NCBI GenBank assembly: GCA_023920165.1
Contig: CP089278.1
Coordinates: forward strand, 2,914,001-2,978,000
Reading direction: 5' to 3'
DNA length: 64,000 nt
DNA from: Curvularia clavata
Taxonomy: Eukaryota
Shown here: piece by piece, positions 1-64,000 of the stretch
How positions within the stretch are numbered: position 1 is the stretch's first letter
How the letters are laid out: each line of letters begins with the position of its first letter
Translations under genes and position numbers: made by a program
The notes under the pieces: generated by a model
The model's input: only the letters and a program-made list of their open reading frames with translations
What the model was told of the DNA's origin: nothing
Database searches by the model: none

Positions 1-561
1 CTGGCAACTTCGTTGGTGGAAAGGGATGGAACCCAGGAAATGGCCGGTATGATGCGAATAGTATCTGATGATGAGATTCTCGTTAACCTGATTTCTTAGT
101 ACCATCAACTACGGTGGAGCTTTCAATCCTCAGGGTAACGGATACCTCGCTGTGTACGGATGGACCCGCAACCCTCTTGTGGAGTACTACGTAATTGAAT
201 CCTACGGCACCTATAACCCCAGCAGTGGAGCTCAGTACAAGGGCACCTTCCAGACCGATGGTGGTAACTACGACGTTGCTGTCTCCACTCGTTACAACCA
301 GCCCTCCATCGATGGAACCAGGACCTTCAACCAGTACTGGTAAGCAGTCTCGGCACCTATCTCAGTTATGATACAGGTACTAATCATGATTTCAGGTCTG
401 TCCGCACCCAGAAGCGTGTAGGCGGAAGCGTGAACATGCAGAACCATTTCAATGCTTGGGCTCGTTACGGTCTTAACTTGGGTCAGCACTACTACCAGAT
501 TGTCGCTACCGAAGGCTACCAGTCATCCGGAAGCTCCGAGATCTACGTGCAGACCAAGTAA
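1..561 (+). CDS. GH11 endo-1,4-beta-xylanase, 5'-truncated by the window edge
   Basis: Motifs [24 protein letters not shown] (nucleophile) and IVATEGY (acid/base). Introns 47-99 and 340-395 (GT..AG) restore the frame; TAA at 559-561. Confidence 0.95.
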
Positions 562-1182
562 AGAAACTCTCGACCGTAACAACACAAAGGCTGCCAAATA
601 TGAGCCTGCAACTTTTCCAGAGATTACGCGGCCAATTATGATTTTGGAGAAGTCAGGAATGACTAGACTAGATTAGACAAGGAGAGTGTGATGGATAGTT
701 GTTGGCAAATATATCAGAGCGAGGACAGTATCTTATCGTATCTCTAAAGATATGTCAATCGAATCGCTATGAAAAATCATTACCTACAGCCTGCGTATCG
801 TGATCATCTTATCCTTCCAAAACGGGTAATGTGCCATGTCCTAGCAACTAGGTTTAGCTTCGCGGCATCTATTTAGCCTGATAGAACCTTGAGCATGCCA
901 AGATTCTTCAACTTCTTGTTTCAAAAGCTGCCAAGATCGGACCAGAGGAGTTCTATGGACAGGCTGCATAGGTAATCGAGCATCGTGGGCGCGGAGCAGG
1001 ACTCTAATCAAAAGCTAATAGACAAAATGACATCGCAGCACTCGTTCGTGATAAAGACGTTAGCATATTGATCTCACTCAGGTATCGAGCTTCTGTTCGG
1101 CTATCTATATGAACGCATAATGACTGAGCGGCAATTTCCCCGATCGCCTACTTGGAAGCTTCCGTCCCATAGCGTGGTAACT

Positions 1183-2985
1183 CTACATTTTATTGAACAC
1201 GTTTGTCCCAGTGATGTATTGCTCCGTGTCTTCCCTCATCCTGCTTTCAGTCTCCATGTCGTAGCTATCCTCAGTAACGATAAGTTCATCTGTCAACCCT
1301 TCAAGCAGAACGCTGTTATGTGCCTCGGCTTCGGCCATGAGATCGAAACTCTCTCCAGACTCACTTCCAGCCTTCTCGAAAACATCAAGACCACCGTCGA
1401 ACCATCGTGCTTGTTCACCGATCCAGTCAACACCACCAGTACGGCGATTGCGGCGGATAACCTCCTTCTCTTCAAGAGGGAGCAAAGGAAGTTCAACCTT
1501 GGGTGGCAGAATCGTGCGGCGATGCCAGGCGCCGAGGAACATGCCTTCAGGATCGACCTCGTTGCGGACGCGGTTGTACTCATCAAGGTCGCTACCGTAC
1601 ACTGACGAGAGATAGGCGTTGTCGACAGACTGGAAGTTCTTCGCCCAATGAGGCCTGCCATTGTACTCCTTCATCAAATATTCAAAGGCTTCATAGTAGC
1701 GTTCTCGGCAAGGGGGATCTTGGCCATAGGGGCGATAAAGCGTGGCGTTAAGATACAAGGCGGGTGTGTTTGGATAAGATGTATCAAGGAACGGACGGGG
1801 CTCTCGGTTGACGGTGTTGGCGATGCGGACCTCGATAGGTGAATGAACATACAGACCTTTGGTACTAAACGGGAGGCCAGAAGAATTTTCGTCCCCATGG
1901 AGCCAGTTTGTGAGGCGAGTCAGAGCTTCGGGTCCTTTGTCGAGGGGAATGCTCCATTCGTTGACAAACTGAGAGTAGAGGCAGTTCATAAGGAGTTCAG
2001 TGCGTTGTTCACCGACTGCAGAGATGACACTGCCGTCTTTGAAACCGTATTGCATACCGAAGACGAACCACTCCACCCACGGCAAGAAGCGTGGGACATA
2101 TTGTGATATCCAGAGCAAGATATGATATGTATGATAGCCAACGCTGCCACCGTACCAGTTGTATTCCGGTGCGCGGTGGGGCTTTTTAGTCTTGTCTGCG
2201 CGCCAAACTACTGCACGTTTCATGTACGGCAGCCACCATACTCTGACGAACTCGTTCGAGGTCCATAGTCCATTGTTCCAATCCGCCAGTACATCTTCAA
2301 TTGGCCGTATGGTCTGCACCCACTCGACGTTGTTGGCCTCGACCATCTGAAACTCGATTTCAACAATGATACCCAACGCACCCAGCGATACCAATGCGGC
2401 CCGAAAGAGGTCGGGAGACTGCTTCGGCGAGCATCGAACTGCCTGACCGTTGGCCAGAACTATGCGCAGACTCTGAACGCGGTCCGAGAGGAGGCCATGG
2501 TCATATGAGCTGCCGTGTGTAGCCGTCGCAATGGCTCCAGCTAAAGACTGAACGTCGATGGAACCCAAATTTGGCATTGTCAAGCCGTGGGATTTTGCCT
2601 GAAGATTTAAGTTGTGCATGCGTATTCCAGCTTGCACCGTCATTGTTTTGCGCTCTTTGTCCACCTTCAACACCTCGTTGAAGTCGTCCAGGTTGACCAT
2701 CCATGATGAGGTGCATGTGAGGTCCGAGGGCGAATGTCCGCATCCTACAGTCACGACCCGTCTGCGCATGCGCCGTGCAAGATTGACCACTTTTTGGATC
2801 TCCTGGAGGGTCCGAGGGCGGATATAGAGCTCCGGCCTCGAGTGGAAGGTTCGGGCCCAAGTATGGTGAACGTGGGATTGGGATGCGCGGAAAGGAACGC
2901 CGGGGTCGGTACGATCGAGCTCTATGGAGAGACGTGGCGGCATCATGATGCCCGGTGCACCGCCAAAAGAAGGCGACTCCGCCAT
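1183..2985 (-). CDS. ALO1: D-arabinono-1,4-lactone oxidase (FAD-linked sugar lactone oxidase)
   Basis: 600-aa intronless ORF with VGCGHSPSDL (covalent FAD His), ATATHGS and C-terminal GRPHWAK. Confidence 0.92.
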   Translation of the reverse strand: MAESPSFGGAPGIMMPPRLSIELDRTDPGVPFRASQSHVHHTWARTFHSRPELYIRPRTLQEIQKVVNLARRMRRRVVTVGCGHSPSDLTCTSSWMVNLDDFNEVLKVDKERKTMTVQAGIRMHNLNLQAKSHGLTMPNLGSIDVQSLAGAIATATHGSSYDHGLLSDRVQSLRIVLANGQAVRCSPKQSPDLFRAALVSLGALGIIVEIEFQMVEANNVEWVQTIRPIEDVLADWNNGLWTSNEFVRVWWLPYMKRAVVWRADKTKKPHRAPEYNWYGGSVGYHTYHILLWISQYVPRFLPWVEWFVFGMQYGFKDGSVISAVGEQRTELLMNCLYSQFVNEWSIPLDKGPEALTRLTNWLHGDENSSGLPFSTKGLYVHSPIEVRIANTVNREPRPFLDTSYPNTPALYLNATLYRPYGQDPPCRERYYEAFEYLMKEYNGRPHWAKNFQSVDNAYLSSVYGSDLDEYNRVRNEVDPEGMFLGAWHRRTILPPKVELPLLPLEEKEVIRRNRRTGGVDWIGEQARWFDGGLDVFEKAGSESGESFDLMAEAEAHNSVLLEGLTDELIVTEDSYDMETESRMREDTEQYITGTNVFNKM

Positions 2986-4315
2986 CTTGGTGGTGTTGGG
3001 GAGTTATAAACTCATGAGACGTGATGATGGCGTACAGCAAACCGAGCTGAGATCGAAAGACTCCAGATGACGTTAGCGCAACCCCGCCATGCAGGAACGC
3101 GCCAAGACTTTACACATCAAGAGACGGCCTGATTCGGACACTCGTGCATGGTACTCGACAGTCAGAATTGTCGATGAGCAAGCCATTTCTAAGGATATGT
3201 CAAGATGAAGCATATGCTGAACAACAACTTTGCACTTAGCTACATTAATAGATTGCGTCTATTCAAGAAGTCCTCAAAGCAGCTTCTATGAGGAGCCGCC
3301 ATGCTACACGGTCCATGGCATCTTCTGCTATGTGTTGGAGGATTGTTCTGTAGTCTAACATTGACATCACCTCATCCGAATTCTGGGTGTTAATGACGAT
3401 TACCCACGCCGACCCATCAATCGTGGCAAACCTTAGCGCGTCTCTAGCGCGGACCTATACTATGGCGGGGCTGCCACTTCACCTCTCGACTGCTGCACTG
3501 TCTGTGCGGCCTACATTCATCAATTGCAATGAGAACTAGTACTAAGGAGATCGCGACCATTTTTGAAAGACTTGTGTTGTCTTTTTGTTTCCATTCATTC
3601 ATCCAATTTTGGATAACTCTCAAGCTTGTCTTCATCAGTCTTGCAACCGTATCGCATTTTGTCCCTATATAAATAGCGAATTGTAACAATGGCAGATATG
3701 ATGTTTATTACGCTATATCAATGCTACTATGAGAATGTATCAAGTGCGACAGTCCTCAAATACTCAGTTTCCCAAGCCTTTTCTAGGCATACAAATCGTA
3801 GACCATGTTCTAGCGTCATGTCCTGCATAGGAAAATAGTAAAGGACATGCTCCAGTATTTTATTATCGATTTCTTTAGTATGACGAGAGAGGAGAAAAAG
3901 TCCCACTTAATTAGATCGGCCGTCAACTTCCAGAGCCACCACGACGCGGTACATCACTATATGTCTGTTCACTGAGTTGGACATACCACAATACAAAATC
4001 ACGGGATCGTAAGCTTAATTCTACCATTTCTGATTTTGTATACACCATCAAGGACAGTACCTCAGTATTTTATTAAGCATGTGAGCGGCTTGGCGGTCTG
4101 TTTGCTCACTCCCGTTTGGTCGTGCCTTCCTCGCGCGCAGTCCTTACTCTCACCCGCTAGTGCGTTTGCTTCGCTCACTTATCAACTCAAACCCCTCGAG
4201 TCTCTCCTCTCCTCAACAAGCACTTCTCAACTACTCCTGTTAATCCTATTTTGCCCGCTTCCCTCGCCATATCTTTCTGAAACAACCATCACAAAGAGTT
4301 CGACCACTCATTACG

Positions 4316-7300
4316 ATGCGATTGTGGATACCAGCATCATTTGGACTGCTGGCTGGCTGTCTTGCCAGCACTACCGAGATACTACCAGGTGCTTCTACTC
4401 TTTGTCAAGGTAACTGTGAGAAGCTTCCGATTCCGGCATGCGACAAAAATAGCGCAAAGCGACACGTCGGCTACTTTGAAGCGTCGAACATTCGCCGTCG
4501 TCCTTGCGAGCAAATCTGGCCTGGTCGCTTGAACACCACTGGTTTTACACACGTCACGCTCGGCTTCGCAGTCTTCGACCCCAAGACTTTCACCGTTGCG
4601 ATGGAGCGCCACGATGACAAAGAGGTAGAGGTATACCGGCAATTTCTTCGCCTTCCGGACAACGTCCGTAAGGGCCTTGTAAGTACTCTCCAGAAACATT
4701 GGATACAAAGGAGCGTCTAACGAAATCTAAGGCTATCGGTGGATGGAACATGTCCAATGAAGGACCAACACACACCGCCTGGTCTGATATGTCGAGTACG
4801 AAGGCAAATCGCAGGGCTTTTATCGACTCACTCAAGCATTTTCTTGATACCTGGAAGTTCAGTGGCATCGAGATACACTGGGAGTGGCCTGGCGCATGGA
4901 ATCGCGGCGGCAATCCAACTGATGCCCAAAATCAAGTTGACCTGATTCACGAACTGCGCGACTATTTTGGAAAAGATTTTGGCATTTCGGTCGTCGTGCC
5001 GGCCCAGCATCAGTATCTGAAAAACATGAATCTACTGAAGATGCAAGATGCAGTGGATTGGTTTACCATACTCACGTATGATCTCCATGGACCTTGGGAC
5101 GCATTCATACCCGATCTAGGACCTAAGATCAAGCCTCATACTGACCTTGCCGAAATCGACGCTGCGCTCAACCTCCTTTCGTCCGCTCAGCTCGACCCAG
5201 CCAAGATCAATATGGGTATTGCCAATTACGGTCGCGGCTTCACGGTAGCTGATCAGAGCTGCAAATATTACGGCTGCAAGTTCACTGGTCCGAGTAAAGC
5301 AGGTACCTGCACAAAGGAAGAAGGTCTTCTTAGCGCGTGTGAGATACGCAGAATTATTAAAGAGAAGAATCTTGAACCTCAGATCATCCAGGGTGGTGCC
5401 GGTGTCAAGGCAATCTCTTGGGATGATCAGTGGATTGGGTACGACGACGACGATACTCTCGGGCTGAAACTCGAGCTGGCCAACAAACGCTGTCTTGGGG
5501 GTACCTCACTATGGTCCCTCGAGCACAACCACTGTGACGCACATGTTGACGTGCCATCTACACCTGGCCCAGTTGTACCTGCCCCTCCTGTATCCGAACA
5601 TTCTGCCCAACCTACCCCTGTGTCACCCACTACACCTATTCAAGTTTCGATCGCCCCTCAACCACCAAACAGCTCGAATGGCCCAAAACTTCCATCCCAT
5701 GTTTCATCTGGACCTATGGGCTCTCTGCCTTCAAATCCTCCAATACCTACGTCATCCATTCAAGGATCTGCTGCTGCATCTTCCGTGCAGGGTTCAACGC
5801 CATCACTTCCCTCCCCACCGAACACTCAGCCCTTATTTCAAAGTAGTCCAAGCTCCGTCGATTGGACGGGAACTGCGGTTCCTTCTCTTGGACGTTCCGG
5901 CCTACCCTCTTCCAGATCCTCGAGCGGTCAAGAGTCTTCAGTCGCTGGCTCGAGCGGCTTCACGTCTGCTGTGTCGGGATCTGGCACGGATCATAGTTTG
6001 TCCACTACTTCAATGTTGGCTGTGCCTATAATCCCAGGAGTGTCGAGCTGGCCAATTCAATCATCCGTCGCCCCTACCTCCAATGTCAGCTCCTCCCCCA
6101 ATCCTTCTTTTCTACTTACTTCTGCAACACTCTCTATCAGCCAGAGTAGCTCCACTATTGGTGCATCAAGTGCGCAGGTTTCCATTCCACTGGGAAGCTC
6201 TGCAGGTCCCTCCATCACAGCTGTTGTTCCAATTATTCCGATCAATCCTAGTTTGGCCTCACCAACAACAACGAACACTCAGGGTAGTTGGCAAACTGGA
6301 TCCACCATTCATGGAGGTTTCTCGACAGCTGTGCCAAAAACATCAGCAAGCTCTCCAAATAATCCGAGTCAGACTTTGTCTTCCAGCAGCGGTCCAATAC
6401 TCCAGTCTTCCGGCACTGCAATTCCTAGTTCTCAGTCAAATCCAGTTGAAAGCACTAGTCTCCCACCAGCTGCCAGTCTTATCCGCAGCTCCACTAAACC
6501 GTCTCCTACGGCCACTGGATGTCCTAATGAGTGTCGAAATCTTGACTGGTGCGTAATCTTCTGTGTAGGATGGAAGTTCCCCCGGCCCGACTACGTGCAA
6601 CCACCTCACGAATGTCTACTACCTGAGAACGCTGGGTGGTGTCGAACATGGTGGTGGGGTATCCCACCTGATAAAGACCATAATGGTGGTGACCCTGATT
6701 CGCACTCGGATAGTGATCCAGAATGCAAGCCGAATGACTGCGTTTCGGATTGTGTCAAGTGGCGCATTGCCACCTTCTTTATCTTCAAGCGGCCTGTTTG
6801 CCCATGCGTCCCCAAGAAGTGCGACAAGGACGGCGAGAGCGACAGTCCTAGTGACAGCGATAGAGACGACCCCAAAGTCAAGCCTTCACCAACATCTCGC
6901 CCGAAGGGGAAGAGGCCTGAGTGCAGGCTCTTTGGCTGTGGTTGTGGATGGATGGGTCTTGACTTTGGCCCCGGCTGTCCTGGATTGGAGTTCGAGATTC
7001 CCAGCCCATGTGGTCTCTTCGGTTGCAACCCTTGCGTTTTTTTCGGATGCCCTGGTACCCAACCAGAAGGTATCGTCGGCTACGATGGATATTGCCCAGG
7101 AGGAGGGTGTGAACCCTGTCCAACAGAGCTTTGCAGTCGCCCAGGTTGCACTATTCCCGGAGGTTGTGGCCCAAAGCCAGGTCCTGCACCAACGAAGCCA
7201 CCAAATCGCCCGGACCCAGAAGCCTGCGATGATACAAAATGGACTGTCATTACCGAGCGTTTCGTGTGGTGCACCGAAGGGTTCAATGTGTCTGCACTTC

Positions 7301-8226
7301 CATCAAGTCTACGGGGAACTTCGTCGACAATGATCTCCTCCTTATGTCTACCGATGATCGATGCGACGGTGACCATGTGTGGAGGTGCAATTCCTGGCTT
7401 CGACACTACTACAACGGCGACGGGTACAAACACACTTACCTCGGATGGACCAGCATGTACCCGAGCGCCGCTGTCCTTGGACGATGATGAGGGAGACAAC
7501 AACCCTGGCGATCCATTGAGGACATCCAGAACATTCGCCGGCAACACAACTGTTATGACTTCAAGCAAGGCGTCTTTCTCATCTCCATCGACAGCGAAGA
7601 CAACACCCTCATCTTCTTCAATATCTAGTACAACAGCTCCACCTCCTACGACATCCAAGACAACGCCCCCACCTCCTTCAACAACCACGACATCCTTCGC
7701 CCAACCCTTACCAAGTCTTGGTCCCATGGACAAATATGGACACTGGAGAGTAGCACTTTCTCAGTACATGTTTAACGATTACTCTGAAGTTGGTTGGAAA
7801 CTCTACGACCCCAATGGCAATCTTGCTGGCGAGCATAACGTTCATGGTAATCGAATGAAAGAGATGAAGGACTACATTGAGTCTATGAACCGTCCTATTC
7901 AACACATGATGCCTTTTGGAGTTGATATGACGGTTTTGGAACCCCTCGATCTCCACAAATGTAGGGTGAACTTTGAAATCAAGAAATCGATGCCAGAGTG
8001 CAACTACTCCAAAGAGGTTGGTTGCAGGCTCTATTTCACCACTGAATCTTTCACAGAGGAGATGCCCTTCGTAGTTTCAGTTTGCCAAGCGGCCTGCAGT
8101 GCAAAGGGAAAGAAGCCAGTTTTGGTTCCCTCGGACCTATGGTGCCAGGATCTAAATGATGCTGACTGGGAGCCCATGTCGAACGGTTGGAAACGTCAAT
8201 TTGAATGCGGGTGGAAGGGATTTTGA
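4316..8226 (+). CDS. Secreted GH18 chitinase-like protein with Ser/Pro/Thr linker, Cys-rich region and unknown C-terminal domain
   Basis: Signal-peptide-like N-terminus. Intron 4679-4731 joins KGL|AIGGW in frame. GH18 motifs LTYDLHGPWD, ANYGRGF, WDDQWIGYDD and LGGTSLWSL. Catalytic motif is degenerate (FSGIEIHWE). Confidence 0.88.
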
Positions 8227-8445
8227 GTGAATTCTGTGGAAGGAACAAGTCTTCTTCTATGTTATATACGGATGTCAGGCTGAAACGTGACGAAACGGCG
8301 GTTTGATCGTTCTGAGATAAAAACGCGAAGTGGTAAAAATGAGATCTATAGTAGGCGAACTAATTATGTAAATCCAAGACTCCTTCCCTGTTATGTCTCT
8401 CGATGCACTGAACATGCATCTTTTTCACTCCGAATTCTATTCTAG

Positions 8446-8715
8446 GCCAAGGAGGCTGATGCAAAGGCTGAAAGAATTAAGAAAGCTGTTGAGAAGGCCG
8501 CTAAAGAGGCCGATGTTGCCGCAAGTAATACGCCAGGGGTAGAGGGAATGACTGCTGTTAAGAAAAAAACGAGGTTGATCACGGAAAGGTGCTGCGCCAG
8601 ACGAAGAAGTTGATGATAGGGAGCCGCGGGCTAAGGCATCATGGACGCGCGAAATGCAAGTTGAGGCTGAGGTCTTCGCAGAGTCATATAGAGCGCCAGA
8701 AGGAAGGATATATCG
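8446..8715 (+). mobile_element. Degenerate pogo/Fot1-type (Tc1/mariner) transposase C-terminal fragment
   Basis: Reads AKEADAKAERIKKAVEKAAKE... then, after a frameshift, KKRG*SRKGAAPDEE...EPRAKASWTREMQVE...YRAPEGRIY. This resembles the basic tail (KRGRKRK..EPKAKVARM..RAPVARM) of fungal pogo transposases. Confidence 0.6.
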
Positions 8716-9920
8716 GATGATAGAGCAGGATGGAGTGATTAATAAGGATCTAATTAACTTAGTATTTTTATGGCACCTTGGCTGCATTGATACCCATTGA
8801 CTGTGGTCATATGTAAGCGAGCCGAGACTGATTCTGTGGCTTGCATATTCTGGCAACTGGCTCCTGTGACTGCAACCTGAAAGCCAAGCAGTGACTGCTT
8901 GAGGTTGAGCACGTTAACACACGAGAGCCAACAGCAGATGCAGAGCCACCAGAGAACATTGCATGCATTAGCGAAACGATGATTGATTCTACATCGGAGA
9001 ACAATAGTGCGACAGTGGTACTTCGTATTTGGCGACGAGGTGGAGCATGTAGAAAGTGCTCAGCACAATATAGACATGGACAGGGTCCTGACAATAAGTG
9101 AACTGAAGGATAAAATACAGTATTTCTTCTACTGAATAACTAGTGCCTTCCGTGACAAAGAATGTCCCCACTAACAGTATTTGAGTATCACCGTAGATGC
9201 TGAGGAGCACGTCATCCAATGATTCGCAATTCTCATCGTAATCTGCTGGAAAATCGACCTAACGAAACTTCCAATCGAGGCATCCTCAGTCTTCCACGAT
9301 CGGTCAAGGCACCCATTGATTGTTGATCAGAAAACACTGTGGAGACACAATATTCGCCGTCCCACTACATACCATCGGCACTGGCGTGCTGAGTGGAACC
9401 TTGTTGAGAATCAGGATATGAGCATGTTTTTCTGACTGGGCTTCTCTCATTAACTTACCACACTTCGACCTACCTGGCGCAAATCTCCGTTATACCAGCT
9501 TAGTCTTGTCGAAACTACTTTACTCATCAGTACTGCCTAAGCTTGTATCATTTCCTTCAATAAAGTTTCGCTGTCGTCGTAGAGGTCGCAGAGGAGAGAG
9601 CAAGGGACATTTCGAACCCCTTTACTATTCCCGGCCTGGAAGAATCTGTAGGGTTAACAGTAGTCGTAGAAGAGAGCACCATACTTATAGCTATGTCTAG
9701 GCAGCTAGCTATCTGTTTGTCTTGCTCTGAATGGAAAGACAGAATGCTGGACCGCTCGCGAAGATAATTCGGATGCTCGAATAATGTCATGCGCGTTGTG
9801 CAATTAGTGAAGAGCAGCCTCGGAACTTCGGGCGAACTCGGGTTCGAGAGCTTTATCACATTGAAACCACACACTACAACATCTCGACACTACAGTCACA
9901 ATTGGAGGCAATTGACTAAC

Positions 9921-10523
9921 ATGGCTTTAATTCGAATATTTCAGCTTGGTCTGCGAAAGGCGGTGGTCCCTGGTATAAGGGTGCAGACGGTGCAATCTAT
10001 GGTGCAACGGAGGTACGGAAGCGTATGACAACATGAACACACTTTGTGCTACTCTCTTCTTGGAATCAGAATTGCCGCTGATGATGTTAATAGACTTGCA
10101 ACATCTCAAGCCGACGCCGCTAAGATTCTCGCCAAACAGCGTATTAACCGCCCCGTCTCCCCACATCTCACTATCTACAAGCCGCAGATTACCTCGATTG
10201 CATCAGGACTCAACCGTATTACTGGAGTTACCCTTTCTGCTGCTCTCTACCTCTTTGGTTTCGCATACCTCGCTGCGCCGTATACGGGATGGCATTTGGA
10301 GGCACAGGCTATGGTCGCCACGGTGGCCGCATGGCCTGCGGCCGTCAAGATTGGCCTGAAGGGCTTCTTCGCATTCCCTTTCTTCTTCCATAGCTTCAAT
10401 GGACTTCGGCATTTGGCGTGGGACCTTGGAATCGGATTCAAGAACGCGCATGTTATCAAGACTGGGTGGGCGGCTGTGGGTATGACTGTCGTAGCATCTT
10501 TGTACTACCTTGTTCCTACTTAG
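9921..10523 (+). CDS. SDH3: Succinate dehydrogenase cytochrome b560 subunit (SdhC), possibly a divergent paralog
   Basis: Mitochondrial-presequence-like exon 9921-10012; intron 10013-10093 (alternative in-frame AG at 10069). Motifs NRPVSPHLTIYKPQIT, LNRITG and FHSFNGLRHLAWD. Confidence 0.93.
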
Positions 10524-11753
10524 AAACTACCAAGTCAGGTCAAGGCACTGAGAGGAGCTAGGATATTGAAACCTGATTTGCATGTACAGTGTTTGCTATA
10601 ACACAACCCCATAAGGCTTGTCAGGCTGATTGAAAACCCAGCCCTTGCACAGTTCCATGGGCAATAGAGCGGGACTTGACAACAAACCAGGCTAGTTCAA
10701 TGTGGGAAAGCTTCCGCTTCATTTTTACAGGTCACAATGAGCTGAAGTCAGGCGAGCTAAGTATGTGGAAGCCGATCCTCCATAACGCTGTATCCAAGAA
10801 GCCCATTTTCATCTGGCGACAAAGGTGACGGGAAGCTAGTGACGCAGATTCTGGGCTTCACTAACATCAAGCCATGAATTTTATTTTTGGCATTCTGACG
10901 TAAACCTCTCAACCATATACCCTCAGTCACGTGAATTAGCTTACCGTGTTATATACCACATGAATCGTGCACTAACGTCGTGAGATTACCAGGATCACTC
11001 GATTAGGGTGGCAAAGTACCGAGCCAGGGGAGCGCCGTTGCATCTGCCACAGGACTGATAAGGACCTATCAGCATGTAGTAAGGTTCTAAGGGTCTGATT
11101 CTGTATTATTTCCACTCTGGTTGTGATGGGACGAGTATTTGAGCTATAATAAGAGAGTCGTGCTATGCGAAAAAAAAACAAGGCCCTTGTTTTGAAGGCA
11201 TGAAGGCGACGATGAGGTTGGTAACTTTACTAGATGTATTGCCAGGATGGTAGAGGAGAATGACTAGTATCTGACCCGAAACAGCATAGCACAGTAGGAT
11301 GAATGTAGACAGAAGTGCACTACTCTGAAAGCTAGGTACCTATCATTTTCTTGCTGCACAGTACTTCTCGGCATGTGGTAAGTGTCGTTAGTTTTGCTAA
11401 CGACATGTCTGGAATCCATGCTGCTCTAGCGTTTGATTGCGTCTTCTCGGCCTTACTAAGTTTTGAAGGTGCGCAAATTTGTCTCTTCTTCGTCGTTGAT
11501 ATGTACTTACCTCTTTCACCATATGAAGTTTAGTGGTCAATGGGACCCTCTGGTTAGTTGTGGAAAATATCCAGTCGAAACGCATCACGTGACGTATTTG
11601 CCTAGCCGGCAGCCTGAACGTTTCGTCATCCCCATGTCGCGAAACGGCACCAAACCAATGGATGTAATCCAACAATTGATCTCAGCCAGTCATATACTTT
11701 ACGTTTATGCAATGCCATCCTTCGTCCCCACCCAAACAGGCAGACAGCCTCCT

Positions 11754-11808
11754 CACGTGCCATCACGTGCTCATACTGCTGCCTGTCCTCCCTCTCCTCC
11801 TATATAAA
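11754..11808 (+). promoter_or_regulatory. Putative promoter of the U2-like snRNA: paired CACGTG boxes and TATA box
   Basis: CACGTG at 11754-11759 and 11764-11769 (a third at 11586-11591). TATATAAA at 11801-11808, about 33 nt upstream of the inferred RNA 5' end. Confidence 0.6.
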
Positions 11809-11840
11809 CCTTCTTTTCCTCGCCTCTCTTCCAATTCCTC

Positions 11841-12031
11841 AGCTCGCTCTTTGCCTCAATGGCTTTGATCTGATGTAGTATCTGTTCTTCCGCAGGGTAA
11901 CACCTCGGATTTATTCCACATATGTTACTCCTATTTTTGAACTCCCGCTCCCCGCAGTCACGGTGTACTTGCTATATCTGGCGCATGGGGAGCAATGTGC
12001 CCGTCCTACTGCACTTCCTGGATGCGTGCGC
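11841..12031 (+). ncRNA. U2: U2 spliceosomal snRNA, divergent variant
   Basis: CTCTTTGCC..TGGCT..GATC..TGTAGTATCTGTTCTT core, with branch-recognition GTAGTA at 11875-11880. Stem IIa with loop GTAACA and its complement TGTTAC (11923-11928); Sm site ATTTTTG (11933-11939); stem III GCTCCCC/GGGGAGC; stem-loop IV with 13-nt loop TACTGCACTTCCT. Ends are approximate. Confidence 0.9.
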
Positions 12032-12242
12032 GAAAACTCTTTTTCATTGATGCTGGTGGTGCTCTGGTGCCGCTGGGTTGAGGAAGAAGGAATAAGGGAC
12101 AAAGAAGATGGGCGCCTAAGGGACAGCGGAGAGGAGTGAAAAAAGTGAATAGTACGCGATTGAAATATGCCCGAAAAATCCAAGGTACACTCATAGCCAC
12201 CATGGTTAATCATCCTGTCTCAGCCGGATACATGCAAAACCG

Positions 12243-15200
12243 TCAAGCATCGCCTTTGCTCTCCCATTCGAGGATAAACGTTGAGAAAACCTCGATGCGC
12301 ACACTTTCCACATAGTTAACCCATCCCCGGTACAATGCCATTGGAACAACCCCAATCCTGTCCCCCGGCTCAACCAAGCCCAACCATGACTGCCGCCTCT
12401 CGGGTGGAATGTGTTTCAAAATGACGAAGTGTTCTCGCGTCTCGAAACAAGCATGGACGTTGTGTATGATGCCTTCGCCACCCTTCCCAATATCTCGTAA
12501 TGAACCATCTTGCCTCTGCACGATGACGTTGAAAAAAGTCATTGATCCGCCATAAGTACCATGCTGATTCTTGTAGTCACTGAAACCTTGGTCGTGACTA
12601 CGAATGATGATGTTAATCTCACGAACAGGATGGCTGTGGGCACCCTGGATGGGGTCACCAAGAAGGTAGGGAGCTTGCTTCTTAGCTTCCTCTTGGTCAT
12701 ATTGTTTTGCTTCGCAACGCTCAGAAGCCGATTTGATCCAGTATTCTGCTTTGTCAAGAATCTTTCGAGCAACACTTGCGGGTAGGCGCGAACGCCCCGA
12801 ACCGCCCCGCAACATGGTATATACGCGGTACTGATCTTCCTTGTTGCGCGGAAAGCGGGCAGCTTGTTTTTCAACGACTTTGTATGACGCAATTGTGGTA
12901 TCAGTCTGACCTGGGCTTTCCTGGGTAGGCTGTATTTACCAGAGGCTGCTTTCTGTAGAGCATCCAGCGTCGAGAAGTACTTTGGTCCCTTCTCTGAAAC
13001 TACCCTCAATAGCTATCATCAATGGCGTTCTCCCCAAACCATCTTCGGTGTCCAGTTGAGAACGCTCATGCTTTGCGATCAATACTTTCATTGCGCCAAG
13101 ATTCCGGGATCTGGTAGCGTCATGAAGGGGTAGTGATCCGCTATTTGATCGGAGATTGCAATCTGCTCCCTTTTCAATCAGAAGTTCAGTCAACGTAGTT
13201 GAGACTTGGGGCGACATGATGCTAGCGGATAGATGTAACGCTCTTCGACCGTCACGGCCTATAGCATTTGGATCAGCCCCTGCCTCAAGTAGTTTCTTAA
13301 CAATAAGTTGGCTTGGTGACTGCCGCAGCGCAACAATGAGAGGGTGGTTGAATTTCGAATGCTCTTTGACTCTGAGGCTATCGCCGCCGTTGGGATTTGC
13401 TCCGTACGCCAAAAGGAGGTCAATGAGCTGATCAGACTTTGCGACCACTGCGCTGGTGAGGAGAGGCTTGCGACCCGGATACCCATCGATATGTTTCGAG
13501 GCCCCCCGTTTTAACATTTCTTCAACAAGTTCTAGTACATAAGGATTGTTTGGTTGAGGAATCCTACAGGCTAGTGTAATAGGAGCAGGAGCTTCACCCG
13601 TGCTTCTTGGGCCCAGAGTCGGATCAGCATCGTGCTTGAGGAGAAACCAAGCCATTTCAAAAGGACCTTCTCCTTTGATATCCATATTATCCTCATTGGA
13701 GATCGCCCAACTAAGTGGAGTAGTTCCCGCCGAGCCACGAGCATTGACATCCGCGCCGTGAGCTAACAAAATCCTAGCCGAGGCCATGGATTCACCCCGA
13801 GCTGAAAGATGGAGTGGAGTTTGGCCATCGACATTTGGTTCATCTGGTTTTGCGCCTTTCTCAAGTTCATTCTTTACGTATTCGTTGAAGTCAAAGAACG
13901 CCGCTAGATGAAGAGCTGGAAGGAAATCATTGCCGTCGCCTGAAGTCACGAATCTACGCCATCTGCTAAAGCGGCCATGGCTTGGACCTCGGAGATGAGA
14001 TAGCCACCGAATAACTACTGGTGATCTTTTCAACTTCTTGTTGCATGTTTTCGTTATGACCCGAATATCACTACGGGCGTTGCTGCTCCGCCAGATGCCA
14101 CGGTCGCCGCGTAGTCGAAGGAACACTTGAAGCCAACGGATAGTCCATGCTTCTGACGAACAAAAGCGCTCGATAGTGGTTTGCAATATTTGTGGCATAA
14201 CTGAAGAGTAAGCGTGATTCCACAAGTTTAACGTCGCGTACTTCATGAGTGGATATCTTTTCAAGTAATCTTGAAATCTCGACCTGAGAGCAGCACGGGG
14301 CTCGTTCGTCTCCGTAAGTTGAAAAGGGGGCGATTCGATGTCGTCAGAAGATAAATATGTAAAACAGATCCTTGCAAGCTCGGTCTCGATCTCTGCCTCC
14401 TTCTGGTTGACAGGAGCTTCACTTTCACGTTCGGCACGCCCGAGAAGAAACTCTTTGACAGAGGCATGTGCTAATATGACAACTTCTCTGTTTTGCTGCT
14501 GAGAGAAGCGTACCAGCGGTCCGCAATACTTGCTTATTGTCTGTCTCAGCACAGCGTCCTCGGCAATGATGGCCTTTCCATGCCTAAGTGCGCCACTATT
14601 CACTCGAAGCATCGTAGCTATTTCCGAAAGAGAAAGGGCTCTGCGAGAACAAGCTACCCAGTTCAACACACACAGAGAGTTGTTGATCATCTCTTTTGAC
14701 TTCCCCTGGTGGATGTTGTTGAGAATTTTGCTGTAGAGATCATGGAGACCCGTTGGCATCTCCTCCGTCTTGGATAAGAAGTCGTCATCGAACATGCAGT
14801 CACTATCCATTAGGTATGCGATCATGTTTGTGGCCCATTGGAACATTCCATGGCATTCGGCGTGTAGTCTCCGGACAATTTCTCGTCTCGTCTCTTCGTC
14901 GGATACACCGAGCTGTTTGGCTTCTTCGATTATGAGCTTCTCGAGATCGGCCGTGGTGTCGAATTCGGATATTCTGATGCGAGCAAGTCCAAAGGGCTCG
15001 GGTACCCGAGACAAGCCTTTTTGGATATCTTCGAGCTCACGGCTGAGAACAATAACGTTAGAGAGCGAAGCCAAAGATGTCAACAGCATGCAAAGTCGCC
15101 TTCTTGTATCTACGGTGCATTCGTCCAGGCCGTCTAGAAGTATCACTGCGTCCCGTTTCTCGCACATCTGGCCAAGGCAGTCTTTCATGTCAGTCTCGGT

Positions 15201-16079
15201 TGGCTCACCACCTTTGTAGTAAGCTTGTGATAGCAACTCGGCATCTTCTGGAAACTGGTTGAGAAGCTGCCAGCAAAGTGTGGCCATGAGACCCCTCACA
15301 TCGTCTCGTTGGGCAGTCCCATCACAGAAAAAGTAAGCTACTGTCCGCTTGTCTTGGTTGAGCTTCTGGATAAGCTTTGCAGCCAAGTTCGTCTTTCCAG
15401 CTCCTGGGATACCAGAAATTCACAACAATGGGGAATTCCTTCTAGGAACGTGGTCATACCAATCAACGTACTCTTGCTTTACAAACAACCACTCGCATGT
15501 TCCCGAGAGGAGGTTGGCAACGGTGGTATTGTATGTGTCTTCAATTGCAGAGATCGGCCTTAACCATTCTTTAATGCTACGCAGCAGCCCTTGTTCGTGG
15601 GTTTGTTGATTTCTGGTGAGCCTTTTTTCAACTGCCTCCCGAGTTGTTTGCAAACGGCCAAGGCTGAACAGTGTAAGATCCACATGAAGGCCGTCCAATG
15701 GGATTGCAACCGTCTCTCGCAACTCCTTGACCTTCTCGGTAAAATACTGGCAATATTTGATCTTCTTGTAAGGGCGGGTGACGATGTCTTTGAGATTTCT
15801 CTCTCCGGGTCTTGTCAGGTCCATGTATTCTGCCATTTTGTCTTTCTTTTCGAGAAGAGGTCCTTGGATTGCTTCGATCTTTTTCCGAACGCTGTCAGGC
15901 ACAAGACCATCATCGATAGCATTGAGGACACTCCCTAATGTATCTATGAGGTTGTCCAGGAATGCCGTGTCTTCTTTGACCTGTTTGGGTGCACCATGAG
16001 CATCTGACAAGGCTTTGCCAACTTTATAAAGAAACTGTGCAGCCAAAACAACATCTCCAGGTGAAAAGCCAAACTCCAT
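12243..16079 (-). pseudogene. Fungal NLR-like gene (helical N-terminal domain - NACHT - ankyrin repeats - C-terminal domain) with two in-frame stops
   Basis: Three ORFs lie in one frame. TGA at 15420-15422 falls in LL*ISGIPGAGKT (Walker A); Walker B ILLDGLDEC and several ankyrin repeats (GQTPLHLSA, GTTPLSWA, GRTPLMIA) follow. TAA at 12936-12938 is followed by an open in-frame domain (IIRSHDQGFS). Confidence 0.85.
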
Positions 16080-16668
16080 GATCGTTTTGAGCGCTGAGTA
16101 TGTCTAGGGGTTCACGTGTCACAGTTGAACTCACATTGCTTGTGGAAAAGAAGGAGTGAGAAGTGTCACTGGAGGCAAGACGATGATAACAGGCAGCAAA
16201 AGCCAAGGATATGCATCCTTTCGGGAATGACGTTTTGGTCGTTCCCCGCGCATTTTGATACGCACACAGCCCATGCATGTGCGACCGAGATGCAGCAGCC
16301 ACATCGAGCCAGCTTATCGTCGGGATCTTCGCATTCCAGCCTGATTCTGACGCTAAGCACAACTTGGAAAGAGCAACAGACTGCGGAAACAATAGTGCTT
16401 ACCTTGCAGTTGATCGGTCCAATGATGCAACAAGGCTGAAGCGGATGAATACTAAATATATGATACCAAACACCCTGATAACTCAGGTGACTATCCTGAT
16501 TAAAACTTACGATGTACAAACGGTACTTGGGTTATCACACTCGGTGGTTCGGGATTCAAGGACACACCTGAAATATTTTTCTCCATGATCATCCCGAGAA
16601 CGGTAGCAATATAGAGACAATAGCAAAATCAAGCTATACCAATATCAAGTCCGCGTAATCACGTCGTA

Positions 16669-19600
16669 TCATCTTACCATGGCACTGTCAGCCACCCATC
16701 CCTCCATATGAGCAGTTTCCCACGCCCCATCATCGTCCAACTCAACATAAAGCCTCATCTCCTTCTCAACCATTACCCTACACAACTTCCATTTCTCCTC
16801 GTCACTGAAGACATGCTTCGCCTCTGTGAAAGCAAGCAGTACATATCCCTTGCACCAAGGAAGATTACGCAGACCAGAATAGAACGTGTCTTTGAGTCTT
16901 TGAGTCGCCTCATCCAGTCGAACCTCCGCTTTGCTTTTCTTCCCATCTCGACGCGGTTTCTTGCTGCCTAGTCGCCTCGATTCCTGCAGTTGCTGTAGCT
17001 GTAATAGCTCGAACTGCACATAGGCTTTCCATAGCGCGGGGCAATGTTCACCACTAGATGCAGTTGCGCGTTTGTACAGTGCGCGTATAGAATGTGATGT
17101 TGAGCCCGCCGTCTCGCCTCTTAATGTTTCATAGTGAATCGCAAAGGCCCAGCCGGCGACACTGCGTTCTTCTTGGCTCTGAAGAGTAGTGTTGTGCATA
17201 ATGGCCCGCACCCGGTCATCTATTGAGAAACGGGCCTCATTGGCAGCGTAAAGAGAAAGCAGAATCGTGTTGTCGGGGAAACGAGATATCAGTGGCTCCA
17301 GCGCTGTGCGAATGAAAGCGGGTTTGACAATAGGAGCATGAGCGATGTGGTAAGTTAGTAAGCGTGACATGAATTGAGCATGGAGCTCGGCGAAGGGCGT
17401 ATTGTTGGCGTTGTGTGATGTGAACCAGATTGATAGGTGCGAGTGGAGCTCAAGGGCATGCTCGGCGTCATAGTCGTTGGCAAGATAAAGTAATAGAGCA
17501 GAGAGCGAGGTGCTCAGAATGGCCGTAACATGGTCCTGACCAAGTAATGCACGTTCACTGATTTCTTCGAGCTTCAGACGAGTGTTAGATACGAGGTCCT
17601 GATCTGGTTGTGATTCTGCAAAGGACGCTGGAATGTTACCATGCGGCGACACAAGGCGCCATAATGCAACTTTCCCATCTTCTCTGTGAAGCGCTTCCCA
17701 AGCCCAGCTATTGAGGAGACCCAAAATCTGCGGGCTTGGGATTTGTGATTTGCCACTTTGCATGGAAAGCACAGTGCGAAAGACCTGATCTGCCTTGTCC
17801 GAGTTCCCAAGCCGAGCTTCAACTAAGCCATAAGCGTTGTATAAGCGCAAGCTCGAAGGCCGCCCTTTCAGTAGTCGCTTGGCTGTCTTGAAAGCTTCCT
17901 GAGGATAGTGTCTGAGTTCAAAGGCTAGAAGATACTCGCCAAAAACCTCGTCGCTAGATGTATCGGCGGCGAGAAGTTTAAGCACTCGTCTGATGAAATC
18001 GATATCTAGCCCGATGTCGTTGGTAGCGAAATTTTGATCGAACAGGAGCTCAGTCGTCATTTGAAAGCTTTCCAAAGGGCAGCAGGAAAAGCGTTCCAGC
18101 ATTTGTGCGAATTTAAAAGGCTCGCCCTTGTTGGGAGGAGATGGCGACCAGTGGCATTGCAAGAAGGGATCAGACCACCAGTCACGCTGATGCGCACCGA
18201 GCGTTGGAAGAGGAGGTAGCCCGCAAAAGCACAGAAAAGCCTCAACAAGTAGAGTTGGGTGTACATTTTCCGAGAGTCGCTTCATGTATGGCGCTAGGTC
18301 ATCGTAAAAGATAGTGTGGAAAGCGTCATCTTCCGCGACATTATCTGACGTGCGGCCTGGTAAAATGAGTCTCCTCATCGCTTCAGCTTCGCGTTTCTGG
18401 AAATCCTCAAAGAAGGGATCTGAGTGAGACTTTTCCATCAAAGGAGAGTATTGTGTTGGTACAGGCTCCTCCACTGAGCTGTGGTTTTTCCAACCTTTTG
18501 CTTGTAGTTCGCCAATGCGTGGCACCTCGCTGTCCCAGAACGCCTCAAAGATTTCCACTGTTGCAGCTCCTTCTGGGCGGAAGATGCGGCTTTCCAGCAA
18601 AGCCTGCCAAATTGCTATCGAGAGCTCCTGGTATCCAGCCTGACATGCCATAGATGTAAGGCGTAGTAGTATGTGCAACAGGTCTGTAGGCAAAATTTCT
18701 TTCGTGCTCGCTCGTAGGCTATCAAAGCACTCGAAGAAGACGGCTCGGCAATCCTCGTATCTGAAGTTTGTGAACCTCGACTGTACAAAATTAAGATACA
18801 TCTTCCATAGATTGATGTCGTCTGGATGGTTTGCAAGGACGTCTTTCCATTTACTGGCTAGCTTGGCGCCGTCCCATGCTTTCTCGGCTTCCTTCAACAA
18901 CCCTTTGTAAAGTATCAGCTGGCTTTTCGAGTCGCCGCCAATCTTCTTAAGAGCTTCTCCATACATGGAGATGCGTACATCGGCAAGATGGACGTTATCA
19001 GAAGCAGTCAGCTGCGAGGATGGTCGTTCCAGCTTTAGCATTGCCTCTTGGTGTGCGATCAGGGCCAACCAGCCCGAGACATCTTCAGGATGGTCTTTGG
19101 TGTACCGCACGAGCTTTGAATTGATGCGAGTGGTTTCGGTATTGATTGTGATTTCAGCATCCGACTCAAACTGCGTGTCTGGGTCTGCTGGCTCAGCGGA
19201 CTTGGGCTCCCCTATTCCTCGGTAATCGATCTCTGGTGTTGCATCGTCCTCATTGTCCTCATCATCGCTTTCAGAGCGTTTCCTTTTACCATTCGCAGAC
19301 AACGGCACAAAGTCTTGATCGAGGTCTGGTGCATTACCACTGATCTGTACCAGACGCAGTGTACGTTCAGCTGACCGGTTTGCAGACTTGGAAGCTAGCA
19401 GACGCCGTTTACGTTTATGTGTTGCTGGTGACAGGTAGATTTTCCTGTCTGTTGTCAATTCTCGATCAATCTTCTGCTGCAATGAGAGACCTAAGATGAA
19501 TCCCTGGCCATAGCGACGGTAGGGCGGGATATCATAGCGGTTCAAAGTGCCGTATCGCAGCACATCAGCGTCCCCACGGCGATCACTGAAATAAGGCTTG

Positions 19601-19785
19601 CTTGCAGCGGACGCGTCCTTCTCCCGAATCCGCTGGACTGGCGGTGGCGAGGCTTTCTCATGTCGGCGTTTTTCCGTTGATGTTTGCTCAGCCCTGCCAT
19701 GTTGCTGAGGTTCTCTGGGTTGTTCAGAAGCAGCCTTGGGCTTTGGCCGGAAGCTCGCGAACTTTGGAATGTTTGTAGTATTCAT
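16669..19785 (-). CDS. NRDE2: NRDE-2 family (DUF1740) HAT/TPR-repeat RNA-processing protein
   Basis: ~1038-aa ORF with IPKFASFRPK, YFSDRRGD, FEAFWDSEVPRIGE, LPGRT..EDDAFH and a C-terminal LPWCK..EKEMR. Confidence 0.85.
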   Translation of the reverse strand: MNTTNIPKFASFRPKPKAASEQPREPQQHGRAEQTSTEKRRHEKASPPPVQRIREKDASAASKPYFSDRRGDADVLRYGTLNRYDIPPYRRYGQGFILGLSLQQKIDRELTTDRKIYLSPATHKRKRRLLASKSANRSAERTLRLVQISGNAPDLDQDFVPLSANGKRKRSESDDEDNEDDATPEIDYRGIGEPKSAEPADPDTQFESDAEITINTETTRINSKLVRYTKDHPEDVSGWLALIAHQEAMLKLERPSSQLTASDNVHLADVRISMYGEALKKIGGDSKSQLILYKGLLKEAEKAWDGAKLASKWKDVLANHPDDINLWKMYLNFVQSRFTNFRYEDCRAVFFECFDSLRASTKEILPTDLLHILLRLTSMACQAGYQELSIAIWQALLESRIFRPEGAATVEIFEAFWDSEVPRIGELQAKGWKNHSSVEEPVPTQYSPLMEKSHSDPFFEDFQKREAEAMRRLILPGRTSDNVAEDDAFHTIFYDDLAPYMKRLSENVHPTLLVEAFLCFCGLPPLPTLGAHQRDWWSDPFLQCHWSPSPPNKGEPFKFAQMLERFSCCPLESFQMTTELLFDQNFATNDIGLDIDFIRRVLKLLAADTSSDEVFGEYLLAFELRHYPQEAFKTAKRLLKGRPSSLRLYNAYGLVEARLGNSDKADQVFRTVLSMQSGKSQIPSPQILGLLNSWAWEALHREDGKVALWRLVSPHGNIPASFAESQPDQDLVSNTRLKLEEISERALLGQDHVTAILSTSLSALLLYLANDYDAEHALELHSHLSIWFTSHNANNTPFAELHAQFMSRLLTYHIAHAPIVKPAFIRTALEPLISRFPDNTILLSLYAANEARFSIDDRVRAIMHNTTLQSQEERSVAGWAFAIHYETLRGETAGSTSHSIRALYKRATASSGEHCPALWKAYVQFELLQLQQLQESRRLGSKKPRRDGKKSKAEVRLDEATQRLKDTFYSGLRNLPWCKGYVLLAFTEAKHVFSDEEKWKLCRVMVEKEMRLYVELDDDGAWETAHMEGWVADSAMVR

Positions 19786-20496
19786 TGCAGAAGACAAGCG
19801 TCAAACGAAATCAATCAATGATGGACGACGACGAGCCAAGCTAGTGTCATGACGCTGTTGTTTATAGCGGTCGAGAAGGTTGTGGGAGGTCTGATATGTG
19901 TCTCAAAACTGAGACTGGGTCTACTTGCTCAGCCCTGGATGAACCGTGACTTGGTGGAAGACGGTGCAAACGTTGTTGAAGCGCACGGCCTGAGAGCGGG
20001 ATGGAAGTCGCGTCGCATGCACCCCGTAGACAGGTGAAGCCAAGCGCTGCCGACTTACCGGCAGGTCTCAACGCAGAAATACAGCACTATACCTATAGAA
20101 AGAAGAATATAGGAAGGATAGTAACGCTTGGAGATTATCTGAAGTTAGAAACCCAATCTAACATATTGCTGTGGTTGGGCTGTAGTTGAGTTGTACGACA
20201 GTGAGGTTCGCATCAGCGTTTGGTTTGATTTGTCTAGAGAGGGCACGGCACGTGTCTCGGAGGTCCGATGGCGCATGTGGCTGGAGCGGCCCGCCGTAAA
20301 AAGCCACTAGCGTCTTAAATCTTGCCAATCCGTCGTGGAATCCATCTCGAAATTTTGAATGCGCCTCACCAACCTCGGGCTCCTCCAACCAAACCGCCAC
20401 GACAACCTCCACGCTGTTTCGCAGCGTCTCATGGCTACTGGAACACTCGAGAAAATCCGATAAACTCTTCTGCGATACCTCCAAAAATCCCCAGGA

Positions 20497-23400
20497 ATGG
20501 CGACGGCGCTACAGAAACAGCTTGCGACCATCGCGGCCTCGAGCACCCACCAGCTCGACCTGCGCGCCCAGAAGTCGGCACATGGCAAGTCGCTGCTGTT
20601 TGAACCCAAGGTCGCCGCATCTCAGTCATTCGAAAATGTCTACCTGATATGCTATGAGGGCTATCGGGAACTGTGCGCTCTGGATTCGAGGTTTTTGCGC
20701 TTTTCCAAGAATCTCTTCAGCGAGCAGAGCAAGGCCGAAGATCGCACTCAGATGACCAAGGACGAAAACACCAAGCTCGATACTGTGCTCGAGGCCTTCA
20801 TTACGCTTGTCGGACCGCGATTGTTGCTCAAGCCAGCCGAGAAGGCCCTCGAGTGGCTCGTGAGGCGATTCCGGTATGCCAATGCCCTCACATGGCCTAC
20901 ATACGCTTGCCCTGTTGCCCTAGCTAACACGAACCAGCATTCATGAATACAATACCGAATGCCTCGTATTCACGTACCTGCCCTACCACAATACACCACA
21001 GTTCCTTGCACTACTCTCCATCCTCCCCCCACAGCCATCGCATGCAATCCGCTTCCTATTCCCGTACATCCAGGCACCTACCAATGTTCCGCAACGGACC
21101 ATCGCATACACAGCTATCAATACCCCGCAATTCTTCAGGGCCTATCATTCGTATATTACAAAGGCAGTAGATGCGGGTCATCAGGCTGCTCATATGTTGT
21201 CTTTCTGGTCTGGAATCACCGTTGAGGCAATCTATGGCATCTTGAACAACTCGAGCTCTGGCCAAAAGGATCTTCAAGACCAAGGCACTGAAAAGCTGGT
21301 TCTGGATCTCCTTCCCGTCCTCAACAGCTGTATGCACGCCAAGCATGGAGCCGATACCGTACTAGCCTGCTACGCCATCGTCATTATGTTGGTAAATCAG
21401 GCAAAAGTGGGAGATAAGATTCTGGATGGCCTGATGGAAGCTGTCATTGCGGCTCACGATGAGACATCACTTCAGTCATGCCTAGGCTGCTTAGCAATAA
21501 TCGCAAATGAGCGCTCCAAGGCTCAGATCCCTACCAAGGTTTCTCGAAAGCTTCTCAAGCTACCACAGCTTGTGCAAAGACTGAAGACTGTCTCCCAGCA
21601 GTGTCAAGTTGAGCGGCTTGTGCTAGGATGCGCTCTCGGTGCGCTCAATGCTACTTCGGAGGAACATTACACCCTTTTCCACGAGCTGATTGCATCGGAC
21701 CTAATTAGCCAATCGCGCATTCGGATAGTGCTATCCGCAGTAGTTCAGCTTCTGCGGGACAGTGTGCCAGGATCTGAAGCGCATGGAGAGTTGCTTCAGG
21801 TCGCAGCAAAACTGATCGAATCCAAGGAGCTATCGACCATGCTCCAGGATGCCGCCAAGCAGAGCAATGTCGACTTGGAATCTTTGGGACTTACCATTGC
21901 TCAAACGTTCGAGATCGAGGACATTCAAGAAATCGACTCTGACGAAGAAATGGTTGATGCTGGTGAGACCACCGAGAAGCCTGTTGTTAAGGTACCAGAG
22001 ATCACAGTTGCTAGCTTCCTTGACACGGGATCAGAAAAGAACTTCGCCGAGGCTGCGGATGCATTCGAGCAAGCTGTATTGACCAGACAAGCCAAGACGT
22101 TCCTCGCTTCCGATGCCTTGCACCCGCAGGCTGCACTCCAACAGACTCTTTACTTGTCATTCCTTGTTCGTGTCTGGACCAGCGCTCGCCCTGTTGCCAT
22201 GCGCATTGCGGCTCTGCGCGCCGCGGTCTCTTCATTCGAGAAGCTTGAGGTTGCCCATGTCTTGCAGAACCTGGTTCCATACTTTGTCCACGCACTTGCT
22301 GATCCATCCCCTCTCATTCGACGTTCCGCTGCGTCTTGCATTGGTCTTTTGGCGCGAAAGGCTTCTGCCAGGTCAAAAGCTCAGTCTTGGGGCAAGTCTG
22401 ATTTGTATGGAGAAGCCTCCAAGAACATCTCAGAGCTTAAGCCAGAAGATGTTCTGGTCTTTCTCACTTCAATGCTGCAGCCGATGCTTGAGGAATGCGT
22501 CATGGATGCCAATTTTGTCATTCCCGCACTACGCAGTGTACTAGAAGGACCCCAATCGCAGAACCAGCCCAAACAATCTTTCAAGTTGCAAACTCGCACG
22601 GCCATACTCAGTTTCTTCGCGAGCCATGCTGCTCTTACGCCGTCCTTGAGAGTCCGGTTGTGCTTGCTGCCCATGTTTAACATCCGTGGCAAGGTTTCCG
22701 ATACTGTTCGCACCAACTTCATACTTCCATTGCTCAACAAATGGTGCGCTCTTCCAGCTGGCGATGCGGCAAGTAAGTGCAGCAGCGACACCATCTCTGT
22801 TGATGAGACTGAGCGCGCTCACCTTGCTGCAACCATACCAAGAGAGCCAAAGAGTGCACAACTGCTCCAGGATATTATTTCTGGAACATTCAATAAAGAG
22901 CGCGAAGTACTAGCAATGGCTGCTTTTAGTCGCATCCAAAGTTCCTGGTCTGCCTTCCGGTCTGAATCCCGACACTCCTTAGCTCAGTGCATGCTAGGCT
23001 TGGCCTTGAATGAGAGTGATTCCTCATTCGACAGGCTTTGCAGAGAACAGTCCGTGGAGATTCTGCGCAATGTCAACCTCGACTCTGCAACCCTCGTTAG
23101 TTTCCTGGATAGCATTCCCTCGCCTACTGCAATGCCTGGAGGACCACCAGCAGCGAAGCGGAGACGAACTAGCCGAAGCGAGATGGCTCGAGTGGAACTT
23201 TCCTCTCAAGATGACGTTCAGAGGCTCCTCCGAAGACTCACTTTGGTTCTCGAGCTGGTCGAGGGATCCAATCCTGGCCAGCATCCGGAGCTTTTCAAGA
23301 ATTTGTTCGGTATATTCGCCGAACTACAACCGCTCAAGCAGCAGTCAGAATCAGAGTTGGTGTACTTGCAGAGTATTATCCTCGGATCATTGAGTCCTAT

Positions 23401-25912
23401 CGTAAACACACTCAAGGAGCAATCCGATACTGCTGATTATCAGTCAGCAGTGCGCGCTGATCTCTTGATCGACTGCATTCGACACTCTACCAGTCCACAA
23501 GTGCAAAACAGCGCACTACTTTTGATCTCCAACCTTGCTTCATGGGTCCCGGATCTTATTCTGCACAACCTTATGCCCATTTTCACGTTTATCGGCTCCA
23601 CCTTGCTTCGACAGCACGACGACTATTCGGCTCAGGTTGTCGACAAGACAATTTCCCGCGTCGTTCCTCAATTGGCTGCCTCGCTTCGCTCAAAGCACAG
23701 AGACTTCATCGCAGGTGTCTCTGATCTACTGCTTAGCTTTACCGCTGCATTCGAGCACATCCCCCTGCACAGAAGGATGAAGCTATTTACGGAGCTCGCC
23801 CGGACATTGGGTCCCGAAGACTCGCTCCCAGCCATTGTTGCTCTTCTCGCCGACCGGTATCACAGCAAGGAGCAAAGGAGATTCTGCGCGGATTTGCTCC
23901 TTTATTTCGATCCTATCAATACTCTGATCACTTTCAATGGCTACCTGAACCTGCTCACTGATGCCACTGGACCCAAACCACAGGTTGCAGAGACTTTGTT
24001 CGGGCTAAAGGATAAGGTCAAGGAGAACAAGTTCGACTCGTCAATTCAAAGCATGCTGTCGTGTTTGACAGATCTGGCTCTCGACGAAAAGGTAAAAGCG
24101 CACGTCACCAGAGCATACAGAAAGAAGGACGACCCAGAAAGACCACGAAAAATATTTGCGAATATCGTCGAGACCACTATTCAGCTGTCAAAGAAACTGG
24201 CATCAAACCCAAAGACCTACGCAGGATGCAGTCGTGTTCTTGCCAGTTGTTTGGACCTTTTACCGACAACCGATCTCATCAAATCCGCCGAGTTGCTGCT
24301 CTCCAGCACGGACTCTCACGTGCAGATTGCTGCGGTAAAGTCAGTTGAACTTCGAGCGGGTACTGCCAAGCAAAACGATCGCAAGTCCGTGGAGGCTCTA
24401 ATTTCCTTCTTGCCTAGTGTCCAGGCCCTTCTGCAACAGACTCCGGAGATGGATGCAAAGATGGTCTCGGTCAGCTGCATCGATCGCATTGTCGAACGAT
24501 TTGGCAGGAAGGATGTTTCTGCTGTATCCTCAGTGGCGCAGACCATCGCCGGCCCAGAATCGCTATCAAGCAGCGACGACAGAATCCGCATCCTGTCCTT
24601 GCTCTGTCTCACATCTGTCGTCGATGTTCTTGAGGATGAAGCGATATCGCTGCTGCCTAAGGTCATTCCCATTGCCTTTGAATACCTTTCAAATGCCATT
24701 GAGGAGGAGAAGGCTGGCCTTCATAATGCCGTTTTCACTCTGCTTGCAAATATCGTCGATCGTCTCGGATACATGTTCTCGCGAGAGTACTTGGATACTG
24801 CTCTGCGACTATCTCAGCGTTCTTCTGCTGCTGATCTGGAAGACGCATGTGATGAAAGCCGTACTGGTTTCTACCAGAGCGTGTCGCAGAACCTTGGTGC
24901 CCGAGAGGTGTTTTCTTCTATCAAAGCGACATGGCCACATGCTGTTTCCCAAGGCTTCGATGCCTTGCTTGAACAACTTGAGCTTCTGCAGTCTACCATC
25001 AACGCTCAGACCAAAGCCAAACTTGTCAAGGCAAGCTCGCCGCTGTTCAGCTTGTTTCTGCAAACCTTCCGTCTGCGAGATTCTGTCCAGTCCGAGACTG
25101 AAGAAGAGATTGACAAGGAAGAGGTTGAGCAGCTCGAGGGTACGCTCATTGAAGCGGTTATTTCCATGGTTCTCAAACTTAGCGACGCTACCTTCCGTCC
25201 TTTCTTCGTGCAGCTCGTGGACCAAGAAGGCCCGTTGCCTGCCAAGCCTCAGCGTGCCATCACCTTCTACAAGTTCCTTGCGGCTTTCTTCGACAAATTC
25301 AAAGTACGTATCAAACCAAGCTTCAATCGTGCACATGTGCTAACTATCAACTAGTCTCTTGTAACAAGCTATTCAAGCTACATAATCGAGCATGCTGCAA
25401 AGATGCTCTCGCAGCTTGCCAAAGATGATTCAGAAGTTGCTACCCGGAGCGCCGTCCTCTCCGCCCTTCAAAAGACTTTCCAGCATGACCAAGATGGTTT
25501 CTGGCAAGCACCCTCGCACTTTGGTACCATCATGCCACCTCTTCTTTCGCTTCTCAGCTTGCCTTCGGCATCTACTGCTACACCTGAGAACAACACCAAC
25601 AACGTCATCCCCACCATCACCGAACTCGCAGTCGCGTCCTCGTCAAGCATGGAGAACCACCGTGAAATGAACAGCATCCTGCTGAAGAACATGAGGAGTG
25701 AAGATAGGCACACAAGGTTGGCTACTGTCCTCTGCGAACAGAGCTTGACACGCAGACTCGGTGAAGAATGGCTTGGCTTGCTGCCCGAAATGTTGCCATT
25801 CATCAGTGAGCTTATGGAGGATGATGATGAGATGGTGGAGCGCGAGTGCCAGAGATGGAAGAACGGCATGGAGGAGATTTTGGGCGAGAGCTTGGAGGGC
25901 ATGCTGCAGTAA
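20497..25912 (+). CDS. UTP10: U3 snoRNP-associated protein 10 (HEAT repeat, BP28CT)
   Basis: MATALQKQL..KSLLF, KALEWLVRRF|RIHEYN, LKLSDATFRPFF and LGEEWLGLLPEMLPFISELMEDDDE. Introns 20874-20937 and 25304-25354. Confidence 0.96.
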
Positions 25913-26416
25913 TTTTGCCTTGTAGATGTGTTTCTATCTAAAAACTGTAAATGCTACGTTTCTCTTTTTCTTCACAATAGAAATCGGTGCAAAATCATGA
26001 GATGAATGTATTTTCTAAGAGAGATGCTGAACAGTGCTGACTTTCAGATCGGAGTGAATGTATTTTGTGCGCCATCTTACGAGCCCAAGGTAGACTCTAC
26101 ATGTTTTGTGATCCGACTTTGCCACCTTGGGTTCTGTTGGGTTGGGGGATATACAAGAGGTCCTTGGAACAGAGTGTAATTGGGCTAAGCTTTTGTATTC
26201 TTAAAACTTATATAATAAAGCCTGGAGGGCGAGAAAATGAACAAGTCTTTGCCGAAAATATCCAATGGTATCATAAAACGCCTATCCTATCCACCTCGCT
26301 TTTTCCCCAAGTTCCCATTGATTACCTCTTTTTGTTCCATAACAATTATCATACACATTGGGCCAAGTGGTGGCAACGGACTGGCCCCTGGAAACCCCAG
26401 GACATATCCGCCTTCT

Positions 26417-29400
26417 TTACTCAGCGGCATTATTTCCTGAGCCGTCATGTCCTCCAAACCCTCCGTTTCCAAATGACGCGTCCCCAAAAGAAAGCATATC
26501 GTGCGGTAAGTACTCCAGATCCCATGGCATCATCTCTGCACCAAGCAAAGACATGTCGACGTCCTGAGTGTCAATGACCATGTCGCCAAAGGCATGGTCT
26601 GAGGGAGTGTGAAAGGTGGTGAAGGTAGGCGAGAAGTCGTTTTGTGACGGTGGCTGCATCTGCGAGGTGCCACGCGAGTAAGATGCTTGAGTTGGCAAAG
26701 GCGTCCTGACAGCCGCTGGTGAGCCCCCGGGAAACGGTGAGTGCAAATTTAATAGCAAATCAGCGTCCGAAACCATGACGGGATCTGGATTAGGAATGTT
26801 GCTGTATGCTTGGTTTGGTGGTGGCGGGGGCATGGAGGCTGAGTTGAATTGGGAGACGCCCTGCGGCGATGTCACAGATTGTTGCGACTCGAACTTTATC
26901 GGGGGATCCGATATTAAGGATGCAATAGATGGCTGTGCGCTGGCTGGAACTGGGTTACGAGCTGGTGGCTTGGTAGCCCGAGCTTCGCCATTTTCGGAAG
27001 TATACATCACTGCGACGTTTGTCGAAGGTGAGTTCATGGTTCCAGTCAGAGACCATCCGATAGCTATGCAAGAGTCAATACTATTGTCCAAAGAGTATTT
27101 GAGTAAATCGCATACCTTGACTTGGGTGTACCATTGGTGAACCAGGCAGCTTCGGAGATCGTGCACCTTTTCTGATTGCAGCTGCCATCTTGGCCACATC
27201 TGCGTCCGAATTTTGTGCCGTCAAGTATGTGCCCCAGCTAAGTTTCCTCCTCCAACCAGGACTAGTAAATGAAGGCTCTGGTCTAGGCGCTTCCAAGGCG
27301 CTCTCCATCTCTTCTGCAGTATAGAGCAAGGGGTCACAGACGCCCTTCGCCTTCTGATCAAGCACAGTCATGATGTACTTGACTCCTGCCCAGTAGGTCT
27401 CAAGGGCCTTGAGAGCGCGGTAGCACCGTTGATAATTTTGATTAGCGGCAGACGCCAGCAATGAATGCTTGGCAGCAGTCTGCTTCTGCTCTCGATCATT
27501 GACAGTGGTACTAGCTGTGATGAGACGGTCGATGGACTGACCAACAGTGGCTTTTTGGCTGTTGTCACCATTGCGATCAGGGCTAGCAGGGCGAGAGTGA
27601 GGCTGTGAAGACGCAGAATGAAGAGCTGTCTCCTTAAGGAAGGCACATGCAGCAATGTATATAGGTTGACTAGGCTATGATCAGTCTCGCGATGGAGGTA
27701 CTCGGAGCATGGTTGAACATACCTCGTAAATGGATTGCCCATGCCAGTCTTCACGTCGATGAGCTCCGTGAAAGCTAAAATATCGGCGACAGTCTTTGCA
27801 GATGACATGGACAGCTCTCTACTGTGGTTGGAATGCGGCTGAGGTGTGCCCTCGAAAGTTCTCAATAGTGTGGGTTGGTGCAAGAGAACGATGAGAGTGT
27901 GGAACCAGCAGTGAAGCAACAAAAAGTTTGTTCCCTGATTCAGCTTGACATACTGCTGGAAGTTGACAGCATTGAAGTGCAGTTTAGGCGAGAGATTCTG
28001 GTAAATGTTGGTTAGTCGGTCTTCCCACACTACCAATTGCTTTTGGAGTTCTGGCGTGACGTCGGCAGGGCTTCTAATGCGGTTCAATAGATCAGTCACC
28101 CGTCCGTAAAGATGTATGACTCGGATCAACGCAGGATAAGGCAGCGGCCATCCGCTCGAATCGACTTCGTCCAAGGAAGGGAAAGAAATCTCAATGTCGC
28201 GATCGCGTAAAGTGACCGGGCGCCCGGTGCCAGAAGAAATGACTCTATCGAGGAAGAAGATTGACCAAAACGTGTCCAATCTCTCACGCTCAGCTGCACG
28301 CTGCTCTTGTTCTTCGGCGCTTTTTTCATGGTTGTCCTGGGAAGCAGCTTGTTCTGATGTCCGCGATCCTTCGGGATCGTTCTTGACAGAACTTGGCGTT
28401 GGACCGTGCCGCCCCTCATACTTGAGACCTCCTACAGACTGCATACCCAAATCTTGGGCCATGCGGATAGCTATTCCAAGGTACATCCACAAGCCACTAT
28501 CACGACTTGCTCCAAATTCGTCGTAGGCGAGGAGGAGTGCAGCTTGGACCACGGCTACACTAGGACATGGAAAAGTGTCGGGGATTGCTGACTTTGCTCT
28601 TTGTGCAAATGCCTGGCCATATTCCGAAGGCTGAAGCTTGGTGTTTTCGTTTTCGCCATCCTTGTGATCGCCGTTACCTGTCAACATGGGATGGGTTGAG
28701 AAGCGTGCGGCTAAAGCACAGACAGCATCCACGAGTATGGCGTCTACTTGCTTTTCTTCCAAGTCACGCATAAATCGTTCGCGCTGCAGGAAAGGGAAGG
28801 AGCAGCCCAAATGGGCGAAGAAGACCTTGCAAAGATGGGTGATGAGTGGACTCGGAGACATGGATGAGGCATCGTATACAGGTATTTCTAGCGGAGTACG
28901 AGCTTCGTTTACTGGTGGCGACCCTACAGAAGGCTGTGCAGGAGAGGACTCGATAACGTGTGCTAGAAAAGTCAGAAACAGTTTGGGATGTTCTCCAATC
29001 AGACTGCAGCATTGGCCTTTGTGACTAGAAGAGTCGCCAACTGCCAGTATTGGGACAAACAAAGGGTCATTTCAATGCGTGAAGTCGAGGTAATACTTAC
29101 GATCTGATGTGGTATGAGCACTTCCGTGCTGTTTCCCGCGCACCTTGACGACCATCTGCCTCAAACCAGGTACGATGGCTGTGGGACCAAAGTATCTGAA
29201 GTAAGGCATCCTGTTGCGCGTGCTCAAGGTCAGGCCAGAGCTGCCTGTTGGGATGTCCATCTTGGGAGACGGATTGACGGTGCTGGACTCGGACGTGTGA
29301 GATGCCGTGTGTGGCAAGGGCGGTCGCGTGAGCTGGGGATCGATGGGAGACTCGTTCTTGGGGGCGGACATGCTGTTGTTAGAGATGGTGCTCTCCCGCC

Positions 29401-29719
29401 GGACTGGTGGCTTCTTGTTCTGTTTTTGCGCATCGCCTCCGCTGTTGTCGTCGCCATAACCGGCGCATTCGTGTTTGTTCTGCGTGCATGTGCCACAAAC
29501 CGGCCGCTCGCCTGTGTTTACTGTCAGCCTCGATATTGGTCTTGCAAGACGGCCAGGCTCACCCGAACAGCGCGTCTTCTTTTTGCGACATGTCAAGCAG
29601 GCCGAGTTGATGCGGCGCCGCTTCGCATAAGGACCATCATGGTTCGTCACGAAGCGGATGGGCTTGGGCTGGGGCGCGGCAGCATTCGCAGAGGCCGAGG
29701 GAGAGGCGGCTTGATGCAT
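26417..29719 (-). CDS. Zn(II)2Cys6 transcription factor with fungal-specific TF domain (multi-exon)
   Basis: ACLTCRKKKTRCSG|ERPVCGTCTQNKHEC, split by intron 29512-29562. Middle-homology motifs WMYLGIAIRMAQDLG and FWSIFFLDR..GRP. Further GT-AG introns join the overlapping ORFs 27368-29062, 27081-27461 and 26417-27199. Confidence 0.88.
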
Positions 29720-30149
29720 TAAAAGCAGAGTGCGAGGTCACAGAGGAGCGGAAAAGGCCGCATCAAAGGCCGGATGGAATGATGCAGGGGAGCAGTTGTG
29801 GGTGGGGTAGCAACAGCTAGGAGCGCGTCAACGGTTGATCGACGGCGAGCCAGACCAGACGGTGGAGAACATGCAAAGGACCTGGGACGAGAAGCTGTGG
29901 GGAAGCAAGTGCATATTCAGCGACGGCGGCAGCAAGGATGGACCGGCAGATGCTGCGACGACTGCTTGGGCTTGCTTGCAGAGCACTCGGGGAAGGCCAA
30001 GGGGAAGGGGTGTGGTGCAAAGCGGAGAACCCCAGATTTTCGGGCCCTCGACGCTTTGTCCACGCCCTGGCTGCACGCAAAAAATAACTCGCCGCCCGGT
30101 CCTAACCGCCTCGCTCGTCCTGATTCATCCCATCCCACGCCAGGCCACC

Positions 30150-31305
30150 ATGGAGTCCATCCGCCCAGCCCTCGCCCAGCTACGCGTCGCCGTGCCCCCG
30201 AGATTGCCCGCCAGGCCCTTCTGGCAATGTCTACACACGTCGGCTGCGCGGGGCGCCACGCCTCTGCCCCATCCCTCCGGTATGTGCCAAGACATGGACA
30301 ACATGATGGCAATTCACTCATTGACGCCCGACAGTGCCTGGCCCGCCGCCTGAGACGCCCCAAGCACACCCTTCAGATGCCGCCCAGCGCGTGGCGAGGA
30401 AACAGAAGCAGGCCGACATGATGAAGCAGGCGCGCGAGATGCGCGAGTCGCATATGCCCTCGGGCAAGCCCAAGAGCATGCTGGCCAAGCGCTTCTGGAA
30501 ACACGTCTCTGTCAAGGAGACTGAAGCAGGCTTGCAAGTCTTCCTCGACCACCGCCCTGTCCGCATGCCCAACAAGCAGATTCTCACAGTGCCCGCCTCC
30601 AAACCCCAGCTCGCAACCGCCATTGCCCTCGAATGGGACCTCCTCACGAGCGCACAGCAGGCCCTCAAGAACGACTACATTCCCATGACCTCGCTTGCTG
30701 CGCGAGCCATTGACATTGAGGCGGCGGACAAGGCGGGGCAGACCAACGTCCGGAACGACATCATCGCCTACTTTATGCGCGTACTCTCTACCGACACACT
30801 GCTTTGCTGGGCGCCAGAGAAGATGATCAACGACACACTGCAGGGCGGAAAGACGCTGCGTCAAATCCAGGAGGAAGTGGCCACGGACATCATTGCCTAC
30901 CTCCAGGCCCACGTGTTCCCTGGCGTCGAGATCAGGCCCACGCTCGATCCGGAATCTATCATTCCTGTCGAGCAGCCCAAGATGACACAGGAGGTGATCC
31001 GCGGCTGGTGTGCTGGCCTGGCTCCCTATGAGCTTGCCGGGCTAGAGCGCGCAGTACTGGCGTCCAAGAGTCTGCTCGTTAGCGCACGGCTGATACATGA
31101 GTGGAGCGAGGCATTTGCGCAATCCCCAAAGCCAGCTGATGTCGCACGCTTTGGCATCGAGGATGCGGCCGAGGCGTGCAGCTTGGAGGTCAAGTGGCAG
31201 ACGTCGCAGTGGGGTGAGGTGGAAGACACACACGACGTGCAGAAGGAGGACCTACGGCGGCAGCTGGGAGGCGCCGTCATCCTGGTGAGCGGAAGCTCGT
31301 CATAA
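30150..31305 (+). CDS. ATP12: Mitochondrial F1-ATPase assembly chaperone
   Basis: Presequence exon 30150-30279, intron 30280-30334. Motifs KRFWKHVSV, LDHRPVR, IALEWD, TDTLLCW and WGEVEDTHDV. Confidence 0.94.
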
Positions 31306-31783
31306 GGCGCTGGACGAGTGTATATTAGTGTACATATCAAATACGATAGTTATGTCCAAGTCTACGACATCCAAGGCATGTAGTGTGGAACCAGGCGAGG
31401 CTGGGCGGTGACGTTCGTGGCTCCAAGATCCGTGATTGGCTGGCCAGCGGACAGACATGGATGCGCCTCAACGCTCAGCCAGCCGTCGCGTGTGATTGGC
31501 TCCACCAGCCCTGTGGCTAGAGAGCGACGCCTCTGACGAAACCCCCAAAGCACTCGACAGCCCCGCTATCTGTTACGATTACCGTACAAGCCTAGACCCC
31601 TTATTCCAAGCTGTGATACCCGTCCTTATTCATCACCTTCCTATTTTCCCCCGTGCTGTTACTGCCTACTTGGTCTGAATTGAACGTCAAGCTTTCCAAA
31701 CCCCTTGCTAGTCTTCGCCCGCACCTGCATCTAATCTAAGAAAGGCCAGCAGCATCTCTCGCTGGCCAGCCAATCACGTGGCC

Positions 31784-34700
31784 ATGGAAGGGTAAGTGCT
31801 AGGTCCCAAGCCTTCTCCTTCGTCATGGCGGGACCGATGGGGACGAGACGGCTTTCTGTTGCGGACCGCTGCTGACCGCCTGTCCAGGCACAAGCGCTCC
31901 AAGTCGGCCAGCGTCAAGAACCTCCTGTCCCGCGTCTCGTCCAAGCCCGACGGCGACACGGCAGAGCCCAGCGACAATTCTCCGCCTGGCTCAGCTACCT
32001 CGGCCACCTCCCAACAAGCCTCACAGCTCAAAGGCTACAACACACCGGGCCATAGCCGCAGCCTCTCCAAGAAGAACCCCCACCTCTCCACCACAATGTC
32101 CAATGCGGGTGCATCCCAAGACGGCCTCAATTCCCCCTCAGCCAGCGTGCAGCAGACGCCAACTTCGCCAACAAAAGCAACATCCATCGAACAGTCGGTG
32201 AAGCTATTTAGAGTCTTCGAATCGCTCCGAAACGGCGACACGGTAGCTATCGCACGGGCAATCAGAGAACAGTCAGGCCACACCGACAGCGAGAACGGCA
32301 GATCGTCAATACAGCTCCCCAGCGCACGCACAGAGGGGACTTCGATTCTCCATTTAGCCATACAATGCGCCGAGCTGCCCGTGATTGAGTTCGTCCTCTC
32401 TAACGCAACAGGAGCGCCAGACTCCCCCATCGATATCAACGGCCGCGACCGCGATGGCAACACGCCACTTCACATTGCTGCAACCCTGGGCCGGACAACA
32501 GTCGTGCGAATGCTCCTCGACCAGCCCGGTATCAACGATTCCTTGACCAATTACACCGGCCAGACACCGCTGGATCTCGCCCGCACACCGGACATCTTCC
32601 AGGCGCTGCAGCTATCGCGCTCCATTTTCATTGACACATATGTAAAGAAAATACAGCAGATGGTGGCTTCTGGTGATATGGATGGACTTGAGAAGGTGTT
32701 GCAGGATGGCCGCGTAAAGACTACGCTCGATGTCAATGGCGGCGAGCTAGCGACTGATCCAGTCGTCGTCGACGCTGGAGGCACACTTCTGCACGAGGCC
32801 GCAAAGAAAAAGGACGTCAAGCTGGCTCAGCTGCTTTTGTTAAACGGCGCCGACCCTTTTCGCCGCGACCGAAAGGGCAAGCTTCCTCAAGACTATACCA
32901 AAGACGACCGTACCCGCGCCATTTTGAAGCGATCGCCTGCTGCGGCAGCTGCACAGAGAGGAATACAGGAGAAGACCATCCTCGCTGGCTCAGCACCGGG
33001 ACAAGCGGCGGCAGAGACTGGAATGGGTGTCAAGGAGTCGCGGGAGATGAAAGGATACTTGAAGAAATGGACAAACTACACATCTGGATACAAGTTGCGC
33101 TGGTTTGTTCTTGAGGACGGTGTATTGAGCTATTACAAGCACCAGGACGACACTGGTTCTGCATGCCGCGGTGCTATTAACATGCGCATCGCCAAACTGT
33201 ACATGGACCCCCAAGACAAGCAGCGTTTTGAGATTCAGGGCAAATCGTCTGTCAAGTACCACCTTAAAGCAAACCACCAGGTCGAAGCGAAGCGCTGGTA
33301 CTGGGCATTGAACAATGCGATCCAGTGGGCCAAGGACGAAGCACGTGAAGAGGAGAGGCGAGCCACCCAGGATCAAGAGATGCTGAAGCAGGCCAAGATT
33401 GAGCAGATCAAGGGTGAAGGCGATACTTCCAGTCTTGGGAGCTCCAAGATCGCCAGTAGTTCCAAACACCACCCAGCCTGTAAGTTGTCACAAGCAAAAC
33501 TTTTGGTTCTATACTAATACCTTCAGCGTCCAATCTCAACATTCCTATCCAGAGCTTGGATGCCACCTCTTCGCGTACTGCAGTCAGTGTCAACGACGAC
33601 CCAGGTAGCGTCTACGAGCCTAGCATGCACAGCCAGGGTCTGGATAGAATGACCAGTCAAATGGGACCACCGACTGCTGCTGGTGATGATGACGATGACG
33701 ACGATTACGGAGACGACTCCAGTAGCCACGAAATGAAGCCCCAGAGCAAGGATGCCTTCAACATCACAGCGCAGTCTGCGAAGTTGCAACTCGATTTGTT
33801 GACATCTGTTTCCGCTGCCCTACAAACAGAGAAGGATCGATCGCCTAACATGCAGATTTCTGATCCCATGATGCTGCAGGCGCTGGCGTCGTACGAATCC
33901 GCCATCGGCAATCTCAAAGGACTCATTGGCGATCTTCTCAGAATAGCTAGGGACCGTGACGCCTACTGGCAATACCGACTAGACCGTGAAGCTAACGTGC
34001 GTCGCATGTGGGAAGAGAGCATGGCTAAAGTCGCAAAAGAACAGGAAGAGCTCGAAAACAGGATTGGCGAGTCGGAGGAAAAACGACGAAAGCAGAAAAA
34101 AGCCCTTCGAGAAGCGCTGGAAGACTTTGAAAAGGCTGAGCCTGAGACACAAGCTAAGCAGGACGAAGATATGTTCACCGATGCGCCAGAAGATGCCGCG
34201 CAGCAAAAAGAGATGTTAGCGCCCGTTGCTGCAACTCAAACCCAAAACGTCAGAAGAAAGGCTACTTTTGCCGACATTGCAGCGGAGATTTCAGATTCAG
34301 AGTCAGAGGATGACGAGGAATTCTTCGACGCCGTCGGTGCTGGCGAAGTCGAGGTAGTGGAGATGCCCGCTGCTAGCGTTCCCCTAGACGTAGAAAGCAG
34401 CGCCCCAGATGCTTCTGGAGATCCCTGGGAGAAGAAATCAATGGAAATCGCCACTGCTTGGGCAGGTTACGAGGATGGTCCACGAAAGCGCCTGGCCATG
34501 GATGCAGATGACAGGCCAAAGATCTCACTCTGGGTATGCTCGGCTTCTTCAACCCTTTGCGCAATGCTAACTATTATTTAGGGCATTCTGAAGTCCATGA
34601 TTGGAAAGGATATGACCAAGATGACACTGCCGGTGTCCTTCAACGAGCCTACTTCACTTCTCCAACGTGTGGCGGAAGACATGGAGTACACTGACCTCCT

Positions 34701-35795
34701 TGACACCGCTGCCGAACGACCTGACTCCACGGAGCGACTTCTCTATGTTGCCGCCTTTGCCGCTTCAGAATACGCCTCTACAATCGGGCGTGTTGCTAAG
34801 CCTTTCAATCCACTACTTGCTGAAACGTTTGAATACGCCAGACCAGACAAGGGCTACCGGTTCTTCATTGAACAGGTCAGCCATCATCCGCCCATTGGCG
34901 CGGCTTTTGCCGAGTCCAAGAAGTGGGATTACTATGTGAGTACCAGAAAACATGTATTGTAGTATCATCTAATAGCATACAGGGCGAGTCTGCAGTGAAG
35001 TCCAAATTTTACGGCAAGTCCTTCGACATTAATCCACTCGGTACCTGGTTCCTGCGATTGCGGCCCACTGCAACCGGAGGAAAGGAGGAGTTGTACACTT
35101 GGAAAAAGGTTACCTCTTCAGTCATCGGTATCATTACTGGAAACCCTGTTGTTGACAACTACGGTCTCATGGAAATCACCAACTGGACAACTGGTGAGAA
35201 ATGTATGCTTGACTTCAAACCTCGTGGCTGGAAGGCTTCTTCTGCATACCAGGTTGTTGGAAAGGTCATGGATGCCGAAAACAGAGTGCGCTGGAGCATT
35301 GGCGGACGATGGAACGACAAGATCTACGCCAGGTTCACCCCCGGCTTCGAGGATGCAGACATTGACAAGGGCGGCAAGACTTCAAAACACGATGACAACA
35401 AGGCTTTCCTGGTCTGGCAATGCCACGAGCGTCCGACTGGCATTCCGTTCAACCTTACTCCATTTGTCGTGACCCTCAATGCCATTCCGGATAAGCTGCG
35501 CCCGATTGTGGCACCCACAGACACCCGACTCCGGCCTGATCAGCGCGCCATGGAAGACGGTGAATACGACTTTGCCGCCACAGAAAAGAACCGCGTAGAA
35601 GAGAAGCAGCGCGCGACAAGGCGACAGCGAGAGGCAAATGGAGTAGAGTTCCGTCCCAGGTGGTTCACAAAGGGCAGATGCGAGATCACAGGCGAGGAGT
35701 ACTGGGTATTCAACCATGAATACTGGAAGATCAGGGATCGCGTTGCCAAGGGCGAAACTTCGTGGGCTGAGGCTGGCTTGGAGGATATCTTTTAG
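31784..35795 (+). CDS. Oxysterol-binding protein OSH1/OSH2 type (ankyrin, PH, FFAT, ORD)
   Basis: Ankyrin [11 protein letters not shown] domain [18 protein letters not shown] motif EEFFDA, ORD fingerprint EQVSHHPP. Introns 31792-31887, 33480-33526, 34534-34581 and 34936-34982. Confidence 0.93.
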
Positions 35796-35924
35796 ACTAA
35801 TGGTACACGCCTGTTGCTTAGTAATACATCCATTGTGAGGGTTTGGCGCTAGTGGTAATACAGCAAACAACATTCACCTTCACCTTCACCTTTCGCTTGG
35901 CAAAAAAAAAGAGCAAAAAAGAGC

Positions 35925-36109
35925 AAAAATCAAGCCCTATGCCCTTCTACTGCCCGACGCCCGCCTTCCGAATCGAACCAAGGTTCTTACGGTCGACGGC
36001 TGCGCCCCCCTAGCTTGCAGCCCTAATGCTATTTTGTTAGTGTTGGAAGGTGATACTTCTCTGGTGCTAGGCGGCCCACCCGATCAGGCTATAGGATTAA
36101 TCGCTTGAT
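35925..36109 (-). ncRNA. Candidate structured RNA polymerase III transcript of unknown class
   Basis: 5' ATCAAGC pairs with 3' GCTTGAT, which runs directly into T5, followed by T6 and T9. A-box-like TAGCCTGATCGG at 36091-36080; B box GGTTCGATTCG at 35979-35969. Several internal helices. No tRNA cloverleaf found. Confidence 0.6.
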
Positions 36110-36324
36110 GGTGAGACACAGGATGTTGCGGTCAGTCAGTCCCGGTGAATGATGAGTCCTGTCACGACACCCGCTTTCACAACGACGTCACATCGTGGAT
36201 CAACAACATGCACAAACTTGTCCCACTATCTTCGTCGCTACAAAGATAGCTCTGCGATTGTAAGTTCTACTTGTCACTCATAGATATGAGATATCCAAGG
36301 CACTACACCACCACCACCTGCACA

Positions 36325-38162
36325 TCAAAGATTTCTCACTGGAATGTTTCTCTCCAGATATCCAAACCACCTCGGCAGCGACCTCCCCGACTCAAACCCG
36401 CCACTTGACTGACTACTTCTCTGCGCATCCTCAATCGCGCTCGCCCACTTCAGCAACTCCGCCTCACTCCACGCGGTCCCCATCAGCGCAAGCCCAAACG
36501 GCATACCCGTACTCTCATGCACGCCCGCTGGCAGCGTCACCATCGGATATCCAGCCTGCGCCGCGATCTGAGGTGCCTGTGCTACATCTGGTGGAACAAG
36601 GAGGGCATCGAGTCGACGCCCGTTATTCGCCAGTGCGGCGTCGATGCCGTCTTCGCGCGTGCTTCGCTGTATAAAACCCAAAGCTTGATAGTATGTTTCG
36701 TCCATTACTCCCTTGGTTTCTAGCGACGCTAGAAACCCGTCTTGGCCAGAGTAAAAAGCAGGATGTCCGCGTGGCCAGGGATATCCGCCCTCAGTGCCGT
36801 CGTTGGCATAGTTATACGCGACCATGTCTTCAAGGGAGCGGATGCTAGTGTTTTCAAGCGACGAGAGATAGGTGCGGATGTTGTTGTAGAAGTCAGTTTT
36901 GACGACTGTGTATTCGGATTCGTTAGGGCGACCCCGCGTGCTGCCATAGTCCCAGTCCCAGCCAGAGGGGGAGACGATAGTGGAGTAGTTGGGTATCTCG
37001 GTGTTGTTGAGGATAGTGGCACCGAACGATTGCAGGAGGGAGAGCAGAGAGAGGAGGTGGCTGCGTTGAGAGGCATCGGTATAGGTCCAGAAGGTAGACC
37101 AGGGTATGCCGAAGGTTGCGTTGCGTAGTGCATCCTTGTTGGTAAGGAAGGGCATGTAGCCTTGGGGAGGAGTTTTGCCTTGCTGAGCGAGCGTGTAGTT
37201 GTCGCGTTCGTCAATGCCGTAGATGGCGTCGAGGACATATGCGGCATCGCGTACCGTCCGACCAAATGTACCGACAGTGTCTTGATGGATGCTCTCCGGG
37301 ATAACGCCCGCTCGTGATGTGAGCCCTACCGTAGGTTTTATGCCGACTAAAGCATTTCGCTCAGCTGGGTTGATCACACTGCCATCTGTCTCAGTGCCTG
37401 TACATTGTCAGAACTCTAGATACAAACGATACATTGTGAATCTGGCTTACCTAAAGAGAATGTAACAATGTTCGCAGCTACCCCCACTGCACTTCCCGAA
37501 CTGCTTCCCCCTGGATTGACAGTAAGATTGTAAGGGCTCCTCGCCTGTCCACCTCTTGCCGAGTAGCCCTCTGAATAGTTGTTTGATCGCATATCGGCCC
37601 ATTCGGAGAGCGTCGCTTTGCCCATCAGAAGTGCTCCTGCTTCCCGCAATTTTGCAACAACGTGCGCATCGCGGGGAACTATACTTCCCACGAGCATCCA
37701 GCTGCCAGCTGTAGTTTCCATTCGATCTTTTGTTGCAATGTTATCTTTGACAATATACGGAATCCCATGAAGCGGGCCTCGCACACGTCCGACCATACGC
37801 TCCGCATCAAGCGCCATAGCGATCCTTTCGGCATCTGGGTTCAGTTCCATGATTGATCTGATGTATTCATCCACTTGATAAATTCGATCCAGGTAGCATT
37901 TGAGGAGCTTCACGGAAGTGAGGGTGCCATCACCCAGGTACCCTTGGAGTTGGTCCATAGTGGCCTCTTCGAGCGTGACCCCATGACATGTGGGCATGGG
38001 AAATAGTGCAGTTGTCTCGGCGGCATCTTGCGATGGGAAGAAGAATGGATAAGGCTGCTGCAGCGGATTGACGTCCAGGACGCATGTGGAGTTCTCAACG
38101 TCGTCGCACGATGAGCTTAGTGTCACACTAAGGGCGAAGACGAATAACAGCGTTGTAAGCAT
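36325..38162 (-). CDS. Secreted amidase-signature family protein
   Basis: Signal peptide; GPLHGIPYIVKDN, GGSSSGSA and LG|TETDGSV (intron 37398-37450) supply the Lys-Ser-Ser triad. Confidence 0.93.
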
Positions 38163-39168
38163 TGTAGGAGCAATGGATTACATTGATCGGTTGGTACTAC
38201 TCGTAGTTCTTGCCCTAGCGGTAGCTATAGTCCCGGCGCGTTGTACCGTAGGCCGAGGGTGGCTCAGAAAAGCGTCTCACTTATCTATACAGCGCAAGCT
38301 TCTTTTTGTTCCCGTCCGCCCAGATTTGGGAAAGCGTTCTAAGGCCTCCGTTGTCGACGCCGCGTGTGATTCTTGGCTCTGCGAGTGTGGGGTAAAACGT
38401 CATCAGCACATGTCGCCTCATCTGGATTGTGCAGCTCACTGACAGCAGTAACTTTGTTCTCAATGTCAAATATTTCAGCACCACTGAGCGTTTAGGTGCA
38501 TGCCCCTGCGTGCCTCTTGAACATTTGTGTGCTGTGTAAATATGAGTGCTCTCACCCATGTCTTGATCGCAGGTAGGCGGAGAATGGATGGTGCCAGGCC
38601 GGGATGTGCGACTCGCTATTACCTGCTAACACCAGTTCGAAAATAGAGATAAGCATATCAAAGGCTGTGATCGACCCTGAATTTTAACTTAAGCTTACGA
38701 TTGCAAACTCCACGTATTAGATCTCATACTTACACACGATTTTTCATATCTGCTAGTTATAAAGAAGAAACAGCATCTTGGAGAATCGAGCCCTTCCCTT
38801 CCCCTCTTTTGGAAAAAGATTCCGATATCAAAGTGTAGGGGAACCAGTCCCTTCCAAAGAAGAACGATTGAACGGCTTACCAAGTCAATGATTTCATGAT
38901 TGATATTGAGAAAGCAGGCTCAACGTCACTATTCCCTTACGCTTCCAGACAGCCCATTCGGAGCTTTATTATTATCTCATTTCCCAAGTACAGACCATAA
39001 TCTATAGCAGTACAGCTGATTCTTGTACCACGCATCCAGAAACATAACGCGAAGTCTTAAAAAGAAAAAGAAATTAGATCCAAGACGTGTCGTTGAATCA
39101 AGGCTCTCGATTTAGCACTGCGTCTGTTATATCCTATCCTAAATATCCTTCCTCTGCCCTCCATCTCC

Positions 39169-39320
39169 TTATGTTACACCACACTTCTAGCACCCGAGGC
39201 CATCGCAAGTGCCACCAAAGTAGCAGTATCCACAGGTCCAGCCACCGGAAGAATTGCTGCAGCCTCAGACGCTGATGTTGCAGGCGAACTGGCCCTTGAA
39301 CCCTCCAGGCAATTGAACAG
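39169..39320 (-). pseudogene. Relic of a cysteine-rich protein C-terminus
   Basis: One frame reads VQLPGGFKGQFACNISV*GCSNSSGGWTCGYCYFGGTCDGLGC*KCGVT*. The internal stops are TGA 39265-39267 and TAG 39187-39189. Confidence 0.5.
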
Positions 39321-41523
39321 GCTTGGTTGCTGGCCTTGTGCTTGGAAAAGACTTTCGTGCCAGGGCTTGGCTCAACACATTGTCCAATACTCATCATATA
39401 TTACTATACTCACCACGACATGTGGCTGGTGAAACTCTTGTGCCGCTCTGTTTCTAGCGTTACAATGTTTCCCGTGGGAGATGACAACGACATGGACTGA
39501 AGACAGCAAAGCATCACTGGAGAGGAAAATATGTAGATAGAGGTGCTTCGCACACCACCAAAGACCGCCATCTGAACTTCCTGAACACTCATTCTCCTCA
39601 CAGACTCAAAGTTTAAAGCCGCACTCTAAACTCGCACCAATTCACAAACATCAAAATGAAGGATGCATCACTTCCTTCCGTTTCGAAGGAATCAACTTAT
39701 AGTTTGTGATAGCCTTCATTATCATCTTTGCCACCACTGTAGCCTTGAAGCCACTGTCAAGGCTCTCTCACAACCCCAGTCCGATGTTGGGAGTTTCGTA
39801 GACAAGCGCGATCCTCTCCCACAAAAACAATTCGCGGGGAAGACGAAATCTGTCAAAAAGAGCGAGATCTACATCATATGTATTCTTATCAGCAGAGTTG
39901 ATGGGCATGCGTATAACTGCTGCGCCACGTTCGACCCTAACCACACTTAAGTCAAACACAGCGATCGGGCTGAAGCTTGCAGAGCATACTTTTCAGTATT
40001 GTAACTGACGGTGCCCTTTGTACTACAAGGCCTCGAGGCATACAAAAGGATACGTTTAGGATTCTCTGCAGAGCAAGGATCTATAAGTTGAGGTGGCAGC
40101 TCACTTACAGTAGCGCACACGATGTGTTTAGATGGACAACTTACTGGAGACTCGTTCAACACGGCCTACTAGTACTGTAGCTAAAGACTTGTAGAGTCGT
40201 GCATCTCGGCCTGATAATACAATTGCCCATAACCTTAACCAGCACCTTTTGAACTTAGTGCATCGTATTTGGTGACAACTCATTGACTGCACTTAATCTC
40301 GCTCAGTCTACCCAATTCGAATGCTGATTGTTGTATGTCGTTGAATATCTAGAGCCAGAGTAAATTTGTGATAGATAGAGGAACTCAAGCTAATGCCAAA
40401 TTATGTTTAGTCTAATCTAAACAGCAGTAGTCTAGGTACATCGCATCTTAAGTTACCTCAGGAATTGTGAGATGTAATTTCATGTATACCATCACTTCTC
40501 CTTCAAGTAGAAGTAGATACAGTGAATTCTATATTTCTAAAGGTCTTTGTAGCAGATCTTAATGTATTATAGATATCGTATTATTCTTAAGCTTGAGATC
40601 TAGCACACATGACTGTATGGTTCTGAAAGCAGATATCCTTGTACAATTCGCCGCTTCCAAAGAAATCATATCGCGAAGGTCATTTTGTGCATTGTCGTTC
40701 TCACATATTAACAAACTGAGACCTCTGCGATCCATCTGCTCCCTTTCCATTACAAGATAACCGAGATGGAAACGAAACCCAGCTGCTGGAGGCCAATAGC
40801 CTCTCGAAACATGCCAGAGAGCATGATATACTATTGAAGACATTGTGAACACACAATGATTTTTCATATCTTTCGGCTATCCAGATTGTATTAGGGATTG
40901 CGGTCAAAGCAGATTGAGTGTTGAGCGATAGCGAAAAGTTTCGGATTTTCTGACCAACTTTGTTATAGTATCGGAACGGGTGATGTATTAGACTATATCC
41001 TAATACCACTACTTGGCTACCTTCACTCTGTCTAATCCATCGACGTGATCAGACCAGTGATTCATATCCAAGGATCACTTCTGCCACAACATGAGATTCA
41101 GTAGATCACAGGACATGCATGCTCGTCTTGATGATTTTAGCAAGATTTATTTGTTTAGAACGCAGGAGACCAAGTTTAAATCACGGAGATAAAGCAGCAA
41201 GTTCAGAGAAGTCCATACTGGTAGCCTACAATGTTATCCTAGCTATATCTAGTCGAACCCAGGATCGCCGTACAATGGCCACAAGGGCTCAACAACACAA
41301 AACAAGCAGGTGAACAAGGAAGTAAACAAGTCGATTGAATTGTTACACCCCTAACTCCTGCATTCTAACAAATAAAAGTAGTAATAAAAACTTGATTGCA
41401 ATCTGGTAGATGTTTTATGGGCTGCCAGGTCCTGTCAATTTGGACATAACGTTTCGGCATGGATCTCATGTACTTTAGCCCCACTCACCTTGAGACTTAC
41501 ACTCAGAGGTTGAAGTGATGCTT

Positions 41524-42705
41524 TCAATCTCGCAAAAGTACATCCACAACGTTTCTGTCGAACCATGGTTCGTATACATCCAACGCCCATATTCCGACCC
41601 TTTGGAGGCACGCTATTAAGGGGTACATCTGTCTTGGAGCCATGGTACTCCCAAGGTGTACCCCCTCCCAGAGATACGTCCGCTCATCTTTTCTGGTCGC
41701 AGCGAGAAAATGCCAGTCAGGTCCCTGTATCAGAATCAGTGGTAGAAAGGGCAATTCTGCTCTGGCTTGCTCACTGGGAACCAGCTGTTCCAGCTTCCTG
41801 AATTGTGCAGTGACCCACGTTGCCAATTGTTGGATGGCTTTCTTCTTTTCGGATCCTGAGATCTTCGTCTCTACGCTCACAACGATCGGTTGTTTTTTAA
41901 GTTGCTGGAAGAATGACTGATTCCAACTGGTTTGGCATTTGGGATCGGCAGCATTCAGCTTCTGCCAAGCAGCCAAAATTCGCGCGTTCGGACGGAGAAC
42001 ACCAGCAAAGTCCACCATCCTCGACTGCATAGGTTCACCACCATCGTTTCTTGGCAGTAAGTCATCGGGCTCTATCCTGGCAGTAGTACACTGAATGAAG
42101 TGAAATTTGCTTCTGAAGCGCTTGTTTTCGAATGCAAGGTCCAAAGTAGGATCATGCAGCTTGGTATTCCAGGCTGCTTCTTCAAAATCTGCTCGTTCGG
42201 CTGTCCTAGTGGCATTCATGATCTTTTCGACACTCTCTACCGAGGGGCATGGCCCCAGAGCGGCTCTGACAGCGTCTTCCACGAACATGAATCCAAGATC
42301 AGTGGCTATCAGTTGATGCTCTTCATCAGAAGATGAAGCAAATGCATCTATTTGCCAATCCGGGATCGTGTGCACTCCTGCAGCAAGGATGTGTAGTTCC
42401 TTCGCCAATGCTTTTAGCTCCGGTGGAGCTTCATCGTCCGATATCATCATCTTTTCTACAAATGCGCCGAACTCAACCTTTTCTTTGCCTGTTCCTTGGC
42501 TCCGGCGGGGCCGCTTTGGTGGTGGTTCGCTGGGTGTACGCTTGCTGGGTGTACGCTCGCTAGATGTACGGTCGCTGGGTGTAAGCTCGCTGTATTTCGG
42601 CGGGTTATTTTGGATGCGAAGGTAATGTGAGGAAGGCCCCGATTCCACATAGTTTTCTTCCCTGTCGTCGCCGTCTTGAAAAGGTCGCTTCGACTGCCGA
42701 GACAT
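41524..42705 (-). CDS. Fungal PD-(D/E)XK nuclease-like protein
   Basis: 393-aa intronless ORF with EAAWN, RMVDF, VSVETK, QLATW and LPLILIQGPDW, as in the fungal PD-(D/E)XK-like family. It has a short 15-bp tandem repeat (TPSxR) near the N-terminus. Confidence 0.75.
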   Translation of the reverse strand: MSRQSKRPFQDGDDREENYVESGPSSHYLRIQNNPPKYSELTPSDRTSSERTPSKRTPSEPPPKRPRRSQGTGKEKVEFGAFVEKMMISDDEAPPELKALAKELHILAAGVHTIPDWQIDAFASSSDEEHQLIATDLGFMFVEDAVRAALGPCPSVESVEKIMNATRTAERADFEEAAWNTKLHDPTLDLAFENKRFRSKFHFIQCTTARIEPDDLLPRNDGGEPMQSRMVDFAGVLRPNARILAAWQKLNAADPKCQTSWNQSFFQQLKKQPIVVSVETKISGSEKKKAIQQLATWVTAQFRKLEQLVPSEQARAELPFLPLILIQGPDWHFLAATRKDERTYLWEGVHLGSTMAPRQMYPLIACLQRVGIWALDVYEPWFDRNVVDVLLRD

Positions 42706-43085
42706 ACTTGGGAGTGAAGTCTTTAGTTGGTACTATGGTTGAGGTTCTGATTGTAGTGTGTTTGTAACTGAGGTTCTGATTGAGATTGACAGTAGAGAAA
42801 TAAGAGTTAATGCAGATATATTTGCTCAGTATGTGCTTCAGACACTTACACAATGTCAGTTACTATGCCACTATGTCAACCGTTGTGGTCTTACTATGGG
42901 CTGAGCCTACTACAGTCGTCCTTGTTGAAACTCTTGTAACCATAACAACGCCAGAAGAGGCTCGCAATATGCTATCAGCAGTATTCGTCAACGCTGCCGA
43001 TAAGACTGTTGAATCGCTGTGTCATGGCTAACAGCCATTCAACGTGCTTCAAAAACTTGATCGTGATCGCTCTGCTGTTACTAAA

Positions 43086-43357
43086 AAGTAGGCGACAAGA
43101 GTTTCGCCTCGCAAGCCATTTCCCACCGAAATAAGCCTGCTTTTTAGTAGTTTATCTCGATAACTACTTGCTTTAAATCTTTTAAAATCTTATATACTAT
43201 AAAGACATGTATGCATATTAATATTGTAAGTTTTCAAATTAATTCAAAATATAGTGATAGAGGCATGTCACTCTAAAGCTAGTAAATTTGATGTTCACCA
43301 AATTTGTTAATAAATGGCTAGAATTCGCTGGGGCAAAACTTTTGTCTTAGTACTGTA
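43086..43357. mobile_element. Degenerate MITE-like element with Tc1/mariner-style terminal inverted repeats
   Basis: GACAAGAGTTTCGCCTC (43094-43110) matches the reverse complement of 43330-43346 (GACAAAAGTTTTGCCCC) at 14/17, all differences transitions. The right end reads ...ACTG-TA and the interior is AT-rich. Confidence 0.55.
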
Positions 43358-43806
43358 CTGCTCACCAGTTACGAGACTGCAGCCATAACACTGGCTTTGT
43401 GAAGAAACAACCATTCTGGCTTGCTTACCACTTCAGGTAAGTGGGCAGGAGGAAATACTCTTAGCACGCACACAATTCCAGCTGCAACAGCCTTATGGCA
43501 AGACGCTACTGCTGTTTCACAATTCTATGTTGGTGTGAGAACCATTTGTGATTCAGCTGAAAAGGTCAGGGGGCGACTCATAACCAGGCAGTCATAGACA
43601 GGGATGAAATGTAACCATTGATGTTCAATTGAGGAAATAATTTGCATATCTAAGCCGAAAAGAAACATAATCGTATGCTCACAATCTGATAACTTACTGC
43701 TCCAGTCCAGTATCTCAAATGCGTCTCTATGCCTACCTAACAACACTATTGTTTCCCTATCCTAGAAAAATAACGGCCCATTTTCTCACACAAATCTATC
43801 TCCATG

Positions 43807-44887
43807 TTAAGCTTTGAACAGCTTCGCGTTTCTGTGACCACCAAAGCGAGCCTTCAAAGCTAGCCAAGTTCCCGGCTCCGCATGTAGACGCTCCAAGAAG
43901 CGCTCGACATCTCTCTTGATGAAGTAGAGGCTCTTAAGCATACCGTCAGCGCTACAAGACATACCGTTCAGCTCCACGCGTAACTGGTCTTCTGCTACAC
44001 CGCCTGCACTGGAAAGTATCTTGTGGGTTTCGTAGTAAGCATGCAAATCTTCGCTCGCACCCCTCATTAGCACATCCAGTTCTCCAGGGAGACTACCAAT
44101 CGCAGTCATGTACGGATCAGACAGTTTCTGGAACAGAATCTGGTAGATCTGAAGCACGTGAAATGCGCGACCGAAGAAACGCTTCAGCGGCGCAGCCTCG
44201 CTCACAATGACATTGTACAAGATCTCCATCTTGCGAAGCAGTACTCCTTTATCATTGAGCAGCGATGCAGATGTTACGTTCTCTGATTCAAGGGTCTCAA
44301 TCAGTTTCCACCTGCGATGCGTGGGATACCATTGCTGCAACCTTGGCTTCGTTGGCAGCCATGGCCTCCTTGTCTGCAGCACGAGCGCGAGCAAAGATCT
44401 CGGCGCTTCGTTGGTTCTCATCTTGAAGATTGCGGATTATAGCTTGATGCTGAGCGAGCTCGCAGTGTAGCTGCTCGTTTTTCGCGGCTAATTCGATAAC
44501 GGTATTCTCTTCCTGGGTGGCTCGTTCCAGGAGCTGCTGGTAACGTTCCGCACGTCGCTGCGAGTCTTCCACAAGCTGCTTGTAGTAAGCGACCTGCAGT
44601 CGCTCCTGTTTGAGGTCAATCTTGAGGGCTTGGAAGTCTTCGGGTTGGTCGGCTAGCTCTTCTTCCTTCTCTCTAAGCGCTACTTGCAAAGCTTTATTCG
44701 CGGCTTCGAGGGTCTTCTCACGGCTCTCCAGTTCTCGGATCATTTCGTGAGCTATGCCGAATTCTTTGGTCTCAGGAAAATGCGCCTGAACCTCCTCAGA
44801 CATGATATCATCCATCTTGTAGCCCCGGGCCTGGGCTTCTGAAAGGATTTGACAGAGACGCTGCTGGATATCTTCGAGGACAGTCAT
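43807..44887 (-). pseudogene. Coiled-coil hypothetical protein broken by a frameshift near 44300
   Basis: ORF 44297-44887 is heptad-rich and ends QVETD*. Protein-like sequence continues in another frame (IETLESENVT...KLFKA*). No obvious intron at the junction. Confidence 0.55.
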
Positions 44888-46876
44888 GTTTGCTTCGTGG
44901 TCAACGAAAAGATTACTTGGATTGGGATGGGGGAAGGAAGAAATGCACAGTTAGATATATTGCATAATCCAGCATTGTTCACAAACGTTGGAAACTCCCA
45001 GTCGCTGTACCTATGGACAGCTATTTCCGATTTCCATTTGCACAATGTCCTTAGCTAGAAGCCTACGAGACTATGTTCTTCTCAAGCTGGCATTTCGACG
45101 TTGTTGATGCTTGTGTTAGGACGTATCTTGCTAATTTAATGTAGTTGAAATAAAGTGTAGTCTTGGCTTCGTGGGCAATGTGGAAATCGTTGTTCAGACC
45201 TATCAGGGGCAATCGGCTACTGGGCGATGCGCCCTTCCACATCATCGTGCACGATAATCAAACAATTTTTAATACTTTCATGAGGCCTCTAGGTTTTATT
45301 TACTTTTTTTAGGTGCTTCCCTTAGTAGCAATTTTGTTCAACTCTTACACACATGAATTGCACCCAACTATAGCAGTCTTACGAAACATCTGCGACGCAG
45401 ATACTCCGTGTCCGCAGAGTCGTGCTACAGATCGTCGCCATTTATCGAGTCATGATCAATCGAATCAATGTATAAGGTTGTTGAGCAAACTATCGAGAGC
45501 ATATTCATCTATGTTACCGAACGGGGCGTTGCAAGTGCAAGCAATAATTGAGATTTGACTGGAGCTTTAGCAGCAGCTGGGTAAAACAACAGACTCAAGC
45601 ACTCTAATAACCACATTGCAGTTCATGCAGCGCACCTGCTGCGATACTGTTATTGATTCTATGCAAACATCAGTATGATCCTACCAGCTATCCAGACAGG
45701 CACAAAGATCTCCCAATGTCTACCTGAAAAGACACGCAAAGAGAGATTCTTTACCAAGTGAGTAGACAAGTTCAGACATTGATATATGGAGAAGAATGAA
45801 AATATCGTGATTTTTGCAACTTGCGGACTGTCCTATTCGGCAGGTGCGAAGTATGAACTTGGTGGTGGCAGTATATCCAATGCACATTTCCTCTACATTT
45901 CCTCCAATACAATGCATACTGAGGAGTTTCATGGCTAATATTGAGCCAAGTTTTCTACCCATAGGTGCTAAGGGCACACCAATGGACAGAAAAATGACAG
46001 GTTTTGTCATCTACCTTCACGAAGACAGTATCAACCCCGAGGCTTTTAGAAAGCTTAAGAATCGTAATCTTAACAAGTATGCTCCTAAAACGACAAAGCG
46101 TACAAAACACCGAGTCAACGGCCTATTGCCGTTAGTGTAGAGATGAAGATAAGGGGAGAAAACCTTGGAGATGCCAGGATACAGCTATCTACTTAGGCGG
46201 CTGCGCATCTCAGCAGCTGCATGCTGTGAATCCTGGACGCATAGCAGATCTGCCTTTCTTTGCCGCTAATTTTATGTCAAGGCCATGATTAGAGTTTTTT
46301 CGTACTTACGAAACCCGACAAAACGCTAGTGCTTTCAACGTTTCAGGACACCGAAGACAAGCCAGTATGTTCAACGCTTCAGAACATCGTAGATGAAATC
46401 TCACGGTGTACAGGTACTTTGGCAGAAAATCTTCCTTGGATCGACGAAAGACCGCTTGGGGGCATACGCACTCTGCAAACGTTGCTAGAGTAGTGCGACA
46501 CCCATTACAGAAGCTGGTTCGTAAGGAACGTCATGGAACCTATGCAGGGTACACACATGTCAGGACAGGGGAGTGCAAGAGAAGAGCTGGCGGTGCATTG
46601 GCGTTTTGAGTGACAGATTGGAATCCGAGATTGAATACTGCACGGCCGCTAGCAGCATATCTCTTAGCGGTTCATCACATGGATTGAATTGTACAGCAGA
46701 GTCTTGTGATTATCAGCATCCAAATGCACCTTGCTCGTGTTCTGGGGCCAACCCCCTGAATTGATGGATATCGAAGTTTGCAAGTCAGTCCCAAGTGTAC
46801 CTGCAACACCATGAACGCCTTGCCCAGGAAACTCTCCTGTAAGAAGTTGCCGTTGCATTGTGATTGGGAATAGCGC

Positions 46877-47598
46877 TTAGAACTGATCCAAAGTCATGCT
46901 CATAGATACATCCGTGTTCTCGACCATCTTGGTGAACTCTTCGAAACTGATTTTGCCGTCGCGGTCGAGGTCAGCCTCCATAATGGTCTTGTCGACAATC
47001 TGTGATGTATCAGAATCGCTCTCTAAACTCAGCCGCCCCTTCATTCGTGAATATACGGACCTGTTGTAGTTGTTGGTCCTTCAAATTGCTGCCAACCATC
47101 ATCTTCAATACTATGAAGAGCTCGCCGTTGCTAATGTAGCCGTCGCGATCAATGTCGTATACACGGAATGCGAAGCGTAGCTTCTCCTCCTTGTTGCCTT
47201 TGCTGCTGAAAGCCGAGAGACCAGACACAAACTCCTGAAAGTCGACATCGCCGCCACCGTCTTCGTCAAAGATGGCAATCATGCGCGTTGCGAGTGGGTT
47301 CGATGAGATTTGAGGGAGGGCTAGGAATTCGTCACGCTCAATGGTTCCTGAGTTATCCTAGGATGCTGTCAGCCAAGCCGCGCCGCTTTTTCGTACAGCT
47401 AACAACTGCGCACCTTGTCCAACTTCATGAAACGTTTCCTCAGGCGATCTACCTCCTCACGGTCGACTGCGTGCTGTCAGTAGGCATTTCCTCGCCCTAC
47501 AAGTCCATTGACAAGCAAACCTGCCTGCTGTCGGCCGGCTACGTACAATTCGAGCCCGAGGCAATGTTGTCAAGCAGACCTGACTGCTGGTTACCCAT
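46877..47598 (-). CDS. CNB1: Calcineurin regulatory subunit B
   Basis: MGNQQS (myristoylation Gly) and four EF hands (e.g. [24 protein letters not shown]); ends MSMTLDQF*. Three GT-AG introns. Confidence 0.97.
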
Positions 47599-47848
47599 AT
47601 TGGCGGTTTATTTGCGGCAAGGTCGAGCGGTCGGTGAGTGGAGGTGTGGTCGTGTCCTGGCCTGTGGGGTTGCCTGGTTGTCTCGCCGTGCGCCGCCTTG
47701 AAGGTCCCGCCGCCACCAAGGGTCCATCGCGCTAGACGCAGGCACGTCCGACGTCAACTGCCAAGCCTATCATCCATTGTGCTATTGCTCTCTACACACT
47801 GCTTTTCTTCTTGTGCCGAACTTCACAAAGAGACAAATCGAGAAGATC

Positions 47849-48516
47849 ATGGATTCAGATGGGCCCACAGAGGTCGCCTCGGTCCTCCAAAGTGCATCCA
47901 TTAACCGACGCCCATCACCACGACACGACGTGAACCCATCGACCGCTGCATCCCAGAAGCAGCCCGTCAAGCTGAATGAACACCCTGACCCCGACGCCTC
48001 AGATGTTGAAGAAGACGAAATTCCCCTCAGCGTGCTAGACCCGCTACCACGACACAAGGCGATGCCTCCGCTGCCAGACCTGCGGTTTGAACAGAGTTAC
48101 TTGAAGAGCATTGAGCATGCGGAGGGATGGCAAGGTGTATTATGGATTACGCTTCGAGATCAGGTATCTCCCGCGCGTCGCCTTTCACTGCCATACGTAT
48201 GCTAATTATAAATAGGTTATCATGTGCTTCGCCCAAGGCGTACTATGGACCCTTCTTCTTAATGGTTGGCGACATTGGAACCGATCAACAAAGTTCAGCG
48301 GACACGGTGTTGGGGCACGGATACGCCGATGGTGGTGGAGCGTCAATGATTGGAAATACTGACTGCAAGCACCAGGTTGAGGGATCCAAAGCTGTCCAGG
48401 AATGTTTCCGAGGTAAGTGGGGTCTTTTTGAAAGTTTGAATCCAGACGTCCATGTCAATCTGGGCATGAGCTGACGACTGCAGTACTACAAGGGTGAATT
48501 TTCAAATGCTGCCTAG
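47849..48516 (+). CDS. DUF1770 family protein, with an apparent 1-nt frameshift near 48354
   Basis: PPLPDLRFEQSYLKSI and ITLRDQ|VIMCFAQG..GWRHWN..RIRRWWW. Introns 48164-48215 and 48413-48483. As sequenced, the frame stops at TGA 48360-48362. Confidence 0.8.
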
Positions 48517-49336
48517 GGCTGATGGTGGCCGTCCGTAGCTTTCCTTGAATCAGTGCGTCGACCAGGACTCCGCTAGTTGAGTCGGACCACTCGGGTATTG
48601 AAAAATCAGTTCGAATTCGAATACATCCGAATTATACTCTGTCCATTCAGCTCATCTAGGGTATTCTGCACGTTCGACTATTTTACGAGAATTACAATAC
48701 ACACATCGTGTGTACCTGTGGATTGTTATGCAAAGAATGACGGGAATCAGACAGCATGGGGATCTGCAGGGAGCGATATCGATTGGATTACTGACTAATG
48801 CATTGATCGTGGGAGTCTTTTGCACAACTGTGCATAGGCCTCTTTTCTCTCTCTTTCTTGTTAGTTCGTGACAAAGAATTCATAAAAGTCCAGATCTTAT
48901 CCCATGATACCCTAGCGTGTCGGATGGGATGGGACAATTTCTAAAATACATCGAGAGTCATCCTTTCCTATTCTCGTTGATTAATCGTTTTAGTTATAAT
49001 TATCCATTCTACTCCATGCAACAGCGAGTTTCTAGGTTTCTTTCAGGATTTAAGACATCTATCCAACTATCATAGCATCCAATACTTCAACATGTACGGC
49101 GTAGGTGGTAGTAGCAAAAAGGCCTCGGCAGTGGCATACCGTCTTTCGAGTAGTAGGCTCAAGAAGATAGCGATCATGTGTGGCTTAGGTTATAAAGTAT
49201 CGGGGAAGTATGGAATAGATGTACATAGAATAAGTGTGTACCGTATGGATGTCATTCATAGATAGCAAAGTGTATCTTCTCAAGAAGCCTGTTACTGGGC
49301 TAAATGGTTGGTAAGATGACAAGGATTGTATATCAT

Positions 49337-49378
49337 CACGTGATACCGCATGACCGCGTGTCGTTAGGCGCGTCGCGA
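49337..49378 (+). promoter_or_regulatory. CACGTG and CGCG (MCB-like) cluster upstream of RDH54
   Basis: TCACGTGA, CCGCGTG and GGCGCGTCGCGA lie within ~130 nt of the ATG of a DNA-repair gene. Confidence 0.35.
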
Positions 49379-49467
49379 TCTCCACGCTCCGCCTCGTCAA
49401 CTCACAACGCCACTCTGTCAACACTCTCCCCAACAGAGATGTCCTTGGACAATCAAGGTCTTTTACT

Positions 49468-52143
49468 ATGAAGCCTTTCCGACCTCTTACTCTCTCGCGC
49501 CCTCGCTCCGACAATGTCGAACCACCAAATAAGAAGCGAAGAATCGGCCCTAACGCGCTGCCCTCAAACAACCGCCAGCCGCTCAACACGCTGAACAACC
49601 CCCCACCTGTGCAATTCTTACCCCCAAGTCTCGAAGGAAACTATTATACAGTACTGTGGCGGAAACCTACAACCAAAAAGAACAAAACATGGGATGGAGA
49701 TGGTGTGCTTGCCGTTGTGGGTGGCTACGCCACACTGACGGATAGCGAGACTGGAAAGGAGCTGGGAAAGGGAGCATGCAACCGACCACTTCTTCCTGGC
49801 TCTACACTTTCTATCGGAAGTAGAGAGCTTGAGATAGAAAGCTCTATGGACAAATCGGATTACCTTGCAGGACGCATGTTCCTGGGTACAACTACAGCTG
49901 CTCCGGTTGAGCAACCAAAACGACCTGAGCCAGGATACAAACCTCCGTTGTCGACCAACCCAAGTTTGAAGAAAAAACATGTCACTGCTAACGATGGTGA
50001 AAGCGTACCCGAGTACAAGCCATCAAATCAACGGAACCAACAGTTCAGGACACCTCTGTTATCCAGCACGGTCATGCCGCAGCGCAACCCATCGATTCCA
50101 CAGCCTCGTCACGATCCAAATGCGCCGAACGCTCTGATCATGAAACGACCTGATTCCTGTCCCAAGGGAAAACAGATTGTTGACGTCGTCGTTGACCCGG
50201 TCCTAGGCAAGCATCTCCGCGACCATCAACGTGAGGGCGTGCAGTTTCTGTATGAATGTGTTATGGGCATGCGGTGCGCGGGCGAAGGTGCCATCATGGC
50301 GGATGAAATGGGCTTGGGTAAAACACTGCAGACCATCACGCTTCTCTGGACGCTCTTGAAGCAAAGTCCCATAAGCGATTCTCCCCCAGTCATCAAGAAA
50401 GCCCTCATTGTCTGTCCTGCTGGTCTGGTTGATAACTGGAAACGCGAGTTCCGCAAATGGCTTGGCAATGAAAGAGTTGGTGTGTTTGTTCTGGATACAA
50501 AGAACAAGAAAATTGCCAACTTCACCATGGGCAAGTCTTACAATATTATGATTGTCGGATACGAGATGCTCCGTATTGTTCAAGAAGAGCTAAAAAAGGG
50601 TAGTGGTATCGACATTGTCATTGCAGACGAGGGACATAGATTGAAGACGGCGAACAACAAAGCCATGCTTGCTATTCAGTCTCTGAACACGGAGAGGCGC
50701 ATCATTCTGTCTGGTACCCCGCTACAGAACGATCTTGGAGAGTTCTACACTGCCATCGATTTCGTTAACCCCGGACTCCTGGGACAACGATCATCTTTTA
50801 AACGATCGTTCGAGTTGCCTATTATGCGCAGTCGTCAACCGGATGCAAGCGAATCAGAACTTGAAAAGGGAGAGGCTCAGTGGAAAGAGCTTGTGTCTCT
50901 GACTAGCCAATTCATTATTCGGCGGACCGCCGAAGTACTTTCAAAGTACCTGCCACCAAAAACTGAGCACATTGTATTTTGTAAGCCTACCAAAGGGCAA
51001 GCGGAAGCTTACCGCGCGATCCTGGGCTCGCCGACGTTCAGCATGGCTCTGGGCAGTACAGATATTGCACTGCAGCTCATCAATGTACTAAAGAAAGTCT
51101 GTAATAGTCCTTCCTTGCTAAAGTCATCCAAGGACAATGAAGACACGCCGTCAGAGATGCTGCAATCAATACTTCCACTCATCCCTAGCAAAATCCTCAA
51201 CTCCAGCGCCTCGAGCGCAAAGCTAAGACTGCTTGACAATCTAGTTCATTCCATTTACACCACAACGGATGAAAAGGTTGTTATTGTTTCGAACTACACA
51301 ACCACACTTGATATGATTGAACGCCTTCTCGTATCGCTCTCTTACACTTACCTACGACTTGACGGTAGCACGCCCGCTTCCAAGCGTCAAGCGCTTGTCG
51401 AAAAGTTCAACAAAACAACTAAGATGACCTCTTTCGCTTTTCTACTTTCAGCCAAATCCGGTGGTGTAGGCCTCAACCTCATTGGTGCATCACGCATTGT
51501 GCTTTTTGACATCGACTGGAACCCTGCTACAGACCTGCAGGCCATGGCGCGGATTCATCGCGACGGCCAGAAGCTGCCATGTAAGGTATACCGGTTCCTA
51601 ATTCAAGGAGGTTTGGATGAGAAGATTTACCAGCGCCAAGTGATGAAAATGGGACTTGCCAATGCGGTCGTAGATAACAAGGTCTCTGCAGTTTCCTTTT
51701 CGAAGGAAGAGCTTCGCGATCTGTTCCGCCTGGATGAGCGTGAAGGATGCCAGACTCACGATTTGCTGGGATGTGCGTGTGACTGCCGGGGTTCGCTCGA
51801 AGTCGGTTCTGGCGTTGAAGCCAAGGAGAGTGAAGAAGACAACGATGAGGAAGATGAATTATTGCCTACGCTGCAGAAAGCAAGCGAGGTCAACATCGAA
51901 GAGCAGGAAGCGAGGATTCAAGCGAGACGCACTGCGAAGATGCCCAAGCTGAGGATGCTAATGGAGTATCGTCACATCGATACTAAAATTCTGAAGGACG
52001 TGGCGAGGAGGGAGAGAGAGGAAAGTGCTGAGGATGAGGCTGTGGAGGCCGTGGCGGTCGCGGTCGATGATGATGTTTTCCTTAACATCTTGAAACAGCC
52101 GGAGTGCAATGTGGGCTTCTTGCTGACGAAGTCGACGTCTTAG
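49468..52143 (+). CDS. RDH54: SNF2-family recombination ATPase, Rdh54/Rad54B type
   Basis: WRKPTTKKNKTWDGDG N-terminal motif; IMADEMGLGKT, DEGHRLK, LSGTPLQN, GGVGLNLIGA and WNPATDLQAMARIHRDGQ. Confidence 0.9.
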   Translation: MKPFRPLTLSRPRSDNVEPPNKKRRIGPNALPSNNRQPLNTLNNPPPVQFLPPSLEGNYYTVLWRKPTTKKNKTWDGDGVLAVVGGYATLTDSETGKELGKGACNRPLLPGSTLSIGSRELEIESSMDKSDYLAGRMFLGTTTAAPVEQPKRPEPGYKPPLSTNPSLKKKHVTANDGESVPEYKPSNQRNQQFRTPLLSSTVMPQRNPSIPQPRHDPNAPNALIMKRPDSCPKGKQIVDVVVDPVLGKHLRDHQREGVQFLYECVMGMRCAGEGAIMADEMGLGKTLQTITLLWTLLKQSPISDSPPVIKKALIVCPAGLVDNWKREFRKWLGNERVGVFVLDTKNKKIANFTMGKSYNIMIVGYEMLRIVQEELKKGSGIDIVIADEGHRLKTANNKAMLAIQSLNTERRIILSGTPLQNDLGEFYTAIDFVNPGLLGQRSSFKRSFELPIMRSRQPDASESELEKGEAQWKELVSLTSQFIIRRTAEVLSKYLPPKTEHIVFCKPTKGQAEAYRAILGSPTFSMALGSTDIALQLINVLKKVCNSPSLLKSSKDNEDTPSEMLQSILPLIPSKILNSSASSAKLRLLDNLVHSIYTTTDEKVVIVSNYTTTLDMIERLLVSLSYTYLRLDGSTPASKRQALVEKFNKTTKMTSFAFLLSAKSGGVGLNLIGASRIVLFDIDWNPATDLQAMARIHRDGQKLPCKVYRFLIQGGLDEKIYQRQVMKMGLANAVVDNKVSAVSFSKEELRDLFRLDEREGCQTHDLLGCACDCRGSLEVGSGVEAKESEEDNDEEDELLPTLQKASEVNIEEQEARIQARRTAKMPKLRMLMEYRHIDTKILKDVARREREESAEDEAVEAVAVAVDDDVFLNILKQPECNVGFLLTKSTS

Positions 52144-52620
52144 ATCTCGTTCAAGGTAGTCAGTCAAAGGGTGTATCAGTAGCAGGCCTAATAACGTTAG
52201 CCGATTCCCATATGCATAGCTTTGGCATTTCTTTGGCACAGTAAATGGTTAATGACATGGTTTCCTATTGAATAGATATAGAGATGAAAGTCATACAGCG
52301 GCGGCAGTGAATGATCCTATTATAGATTACTACATTATTATCTGTCGTGCAACAGGCATGATGTTGGAGACAATTGTGAAGCACTCGAGTTTTGGACTGG
52401 AAATTGAATTATTCGACTACAAGTACAAAGATACAGGATGTATGACATGGCTCAACTCATAAGAGCATCTTGGAAGTTCCATCATGACAACTCCTTTATT
52501 ATGGAACGTTGGAAGAGCTGGTAGCTCTGGACAGAGTATGTGATCGACAAGAATAGTTTGCGAAAACTGATATGCGGAATTTGGCCATCTCCAGCAGTCC
52601 ATCTTGTCAGAATAATTCTG

Positions 52621-53513
52621 CTCTATGTGGTTGAAACGTTAGTCTGGGCGAAGATTGCTGACAATATGGGTAACTTACAGGGCGTGTCATCCGGCTCAGA
52701 GGAGGTTTTGAGCCTGTCCTTGTAGCAGGGTGCGTCCTTCTTGGTGTGCTCATGGTATTTGCAACTGTCAAAGTCTTTGAAAAATTCGGTCGGAGGAACT
52801 CGAGAAACACCAGTTCGTATTTTCGAACCCATCGCAATCGCCAGGTCTAGGAGAAACTCATACGGATAGGTTTCTTGAGACATCTCCAGGAAGGAATCCG
52901 GACTCCATGTGTTGATGACGGTGTCAACAACGAATCGTCGATGTGGAGATCGAGCAGCGGAGTTGTTATAAATCACCGTAGGAAGACTCGGAATGAAGGA
53001 GTCTTCAGCGGCCAAGCTGTTGATCAACTCATCAATCATTGCATCTTTGAATTCATCGTCTTCGATGAGAGCGGCCAGCTTGTAACATCGACAGATATTG
53101 AAGAGCTCCTCGTCCGTGTATCTCTGTTCACCCATCCATGTATCGTGTATCTCGATTTTGCAATAACTAAGCCATTTCGTATAGATTTTGAAAGCGTTGG
53201 TATGACATCCAACCAGAGGAAAAGTCTTTTTTCCTCTCTCTTGCCACCAGTCTGAGCTGAAGATTCTTTTGAAGTACTTTGAGCTTGAATAAAGTTGCTT
53301 CATAGGCACAGAGAACGCTCTACGATACTCTCCGACCTCAATGTCGACGTGCTCGAAAGCAAGCAATGGTGTCTTGTCAGCAACGAATTCAACCTCGGGG
53401 GATTCCGAGCATGACTCGGACTCGGAAGAGTAGCGTGATCTCTTATTGGCTTCGCCATTGCCATGACGCTCATCCTCGTGGCCACGCTTCCTGGAGCTTT
53501 CTGGGTTACTCAT
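52621..53513 (-). CDS. Fungal BTB/POZ-domain protein
   Basis: VDIEVG..FSVPMKQL..SSKYF, FKIYTKWL, FKDAMID, SPHRRFVVD and CKYHEH. A likely terminal intron 52623-52678 splits the TAG stop. Confidence 0.8.
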
Positions 53514-53542
53514 TTTACTATTGAATAACGGCTTGCCTCGAG

Positions 53543-53630
53543 TTGTAGGGGTTGCGATTTGTAGGGGTTGCGATTTGCAGGGGTTGCGATTTGTAGGAGT
53601 TGTAATTTGTAAGGGTTTTGAGTTGTGGGA
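53543..53630 (+). repeat. 16-bp tandem repeat (TTGTAGGGGTTGCGAT), ~5.5 copies
   Basis: Units read directly: TTGTAGGGGTTGCGAT x2, TTGCAGGGGTTGCGAT, TTGTAGGAGTTGTAAT, TTGTAAGGGTTTTGAG, TTGTGGGA. Confidence 0.9.
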
Positions 53631-54472
53631 TTGAGCGGCAGAATATATAGCTGCTGGACTGCACCAAGTGAAAGCATTGTCCCGTGCTCATTGTGGCCAA
53701 TAGCGGCCACCGCTTTCAACGCGGCAACGTTGTGTGCAAACAAAGGTGAGTGTGAAGTCTGTGCCTAATGGATGAAAGGGCAACGTCATTGTTCATGAGA
53801 AGAAACAAGGCCCGTCAATATGGCCACACAGGTGCCGGAACTCAAGATCGTAATCCCACTGTCGATGTTTGTTACATTGAGAAGGAGACACTTCAAGCAA
53901 GAGATGTAATTTCGAAGCATGCAAGAACACATGAGAGCTCTACATACACGTGACATGACTACCTATGCTTCACCAAGCCATTGTAGGCAGGCATGGCATA
54001 TTTCCCCAGCGCGAGCACACAGAAACGGTAACGATGCCCTCGGGACAGACTATGCGACAACACTCCATCACAATGCACAGCAAAGATGTCTATATATGTG
54101 AAAGACTATCTGATTAATTGTTTTGTTCAAGACATACGTAAACTAAATACCCTAGTCAGCCCATGCAGTATACAAATTGAAGCCCTAAAACCTTGGAGGG
54201 AAGAAACGACAACAACCCAAGGAAGCATCTAGAAAAGGCGGGGAAAAAGAATCGAGAAGAGAGCTTTAAAAAAGACATTCCGGGTATACGCTTCCAGGAC
54301 GAACATGTCGTTTTCGTAACATTCACCGTTAAGCGCCATGTGCCATGAGTTGCTATGAAAAGAAAAGAAAAAAACAAAGCAAGGCAGGGAAAAAAGTCAT
54401 GAGGGAAGATGGAACATCAGACGTTGTATAACAGTCGGAGAGATGTGCCGAAAGACGCAAGGACGAGAGTGG

Positions 54473-55381
54473 CTATGAACCGCTCATATGCAGCTCCGGG
54501 CCCAAGAAGTCGGCCTCTTCAAAGTCACTGCTACTACCCGCACCGACGCGCCCCTCGATCCCGGCGGTATTTTCAAAATCCATGTCAATGTCATCATCGC
54601 TAATAGTTCGCTTCGTGGGACGTCTTCTCCTCGGTTGCGCATACTGGCGTGTGGGGGGCAGCGTGTTGACGATTTGAGGGGGTGTCGCACTCAATGGGCT
54701 GACAGGCACATCGTCGAATTCGACGGCCATGGCTCCTCTTGTTGACGACGTGCGCGCATCAAAGAGGAAGTTTGTGTTTATTGGCCTGACCTCGTCTTCG
54801 TCGTGCCACGAGCGTTTCGAGGGGTTGTGGAGGCGTTGCGACGAAGGAGACGTGGCCGAGTAGTAGCCACTATCGGTGGAAGATTGGCTTGAGAAAGGTT
54901 GGGTAAAAGCATCAGCTGTCAGGGGAAAGGTGTGAGCTGGTCGTGGGTTGGTTGTTGATGTGTAGAGATGTGGGTTTGTGGTGGGCTGTTCAGCAAAACC
55001 GCCAATCTTGTGCAGGCCGCAGAAGGGCAGCAGCTCGCGCTGGTGTTGATAATCATCAGGCACATCTTCACGCGGCGGCTTGACGTCCAAACGAGGTCTC
55101 GCTCTGATGAAGGGGTCTGTCGATGACGAGAGCATCTTGTGCGTCTTGTAGCCTTCGGACACGCTCTTTCGCACTCTCATGCCCACACTCAGCAAGTCTG
55201 CCTGGACCGGGCCAGGGACGTCGGGGGCGAGGCGCTCTCGTCGCGGACGGGTAATCGGGTCCAGGCCCCGCAGATCGTCGTGGTCGTGCAAGTCGTCCCG
55301 CACCTCGAAATAGCTTGTGATGCTGGGCTGGACCTGTCTCTTGCTGCGGTGTTGGTCAGTCGGCGTGGGCCCAAGTTGCAT
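54473..55381 (-). CDS. Ribonucleotide reductase inhibitor family (Spd1/Dif1-like), disordered protein
   Basis: LLSVGMRVRKSVSEGYKT family motif, PIP-degron-like QPSITSYF and C-terminal DFEEADFL. First ATG at 55381. Confidence 0.78.
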   Translation of the reverse strand: MQLGPTPTDQHRSKRQVQPSITSYFEVRDDLHDHDDLRGLDPITRPRRERLAPDVPGPVQADLLSVGMRVRKSVSEGYKTHKMLSSSTDPFIRARPRLDVKPPREDVPDDYQHQRELLPFCGLHKIGGFAEQPTTNPHLYTSTTNPRPAHTFPLTADAFTQPFSSQSSTDSGYYSATSPSSQRLHNPSKRSWHDEDEVRPINTNFLFDARTSSTRGAMAVEFDDVPVSPLSATPPQIVNTLPPTRQYAQPRRRRPTKRTISDDDIDMDFENTAGIEGRVGAGSSSDFEEADFLGPELHMSGS

Positions 55382-56446
55382 AGTGATTGCAGAGTGTGAG
55401 CAGACAGGAGAAAGAGAGGGAGAGAGGGAAACGACGGCGGCCCCGGACAGGCTAAACAATTATGCAGCCTCGTTGCCGCGGTGGAGAGGGGTGATCTTTC
55501 TGATGCCGCTTGGATGCACGCTCGAGCCCTCGGCCGGGGGCGGATGGATCTAATCGGCTTATCGAGGAACGGCGGATAGAAATGGCGACGGCCGTCTCAG
55601 CACTGGCGACGCACAAGATTGGAGGCCACCAGCACAAAGAGAGTTTATACCGCGTCTGGGGCAGCTGATATAACACAACCAGCCCGCCCGCGCGCCCGCC
55701 CAAACGGGAGCAAATGGTGATCGCTGACCAGCTTACTCACGGGATCCACTGCGGGAGGCGGGCGCACCAACGCAGAACGTGAAGCGACGCTCAGACTTCT
55801 TGTACACGCACTCCGCCGCTGAAACTGCTCCAACTTTTGCCTGGTTTCGCTACAGTCTGTCATTGCCCGTACCAAAAAACCTTGATCTCTGTTGTCCATT
55901 CTTGCTTCTCCACAGCGACAAATAGTTGTACTCCTGCTAGCGGCCGTAAAATGCCATGCCTAACATTGCATCAAGCGTCGCGCCACGCCGCCGCTACCGA
56001 CAAGTATGATTAAGGCCATGGAATTGCACTACGTCACATACCTGACTATTGTCCACAGAATGCTTACGCACTTTGCTCGCCAATGGTCCATGCTCAATTG
56101 GTTGTATCGTCGGTCGGGGCAGGCGGCCGCTAAGCTAAACTCATCGGCCTCAGATCGCTAACACGTTCAAGCTACACGGCATTGGTAACACATCCGCTGC
56201 TTGCAATAGCTCAATTGATTTGTTCAAAGTGGTAAATCCAGAATATACATACCCCATCAAATTTCTGCCAGTAGAAGGACCTGTAGCGCCAGTACACCAT
56301 TACGCCCCCAAGTGGATATCAATTCAATCTCTCCTCGCCCATCAAGTCCCGTCCAGGGATACACCCAACATCTGGCCTGCTTCCGAGCCCACCACTGCTG
56401 AGCGCATCCATGTCTCAGTAACCAACACTGCACTCTGTTGCCGCTC

Positions 56447-57160
56447 TCAAGGCAGGTTTGCAGGGATATTACCCATCTCAACCTCCTTCCTATGTTGCCG
56501 GGCAGCCCACTTATCTGCGATCCATGTCACAATCGTGACACCCATGCTAGCACCAACAAGCAGGAAGACGACAAGCGTTCCCCAGAGAGCAAACTTGCTC
56601 GATTGGCAAAGCGACTTGAAGTCACTGTTGCCCATACCGGCTGGCATAGCAATGCCCTCGGGTAAGTTTTGCTCGAGCGGCCGCGAGCTCTGCATCTTGC
56701 AAGTCCATGTCTGAATGGTATCAACCTCGGGCGCGTTGCCGTTCAGCACGTGGGCCCAGACAGTAGTAATCAAGGTGAGAAGGAGAGTGGGGAGAAGCGT
56801 GCCCAAGGAGAGGAGAGCACGAAGGGTATATTTCTGGCGAAGAGCCAACTGATCGACGTTAGTCTACACATCTGCTAAGAGACATCACTGCAAGACAAGG
56901 CATACCTTAGGAATGAAAGACGCAATCAGGAAAGTACCGCAAAGAACCAAAGTCACTACTGACGAGGCAATAAGCGCCTTGGTTCCCTGGACGTCAAAGT
57001 GCTGCGGCCACATTGGTACCCACCATGGGTTGGAAAGGTGTTGTTTGTTGAAGACATGGAGGGTGTGTGCCGAAGTACCGAGGATAGCGATGCTGAGGAC
57101 AACGACGATGCCGGTGATGATGGCCTGGGCCAAGTGGAAAGGAGCGGGGTTGATCTTCAT
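56447..57160 (-). CDS. Hypothetical four-transmembrane protein
   Basis: Two hydrophobic ORFs joined in frame by intron 56849-56905; a luminal DTIQTWTC..LC Cys pair. Confidence 0.75.
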
Positions 57161-58149
57161 CTTGAAAAACGTATTTCTTCCAAGTTTGATCTCGTAGTAT
57201 TATTTGTATTCGAGAAGCGTAATAAGAAACAGCAACAAGGTATAATGCGGGTTTCGTTTGGCAGGTGTCAACCAGGAGCACCTGTATTCTGGTTTGAAAA
57301 TGAATGGAAAAGGAGGGGCCAGGAACGCAAAGGATGACGAAACGTAAAAAGGCAGACCGTTGAAAAAGGCCAGATATAAAGTTTCTCAGGCCCTTCAAGA
57401 GAAACTATGTACTTGAGCTGGTATCAAACGAAAAGTAAGCTGGGAGGGTGATGGGTGGCCAAACATGCCTTTAAAACAACCTTGGTCGCAATTGCGGTTT
57501 CAAGCCTACAGAACACCTGTGCTGTCACCCGCTGCCCCTGCAAGCCACCCATCCATCCCAAAGCGTAGCTCGCGCCCTGAAAATAGACGAACTATCGCAG
57601 AGAAACAATGGGCAAATCTGTCTTGCCGCTGCGACTAACCACTGGTGCCCGGGCGTGGGCAGCGCTAGGATACCGGCATCTGCGATGCTGGCCTTGTCAT
57701 TCGCAGCGCGTAGCTCTGCAGCCCAGGCCTAGAATAGAAGTATTAGCCCCCATCCCTCGCTCTCTTGCACCGTAACTGCATGTGGTACATTTAGCAACAC
57801 ATACATTCACAGTTTGCGCGTGGGTATGCAGCTTATTGGCAAGCTAGTTCCCCATGTTGTGAAATTTGCCAGCCAATCAGCACGCAGAAGCAGTACCTTT
57901 TACAGCAGCGTAAGCGCCGACACTTGGCCCGAAGCAGTTCCATCTGCACCTTGAGTCGCTTTTTTTTTCGAAGCGCCCAGTGTGCAGTTGGCGTTTCATG
58001 GTCTGTGGAACCTGCATTTTGTGTTGCTTGGAGAACATTCATTCGATGGTTGGAGGGGGTCAGCGTAGCCGAGTATCCGTCCCCCCTTGAGAGACCTGAG
58101 TTTGTGAGTATTTTCTCCCTTCGCGCCGAACTACCAAGCCACAGTGTTT

Positions 58150-58470
58150 GCGAGACGGTATTATCAATAAACAGGTGGGGATATACGGGTGGAGGCAGTG
58201 GAGCTTGCGCCCATAGAGCGTCTGCTACTCGTTCCAAGTCAATAATTCCAGTCGGAAAGCCATGTTGATCAAGATTTAGTACCACTGAACAAGCAACTGT
58301 TCCTTATTGGCTGGAGCCTGCAACTGCCGGGCATGGTCTCTGGTTACGGCTGAAAACCGCGAACTTGTGTAGGCAACGTTGACTTTGGTACGCTGTATGC
58401 TTTGGCCAAAACGCAGAGAGATTCTGGTGAGCAACTGAACTTTCAAGCTCACGATACGCTGCTCAAAACA
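58150..58470 (-). mobile_element. Degenerate pogo/Fot1 transposase N-terminal fragment (psq and CENP-B HTH)
   Basis: Frameshifted pieces AKAYSVPKSTL, EQLLVQW and VLNLDQHGFPTGIIDLERVADAL resemble pogo EQxLVQWILDLDRRGFPPxIIDVRRMAD. Boundaries are approximate. Confidence 0.65.
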
Positions 58471-58523
58471 CTCGTAGCTGTAAAGTTACTTCTGAACTGT
58501 ATAACACTTCATGGTCTAGTAGT

Positions 58524-59799
58524 CTAATTTGACTCGCCGAATGTCGAACCAATCTCTCCCCACTTGACTCGGCTGAAGGTCACAGTGGGATTCTTCACCT
58601 TTTGCTGAATAGCGTCAGGGAAGCCTTCAGTGGCGTTGCAGGGACCATTGAGGCCACCGTCAAGCCAACTCATCCCACCAGTCTGGTCCCACCAAAGGCT
58701 GAATACAAGGACCATTCCTCGTGCGAGCGCGTCTCCCATTGTCTTGTGGCCACCGAACTTGTTGTACTCTTTGGCGCGGCCCTGGGCTGAGCACCAGACC
58801 TGATCCATAGTGACGTTCTGCATGGCGTTTTCGATGACAATACCGTCCTGGACATACTTGCGAACAATGGCTTGAAGCACTCCATACTTGGCAGGGAACT
58901 GAGTGACGACGGTGAATGGCCTAGTCGTGTCGACTTTAAGGCCAGGGCCGTAGAAGTCCTTGGAGTTCCGGAAGTTGTATGCGTTGTCTCCACAGCCGGT
59001 TTTGCCGCAAACACCAGCTACACCACAGTCCTCGGTACCAGAGCACCTGATCAGGCCCTCCTTTGCGCAAACATGCGGCGCAATCTGGTTGGCGCGACTA
59101 TTGGCTTCCCAAATATCCATCTCGTTGCAGCAAGCGCCTTCCGAGTTAACGTTGCCCTGCAACAGGTCAGCTATGGCTTAACAGGAATCCAACTGTGCTT
59201 ACTTCGCCATTTATAAAAGGCCTGATATTACACTGTGCATCGCAGTACCCGGTGCCAAAACTCGCACCTGCGGCATTAAGATCCGAACGGCCACCATTAG
59301 CTTCCATCTCACTTAGGTATAACGCGCTGTTCATGCCGCAAGGCAACTTCGACATATCCACATCGAAAGAAAACTCGTTGCCATTCAACTGCAGCATTTC
59401 GTATTTTTGTTTATCCTCCGCCAGCAGGTACACTCTAGGACTCGAATATACTCCGCTCGGATTAAACATATCTAGACGGAGCTTCTCGCCATCTGTAAAC
59501 ACAGCCTGTGTCGTGTAGTTCTGAATGCCTTCGATAATACAGTTTTTGGCACATGTCTCCTTATCCGGACAGGCTGCAGTATTCAGCGGATTAGTTCTGT
59601 CGCCGCAGCTTGAGTTCGAATTGGCTACATGAATATTGTGTCTCAGAGCGTCGATGACAACCGCCGTATCTAGTGCCTTGCATCCACCTGCTTTGGTGCA
59701 TTTGTAGGTTGTGAGCTTAGGCTGCACTTCAGGTGTAGTTCCTAGGGTTTGGGCGGCAGCTAGGCCGAACAGGGTTGCTGCGAGAAACAATGGCGTCAT
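58524..59799 (-). CDS. GH7 endoglucanase (no CBM1)
   Basis: Signal peptide; SPRVYLL, LPCGMNSALY, GTGYCDAQC and catalytic CCNEMDIWEANS. Intron 59157-59202. Confidence 0.94.
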
Positions 59800-61889
59800 G
59801 GTGAAATGGTCCAGGAAGAAGAGAAGAACTGTTGCTCTGCGCAGGAGAGGCGACTGGTGAGTTGTTTCGATTGAACCATTATACTACTTATATCTCGTTT
59901 CCTAGAAAACCGCCGAAGCCAAGAGAGCGGCTCCGGGGTCTGTGATTACTTGTGCATCTTAATATGAGCTCGGATGTCATCGGACCCTCGTGTGAGGTTC
60001 TGTCGCTGGGAACAGCTCATGTTTTCAATTGGCCGAGGATACCTCCTAGCCTCGTTTTGCAGGACGTGCGCAACTCGCAGACCGCCGTAAGGTAGTGGGT
60101 ACTCAAAGAGTGGTTAAGAGGCTACAGACGTGTACAAAGTTGCATGTGCAGTCTTTTGGAAGATTCATACGACTTGGGCATACAAGGTTTAATGCCAAGG
60201 GTCTAGTTGAAAATAGATTGTCTGGGATTGAAAAACATGTCCTTCTGCAGCGAATAAGCTTTAGGCAAAGACACCCTTACTTGGGTAGTCGTACTACGGA
60301 GGAAATTGTCTATGCTTAGCATAAGCCTGCTAGTGCACAAGCGGGAACGGCAAACTCATACGTATAGGGAAAAGAACGGCGTACTACGGTTAAGATGGCC
60401 TGTTCGTCGGGTGTAAGAAATAAAGGTGCAGCACTGTTATAGAGCTGTGTTGCTATCTGTGGCTTACACGTGACTTGGAGTAAACTTACAATAGCGGAAA
60501 TTTGGTGGTAACACGCCCACTACATACATGATAATCCTCCAGTATATGAAGTGCTTCAATATTTAAAATAAACGCGAAAGCACGTGTGATACAAATATGA
60601 GCTGCCACGCTGCCTTCTAGCCTGCGGCTTAGTACTTCCATGCCCCACTCACCACGTCCTCGTACTCACCTCCTAGCAAAGCAATCCACAGCAAGTCATT
60701 TGGAAGTTTTGTATTCTAAACTGGTGAGGAGCATAGCATTAGTACACCAAGAAGTTTTGGGAGATAGTTCGGTAGATCAGATCTAATATCCAATAGCCAT
60801 GTTATTTAAGTCGCCACGTACAACAAGGGTTTGCGCGGATATATGTACGTACATGTTAAAACCCGTCAACCACGTACAGAGTAAGCAGCGCAATGTTCCA
60901 GCATGGCGGGATGTTCGGTCATAATTGGCTACCTGTGGGCCCACCCCGTTTCCGAATGCATCAATCATCTCCGAAAAGCAGGCGATGCTTACGAATAGTT
61001 GAGTGTCAGCAGAACCATCTTAGACGAACAGCCGGGTAAACAACTGTCGCCGGACAAACAAGTTTGAAACCGCACCAAGAAAGTTATTTGCGAAAGCTAG
61101 GATAAGAAGATGACGACACGTTCGGAGAAAAAGCTACCACCAATTTGACCCATCTGCTTTTGTTCAAAATAATGTCTTCCATTTTACCCACCTAATCAAA
61201 TCCAGGCCATCTTACGCTGGAATGGCCGCTGGTATTTTCTCCTTGTCACCGAGCCTGGCTTTCTGCAGTACGCATCAGCAATGGGATACGGACAAAAGAA
61301 AGAAAACATTGTGTACAAAACTCACCAGTAGTTACAAAGAGAACGCCACACTCTCCATAAACAGTAAAATTAGAAAACCAAAAAGTGCTTACCTACGCTA
61401 TCGACATGGTAGAAAAAGTGGCTGTGACAATTACAGCTATTTTTGAGAGTAGAGTCGTAGGTACCAAATGAACAAATAACAAACAATAAATGACTATCAC
61501 AGATACAACTGCCTTTTAAAAGTGGTGGTTTTATAGGCTGCTATTTTCTGGTTTCATAAATTTTGGAAAGGCCATGCTTAATGAAGCAGTCATAGAGAAG
61601 AATGTTCATATAGTTCTTATAGAACGGGCAATCTCTTCCTGAGTTTGGAGACCTTCTATCTCTTCAGGTTCCTGGCATGAGTTAAACATACTGAATTTCA
61701 AAATTCGGCTAGCGTTACATTTATAAGTTGTAGATTATAGTTAAAAATGAGATCTTGCCTGTTGAGAATGTGTAGCTTGTAGCATCACCAAAGCTTGGTC
61801 ACGTATTTTGTTTCTAGACAGTGCTCCGCTGGTTCGTCTACTGAAATGATCAGATCGACCAAGCGCGTTCCGATGACAACACCTTTCCG

Positions 61890-62730
61890 CTAAATCTGAC
61901 CAGTCAGGCCCCCAAATCCCCACTTCCGACGACCCAGGCTCTGTGAAGCCTTGGACTTGCCCTTCTTGGCTGCCTCTAAAGAATGCTCCTTCTCCCACTC
62001 TTCGTCGGCCTTGAACGCCGTTATCGCTTGCTCGAGGTTGTAGCCTGCTTGCTCAAGATATAAAAGAGCAACGTCATATCTGTGACTTGAATTAGCACTC
62101 GTCACTCGTTGTCACAAGATAGACGACTTACTCTGCCACCTTGCATTTGACCATGAACTTTCTCAGCTTAGTCTTTTTGATTTCTTCTTCCTCGCCCTCC
62201 AGTGGGCGCGGGCTAAGACTGACTCCACCTTTGTAGTATTCGCCAGGTATGAGGATCGTTCTGCGCGCGGCTAGCAGGTGGTCGGCAAATAAGTTATTCG
62301 TTCGGCGTAGGGCATCAGCGGGTACACCATATCGAAGCGATAGCGATAGTATCGAGTCGTTGTTCTGGTCGACAAAATGCAGCACGTCGGGCGCATCTTC
62401 GCTGTTTATTTTAGGCTTCTCTAGTGGAGTTTGCAAAGTATTGTGTGCTGAGTAGGGTGGTAACTCGTCATCGACCGACTGCTCGTTTGGTGGCGAATAG
62501 GTAGGAGGGTCGCGGAGACCTTGTGGAGGCAGCGCTGATGGTCCTGTCGCTATCTGGCAGAATGGACAATAGTTCTGAAATCTAGGGTTATCGGTCAAAC
62601 ACCGAGCACATATAGCACGACCGCAACAGTCGAGTCTACGCTCGAACTGTGCCGGTTTCTCCGTCTTCTCGTCGTATGTTGGTGGTATAGAAGTAAGGAG
62701 CGCAGCGCACGTGCAGCATGCTTCAGACAT
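61890..62730 (-). CDS. Intracellular LysM-domain protein with Cys-rich N-terminus
   Basis: CCTC..CCGRAICARC..CPFC, LysM HFVDQNNDSILSLSLRYGV..LRRTNNL..ILIP and C-terminal YDVALLYL..DEEWE. Intron 62080-62131. Confidence 0.85.
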
Positions 62731-63191
62731 TGTGATAGCGAAATGACAAGCGTCAGACGGAGGTGTGTAGTGCTGGACACAAGATTCGTAGTAAAGATAC
62801 ACTGGGAGGCAAAGGACGTATGTAGTGCTACGTCATGACTAAAGCGGTTAGACATCGCGTCGGCACGTGAAGGCGCGACATGGACTCTGCATTTGTCAGA
62901 ACAGGTCGTCCGTTCCAGTTACAACGAGCATGTCTGAGTCAAAACATGACAGGCTCTAATTGAAAGACTCTGCGATGGTTGTGTGCACCACATGCTAAGA
63001 CATGGTGTTGGTAGGCGTTCGAGTCCGGCGCGCAAGGGTCCAGCCGATGCTGCCATGCCAAGCACAGACAAGTTAGCGAGCGCACGGCCCACCACACCAA
63101 TTTCCCAGGTCAAACTCGAACTTTTGCATTCCCACCAGCTCTCCTCTACCGCTCACCACCCGCACCAGCCGAGGTATGTCCTTACCAACCC

Positions 63192-63308
63192 GAGTGCCCT
63201 TCAGAGCCTGGGGATGCAATCGCCGTCGTCCGCAAGGATGAAGGCGACACTGCTTCTCCTCTGCGACAAGAGCTGAAGAACCCTCATGCTTGCAGTCTGA
63301 GGGCACTC
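63192..63308 (+). other. Strong RNA secondary structure in the putative 5'-UTR intron (63174-63351) of RPS22
   Basis: GAGTGCCCT(T)CAGA / TCTGAGGGCACTC 13-bp closing helix, enclosing a TCGCC-G-TCGTCC GCAA GGATGA-A-GGCGA hairpin. Intron signals GTATGT..CTAAC..TAG. Confidence 0.6.
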
Positions 63309-63401
63309 TCCACGCTCTGGCATCTGGAGGCTAACCACAATCCACGCGTAGATACCTCAGTCGCCCAACGCCGCCACCGAGAATCTCCAGAAACCGCCAA
63401 A

Positions 63402-64000
63402 ATGGTCAAGACCTCCGTCCTCAACGATGCGCTTAACGCTATCAACAACGCCGAGAAGGCCGGCAAGCGCCAGGTCCTGATCCGTCCTTCCTCCAAGGTC
63501 ATTGTCAAGTTCCTCCGCGTCATGCAGAAGCACGGTACGTCAAATTTTTTTTCATTCGCAGACGACTCGATTTTCGGCGCCGAACGACGTTGTGGTCACG
63601 CAAGTGTACCTCCATCCGAATCCGCATCCACAACCCATTCCCTGCACCCTTTTCGGGCTGATAACTAGTTAATGATCTCGATTCCCACGATCATTGACCT
63701 TTAAGTGTCCGATATATTGACTGCGGAGGACTTACACGTCTTCGGAACCGTTTCATGACGTCTGATGTTTATTTCGCCGCAACATACACTGACAATTTTG
63801 TTCAGGCTACATTGGCGAGTTCGAGGAGGTCGACGACCACCGCAACGGCAAGATTGTCATCCAGCTCATCGGCCGTATCAACAAGACCGGTGTCATCTCT
63901 CCCCGCTACAACGTCCAGCTCCGCGACATGGAGAAGTGGGTCGTCAAGCTGCTTCCCTCTCGTCAGTTCGGTTTCATCGTCCTGACCACCTCCGCTGGTA
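63402..64000 (+). CDS. RPS22: 40S ribosomal protein S22 (uS8), 3'-truncated by the window edge
   Basis: [53 protein letters not shown]; intron 63535-63805. Confidence 0.98.
63653..63787 (+). ncRNA. snR44: Intronic H/ACA snoRNA, snR44-like
   Basis: Two hairpins with ACA at 63782-63784. The hairpin 1 pocket GATAACT / TTTAA is complementary to 18S ...UUAAA-UC-AGUUAUC. Yeast snR44 is likewise hosted in an RPS22B intron. The H box is imperfect. Confidence 0.85.

Follow-up and report, generated by a model that had tools for sequence, protein, structure and literature searches.

What kind of U2 is encoded at positions 11841-12039 on the plus strand of the window, the 64-kb stretch of DNA analysed here? 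The locus holds a U2 spliceosomal snRNA gene that keeps the architecture of its family and has altered letters in the core that pairs with U6 and folds into the BSL (branchpoint-interacting stem-loop). It may be the ordinary U2 of its lineage, a specialised paralog working beside a canonical U2, or a copy in decay, and the altered core may or may not matter for the choice of branch sites.

Gene anatomy and the altered core

A search with the Rfam U2 model (RF00004), as proposed in the earlier note, matched 11841-12039 (+) over model positions 1-192 with a score of 61.5 bits (E 1e-09) against a gathering score of 46 bits; the alignment spans the full model and provides the 5′ end of the gene. 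The end given earlier, 12031, lies approximately at the last stem IV pair (12032) and the model continues to 12039, the mature 3′ end of the RNA probably being located within 12032-12039. The score is low for a fungal U2, with five canonical-type loci reaching 122-142 bits.

All main U2 modules are present in order, as had been claimed from the letters alone, and each is readable both in the sequence and in the RF00004 alignment. Stem I, identified from sequence and model alignment, pairs GCC (11853-11855) with GGC (11861-11863) around a 5-nt loop that reads UCAAU, compared with UUUU in canonical U2. The claimed retention of both U6-pairing strands holds, with GCU of helix Ib at 11862-11864 and GAUC of helix Ia at 11867-11870 unaltered. 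The branch-point recognition sequence GUAGUA (11875-11880) is also unaltered; it is single-stranded, lies 3′ of stem I and aligns with invariant consensus letters of RF00004. Stem IIa (11889-11909) is formed by UCCG-c-AG with CUCGGA and carries GUAACA (11897-11902) in its loop, and the loop complement UGUUAC, the stem IIc partner, can be read directly from the sequence at 11923-11928, 21 nt 3′ of the loop. Stem IIb, previously described as much reduced, is nearly missing, the IIb pairs of the model being deleted in the alignment. An Sm site, AUUUUUG (11933-11939), found by sequence and model alignment, is followed by stem-loop III (11948-11993), whose outer eight pairs join 11948-11955 with 11986-11993, and by stem-loop IV (11996-12032), whose loop (12008-12018) has 11 nt by the model and 13 nt when the closing U.U is included. 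Unconstrained folding of the entire U2 RNA gave z = -2.47, in a fold that does not reproduce the U2 structure in detail. By every structural criterion tested, the RNA is a member of the U2 family.

The neighbouring genes place the locus in a fungal genome. Upstream lie a gene for a GH18 protein (4699-8226) and one for a succinate dehydrogenase cytochrome b subunit (approximately 10095-10520), the best named relatives of the latter being Pleosporales proteins (Phaeosphaeriaceae, 82-86% identity; Alternaria, 80%; Ophiobolus, 78%), and for this reason the lineage is taken to be Pleosporales-like Dothideomycetes. Downstream on the minus strand, a 190-aa open reading frame with no Pfam family (12243-12815) starts roughly 200 nt beyond the 3′ end of U2, next to a gene (12936-15386) whose NLR-like product combines an NPHP3_N NTPase domain with ankyrin repeats, a type typical of fungal non-self recognition. 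Rfam searches of the rest of the 64-kb window at E up to 1 returned no U6, U1, U4 or U5 and no second U2, and a tRNA scan of the window returned none. An snR44-like box H/ACA snoRNA (RF01262) is located at 63651-63787 (+), with 47.3 bits where the gathering score is 33; it has large internal deletions and is far shorter than the model, which has 211 positions.

Four core bases of the U2 gene set it apart from the Rfam consensus and from canonical loci. Helix Ia and the branch-point recognition sequence are joined by a linker that forms the BSL's 5′ strand, and here UGA stands in place of AAG at 11871-11873 (+), as the earlier note had stated. An additional change, not stressed there, is A>U at 11866 (+), which the model alignment places at the second base of the bulge separating the helix Ib strand GCU from the helix Ia strand GAUC; it abolishes the outermost pair of an extended stem I, leaving a non-standard pair in the RF00004 alignment. 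With window positions equal to 11842 plus the human U2 number, the variant reads A24U, A29U, A30G and G31A. The canonical AAG linker and bulge A, which are absent here, are conserved traits of the family and not conditions of membership.

How invariant these positions are depends on where one looks. Pattern matches in contaminating eukaryote DNA of metagenome-assembled genome (MAG) contigs, nearly all from non-fungal tandem U2 arrays and in many cases copies from few contigs, served as a baseline for core invariance: none of 90 carries the variant core or is fungal-like, and among the 86 with a U2-like GCUA(A/U)GAUC context the linker is AAG in 85 and AUG in one. The description of the core as near-invariant is thus borne out outside fungi; within fungi it is weaker, as judged from 33 metagenome loci described below. 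As a separate observation, loci L034-L113 comprise canonical U2 genes in tandem, dozens of copies at intervals of about 1.4-2.5 kb, in MAG contigs labelled as bacterial, e.g., Hormoscilla, Anaerolineae and Metamycoplasmataceae, and these arrays are most likely misbinned DNA of host eukaryotes.

Compared with canonical U2 (RF00004, the budding-yeast-like locus L017 and the canonical-type loci L020, L025 and L032), the window gene has the same module order and identity, sharing GCU, GAUC, GUAGUA, the fungal GUAACA loop with its IIc complement, the Sm site and stem-loops III and IV. It is unlike them in the bulge U, the UGA linker, the 5-nt loop I, the near-absent stem IIb and the model score (61.5 vs 122-142 bits). 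For Neurospora crassa, a member of the Pezizomycotina whose U2 has the same general role, the available part of Liu et al. 2009 (PMC2780460) reports primer extension stops at G32 that map a methylated A31; this U2 has the canonical A-G where the window reads G-A, indicating that the change is not general to filamentous ascomycetes. In Aspergillus fumigatus, likewise a filamentous ascomycete but of a different fungal class, the accessible portion of Joechl et al. 2008 (PMC2377427) describes two predicted loci, U2-1 and U2-2, as less conserved than expected and partly alignable to the Rfam U2; the comparison is one of descriptions only, and the two loci imply that multi-copy U2 exists in filamentous ascomycetes. 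No description of the variant was found in the openly accessible literature searched, and the altered core is apparently an undescribed, lineage-specific rewrite of near-invariant U2 letters.

Pairing and stability of the branchpoint-interacting stem-loop

The human BSL, as given in the available text of PMC13019295, is formed in the register G25-C45, A26-U44, U27.U43, C28-G42, A29-U41, A30.C40, G31-U39 and U32-A38, with G25-C28 also serving as helix Ia with U6. In this register the variant turns the A30.C40 mismatch into G-C and G31.U39 into A-U, and loses A29-U41 to a U.U opposition (11871 with 11883). Hand pairing in the earlier note had proposed A-U and G-C pairs gained or strengthened near the loop, and that part stands; what it had passed over is that one A-U pair becomes U.U, so that the number of pairs is unchanged. 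Variant and canonical BSL each have six pairs and two internal mismatches, the difference being that in the variant the internal mismatch is shifted one step away from the loop and the three loop-adjacent pairs form a continuous Watson-Crick helix.

Nearest-neighbour energies calculated in this register are -0.5 kcal/mol for the whole variant BSL stem vs +1.2 kcal/mol for the canonical loci, and +0.7 vs +3.8 kcal/mol for the loop-proximal sub-helix. Partition-function folding of the first ~50 nt gives loop-proximal pair probabilities of 0.16-0.17 in the window and in L012, a metagenome locus with the same core, 0.01 in L013, another such locus, and at most 0.03 in the canonical loci. As modelled, the thermodynamic shift of the BSL is real in register and is not uniform across sequence contexts.

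Two of the four substitutions have been made singly in human U2. In the portion of PMC13019295 available, mutants M1 (A30G) and M5 (A29U) carry the same substitutions as window positions 11872 and 11871, M1 converting A.C into G-C and M5 breaking the A-U pair below it, and each caused small, non-significant losses of reporter splicing. The window combines both with G31A and A24U in a naturally fixed state, whereas the human mutants are single and were assayed in an orthogonal reporter system. By analogy with these results, the variant U2 would be fully competent. The same source, as far as its accessible text goes, proposes the loop-adjacent part of the BSL as a controller of branch-point recognition (PMC13019295), and a stronger BSL could, by the same analogy, demand somewhat better branch-site pairing in order to open.

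The BSL shares its strand with helix Ia. We take the base at 11871 to be the one that would form the last helix Ia pair in yeast, and on this assumption helix Ia has lost one pair in the variant, provided that U6 carries no matching change. The earlier note had proposed that GAUCU could, conversely, lengthen the pairing with U6. A change on the U6 side, U6-A53U, is described as one that 'extends' helix Ia in the available part of PMC4081067.

Constraint in close and distant relatives

Four sequencing runs, assembled as Logan contigs, were compared with window positions 11641-12240 at a likeness of at least 80%, contigs of this kind being uninformative on expression level. In two of these runs, X3 and X7, both from close relatives, all 600 nt lie in one contig each with the gene at the same locus. 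The listed differences from the window over the 600 nt number 20 in X3 and 15 in X7, and their union comprises 28 distinct variable places, just three of which fall inside the gene, which is 199 nt long and whose first 107 nt (11841-11947) contain no variable place. Avoidance of the gene gives a Fisher p of 0.0075 when both runs are taken together, and of 0.028 and 0.41 when X3 and X7, respectively, are taken singly. The three in-gene changes appear from their positions to be benign: 11991 A>G in the relatives turns a stem III U-A pair into U.G, 12009 C>U in X7 restores the consensus letter of loop IV, and the third, at 12025, affects a bulge base.

A soil metatranscriptome library contains a 160-nt contig that covers 11867-12013 with 95-99% likeness (six differences and one insertion) before turning into adapter-like letters. 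The contig is evidence for the presence in RNA of a variant-type gene from a relative, in a library in which DNA carry-over is possible. The contig likely carries UGA at 11871-11873, the place of one of the six differences being unlisted.

More distant relatives were sought in metagenome contigs with a pattern consisting of UGUAGUAUCUGUUCUU, a gap of 5-8 nt and GUAACA, which returned 33 loci. The seven letters that precede UGUAGUA read GAUCAAG in 17 of these, GAUCCAG in four, GAUCAUG in three, GAUUAAG in two and GAUCUGA in four; one further locus has an extra A, and two are not U2. These two, L015 and L023, match the pattern without stem I or GAUC upstream and represent either chance matches or U2-derived fragments. 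The fungal U2 pattern had no matches in viral contigs, where a more general pattern had three, none of them U2. Scores of the RF00004 model, which were obtained for some of the 33 loci, are 70.6 bits for L013, 126.9 for L007, 122.2 for L005 and 89.1 for L029. The last of these (260-466, minus strand) is a divergent fungal-type U2 with a bulge U, a C>U change within GAUC, a greatly enlarged stem I loop and the canonical AAG linker.

The four GAUCUGA loci reduce to two distinct sequences, L012 and L013, the latter recovered identically from three samples (L004, L013 and L030). The variant core GGCUUUGAUCUGA followed by UGUAGUA is identical in all four, and all four have the bulge U; the U at 11866 is thereby found in L012 and L013, and L029 has it too. 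L012 is near to the window, with a diverged promoter region, and its contig is cut 52 nt into the match. L013 is more distant, its identity to the window being 88% through the end of stem IIa and 57% over the remaining RNA, with 53-57% for the flanking DNA. Helix pairs of the two were compared on Rfam-model alignments, since a MAFFT alignment used with RNAalifold was misaligned in the 3′ half and is meaningful for the stem I and IIa pairs only. Among 33 helix pairs, 18 are identical, two have one-sided changes, eight have changed on both sides and still pair, and five are non-standard in at least one of the two RNAs. The two-sided changes comprise one in stem IIa (C-G in the window, U-A in L013), three in stem III and four in stem IV. 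A core that is fixed while the rest of the RNA is rebuilt by compensatory change excludes a pseudogene for practical purposes.

TATA and CACGTG boxes upstream of the gene had been noted from the sequence, and they can now be located on the plus strand: two CACGTG E-boxes at 11754-11759 and 11764-11769, at -87 and -77 from the gene start, and a TATA box, TATATAAA, at 11801-11808, beginning at -40. L013 has CACGTG at -73 and TATAAA at -39, and L012 has CACGTG at -74, compared with -77 in the window. Directly 3′ of the gene, the 14-mer CUUUUUCAUUGAUG (12039-12052, +) begins at +199 and recurs without change at +204 in L013 (positions 572-585 of that contig), the likeness of the two downstream flanks being 56.5% elsewhere; as judged from its position and conservation, this box is a candidate signal for snRNA 3′-end formation.

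Two loci with a nearly canonical core, L007 and L028, have the promoter layout of the window, with paired AUCACGUG-type (ATCACGTG) boxes, a GCTGCCTG element and a TATA box, along with a similar 5′ leader. Their core reads GAUCAUG and keeps the bulge A, and they serve as examples of a related 'normal' gene. A layout common to U2 genes of these fungi (the window, L007, L028, L012 and L013) can be described as a single (AT)CACGTG E-box or a pair of them between about -75 and -120, followed by a GCTGCCTG-like element and a TATA box at about -40; it is found with variant-core and near-canonical-core genes alike.

The proposal that selection, and not decay, has shaped the gene is supported by these results, namely the three of 28 variable places within the gene, the eight of 33 pairs changed in a compensatory manner, the variant core in two further environmental genes and the conserved promoter and 3′ elements.

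Ordinary U2 or specialised paralog

The reading that we consider probable is that this gene is the ordinary, and probably the only, U2 of a Pleosporales-like fungus. Run X1, whose 32.3 Mb of contigs were read whole and hold the whole locus, contains one contig only at a likeness of at least 80%, a test that would miss a paralog less than 80% alike, or one whose likeness is confined to its first ~60 nt; the window may itself come from X1, which is for that reason not independent support. Among the 33 metagenome loci, none pairs the stem IIa signature of the clade (YCGCAGG, GUAACA, CCUCGR) with a canonical core, and the three samples that contain the L013-type organism, in one case on a 178-kb contig, gave no other match to the pattern, which requires GUAACA 5-8 nt after UCUGUUCUU and would let a canonical paralog with another IIa loop escape.

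The earlier note had favoured a different explanation, a specialised U2 paralog coexisting with a canonical U2 and forming an alternative snRNP with different branch-site proofreading. We regard such a paralog as unlikely, even though the changed bases, lying in the BSL and beside helix Ia, could alter branch-site choice, the variant is old and selected as would be expected of a useful paralog, and canonical-type fungal loci reach about twice its RF00004 score. The two predicted U2 loci of A. fumigatus, which in the available text differ in their levels of conservation (PMC2377427), also speak for it. It is opposed by the single U2-like contig in X1, by the lack, among the 33 loci, of a canonical core bearing the clade signature or occurring in the L013-type samples, and by the intact state of every part that a housekeeping U2 needs. 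Other fungal lineages, moreover, have single changes at this linker in U2 genes that resemble ordinary ones (GAUCCAG in four loci, GAUCAUG in three and GAUUAAG in two). The alternative snRNP is thus not supported and is most likely wrong, and the preferred reading coincides with the outcome that the earlier note had itself named as contrary to its proposal, an only and ordinary U2 of the lineage. A related version, in which two functional U2 types exist in this fungus and its relatives, a canonical one and an old variant with a re-registered, loop-strengthened BSL that acts in a second U2 snRNP, seems to us improbable; were it true, the variant snRNP would select or proofread a distinct class of branch sites.

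A decaying or silent pseudogene would account for the low Rfam score (61.5 bits), the missing stem IIb and the four altered core bases, but is very improbable indeed given that substitutions in relatives avoid the gene, that eight pairs have changed in a compensatory manner relative to L013, that the core is identical in three distinct sequences, that promoter and 3′ box are conserved and that an RNA-library contig covers the gene. Neutral drift is a more serious possibility, though one we do not favour: here the gene is the U2 of its lineage and the four changes have drifted at tolerated positions, leaving branch-site choice unaffected. The small, non-significant effects of single A30G and A29U in human U2, as reported in the accessible part of PMC13019295, agree with drift, as do the variation of positions 30 and 31 (yeast numbering) in other fungal loci and the modest stabilisation of the BSL (-0.5 vs +1.2 kcal/mol), which is absent in the 5′ context of L013. 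Against it, the four changes occur as a set, unaltered, in lineages with 3′ halves only 57% alike, which argues for constraint on the new state.

With the gene as the ordinary U2 of its lineage, transcription would start from the E-box and TATA promoter and end at the conserved 3′ box, yielding an RNA that retains the branch-site letters GUAGUA, both U6-pairing strands (GCU and GAUC), the Sm site, the IIa/IIc switch and the two 3′ stem-loops, III and IV. In this lineage four bases, near-invariant among most eukaryotes, have been exchanged and the new letters then kept, and the stronger loop-proximal BSL may alter how strictly branch sites are chosen.

Letters of the BSL are too conserved in the Rfam U2 seed for covariation to be seen, according to the available part of Rivas 2021 (PMC8250186). 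The clade described here gives natural variation in this element, by one-sided changes that improve or remove pairs and not by true covariation, and amounts to a natural experiment in which A29U and A30G are combined, the loop-adjacent BSL pairs are strengthened and the new state is fixed. For annotation of the clade, U2 scores just ~15 bits over the Rfam threshold are to be expected. If this is the only U2 of the lineage, a shifted stringency of branch-site choice becomes a testable question, as does the co-evolution of U6 and of the Prp5/SF3b partners. In that case the guide RNA for the 2′-O-methylated A, which is A31 in Neurospora in the accessible part of PMC2780460, may also have co-evolved with the rewritten core, and this too would be testable.

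Follow-up and report, generated by a model that had tools for sequence, protein, structure and literature searches.

An apparently conserved non-coding element between convergent OSH and amidase genes, possibly a small RNA polymerase III gene

The spacer between the convergent OSH and amidase genes of the window (the whole 64-kb stretch of DNA that was analysed) contains what, on the evidence of its sequence, is a real conserved non-coding element, with one relative known through a translated open reading frame (ORF). The reading that we tentatively prefer, at somewhat less than an even chance, is that the element is a single-copy gene on the minus strand for a structured RNA of approximately 180–185 nt, located between the 3′ ends of OSH and amidase, with its motifs pointing to RNA polymerase III (Pol III). 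What is said below of the polymerase, of both ends of the RNA, of its fold and of its function is what we infer. The OSH stop codon is at 35795 on the plus strand and the amidase stop codon at 36325 on the minus strand, which leaves a spacer of 530 bp. The OSH ORF carries ankyrin, PH, and oxysterol-binding domains, and the named matches to its C-terminus are from the ascomycetes Friedmanniomyces and Ikaeria; the nearest ESM cluster of the amidase fragment is eukaryotic, with Ascomycota the commonest group. Position p of the RNA, read on the minus strand, corresponds to window coordinate 36110 − p (i.e., 36109 is position 1), and the features referred to in the text are as follows.

35925..36109, minus strand: candidate RNA body (RNA 1–185), ending in the first T run; both ends taken from motifs
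36110/36109, minus strand: C/A junction read from the sequence as the start; the start position is assumed
36080..36091, minus strand: A-box-like word TAGCCTGATCGG (+19 to +30), inside conserved block 2, read from the sequence
35969..35979, minus strand: B box GGTTCGATTCG (+131 to +141), inside conserved block 1, found by pattern scan
35902..35929, minus strand: T5-GCTC-T6-GCTC-T9, resembling a Pol III terminator; on the plus strand, the OSH 3′ region ends here in an A-rich stretch
36103..36109, minus strand: 5′ strand of the predicted terminal helix, ATCAAGC (RNA 1–7), pairing with 35929–35935 at a mean pair probability of 0.94
35929..35935, minus strand: 3′ strand of the predicted terminal helix, GCTTGAT (RNA 175–181), whose final U coincides with the first T of T5
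36083..36089, minus strand: 5′ strand of a second predicted helix, GCCUGAU (RNA 21–27), pairing with 35952–35958 at a mean pair probability of 0.81
35952..35958, minus strand: 3′ strand of the same helix, GUCGGGC (RNA 152–158), with two G.U pairs; U153 is C in the relative
36009..36071, minus strand: predicted helix CCUAGC/GCUAGG (RNA 39–44/96–101) enclosing the variable patch, mean pair probability 0.90, absent from the list of helices in the original prediction
35941..36027: conserved block 1 (RNA 83–169), 27 of 29 codons identical in the relative
36046..36093: conserved block 2 (RNA 17–64), all 16 codons identical in the relative
36028..36045: variable patch (RNA 65–82, ACTAAC...AAAATAG), none of 6 residues identical in the relative
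35839..36108, plus strand: stop-to-stop open frame of 89 codons with no ATG, judged not to be coding

Two signals of type-2 Pol III genes were found at the locus, namely a B box and a run of at least five T soon after the RNA body. The B box, GGTTCGATTCG, agrees with the consensus GGTTCGANNCC at 10 of 11 positions, and a scan with the strict pattern GGTTCGANNC returned this one site in 128 kb (both strands of the window), while approximately two per window are expected from base composition by our own arithmetic. Both the B box and the G.U pairs fit the minus strand only. The T tract consists of T5 (35929–35925), GCTC, T6 (35920–35915), GCTC, and T9 (35910–35902), and the three terminator-like runs of the original prediction are thus all present from 35929 to 35902. 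One run of at least five T follows 4.7% of random positions and three such runs follow 0.04%; in the 64-kb window, the tract is one of 12 clusters with 20 or more T in 35 nt. In a relative, an OSH contig from oligo-dT RNA stops with a loose end at about 35900, at the A run, so the A/T tract is probably also the poly(A) region of OSH. The letters at the proposed start, a C/A junction with A at 36109, are as had been described, and by eye no TATA-like word was seen upstream of 36109. The A-box-like word TAGCCTGATCGG does occur at +19, but it fails the strict pattern T[AG]GC..A...?GG and needs one extra base to fit the A box TRGCNNAGTGG, for which a place some 10–20 nt from the start and 30–60 nt ahead of the B box would be expected, and the loose pattern is common, with 29 matches in the window. 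The B box likewise stands, at +131, but its distance from the A-box-like word is 112 nt, where about 100 had been given.

The evidence for conservation came from a search of ORFs on public contigs with the 89-codon plus-strand frame as the probe. This search returned a 66-aa ORF on a 971-nt Logan contig (P0002, hereafter the relative; E 1.3e-21), and 47 of 62 residues agree between the two in an ungapped alignment. Taken together, the two conserved blocks have 43 of 45 codons identical. In the variable patch, small frame-shifting indels fit the relative far better than does a codon-by-codon alignment. In the 3′ flank, residues 3–8 of the relative (KKSKNQ) match window positions 35916–35933 in another frame, followed by approximately 8 extra bases; aligning this flank otherwise costs 7 mismatches and a 2-base gap and is the less parsimonious solution. 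Frame-shifting indels in both the patch and the 3′ flank indicate that it is not a reading frame that has been conserved. At the amino-acid level, the A-box-like word, the B box (whose codons, P-N-R-T, are unchanged), and both strands of the helices 21–27/152–158 and 39–44/96–101 are conserved in the relative, and the sequence comparison suggests that UUGAU and the first T run are probably kept as well. Two changes are certain in the 135 bases of the core, a third of which are unseen. One of them, A117>G, converts an A-U pair of the TCGACC/GGTTCGA helix to G.U; the other, U153>C, breaks the pair A26-U153 unless A26 is G, and a compensating change at A26 would be invisible because this base falls at the silent third position of a codon in the relative's frame. 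That the 135 core bases show two changes, whereas the patch and the flank have changed heavily, argues for constraint, as seen in one relative that may be a close one. An RNA whose stems are constrained and whose linker is free would be expected to show such an uneven pattern.

We also considered the frame itself. It is very unlikely that the plus strand at 35839–36108 is a small protein-coding exon. The frame is open over 89 codons, an ORF is called across it in the relative, and its codon-usage score (0.126) falls within that of true coding chunks of DNA (mean 0.177, sd 0.096); however, the same score is reached by 12–22% of stop-free non-coding chunks. The frame has no ATG and no match in Pfam, and its ESM recognition score of 1721, likewise without a match, is below 2300, a level reached by 91% of proteins of known families. 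A HMMER search of 1.84 billion representatives gave three matches, of which one is real and two are chance matches of 18–19 residues to bacterial repeat proteins, and no relative other than the one described came from the 90%-identity collection, which was searched for proteins of similar or lesser length. In addition, the relative's ORF follows another frame of the window in its N-terminal part, and frame shifts are needed to fit the middle patch. It is these frame shifts and the lack of an ATG, of a Pfam match and of other relatives, together with the low ESM score and the unremarkable codon usage, that lead us to rate the coding reading so low.

We then compared the predicted fold of the candidate with the helices of the original prediction. 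The nested terminal helices ATCAAGC/GCTTGAT, CCTAT/ATAGG, and GCCTGAT/GTCGGGC hold up as sequence, with Watson-Crick or G.U pairs throughout; in the ensemble, CCTAT/ATAGG (RNA 15–19/170–174) has a pair probability of 0.13. Complements are likewise present for all four inner helices (CCGCCT/AGGCGG, CCTTCC/GGAAGG, GGCTGC/GCAGCC, and TCGACC/GGTTCGA), but none of them exceeds an ensemble pair probability of 0.03. The duplex formed by the two ends (the first 30 and the last 36 nt) has a predicted energy of −22.1 kcal/mol versus −16.2 (sd 3.0) for dinucleotide shuffles, and is equalled by 3.5% of 1000 shuffles and by 2.6% of 2000 equally spaced pairs of window segments, figures that apply to a pairing chosen post hoc. 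The end pairing thus appears to exceed chance modestly. Over the whole molecule, the minimum free energy of −58.6 compares with −56.05 (sd 3.85) for shuffles (z −0.66), and 53 of 200 shuffles fold as well.

The original prediction had expected no hit in searches for known families and tRNAs, and this is what the searches returned. At gathering thresholds, Rfam 15 (4227 families, including tRNA, 5S, U6, U6atac, SRP, RNase P, RNase MRP, Y, vault, and snoRNAs) gave no match to the candidate and, in the whole window, recognized only U2 (11841–12039) and snR44 (63651–63787). With E raised to 10, the region 35700–36400 gave two chance matches only: ctRNA_p42d (E 0.05), a bacterial model that matched the stem and the T run, and RMST_2 (E 8.5). 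ARAGORN at its default settings, with or without introns, found no tRNA genes in the window. At a relaxed threshold (-ps90), it draws a poor "tRNA-Cys" over 35958–36089 with a 46-nt insert at a non-canonical site; the drawing comprises an acceptor-like helix, a D stem of 2–3 bp, a CCUAG/CUAGG stem with the loop CUGCAAG, a long extra arm, and a mismatched T stem around the B box. At most, this relaxed cloverleaf is a sign of tRNA descent. The element does look tRNA-descended in its sequence, with a B-box hairpin, a 7-bp acceptor-like helix, and a 5-bp anticodon-like stem, and it is not a tRNA. Other classes were considered by inspection and dropped, each being without Rfam support: U4, the SRP Alu domain, the conserved regions of RNase P/MRP, and a telomerase template by eye; U5 for its missing invariant loop; U6 and U6atac, as the ACAGAGA or AGC context is not intact; box C/D and H/ACA snoRNAs, as there is no C box and no ACA at the 3′ end; and the TPP riboswitch, the words of which are in the wrong order. 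By its sequence T5 could be an Sm site, GAUUUUUGC, yet no snRNA model matches. The open-access text of the literature yielded no description of a fungal Pol III RNA of this kind.

At least 20 public runs contain the locus. In three metatranscriptomes, the contigs lie on OSH only (35300–35878) and none covers 35911–36333, which is uninformative about expression. In a mixed DNA run, X20, a contig of depth 4.6 is identical to the window from 35835 to 36294. The summed contig depth in this run is 4.6 over 36052–36286 and then 7.3, 14.9, and 10.4 over 36005–36051, 35958–36004, and 35911–35957, respectively. Among the extra contigs over the 3′ half, which are at least 85% alike, one has a depth of 4.35, compared with 4.6 for the identical contig. 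A contig at least 85% alike over the B-box region has a T inserted behind 35972 and lacks a base at 35987. These look-alike sequences over the B-box half could come from relatives or from paralogues, and are a weak hint either way. Other searches brought no further relative: none of the 69 protein matches to the OSH C-terminus lies on the contig of the relative, and a 21-base core word found three loci in metagenome contigs, all of them chance matches of 21–25 bases. One of these loci (L002) is by eye unlike the element beyond the matched bases, and another (L003) has a tRNA-His at approximately 2.7 kb from the match. A 23-base word had no match in prokaryotic genome contigs or viral contigs, and the OSH protein had 97 pattern matches in prokaryotic genome contigs, none of which was confirmed.

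If the element is a small Pol III gene, its parts would work together in the following manner. TFIIIC would bind the tRNA-type B box at +131 together with the degenerate A box at +19, and TFIIIB and Pol III would thereby be placed for a start near 36109. Transcription would end in T5, directly after the terminal helix, with T6 and T9 as back-up stops. By analogy with other Pol III RNAs, the ends of the RNA would close in the 7-bp helix and leave a 3′ oligo-U tail as a La-binding end. The body of the RNA would consist of two conserved halves joined by a variable linker that tolerates indels.

Several other explanations have to be weighed against a small Pol III gene. The stretch may be conserved as a cis element within a Pol II transcript, with the B box as a chance word; the conserved sequence would then belong either to an amidase 3′ UTR that extends for approximately 400 nt and is polyadenylated at the U-rich tract, or to a terminator shared by the two convergent genes. 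We regard this as unlikely. Its setting between convergent stop codons 530 bp apart would suit such an element, and so would a T/A tract that has 11 counterparts in the window and the end of the relative's oligo-dT OSH contig at the A run near 35900. The unremarkable z-score of the fold (−0.66) is also in its favor, and conserved 3′ UTR structures of 85–170 nt are described for Pezizomycotina in PMC8216456. However, chance would seldom place a triple T tract behind a B box, the helix joining the two ends finishes precisely at T5, and by our own reckoning a 3′ UTR of 400 nt is long for a 530-bp spacer that also has to hold the 3′ end of OSH. A weaker point against it is that X20 has no extra contigs over 36052–36286, the would-be proximal UTR. 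We consider it similarly improbable that the element is a tRNA-derived relic or one copy of a SINE- or MITE-like dispersed repeat, which would have kept its TFIIIC site and perhaps some Pol III transcription and would have no RNA function. The cloverleaf drawn by ARAGORN at the relaxed threshold, the ends in the form of a 7-bp inverted repeat, and the X20 contigs at least 85% alike over the 3′ half, which could be paralogues, are in line with this origin. By contrast, no second copy of the candidate was found in the 64-kb window, and only one ORF relative turned up among approximately 15 billion proteins although at least 20 runs contain the locus. Furthermore, the 3′ end on the promoter strand is rich in T, ending in T runs, and not in A; no target-site duplication is visible by eye, the flanks (...CTCACC and TTTTGC...) being unlike; the relative is conserved in blocks and does not show an even decay; and ARAGORN gives nothing at its default threshold.

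Still less probable, in our view, is that nothing here is functional, such that the relative is simply a close one, its differences fall in low-complexity patches prone to indels, and the motifs are coincidences picked after the fact. The number of strict B boxes in the window (one found, about two expected) and the z-score of −0.66 are compatible with coincidence, the end pairing (p about 0.03) was chosen post hoc, and the relative may overall be close to the fungus of the window. Against coincidence, two changes in 135 core bases, set beside no identity at 6 residues in an 18-base patch and approximately 8 inserted flank bases, are hard to obtain under even neutral drift, and the triple T tract follows only 0.04% of random positions.

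Collectively, the points for a small Pol III gene are the sole strict B box of the window with its triple T tract, the end pairing, the blockwise conservation, and the absence of another copy in the window, whereas the points against it are the ordinary fold of the whole molecule, the loose A box, the 112-nt spacing, the lack of a TATA-like word, and a T tract shared with OSH. The original prediction of a possibly undescribed fungal Pol III ncRNA is therefore borne out in part: the layout is real, no known family matches, and one relative points to non-coding conservation, but the fold as a whole is no better than that of shuffles (z −0.66). In the variable segment, the linker contains splice-like words (GUAUCA ... 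ACUAAC ... UAG) after CAGAGAA; a linker with GUAUCA, ACUAAY, and UAG in this position suggests that a mini-intron might be present in the RNA, comparable to the introns of fungal U6 genes. A further proposal, which we consider doubtful, is that the element represents an undescribed family, i.e., a single-copy, tRNA-descended Pol III RNA of approximately 185 nt in an ascomycete lineage, with two structured halves, a free linker, and maybe a mini-intron of the spliceosomal type.

Outside the two model yeasts, the Pol III transcripts of fungi are, to our knowledge, taken to be tRNAs, 5S, U6, SRP RNA, and RNase P RNA. If the preferred reading is true, a filamentous or black-yeast-like ascomycete has an extra conserved Pol III RNA, the cellular role of which would have yet to be found, and the locus would provide, in compact and native form, a promoter and terminator such as serve for guide RNA expression in fungi. 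Should the element be a repeat or a UTR structure instead, its value is smaller, as another case in which a B box and a T tract are insufficient to call a gene. What is new here is one relative that has the same element, and a candidate that belongs to no described family among those compared.

Small type-2 Pol III RNAs of tRNA descent include vault RNA, the rodent BC1 and 4.5SI RNAs, and viral tRNA-like units. The candidate resembles these RNAs and tRNA genes in that it is shorter than 200 nt, has a near-consensus internal B box and, close to its start, an A-box-like word, and would stop at a T run shortly behind the helix that joins the ends. Unlike tRNA genes, it has no cloverleaf at default thresholds and no Rfam match, and it is known here from sequence alone. 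Fungal SINEs, which include AfuSINE, MgSINE, Foxy, and nrs1, are also short non-coding elements with a tRNA-type promoter head; the candidate differs from them in that it lacks an A-rich tail and a flanking duplication and occurs only once in the window. Some fungal U6 snRNA genes contain mRNA-type introns. These are Pol III genes with a B box, and the candidate has its splice-like words after CAGAGAA; however, it does not match the U6 model at E up to 10, its ACAGAGA is not intact, its intron-like segment is only 28 nt, and its B box lies outside that segment. In type-2 promoters, the usual distance between the A and B boxes is 30–40 bp according to PMC7279448, as opposed to 112 nt in the candidate. 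The nearest published candidate that we found is "Intergenic structure 2" (Gao, Jones and Rivas 2021, PMC8216456), which that paper presents as a standalone, structured intergenic RNA of Pezizomycotina with unknown function, with a mean length of 144 nt, 223 sequences in 207 genomes, mostly single copy, and no H box. We compared the two by description, and they may be identical; if Rfam 15 includes that family, the lack of a match to the candidate at E up to 10 argues against membership. A difference is that the genomic contexts of "Intergenic structure 2" vary, and Pol III is mentioned nowhere in the paper (PMC8216456). Finally, milRNA loci of Neurospora crassa are transcribed by Pol III, as reported in PMC3547838, which shows that the RNAs made by this polymerase in filamentous fungi go beyond the textbook set.

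The neighbourhood of the putative ~185-nt Pol III RNA gene (the candidate, minus strand) and the remainder of the window hold the following features:

11841-12039, plus strand: U2 snRNA gene, a full-length Rfam match (61.5 bits; gathering score 46)
35839-36108, plus strand: 89-codon stop-to-stop frame lacking an ATG, antisense to the candidate
35873-35890, minus strand: triple GGTGAA tandem repeat, immediately past the candidate's last T run (T9) and within the 3' region of the oxysterol-binding-protein gene (OSH)
36028-36056 (RNA 54-82), minus strand: splice-like sequence words in the candidate's variable linker
36226-36249, minus strand: 7-bp inverted repeat CTATCTT ... AAGATAG in the amidase 3' region, ~80-100 nt past the stop codon
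63651-63787, plus strand: match to the H/ACA snoRNA snR44 (47.3 bits; gathering score 33), in which 137 nt of the window align with model positions 1-211

The amidase gene (minus strand) is read as two ORFs, 37416-38162 and 36325-37377, which match positions 2-148 and 158-285 of Pfam Amidase, respectively, and are separated by 37378-37415, where a short intron is probable. On the other side of the candidate, oligo-dT metatranscriptome contigs from OSH relatives (run X22), differing from the window by 36 and 68 letters, cover the OSH coding end within 35300-35900. Because one of them extends to the A run at ~35900, there are hints that the OSH poly(A) site lies there.

The 89-codon frame served as the handle by which P0002, the 66-aa ORF of a relative, was found; the frame itself does not behave as a gene.

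Within the linker, after a CAGAGAA word, the splice-like words run in the order GUAUCA, CACUAAC and, 8 nt on, UAG. Judged from the relative's amino acids, ACUAAY and UAG appear to be retained there with an altered spacer. The words may be coincidental, and the segment, at 28 nt, is small compared with fungal introns.
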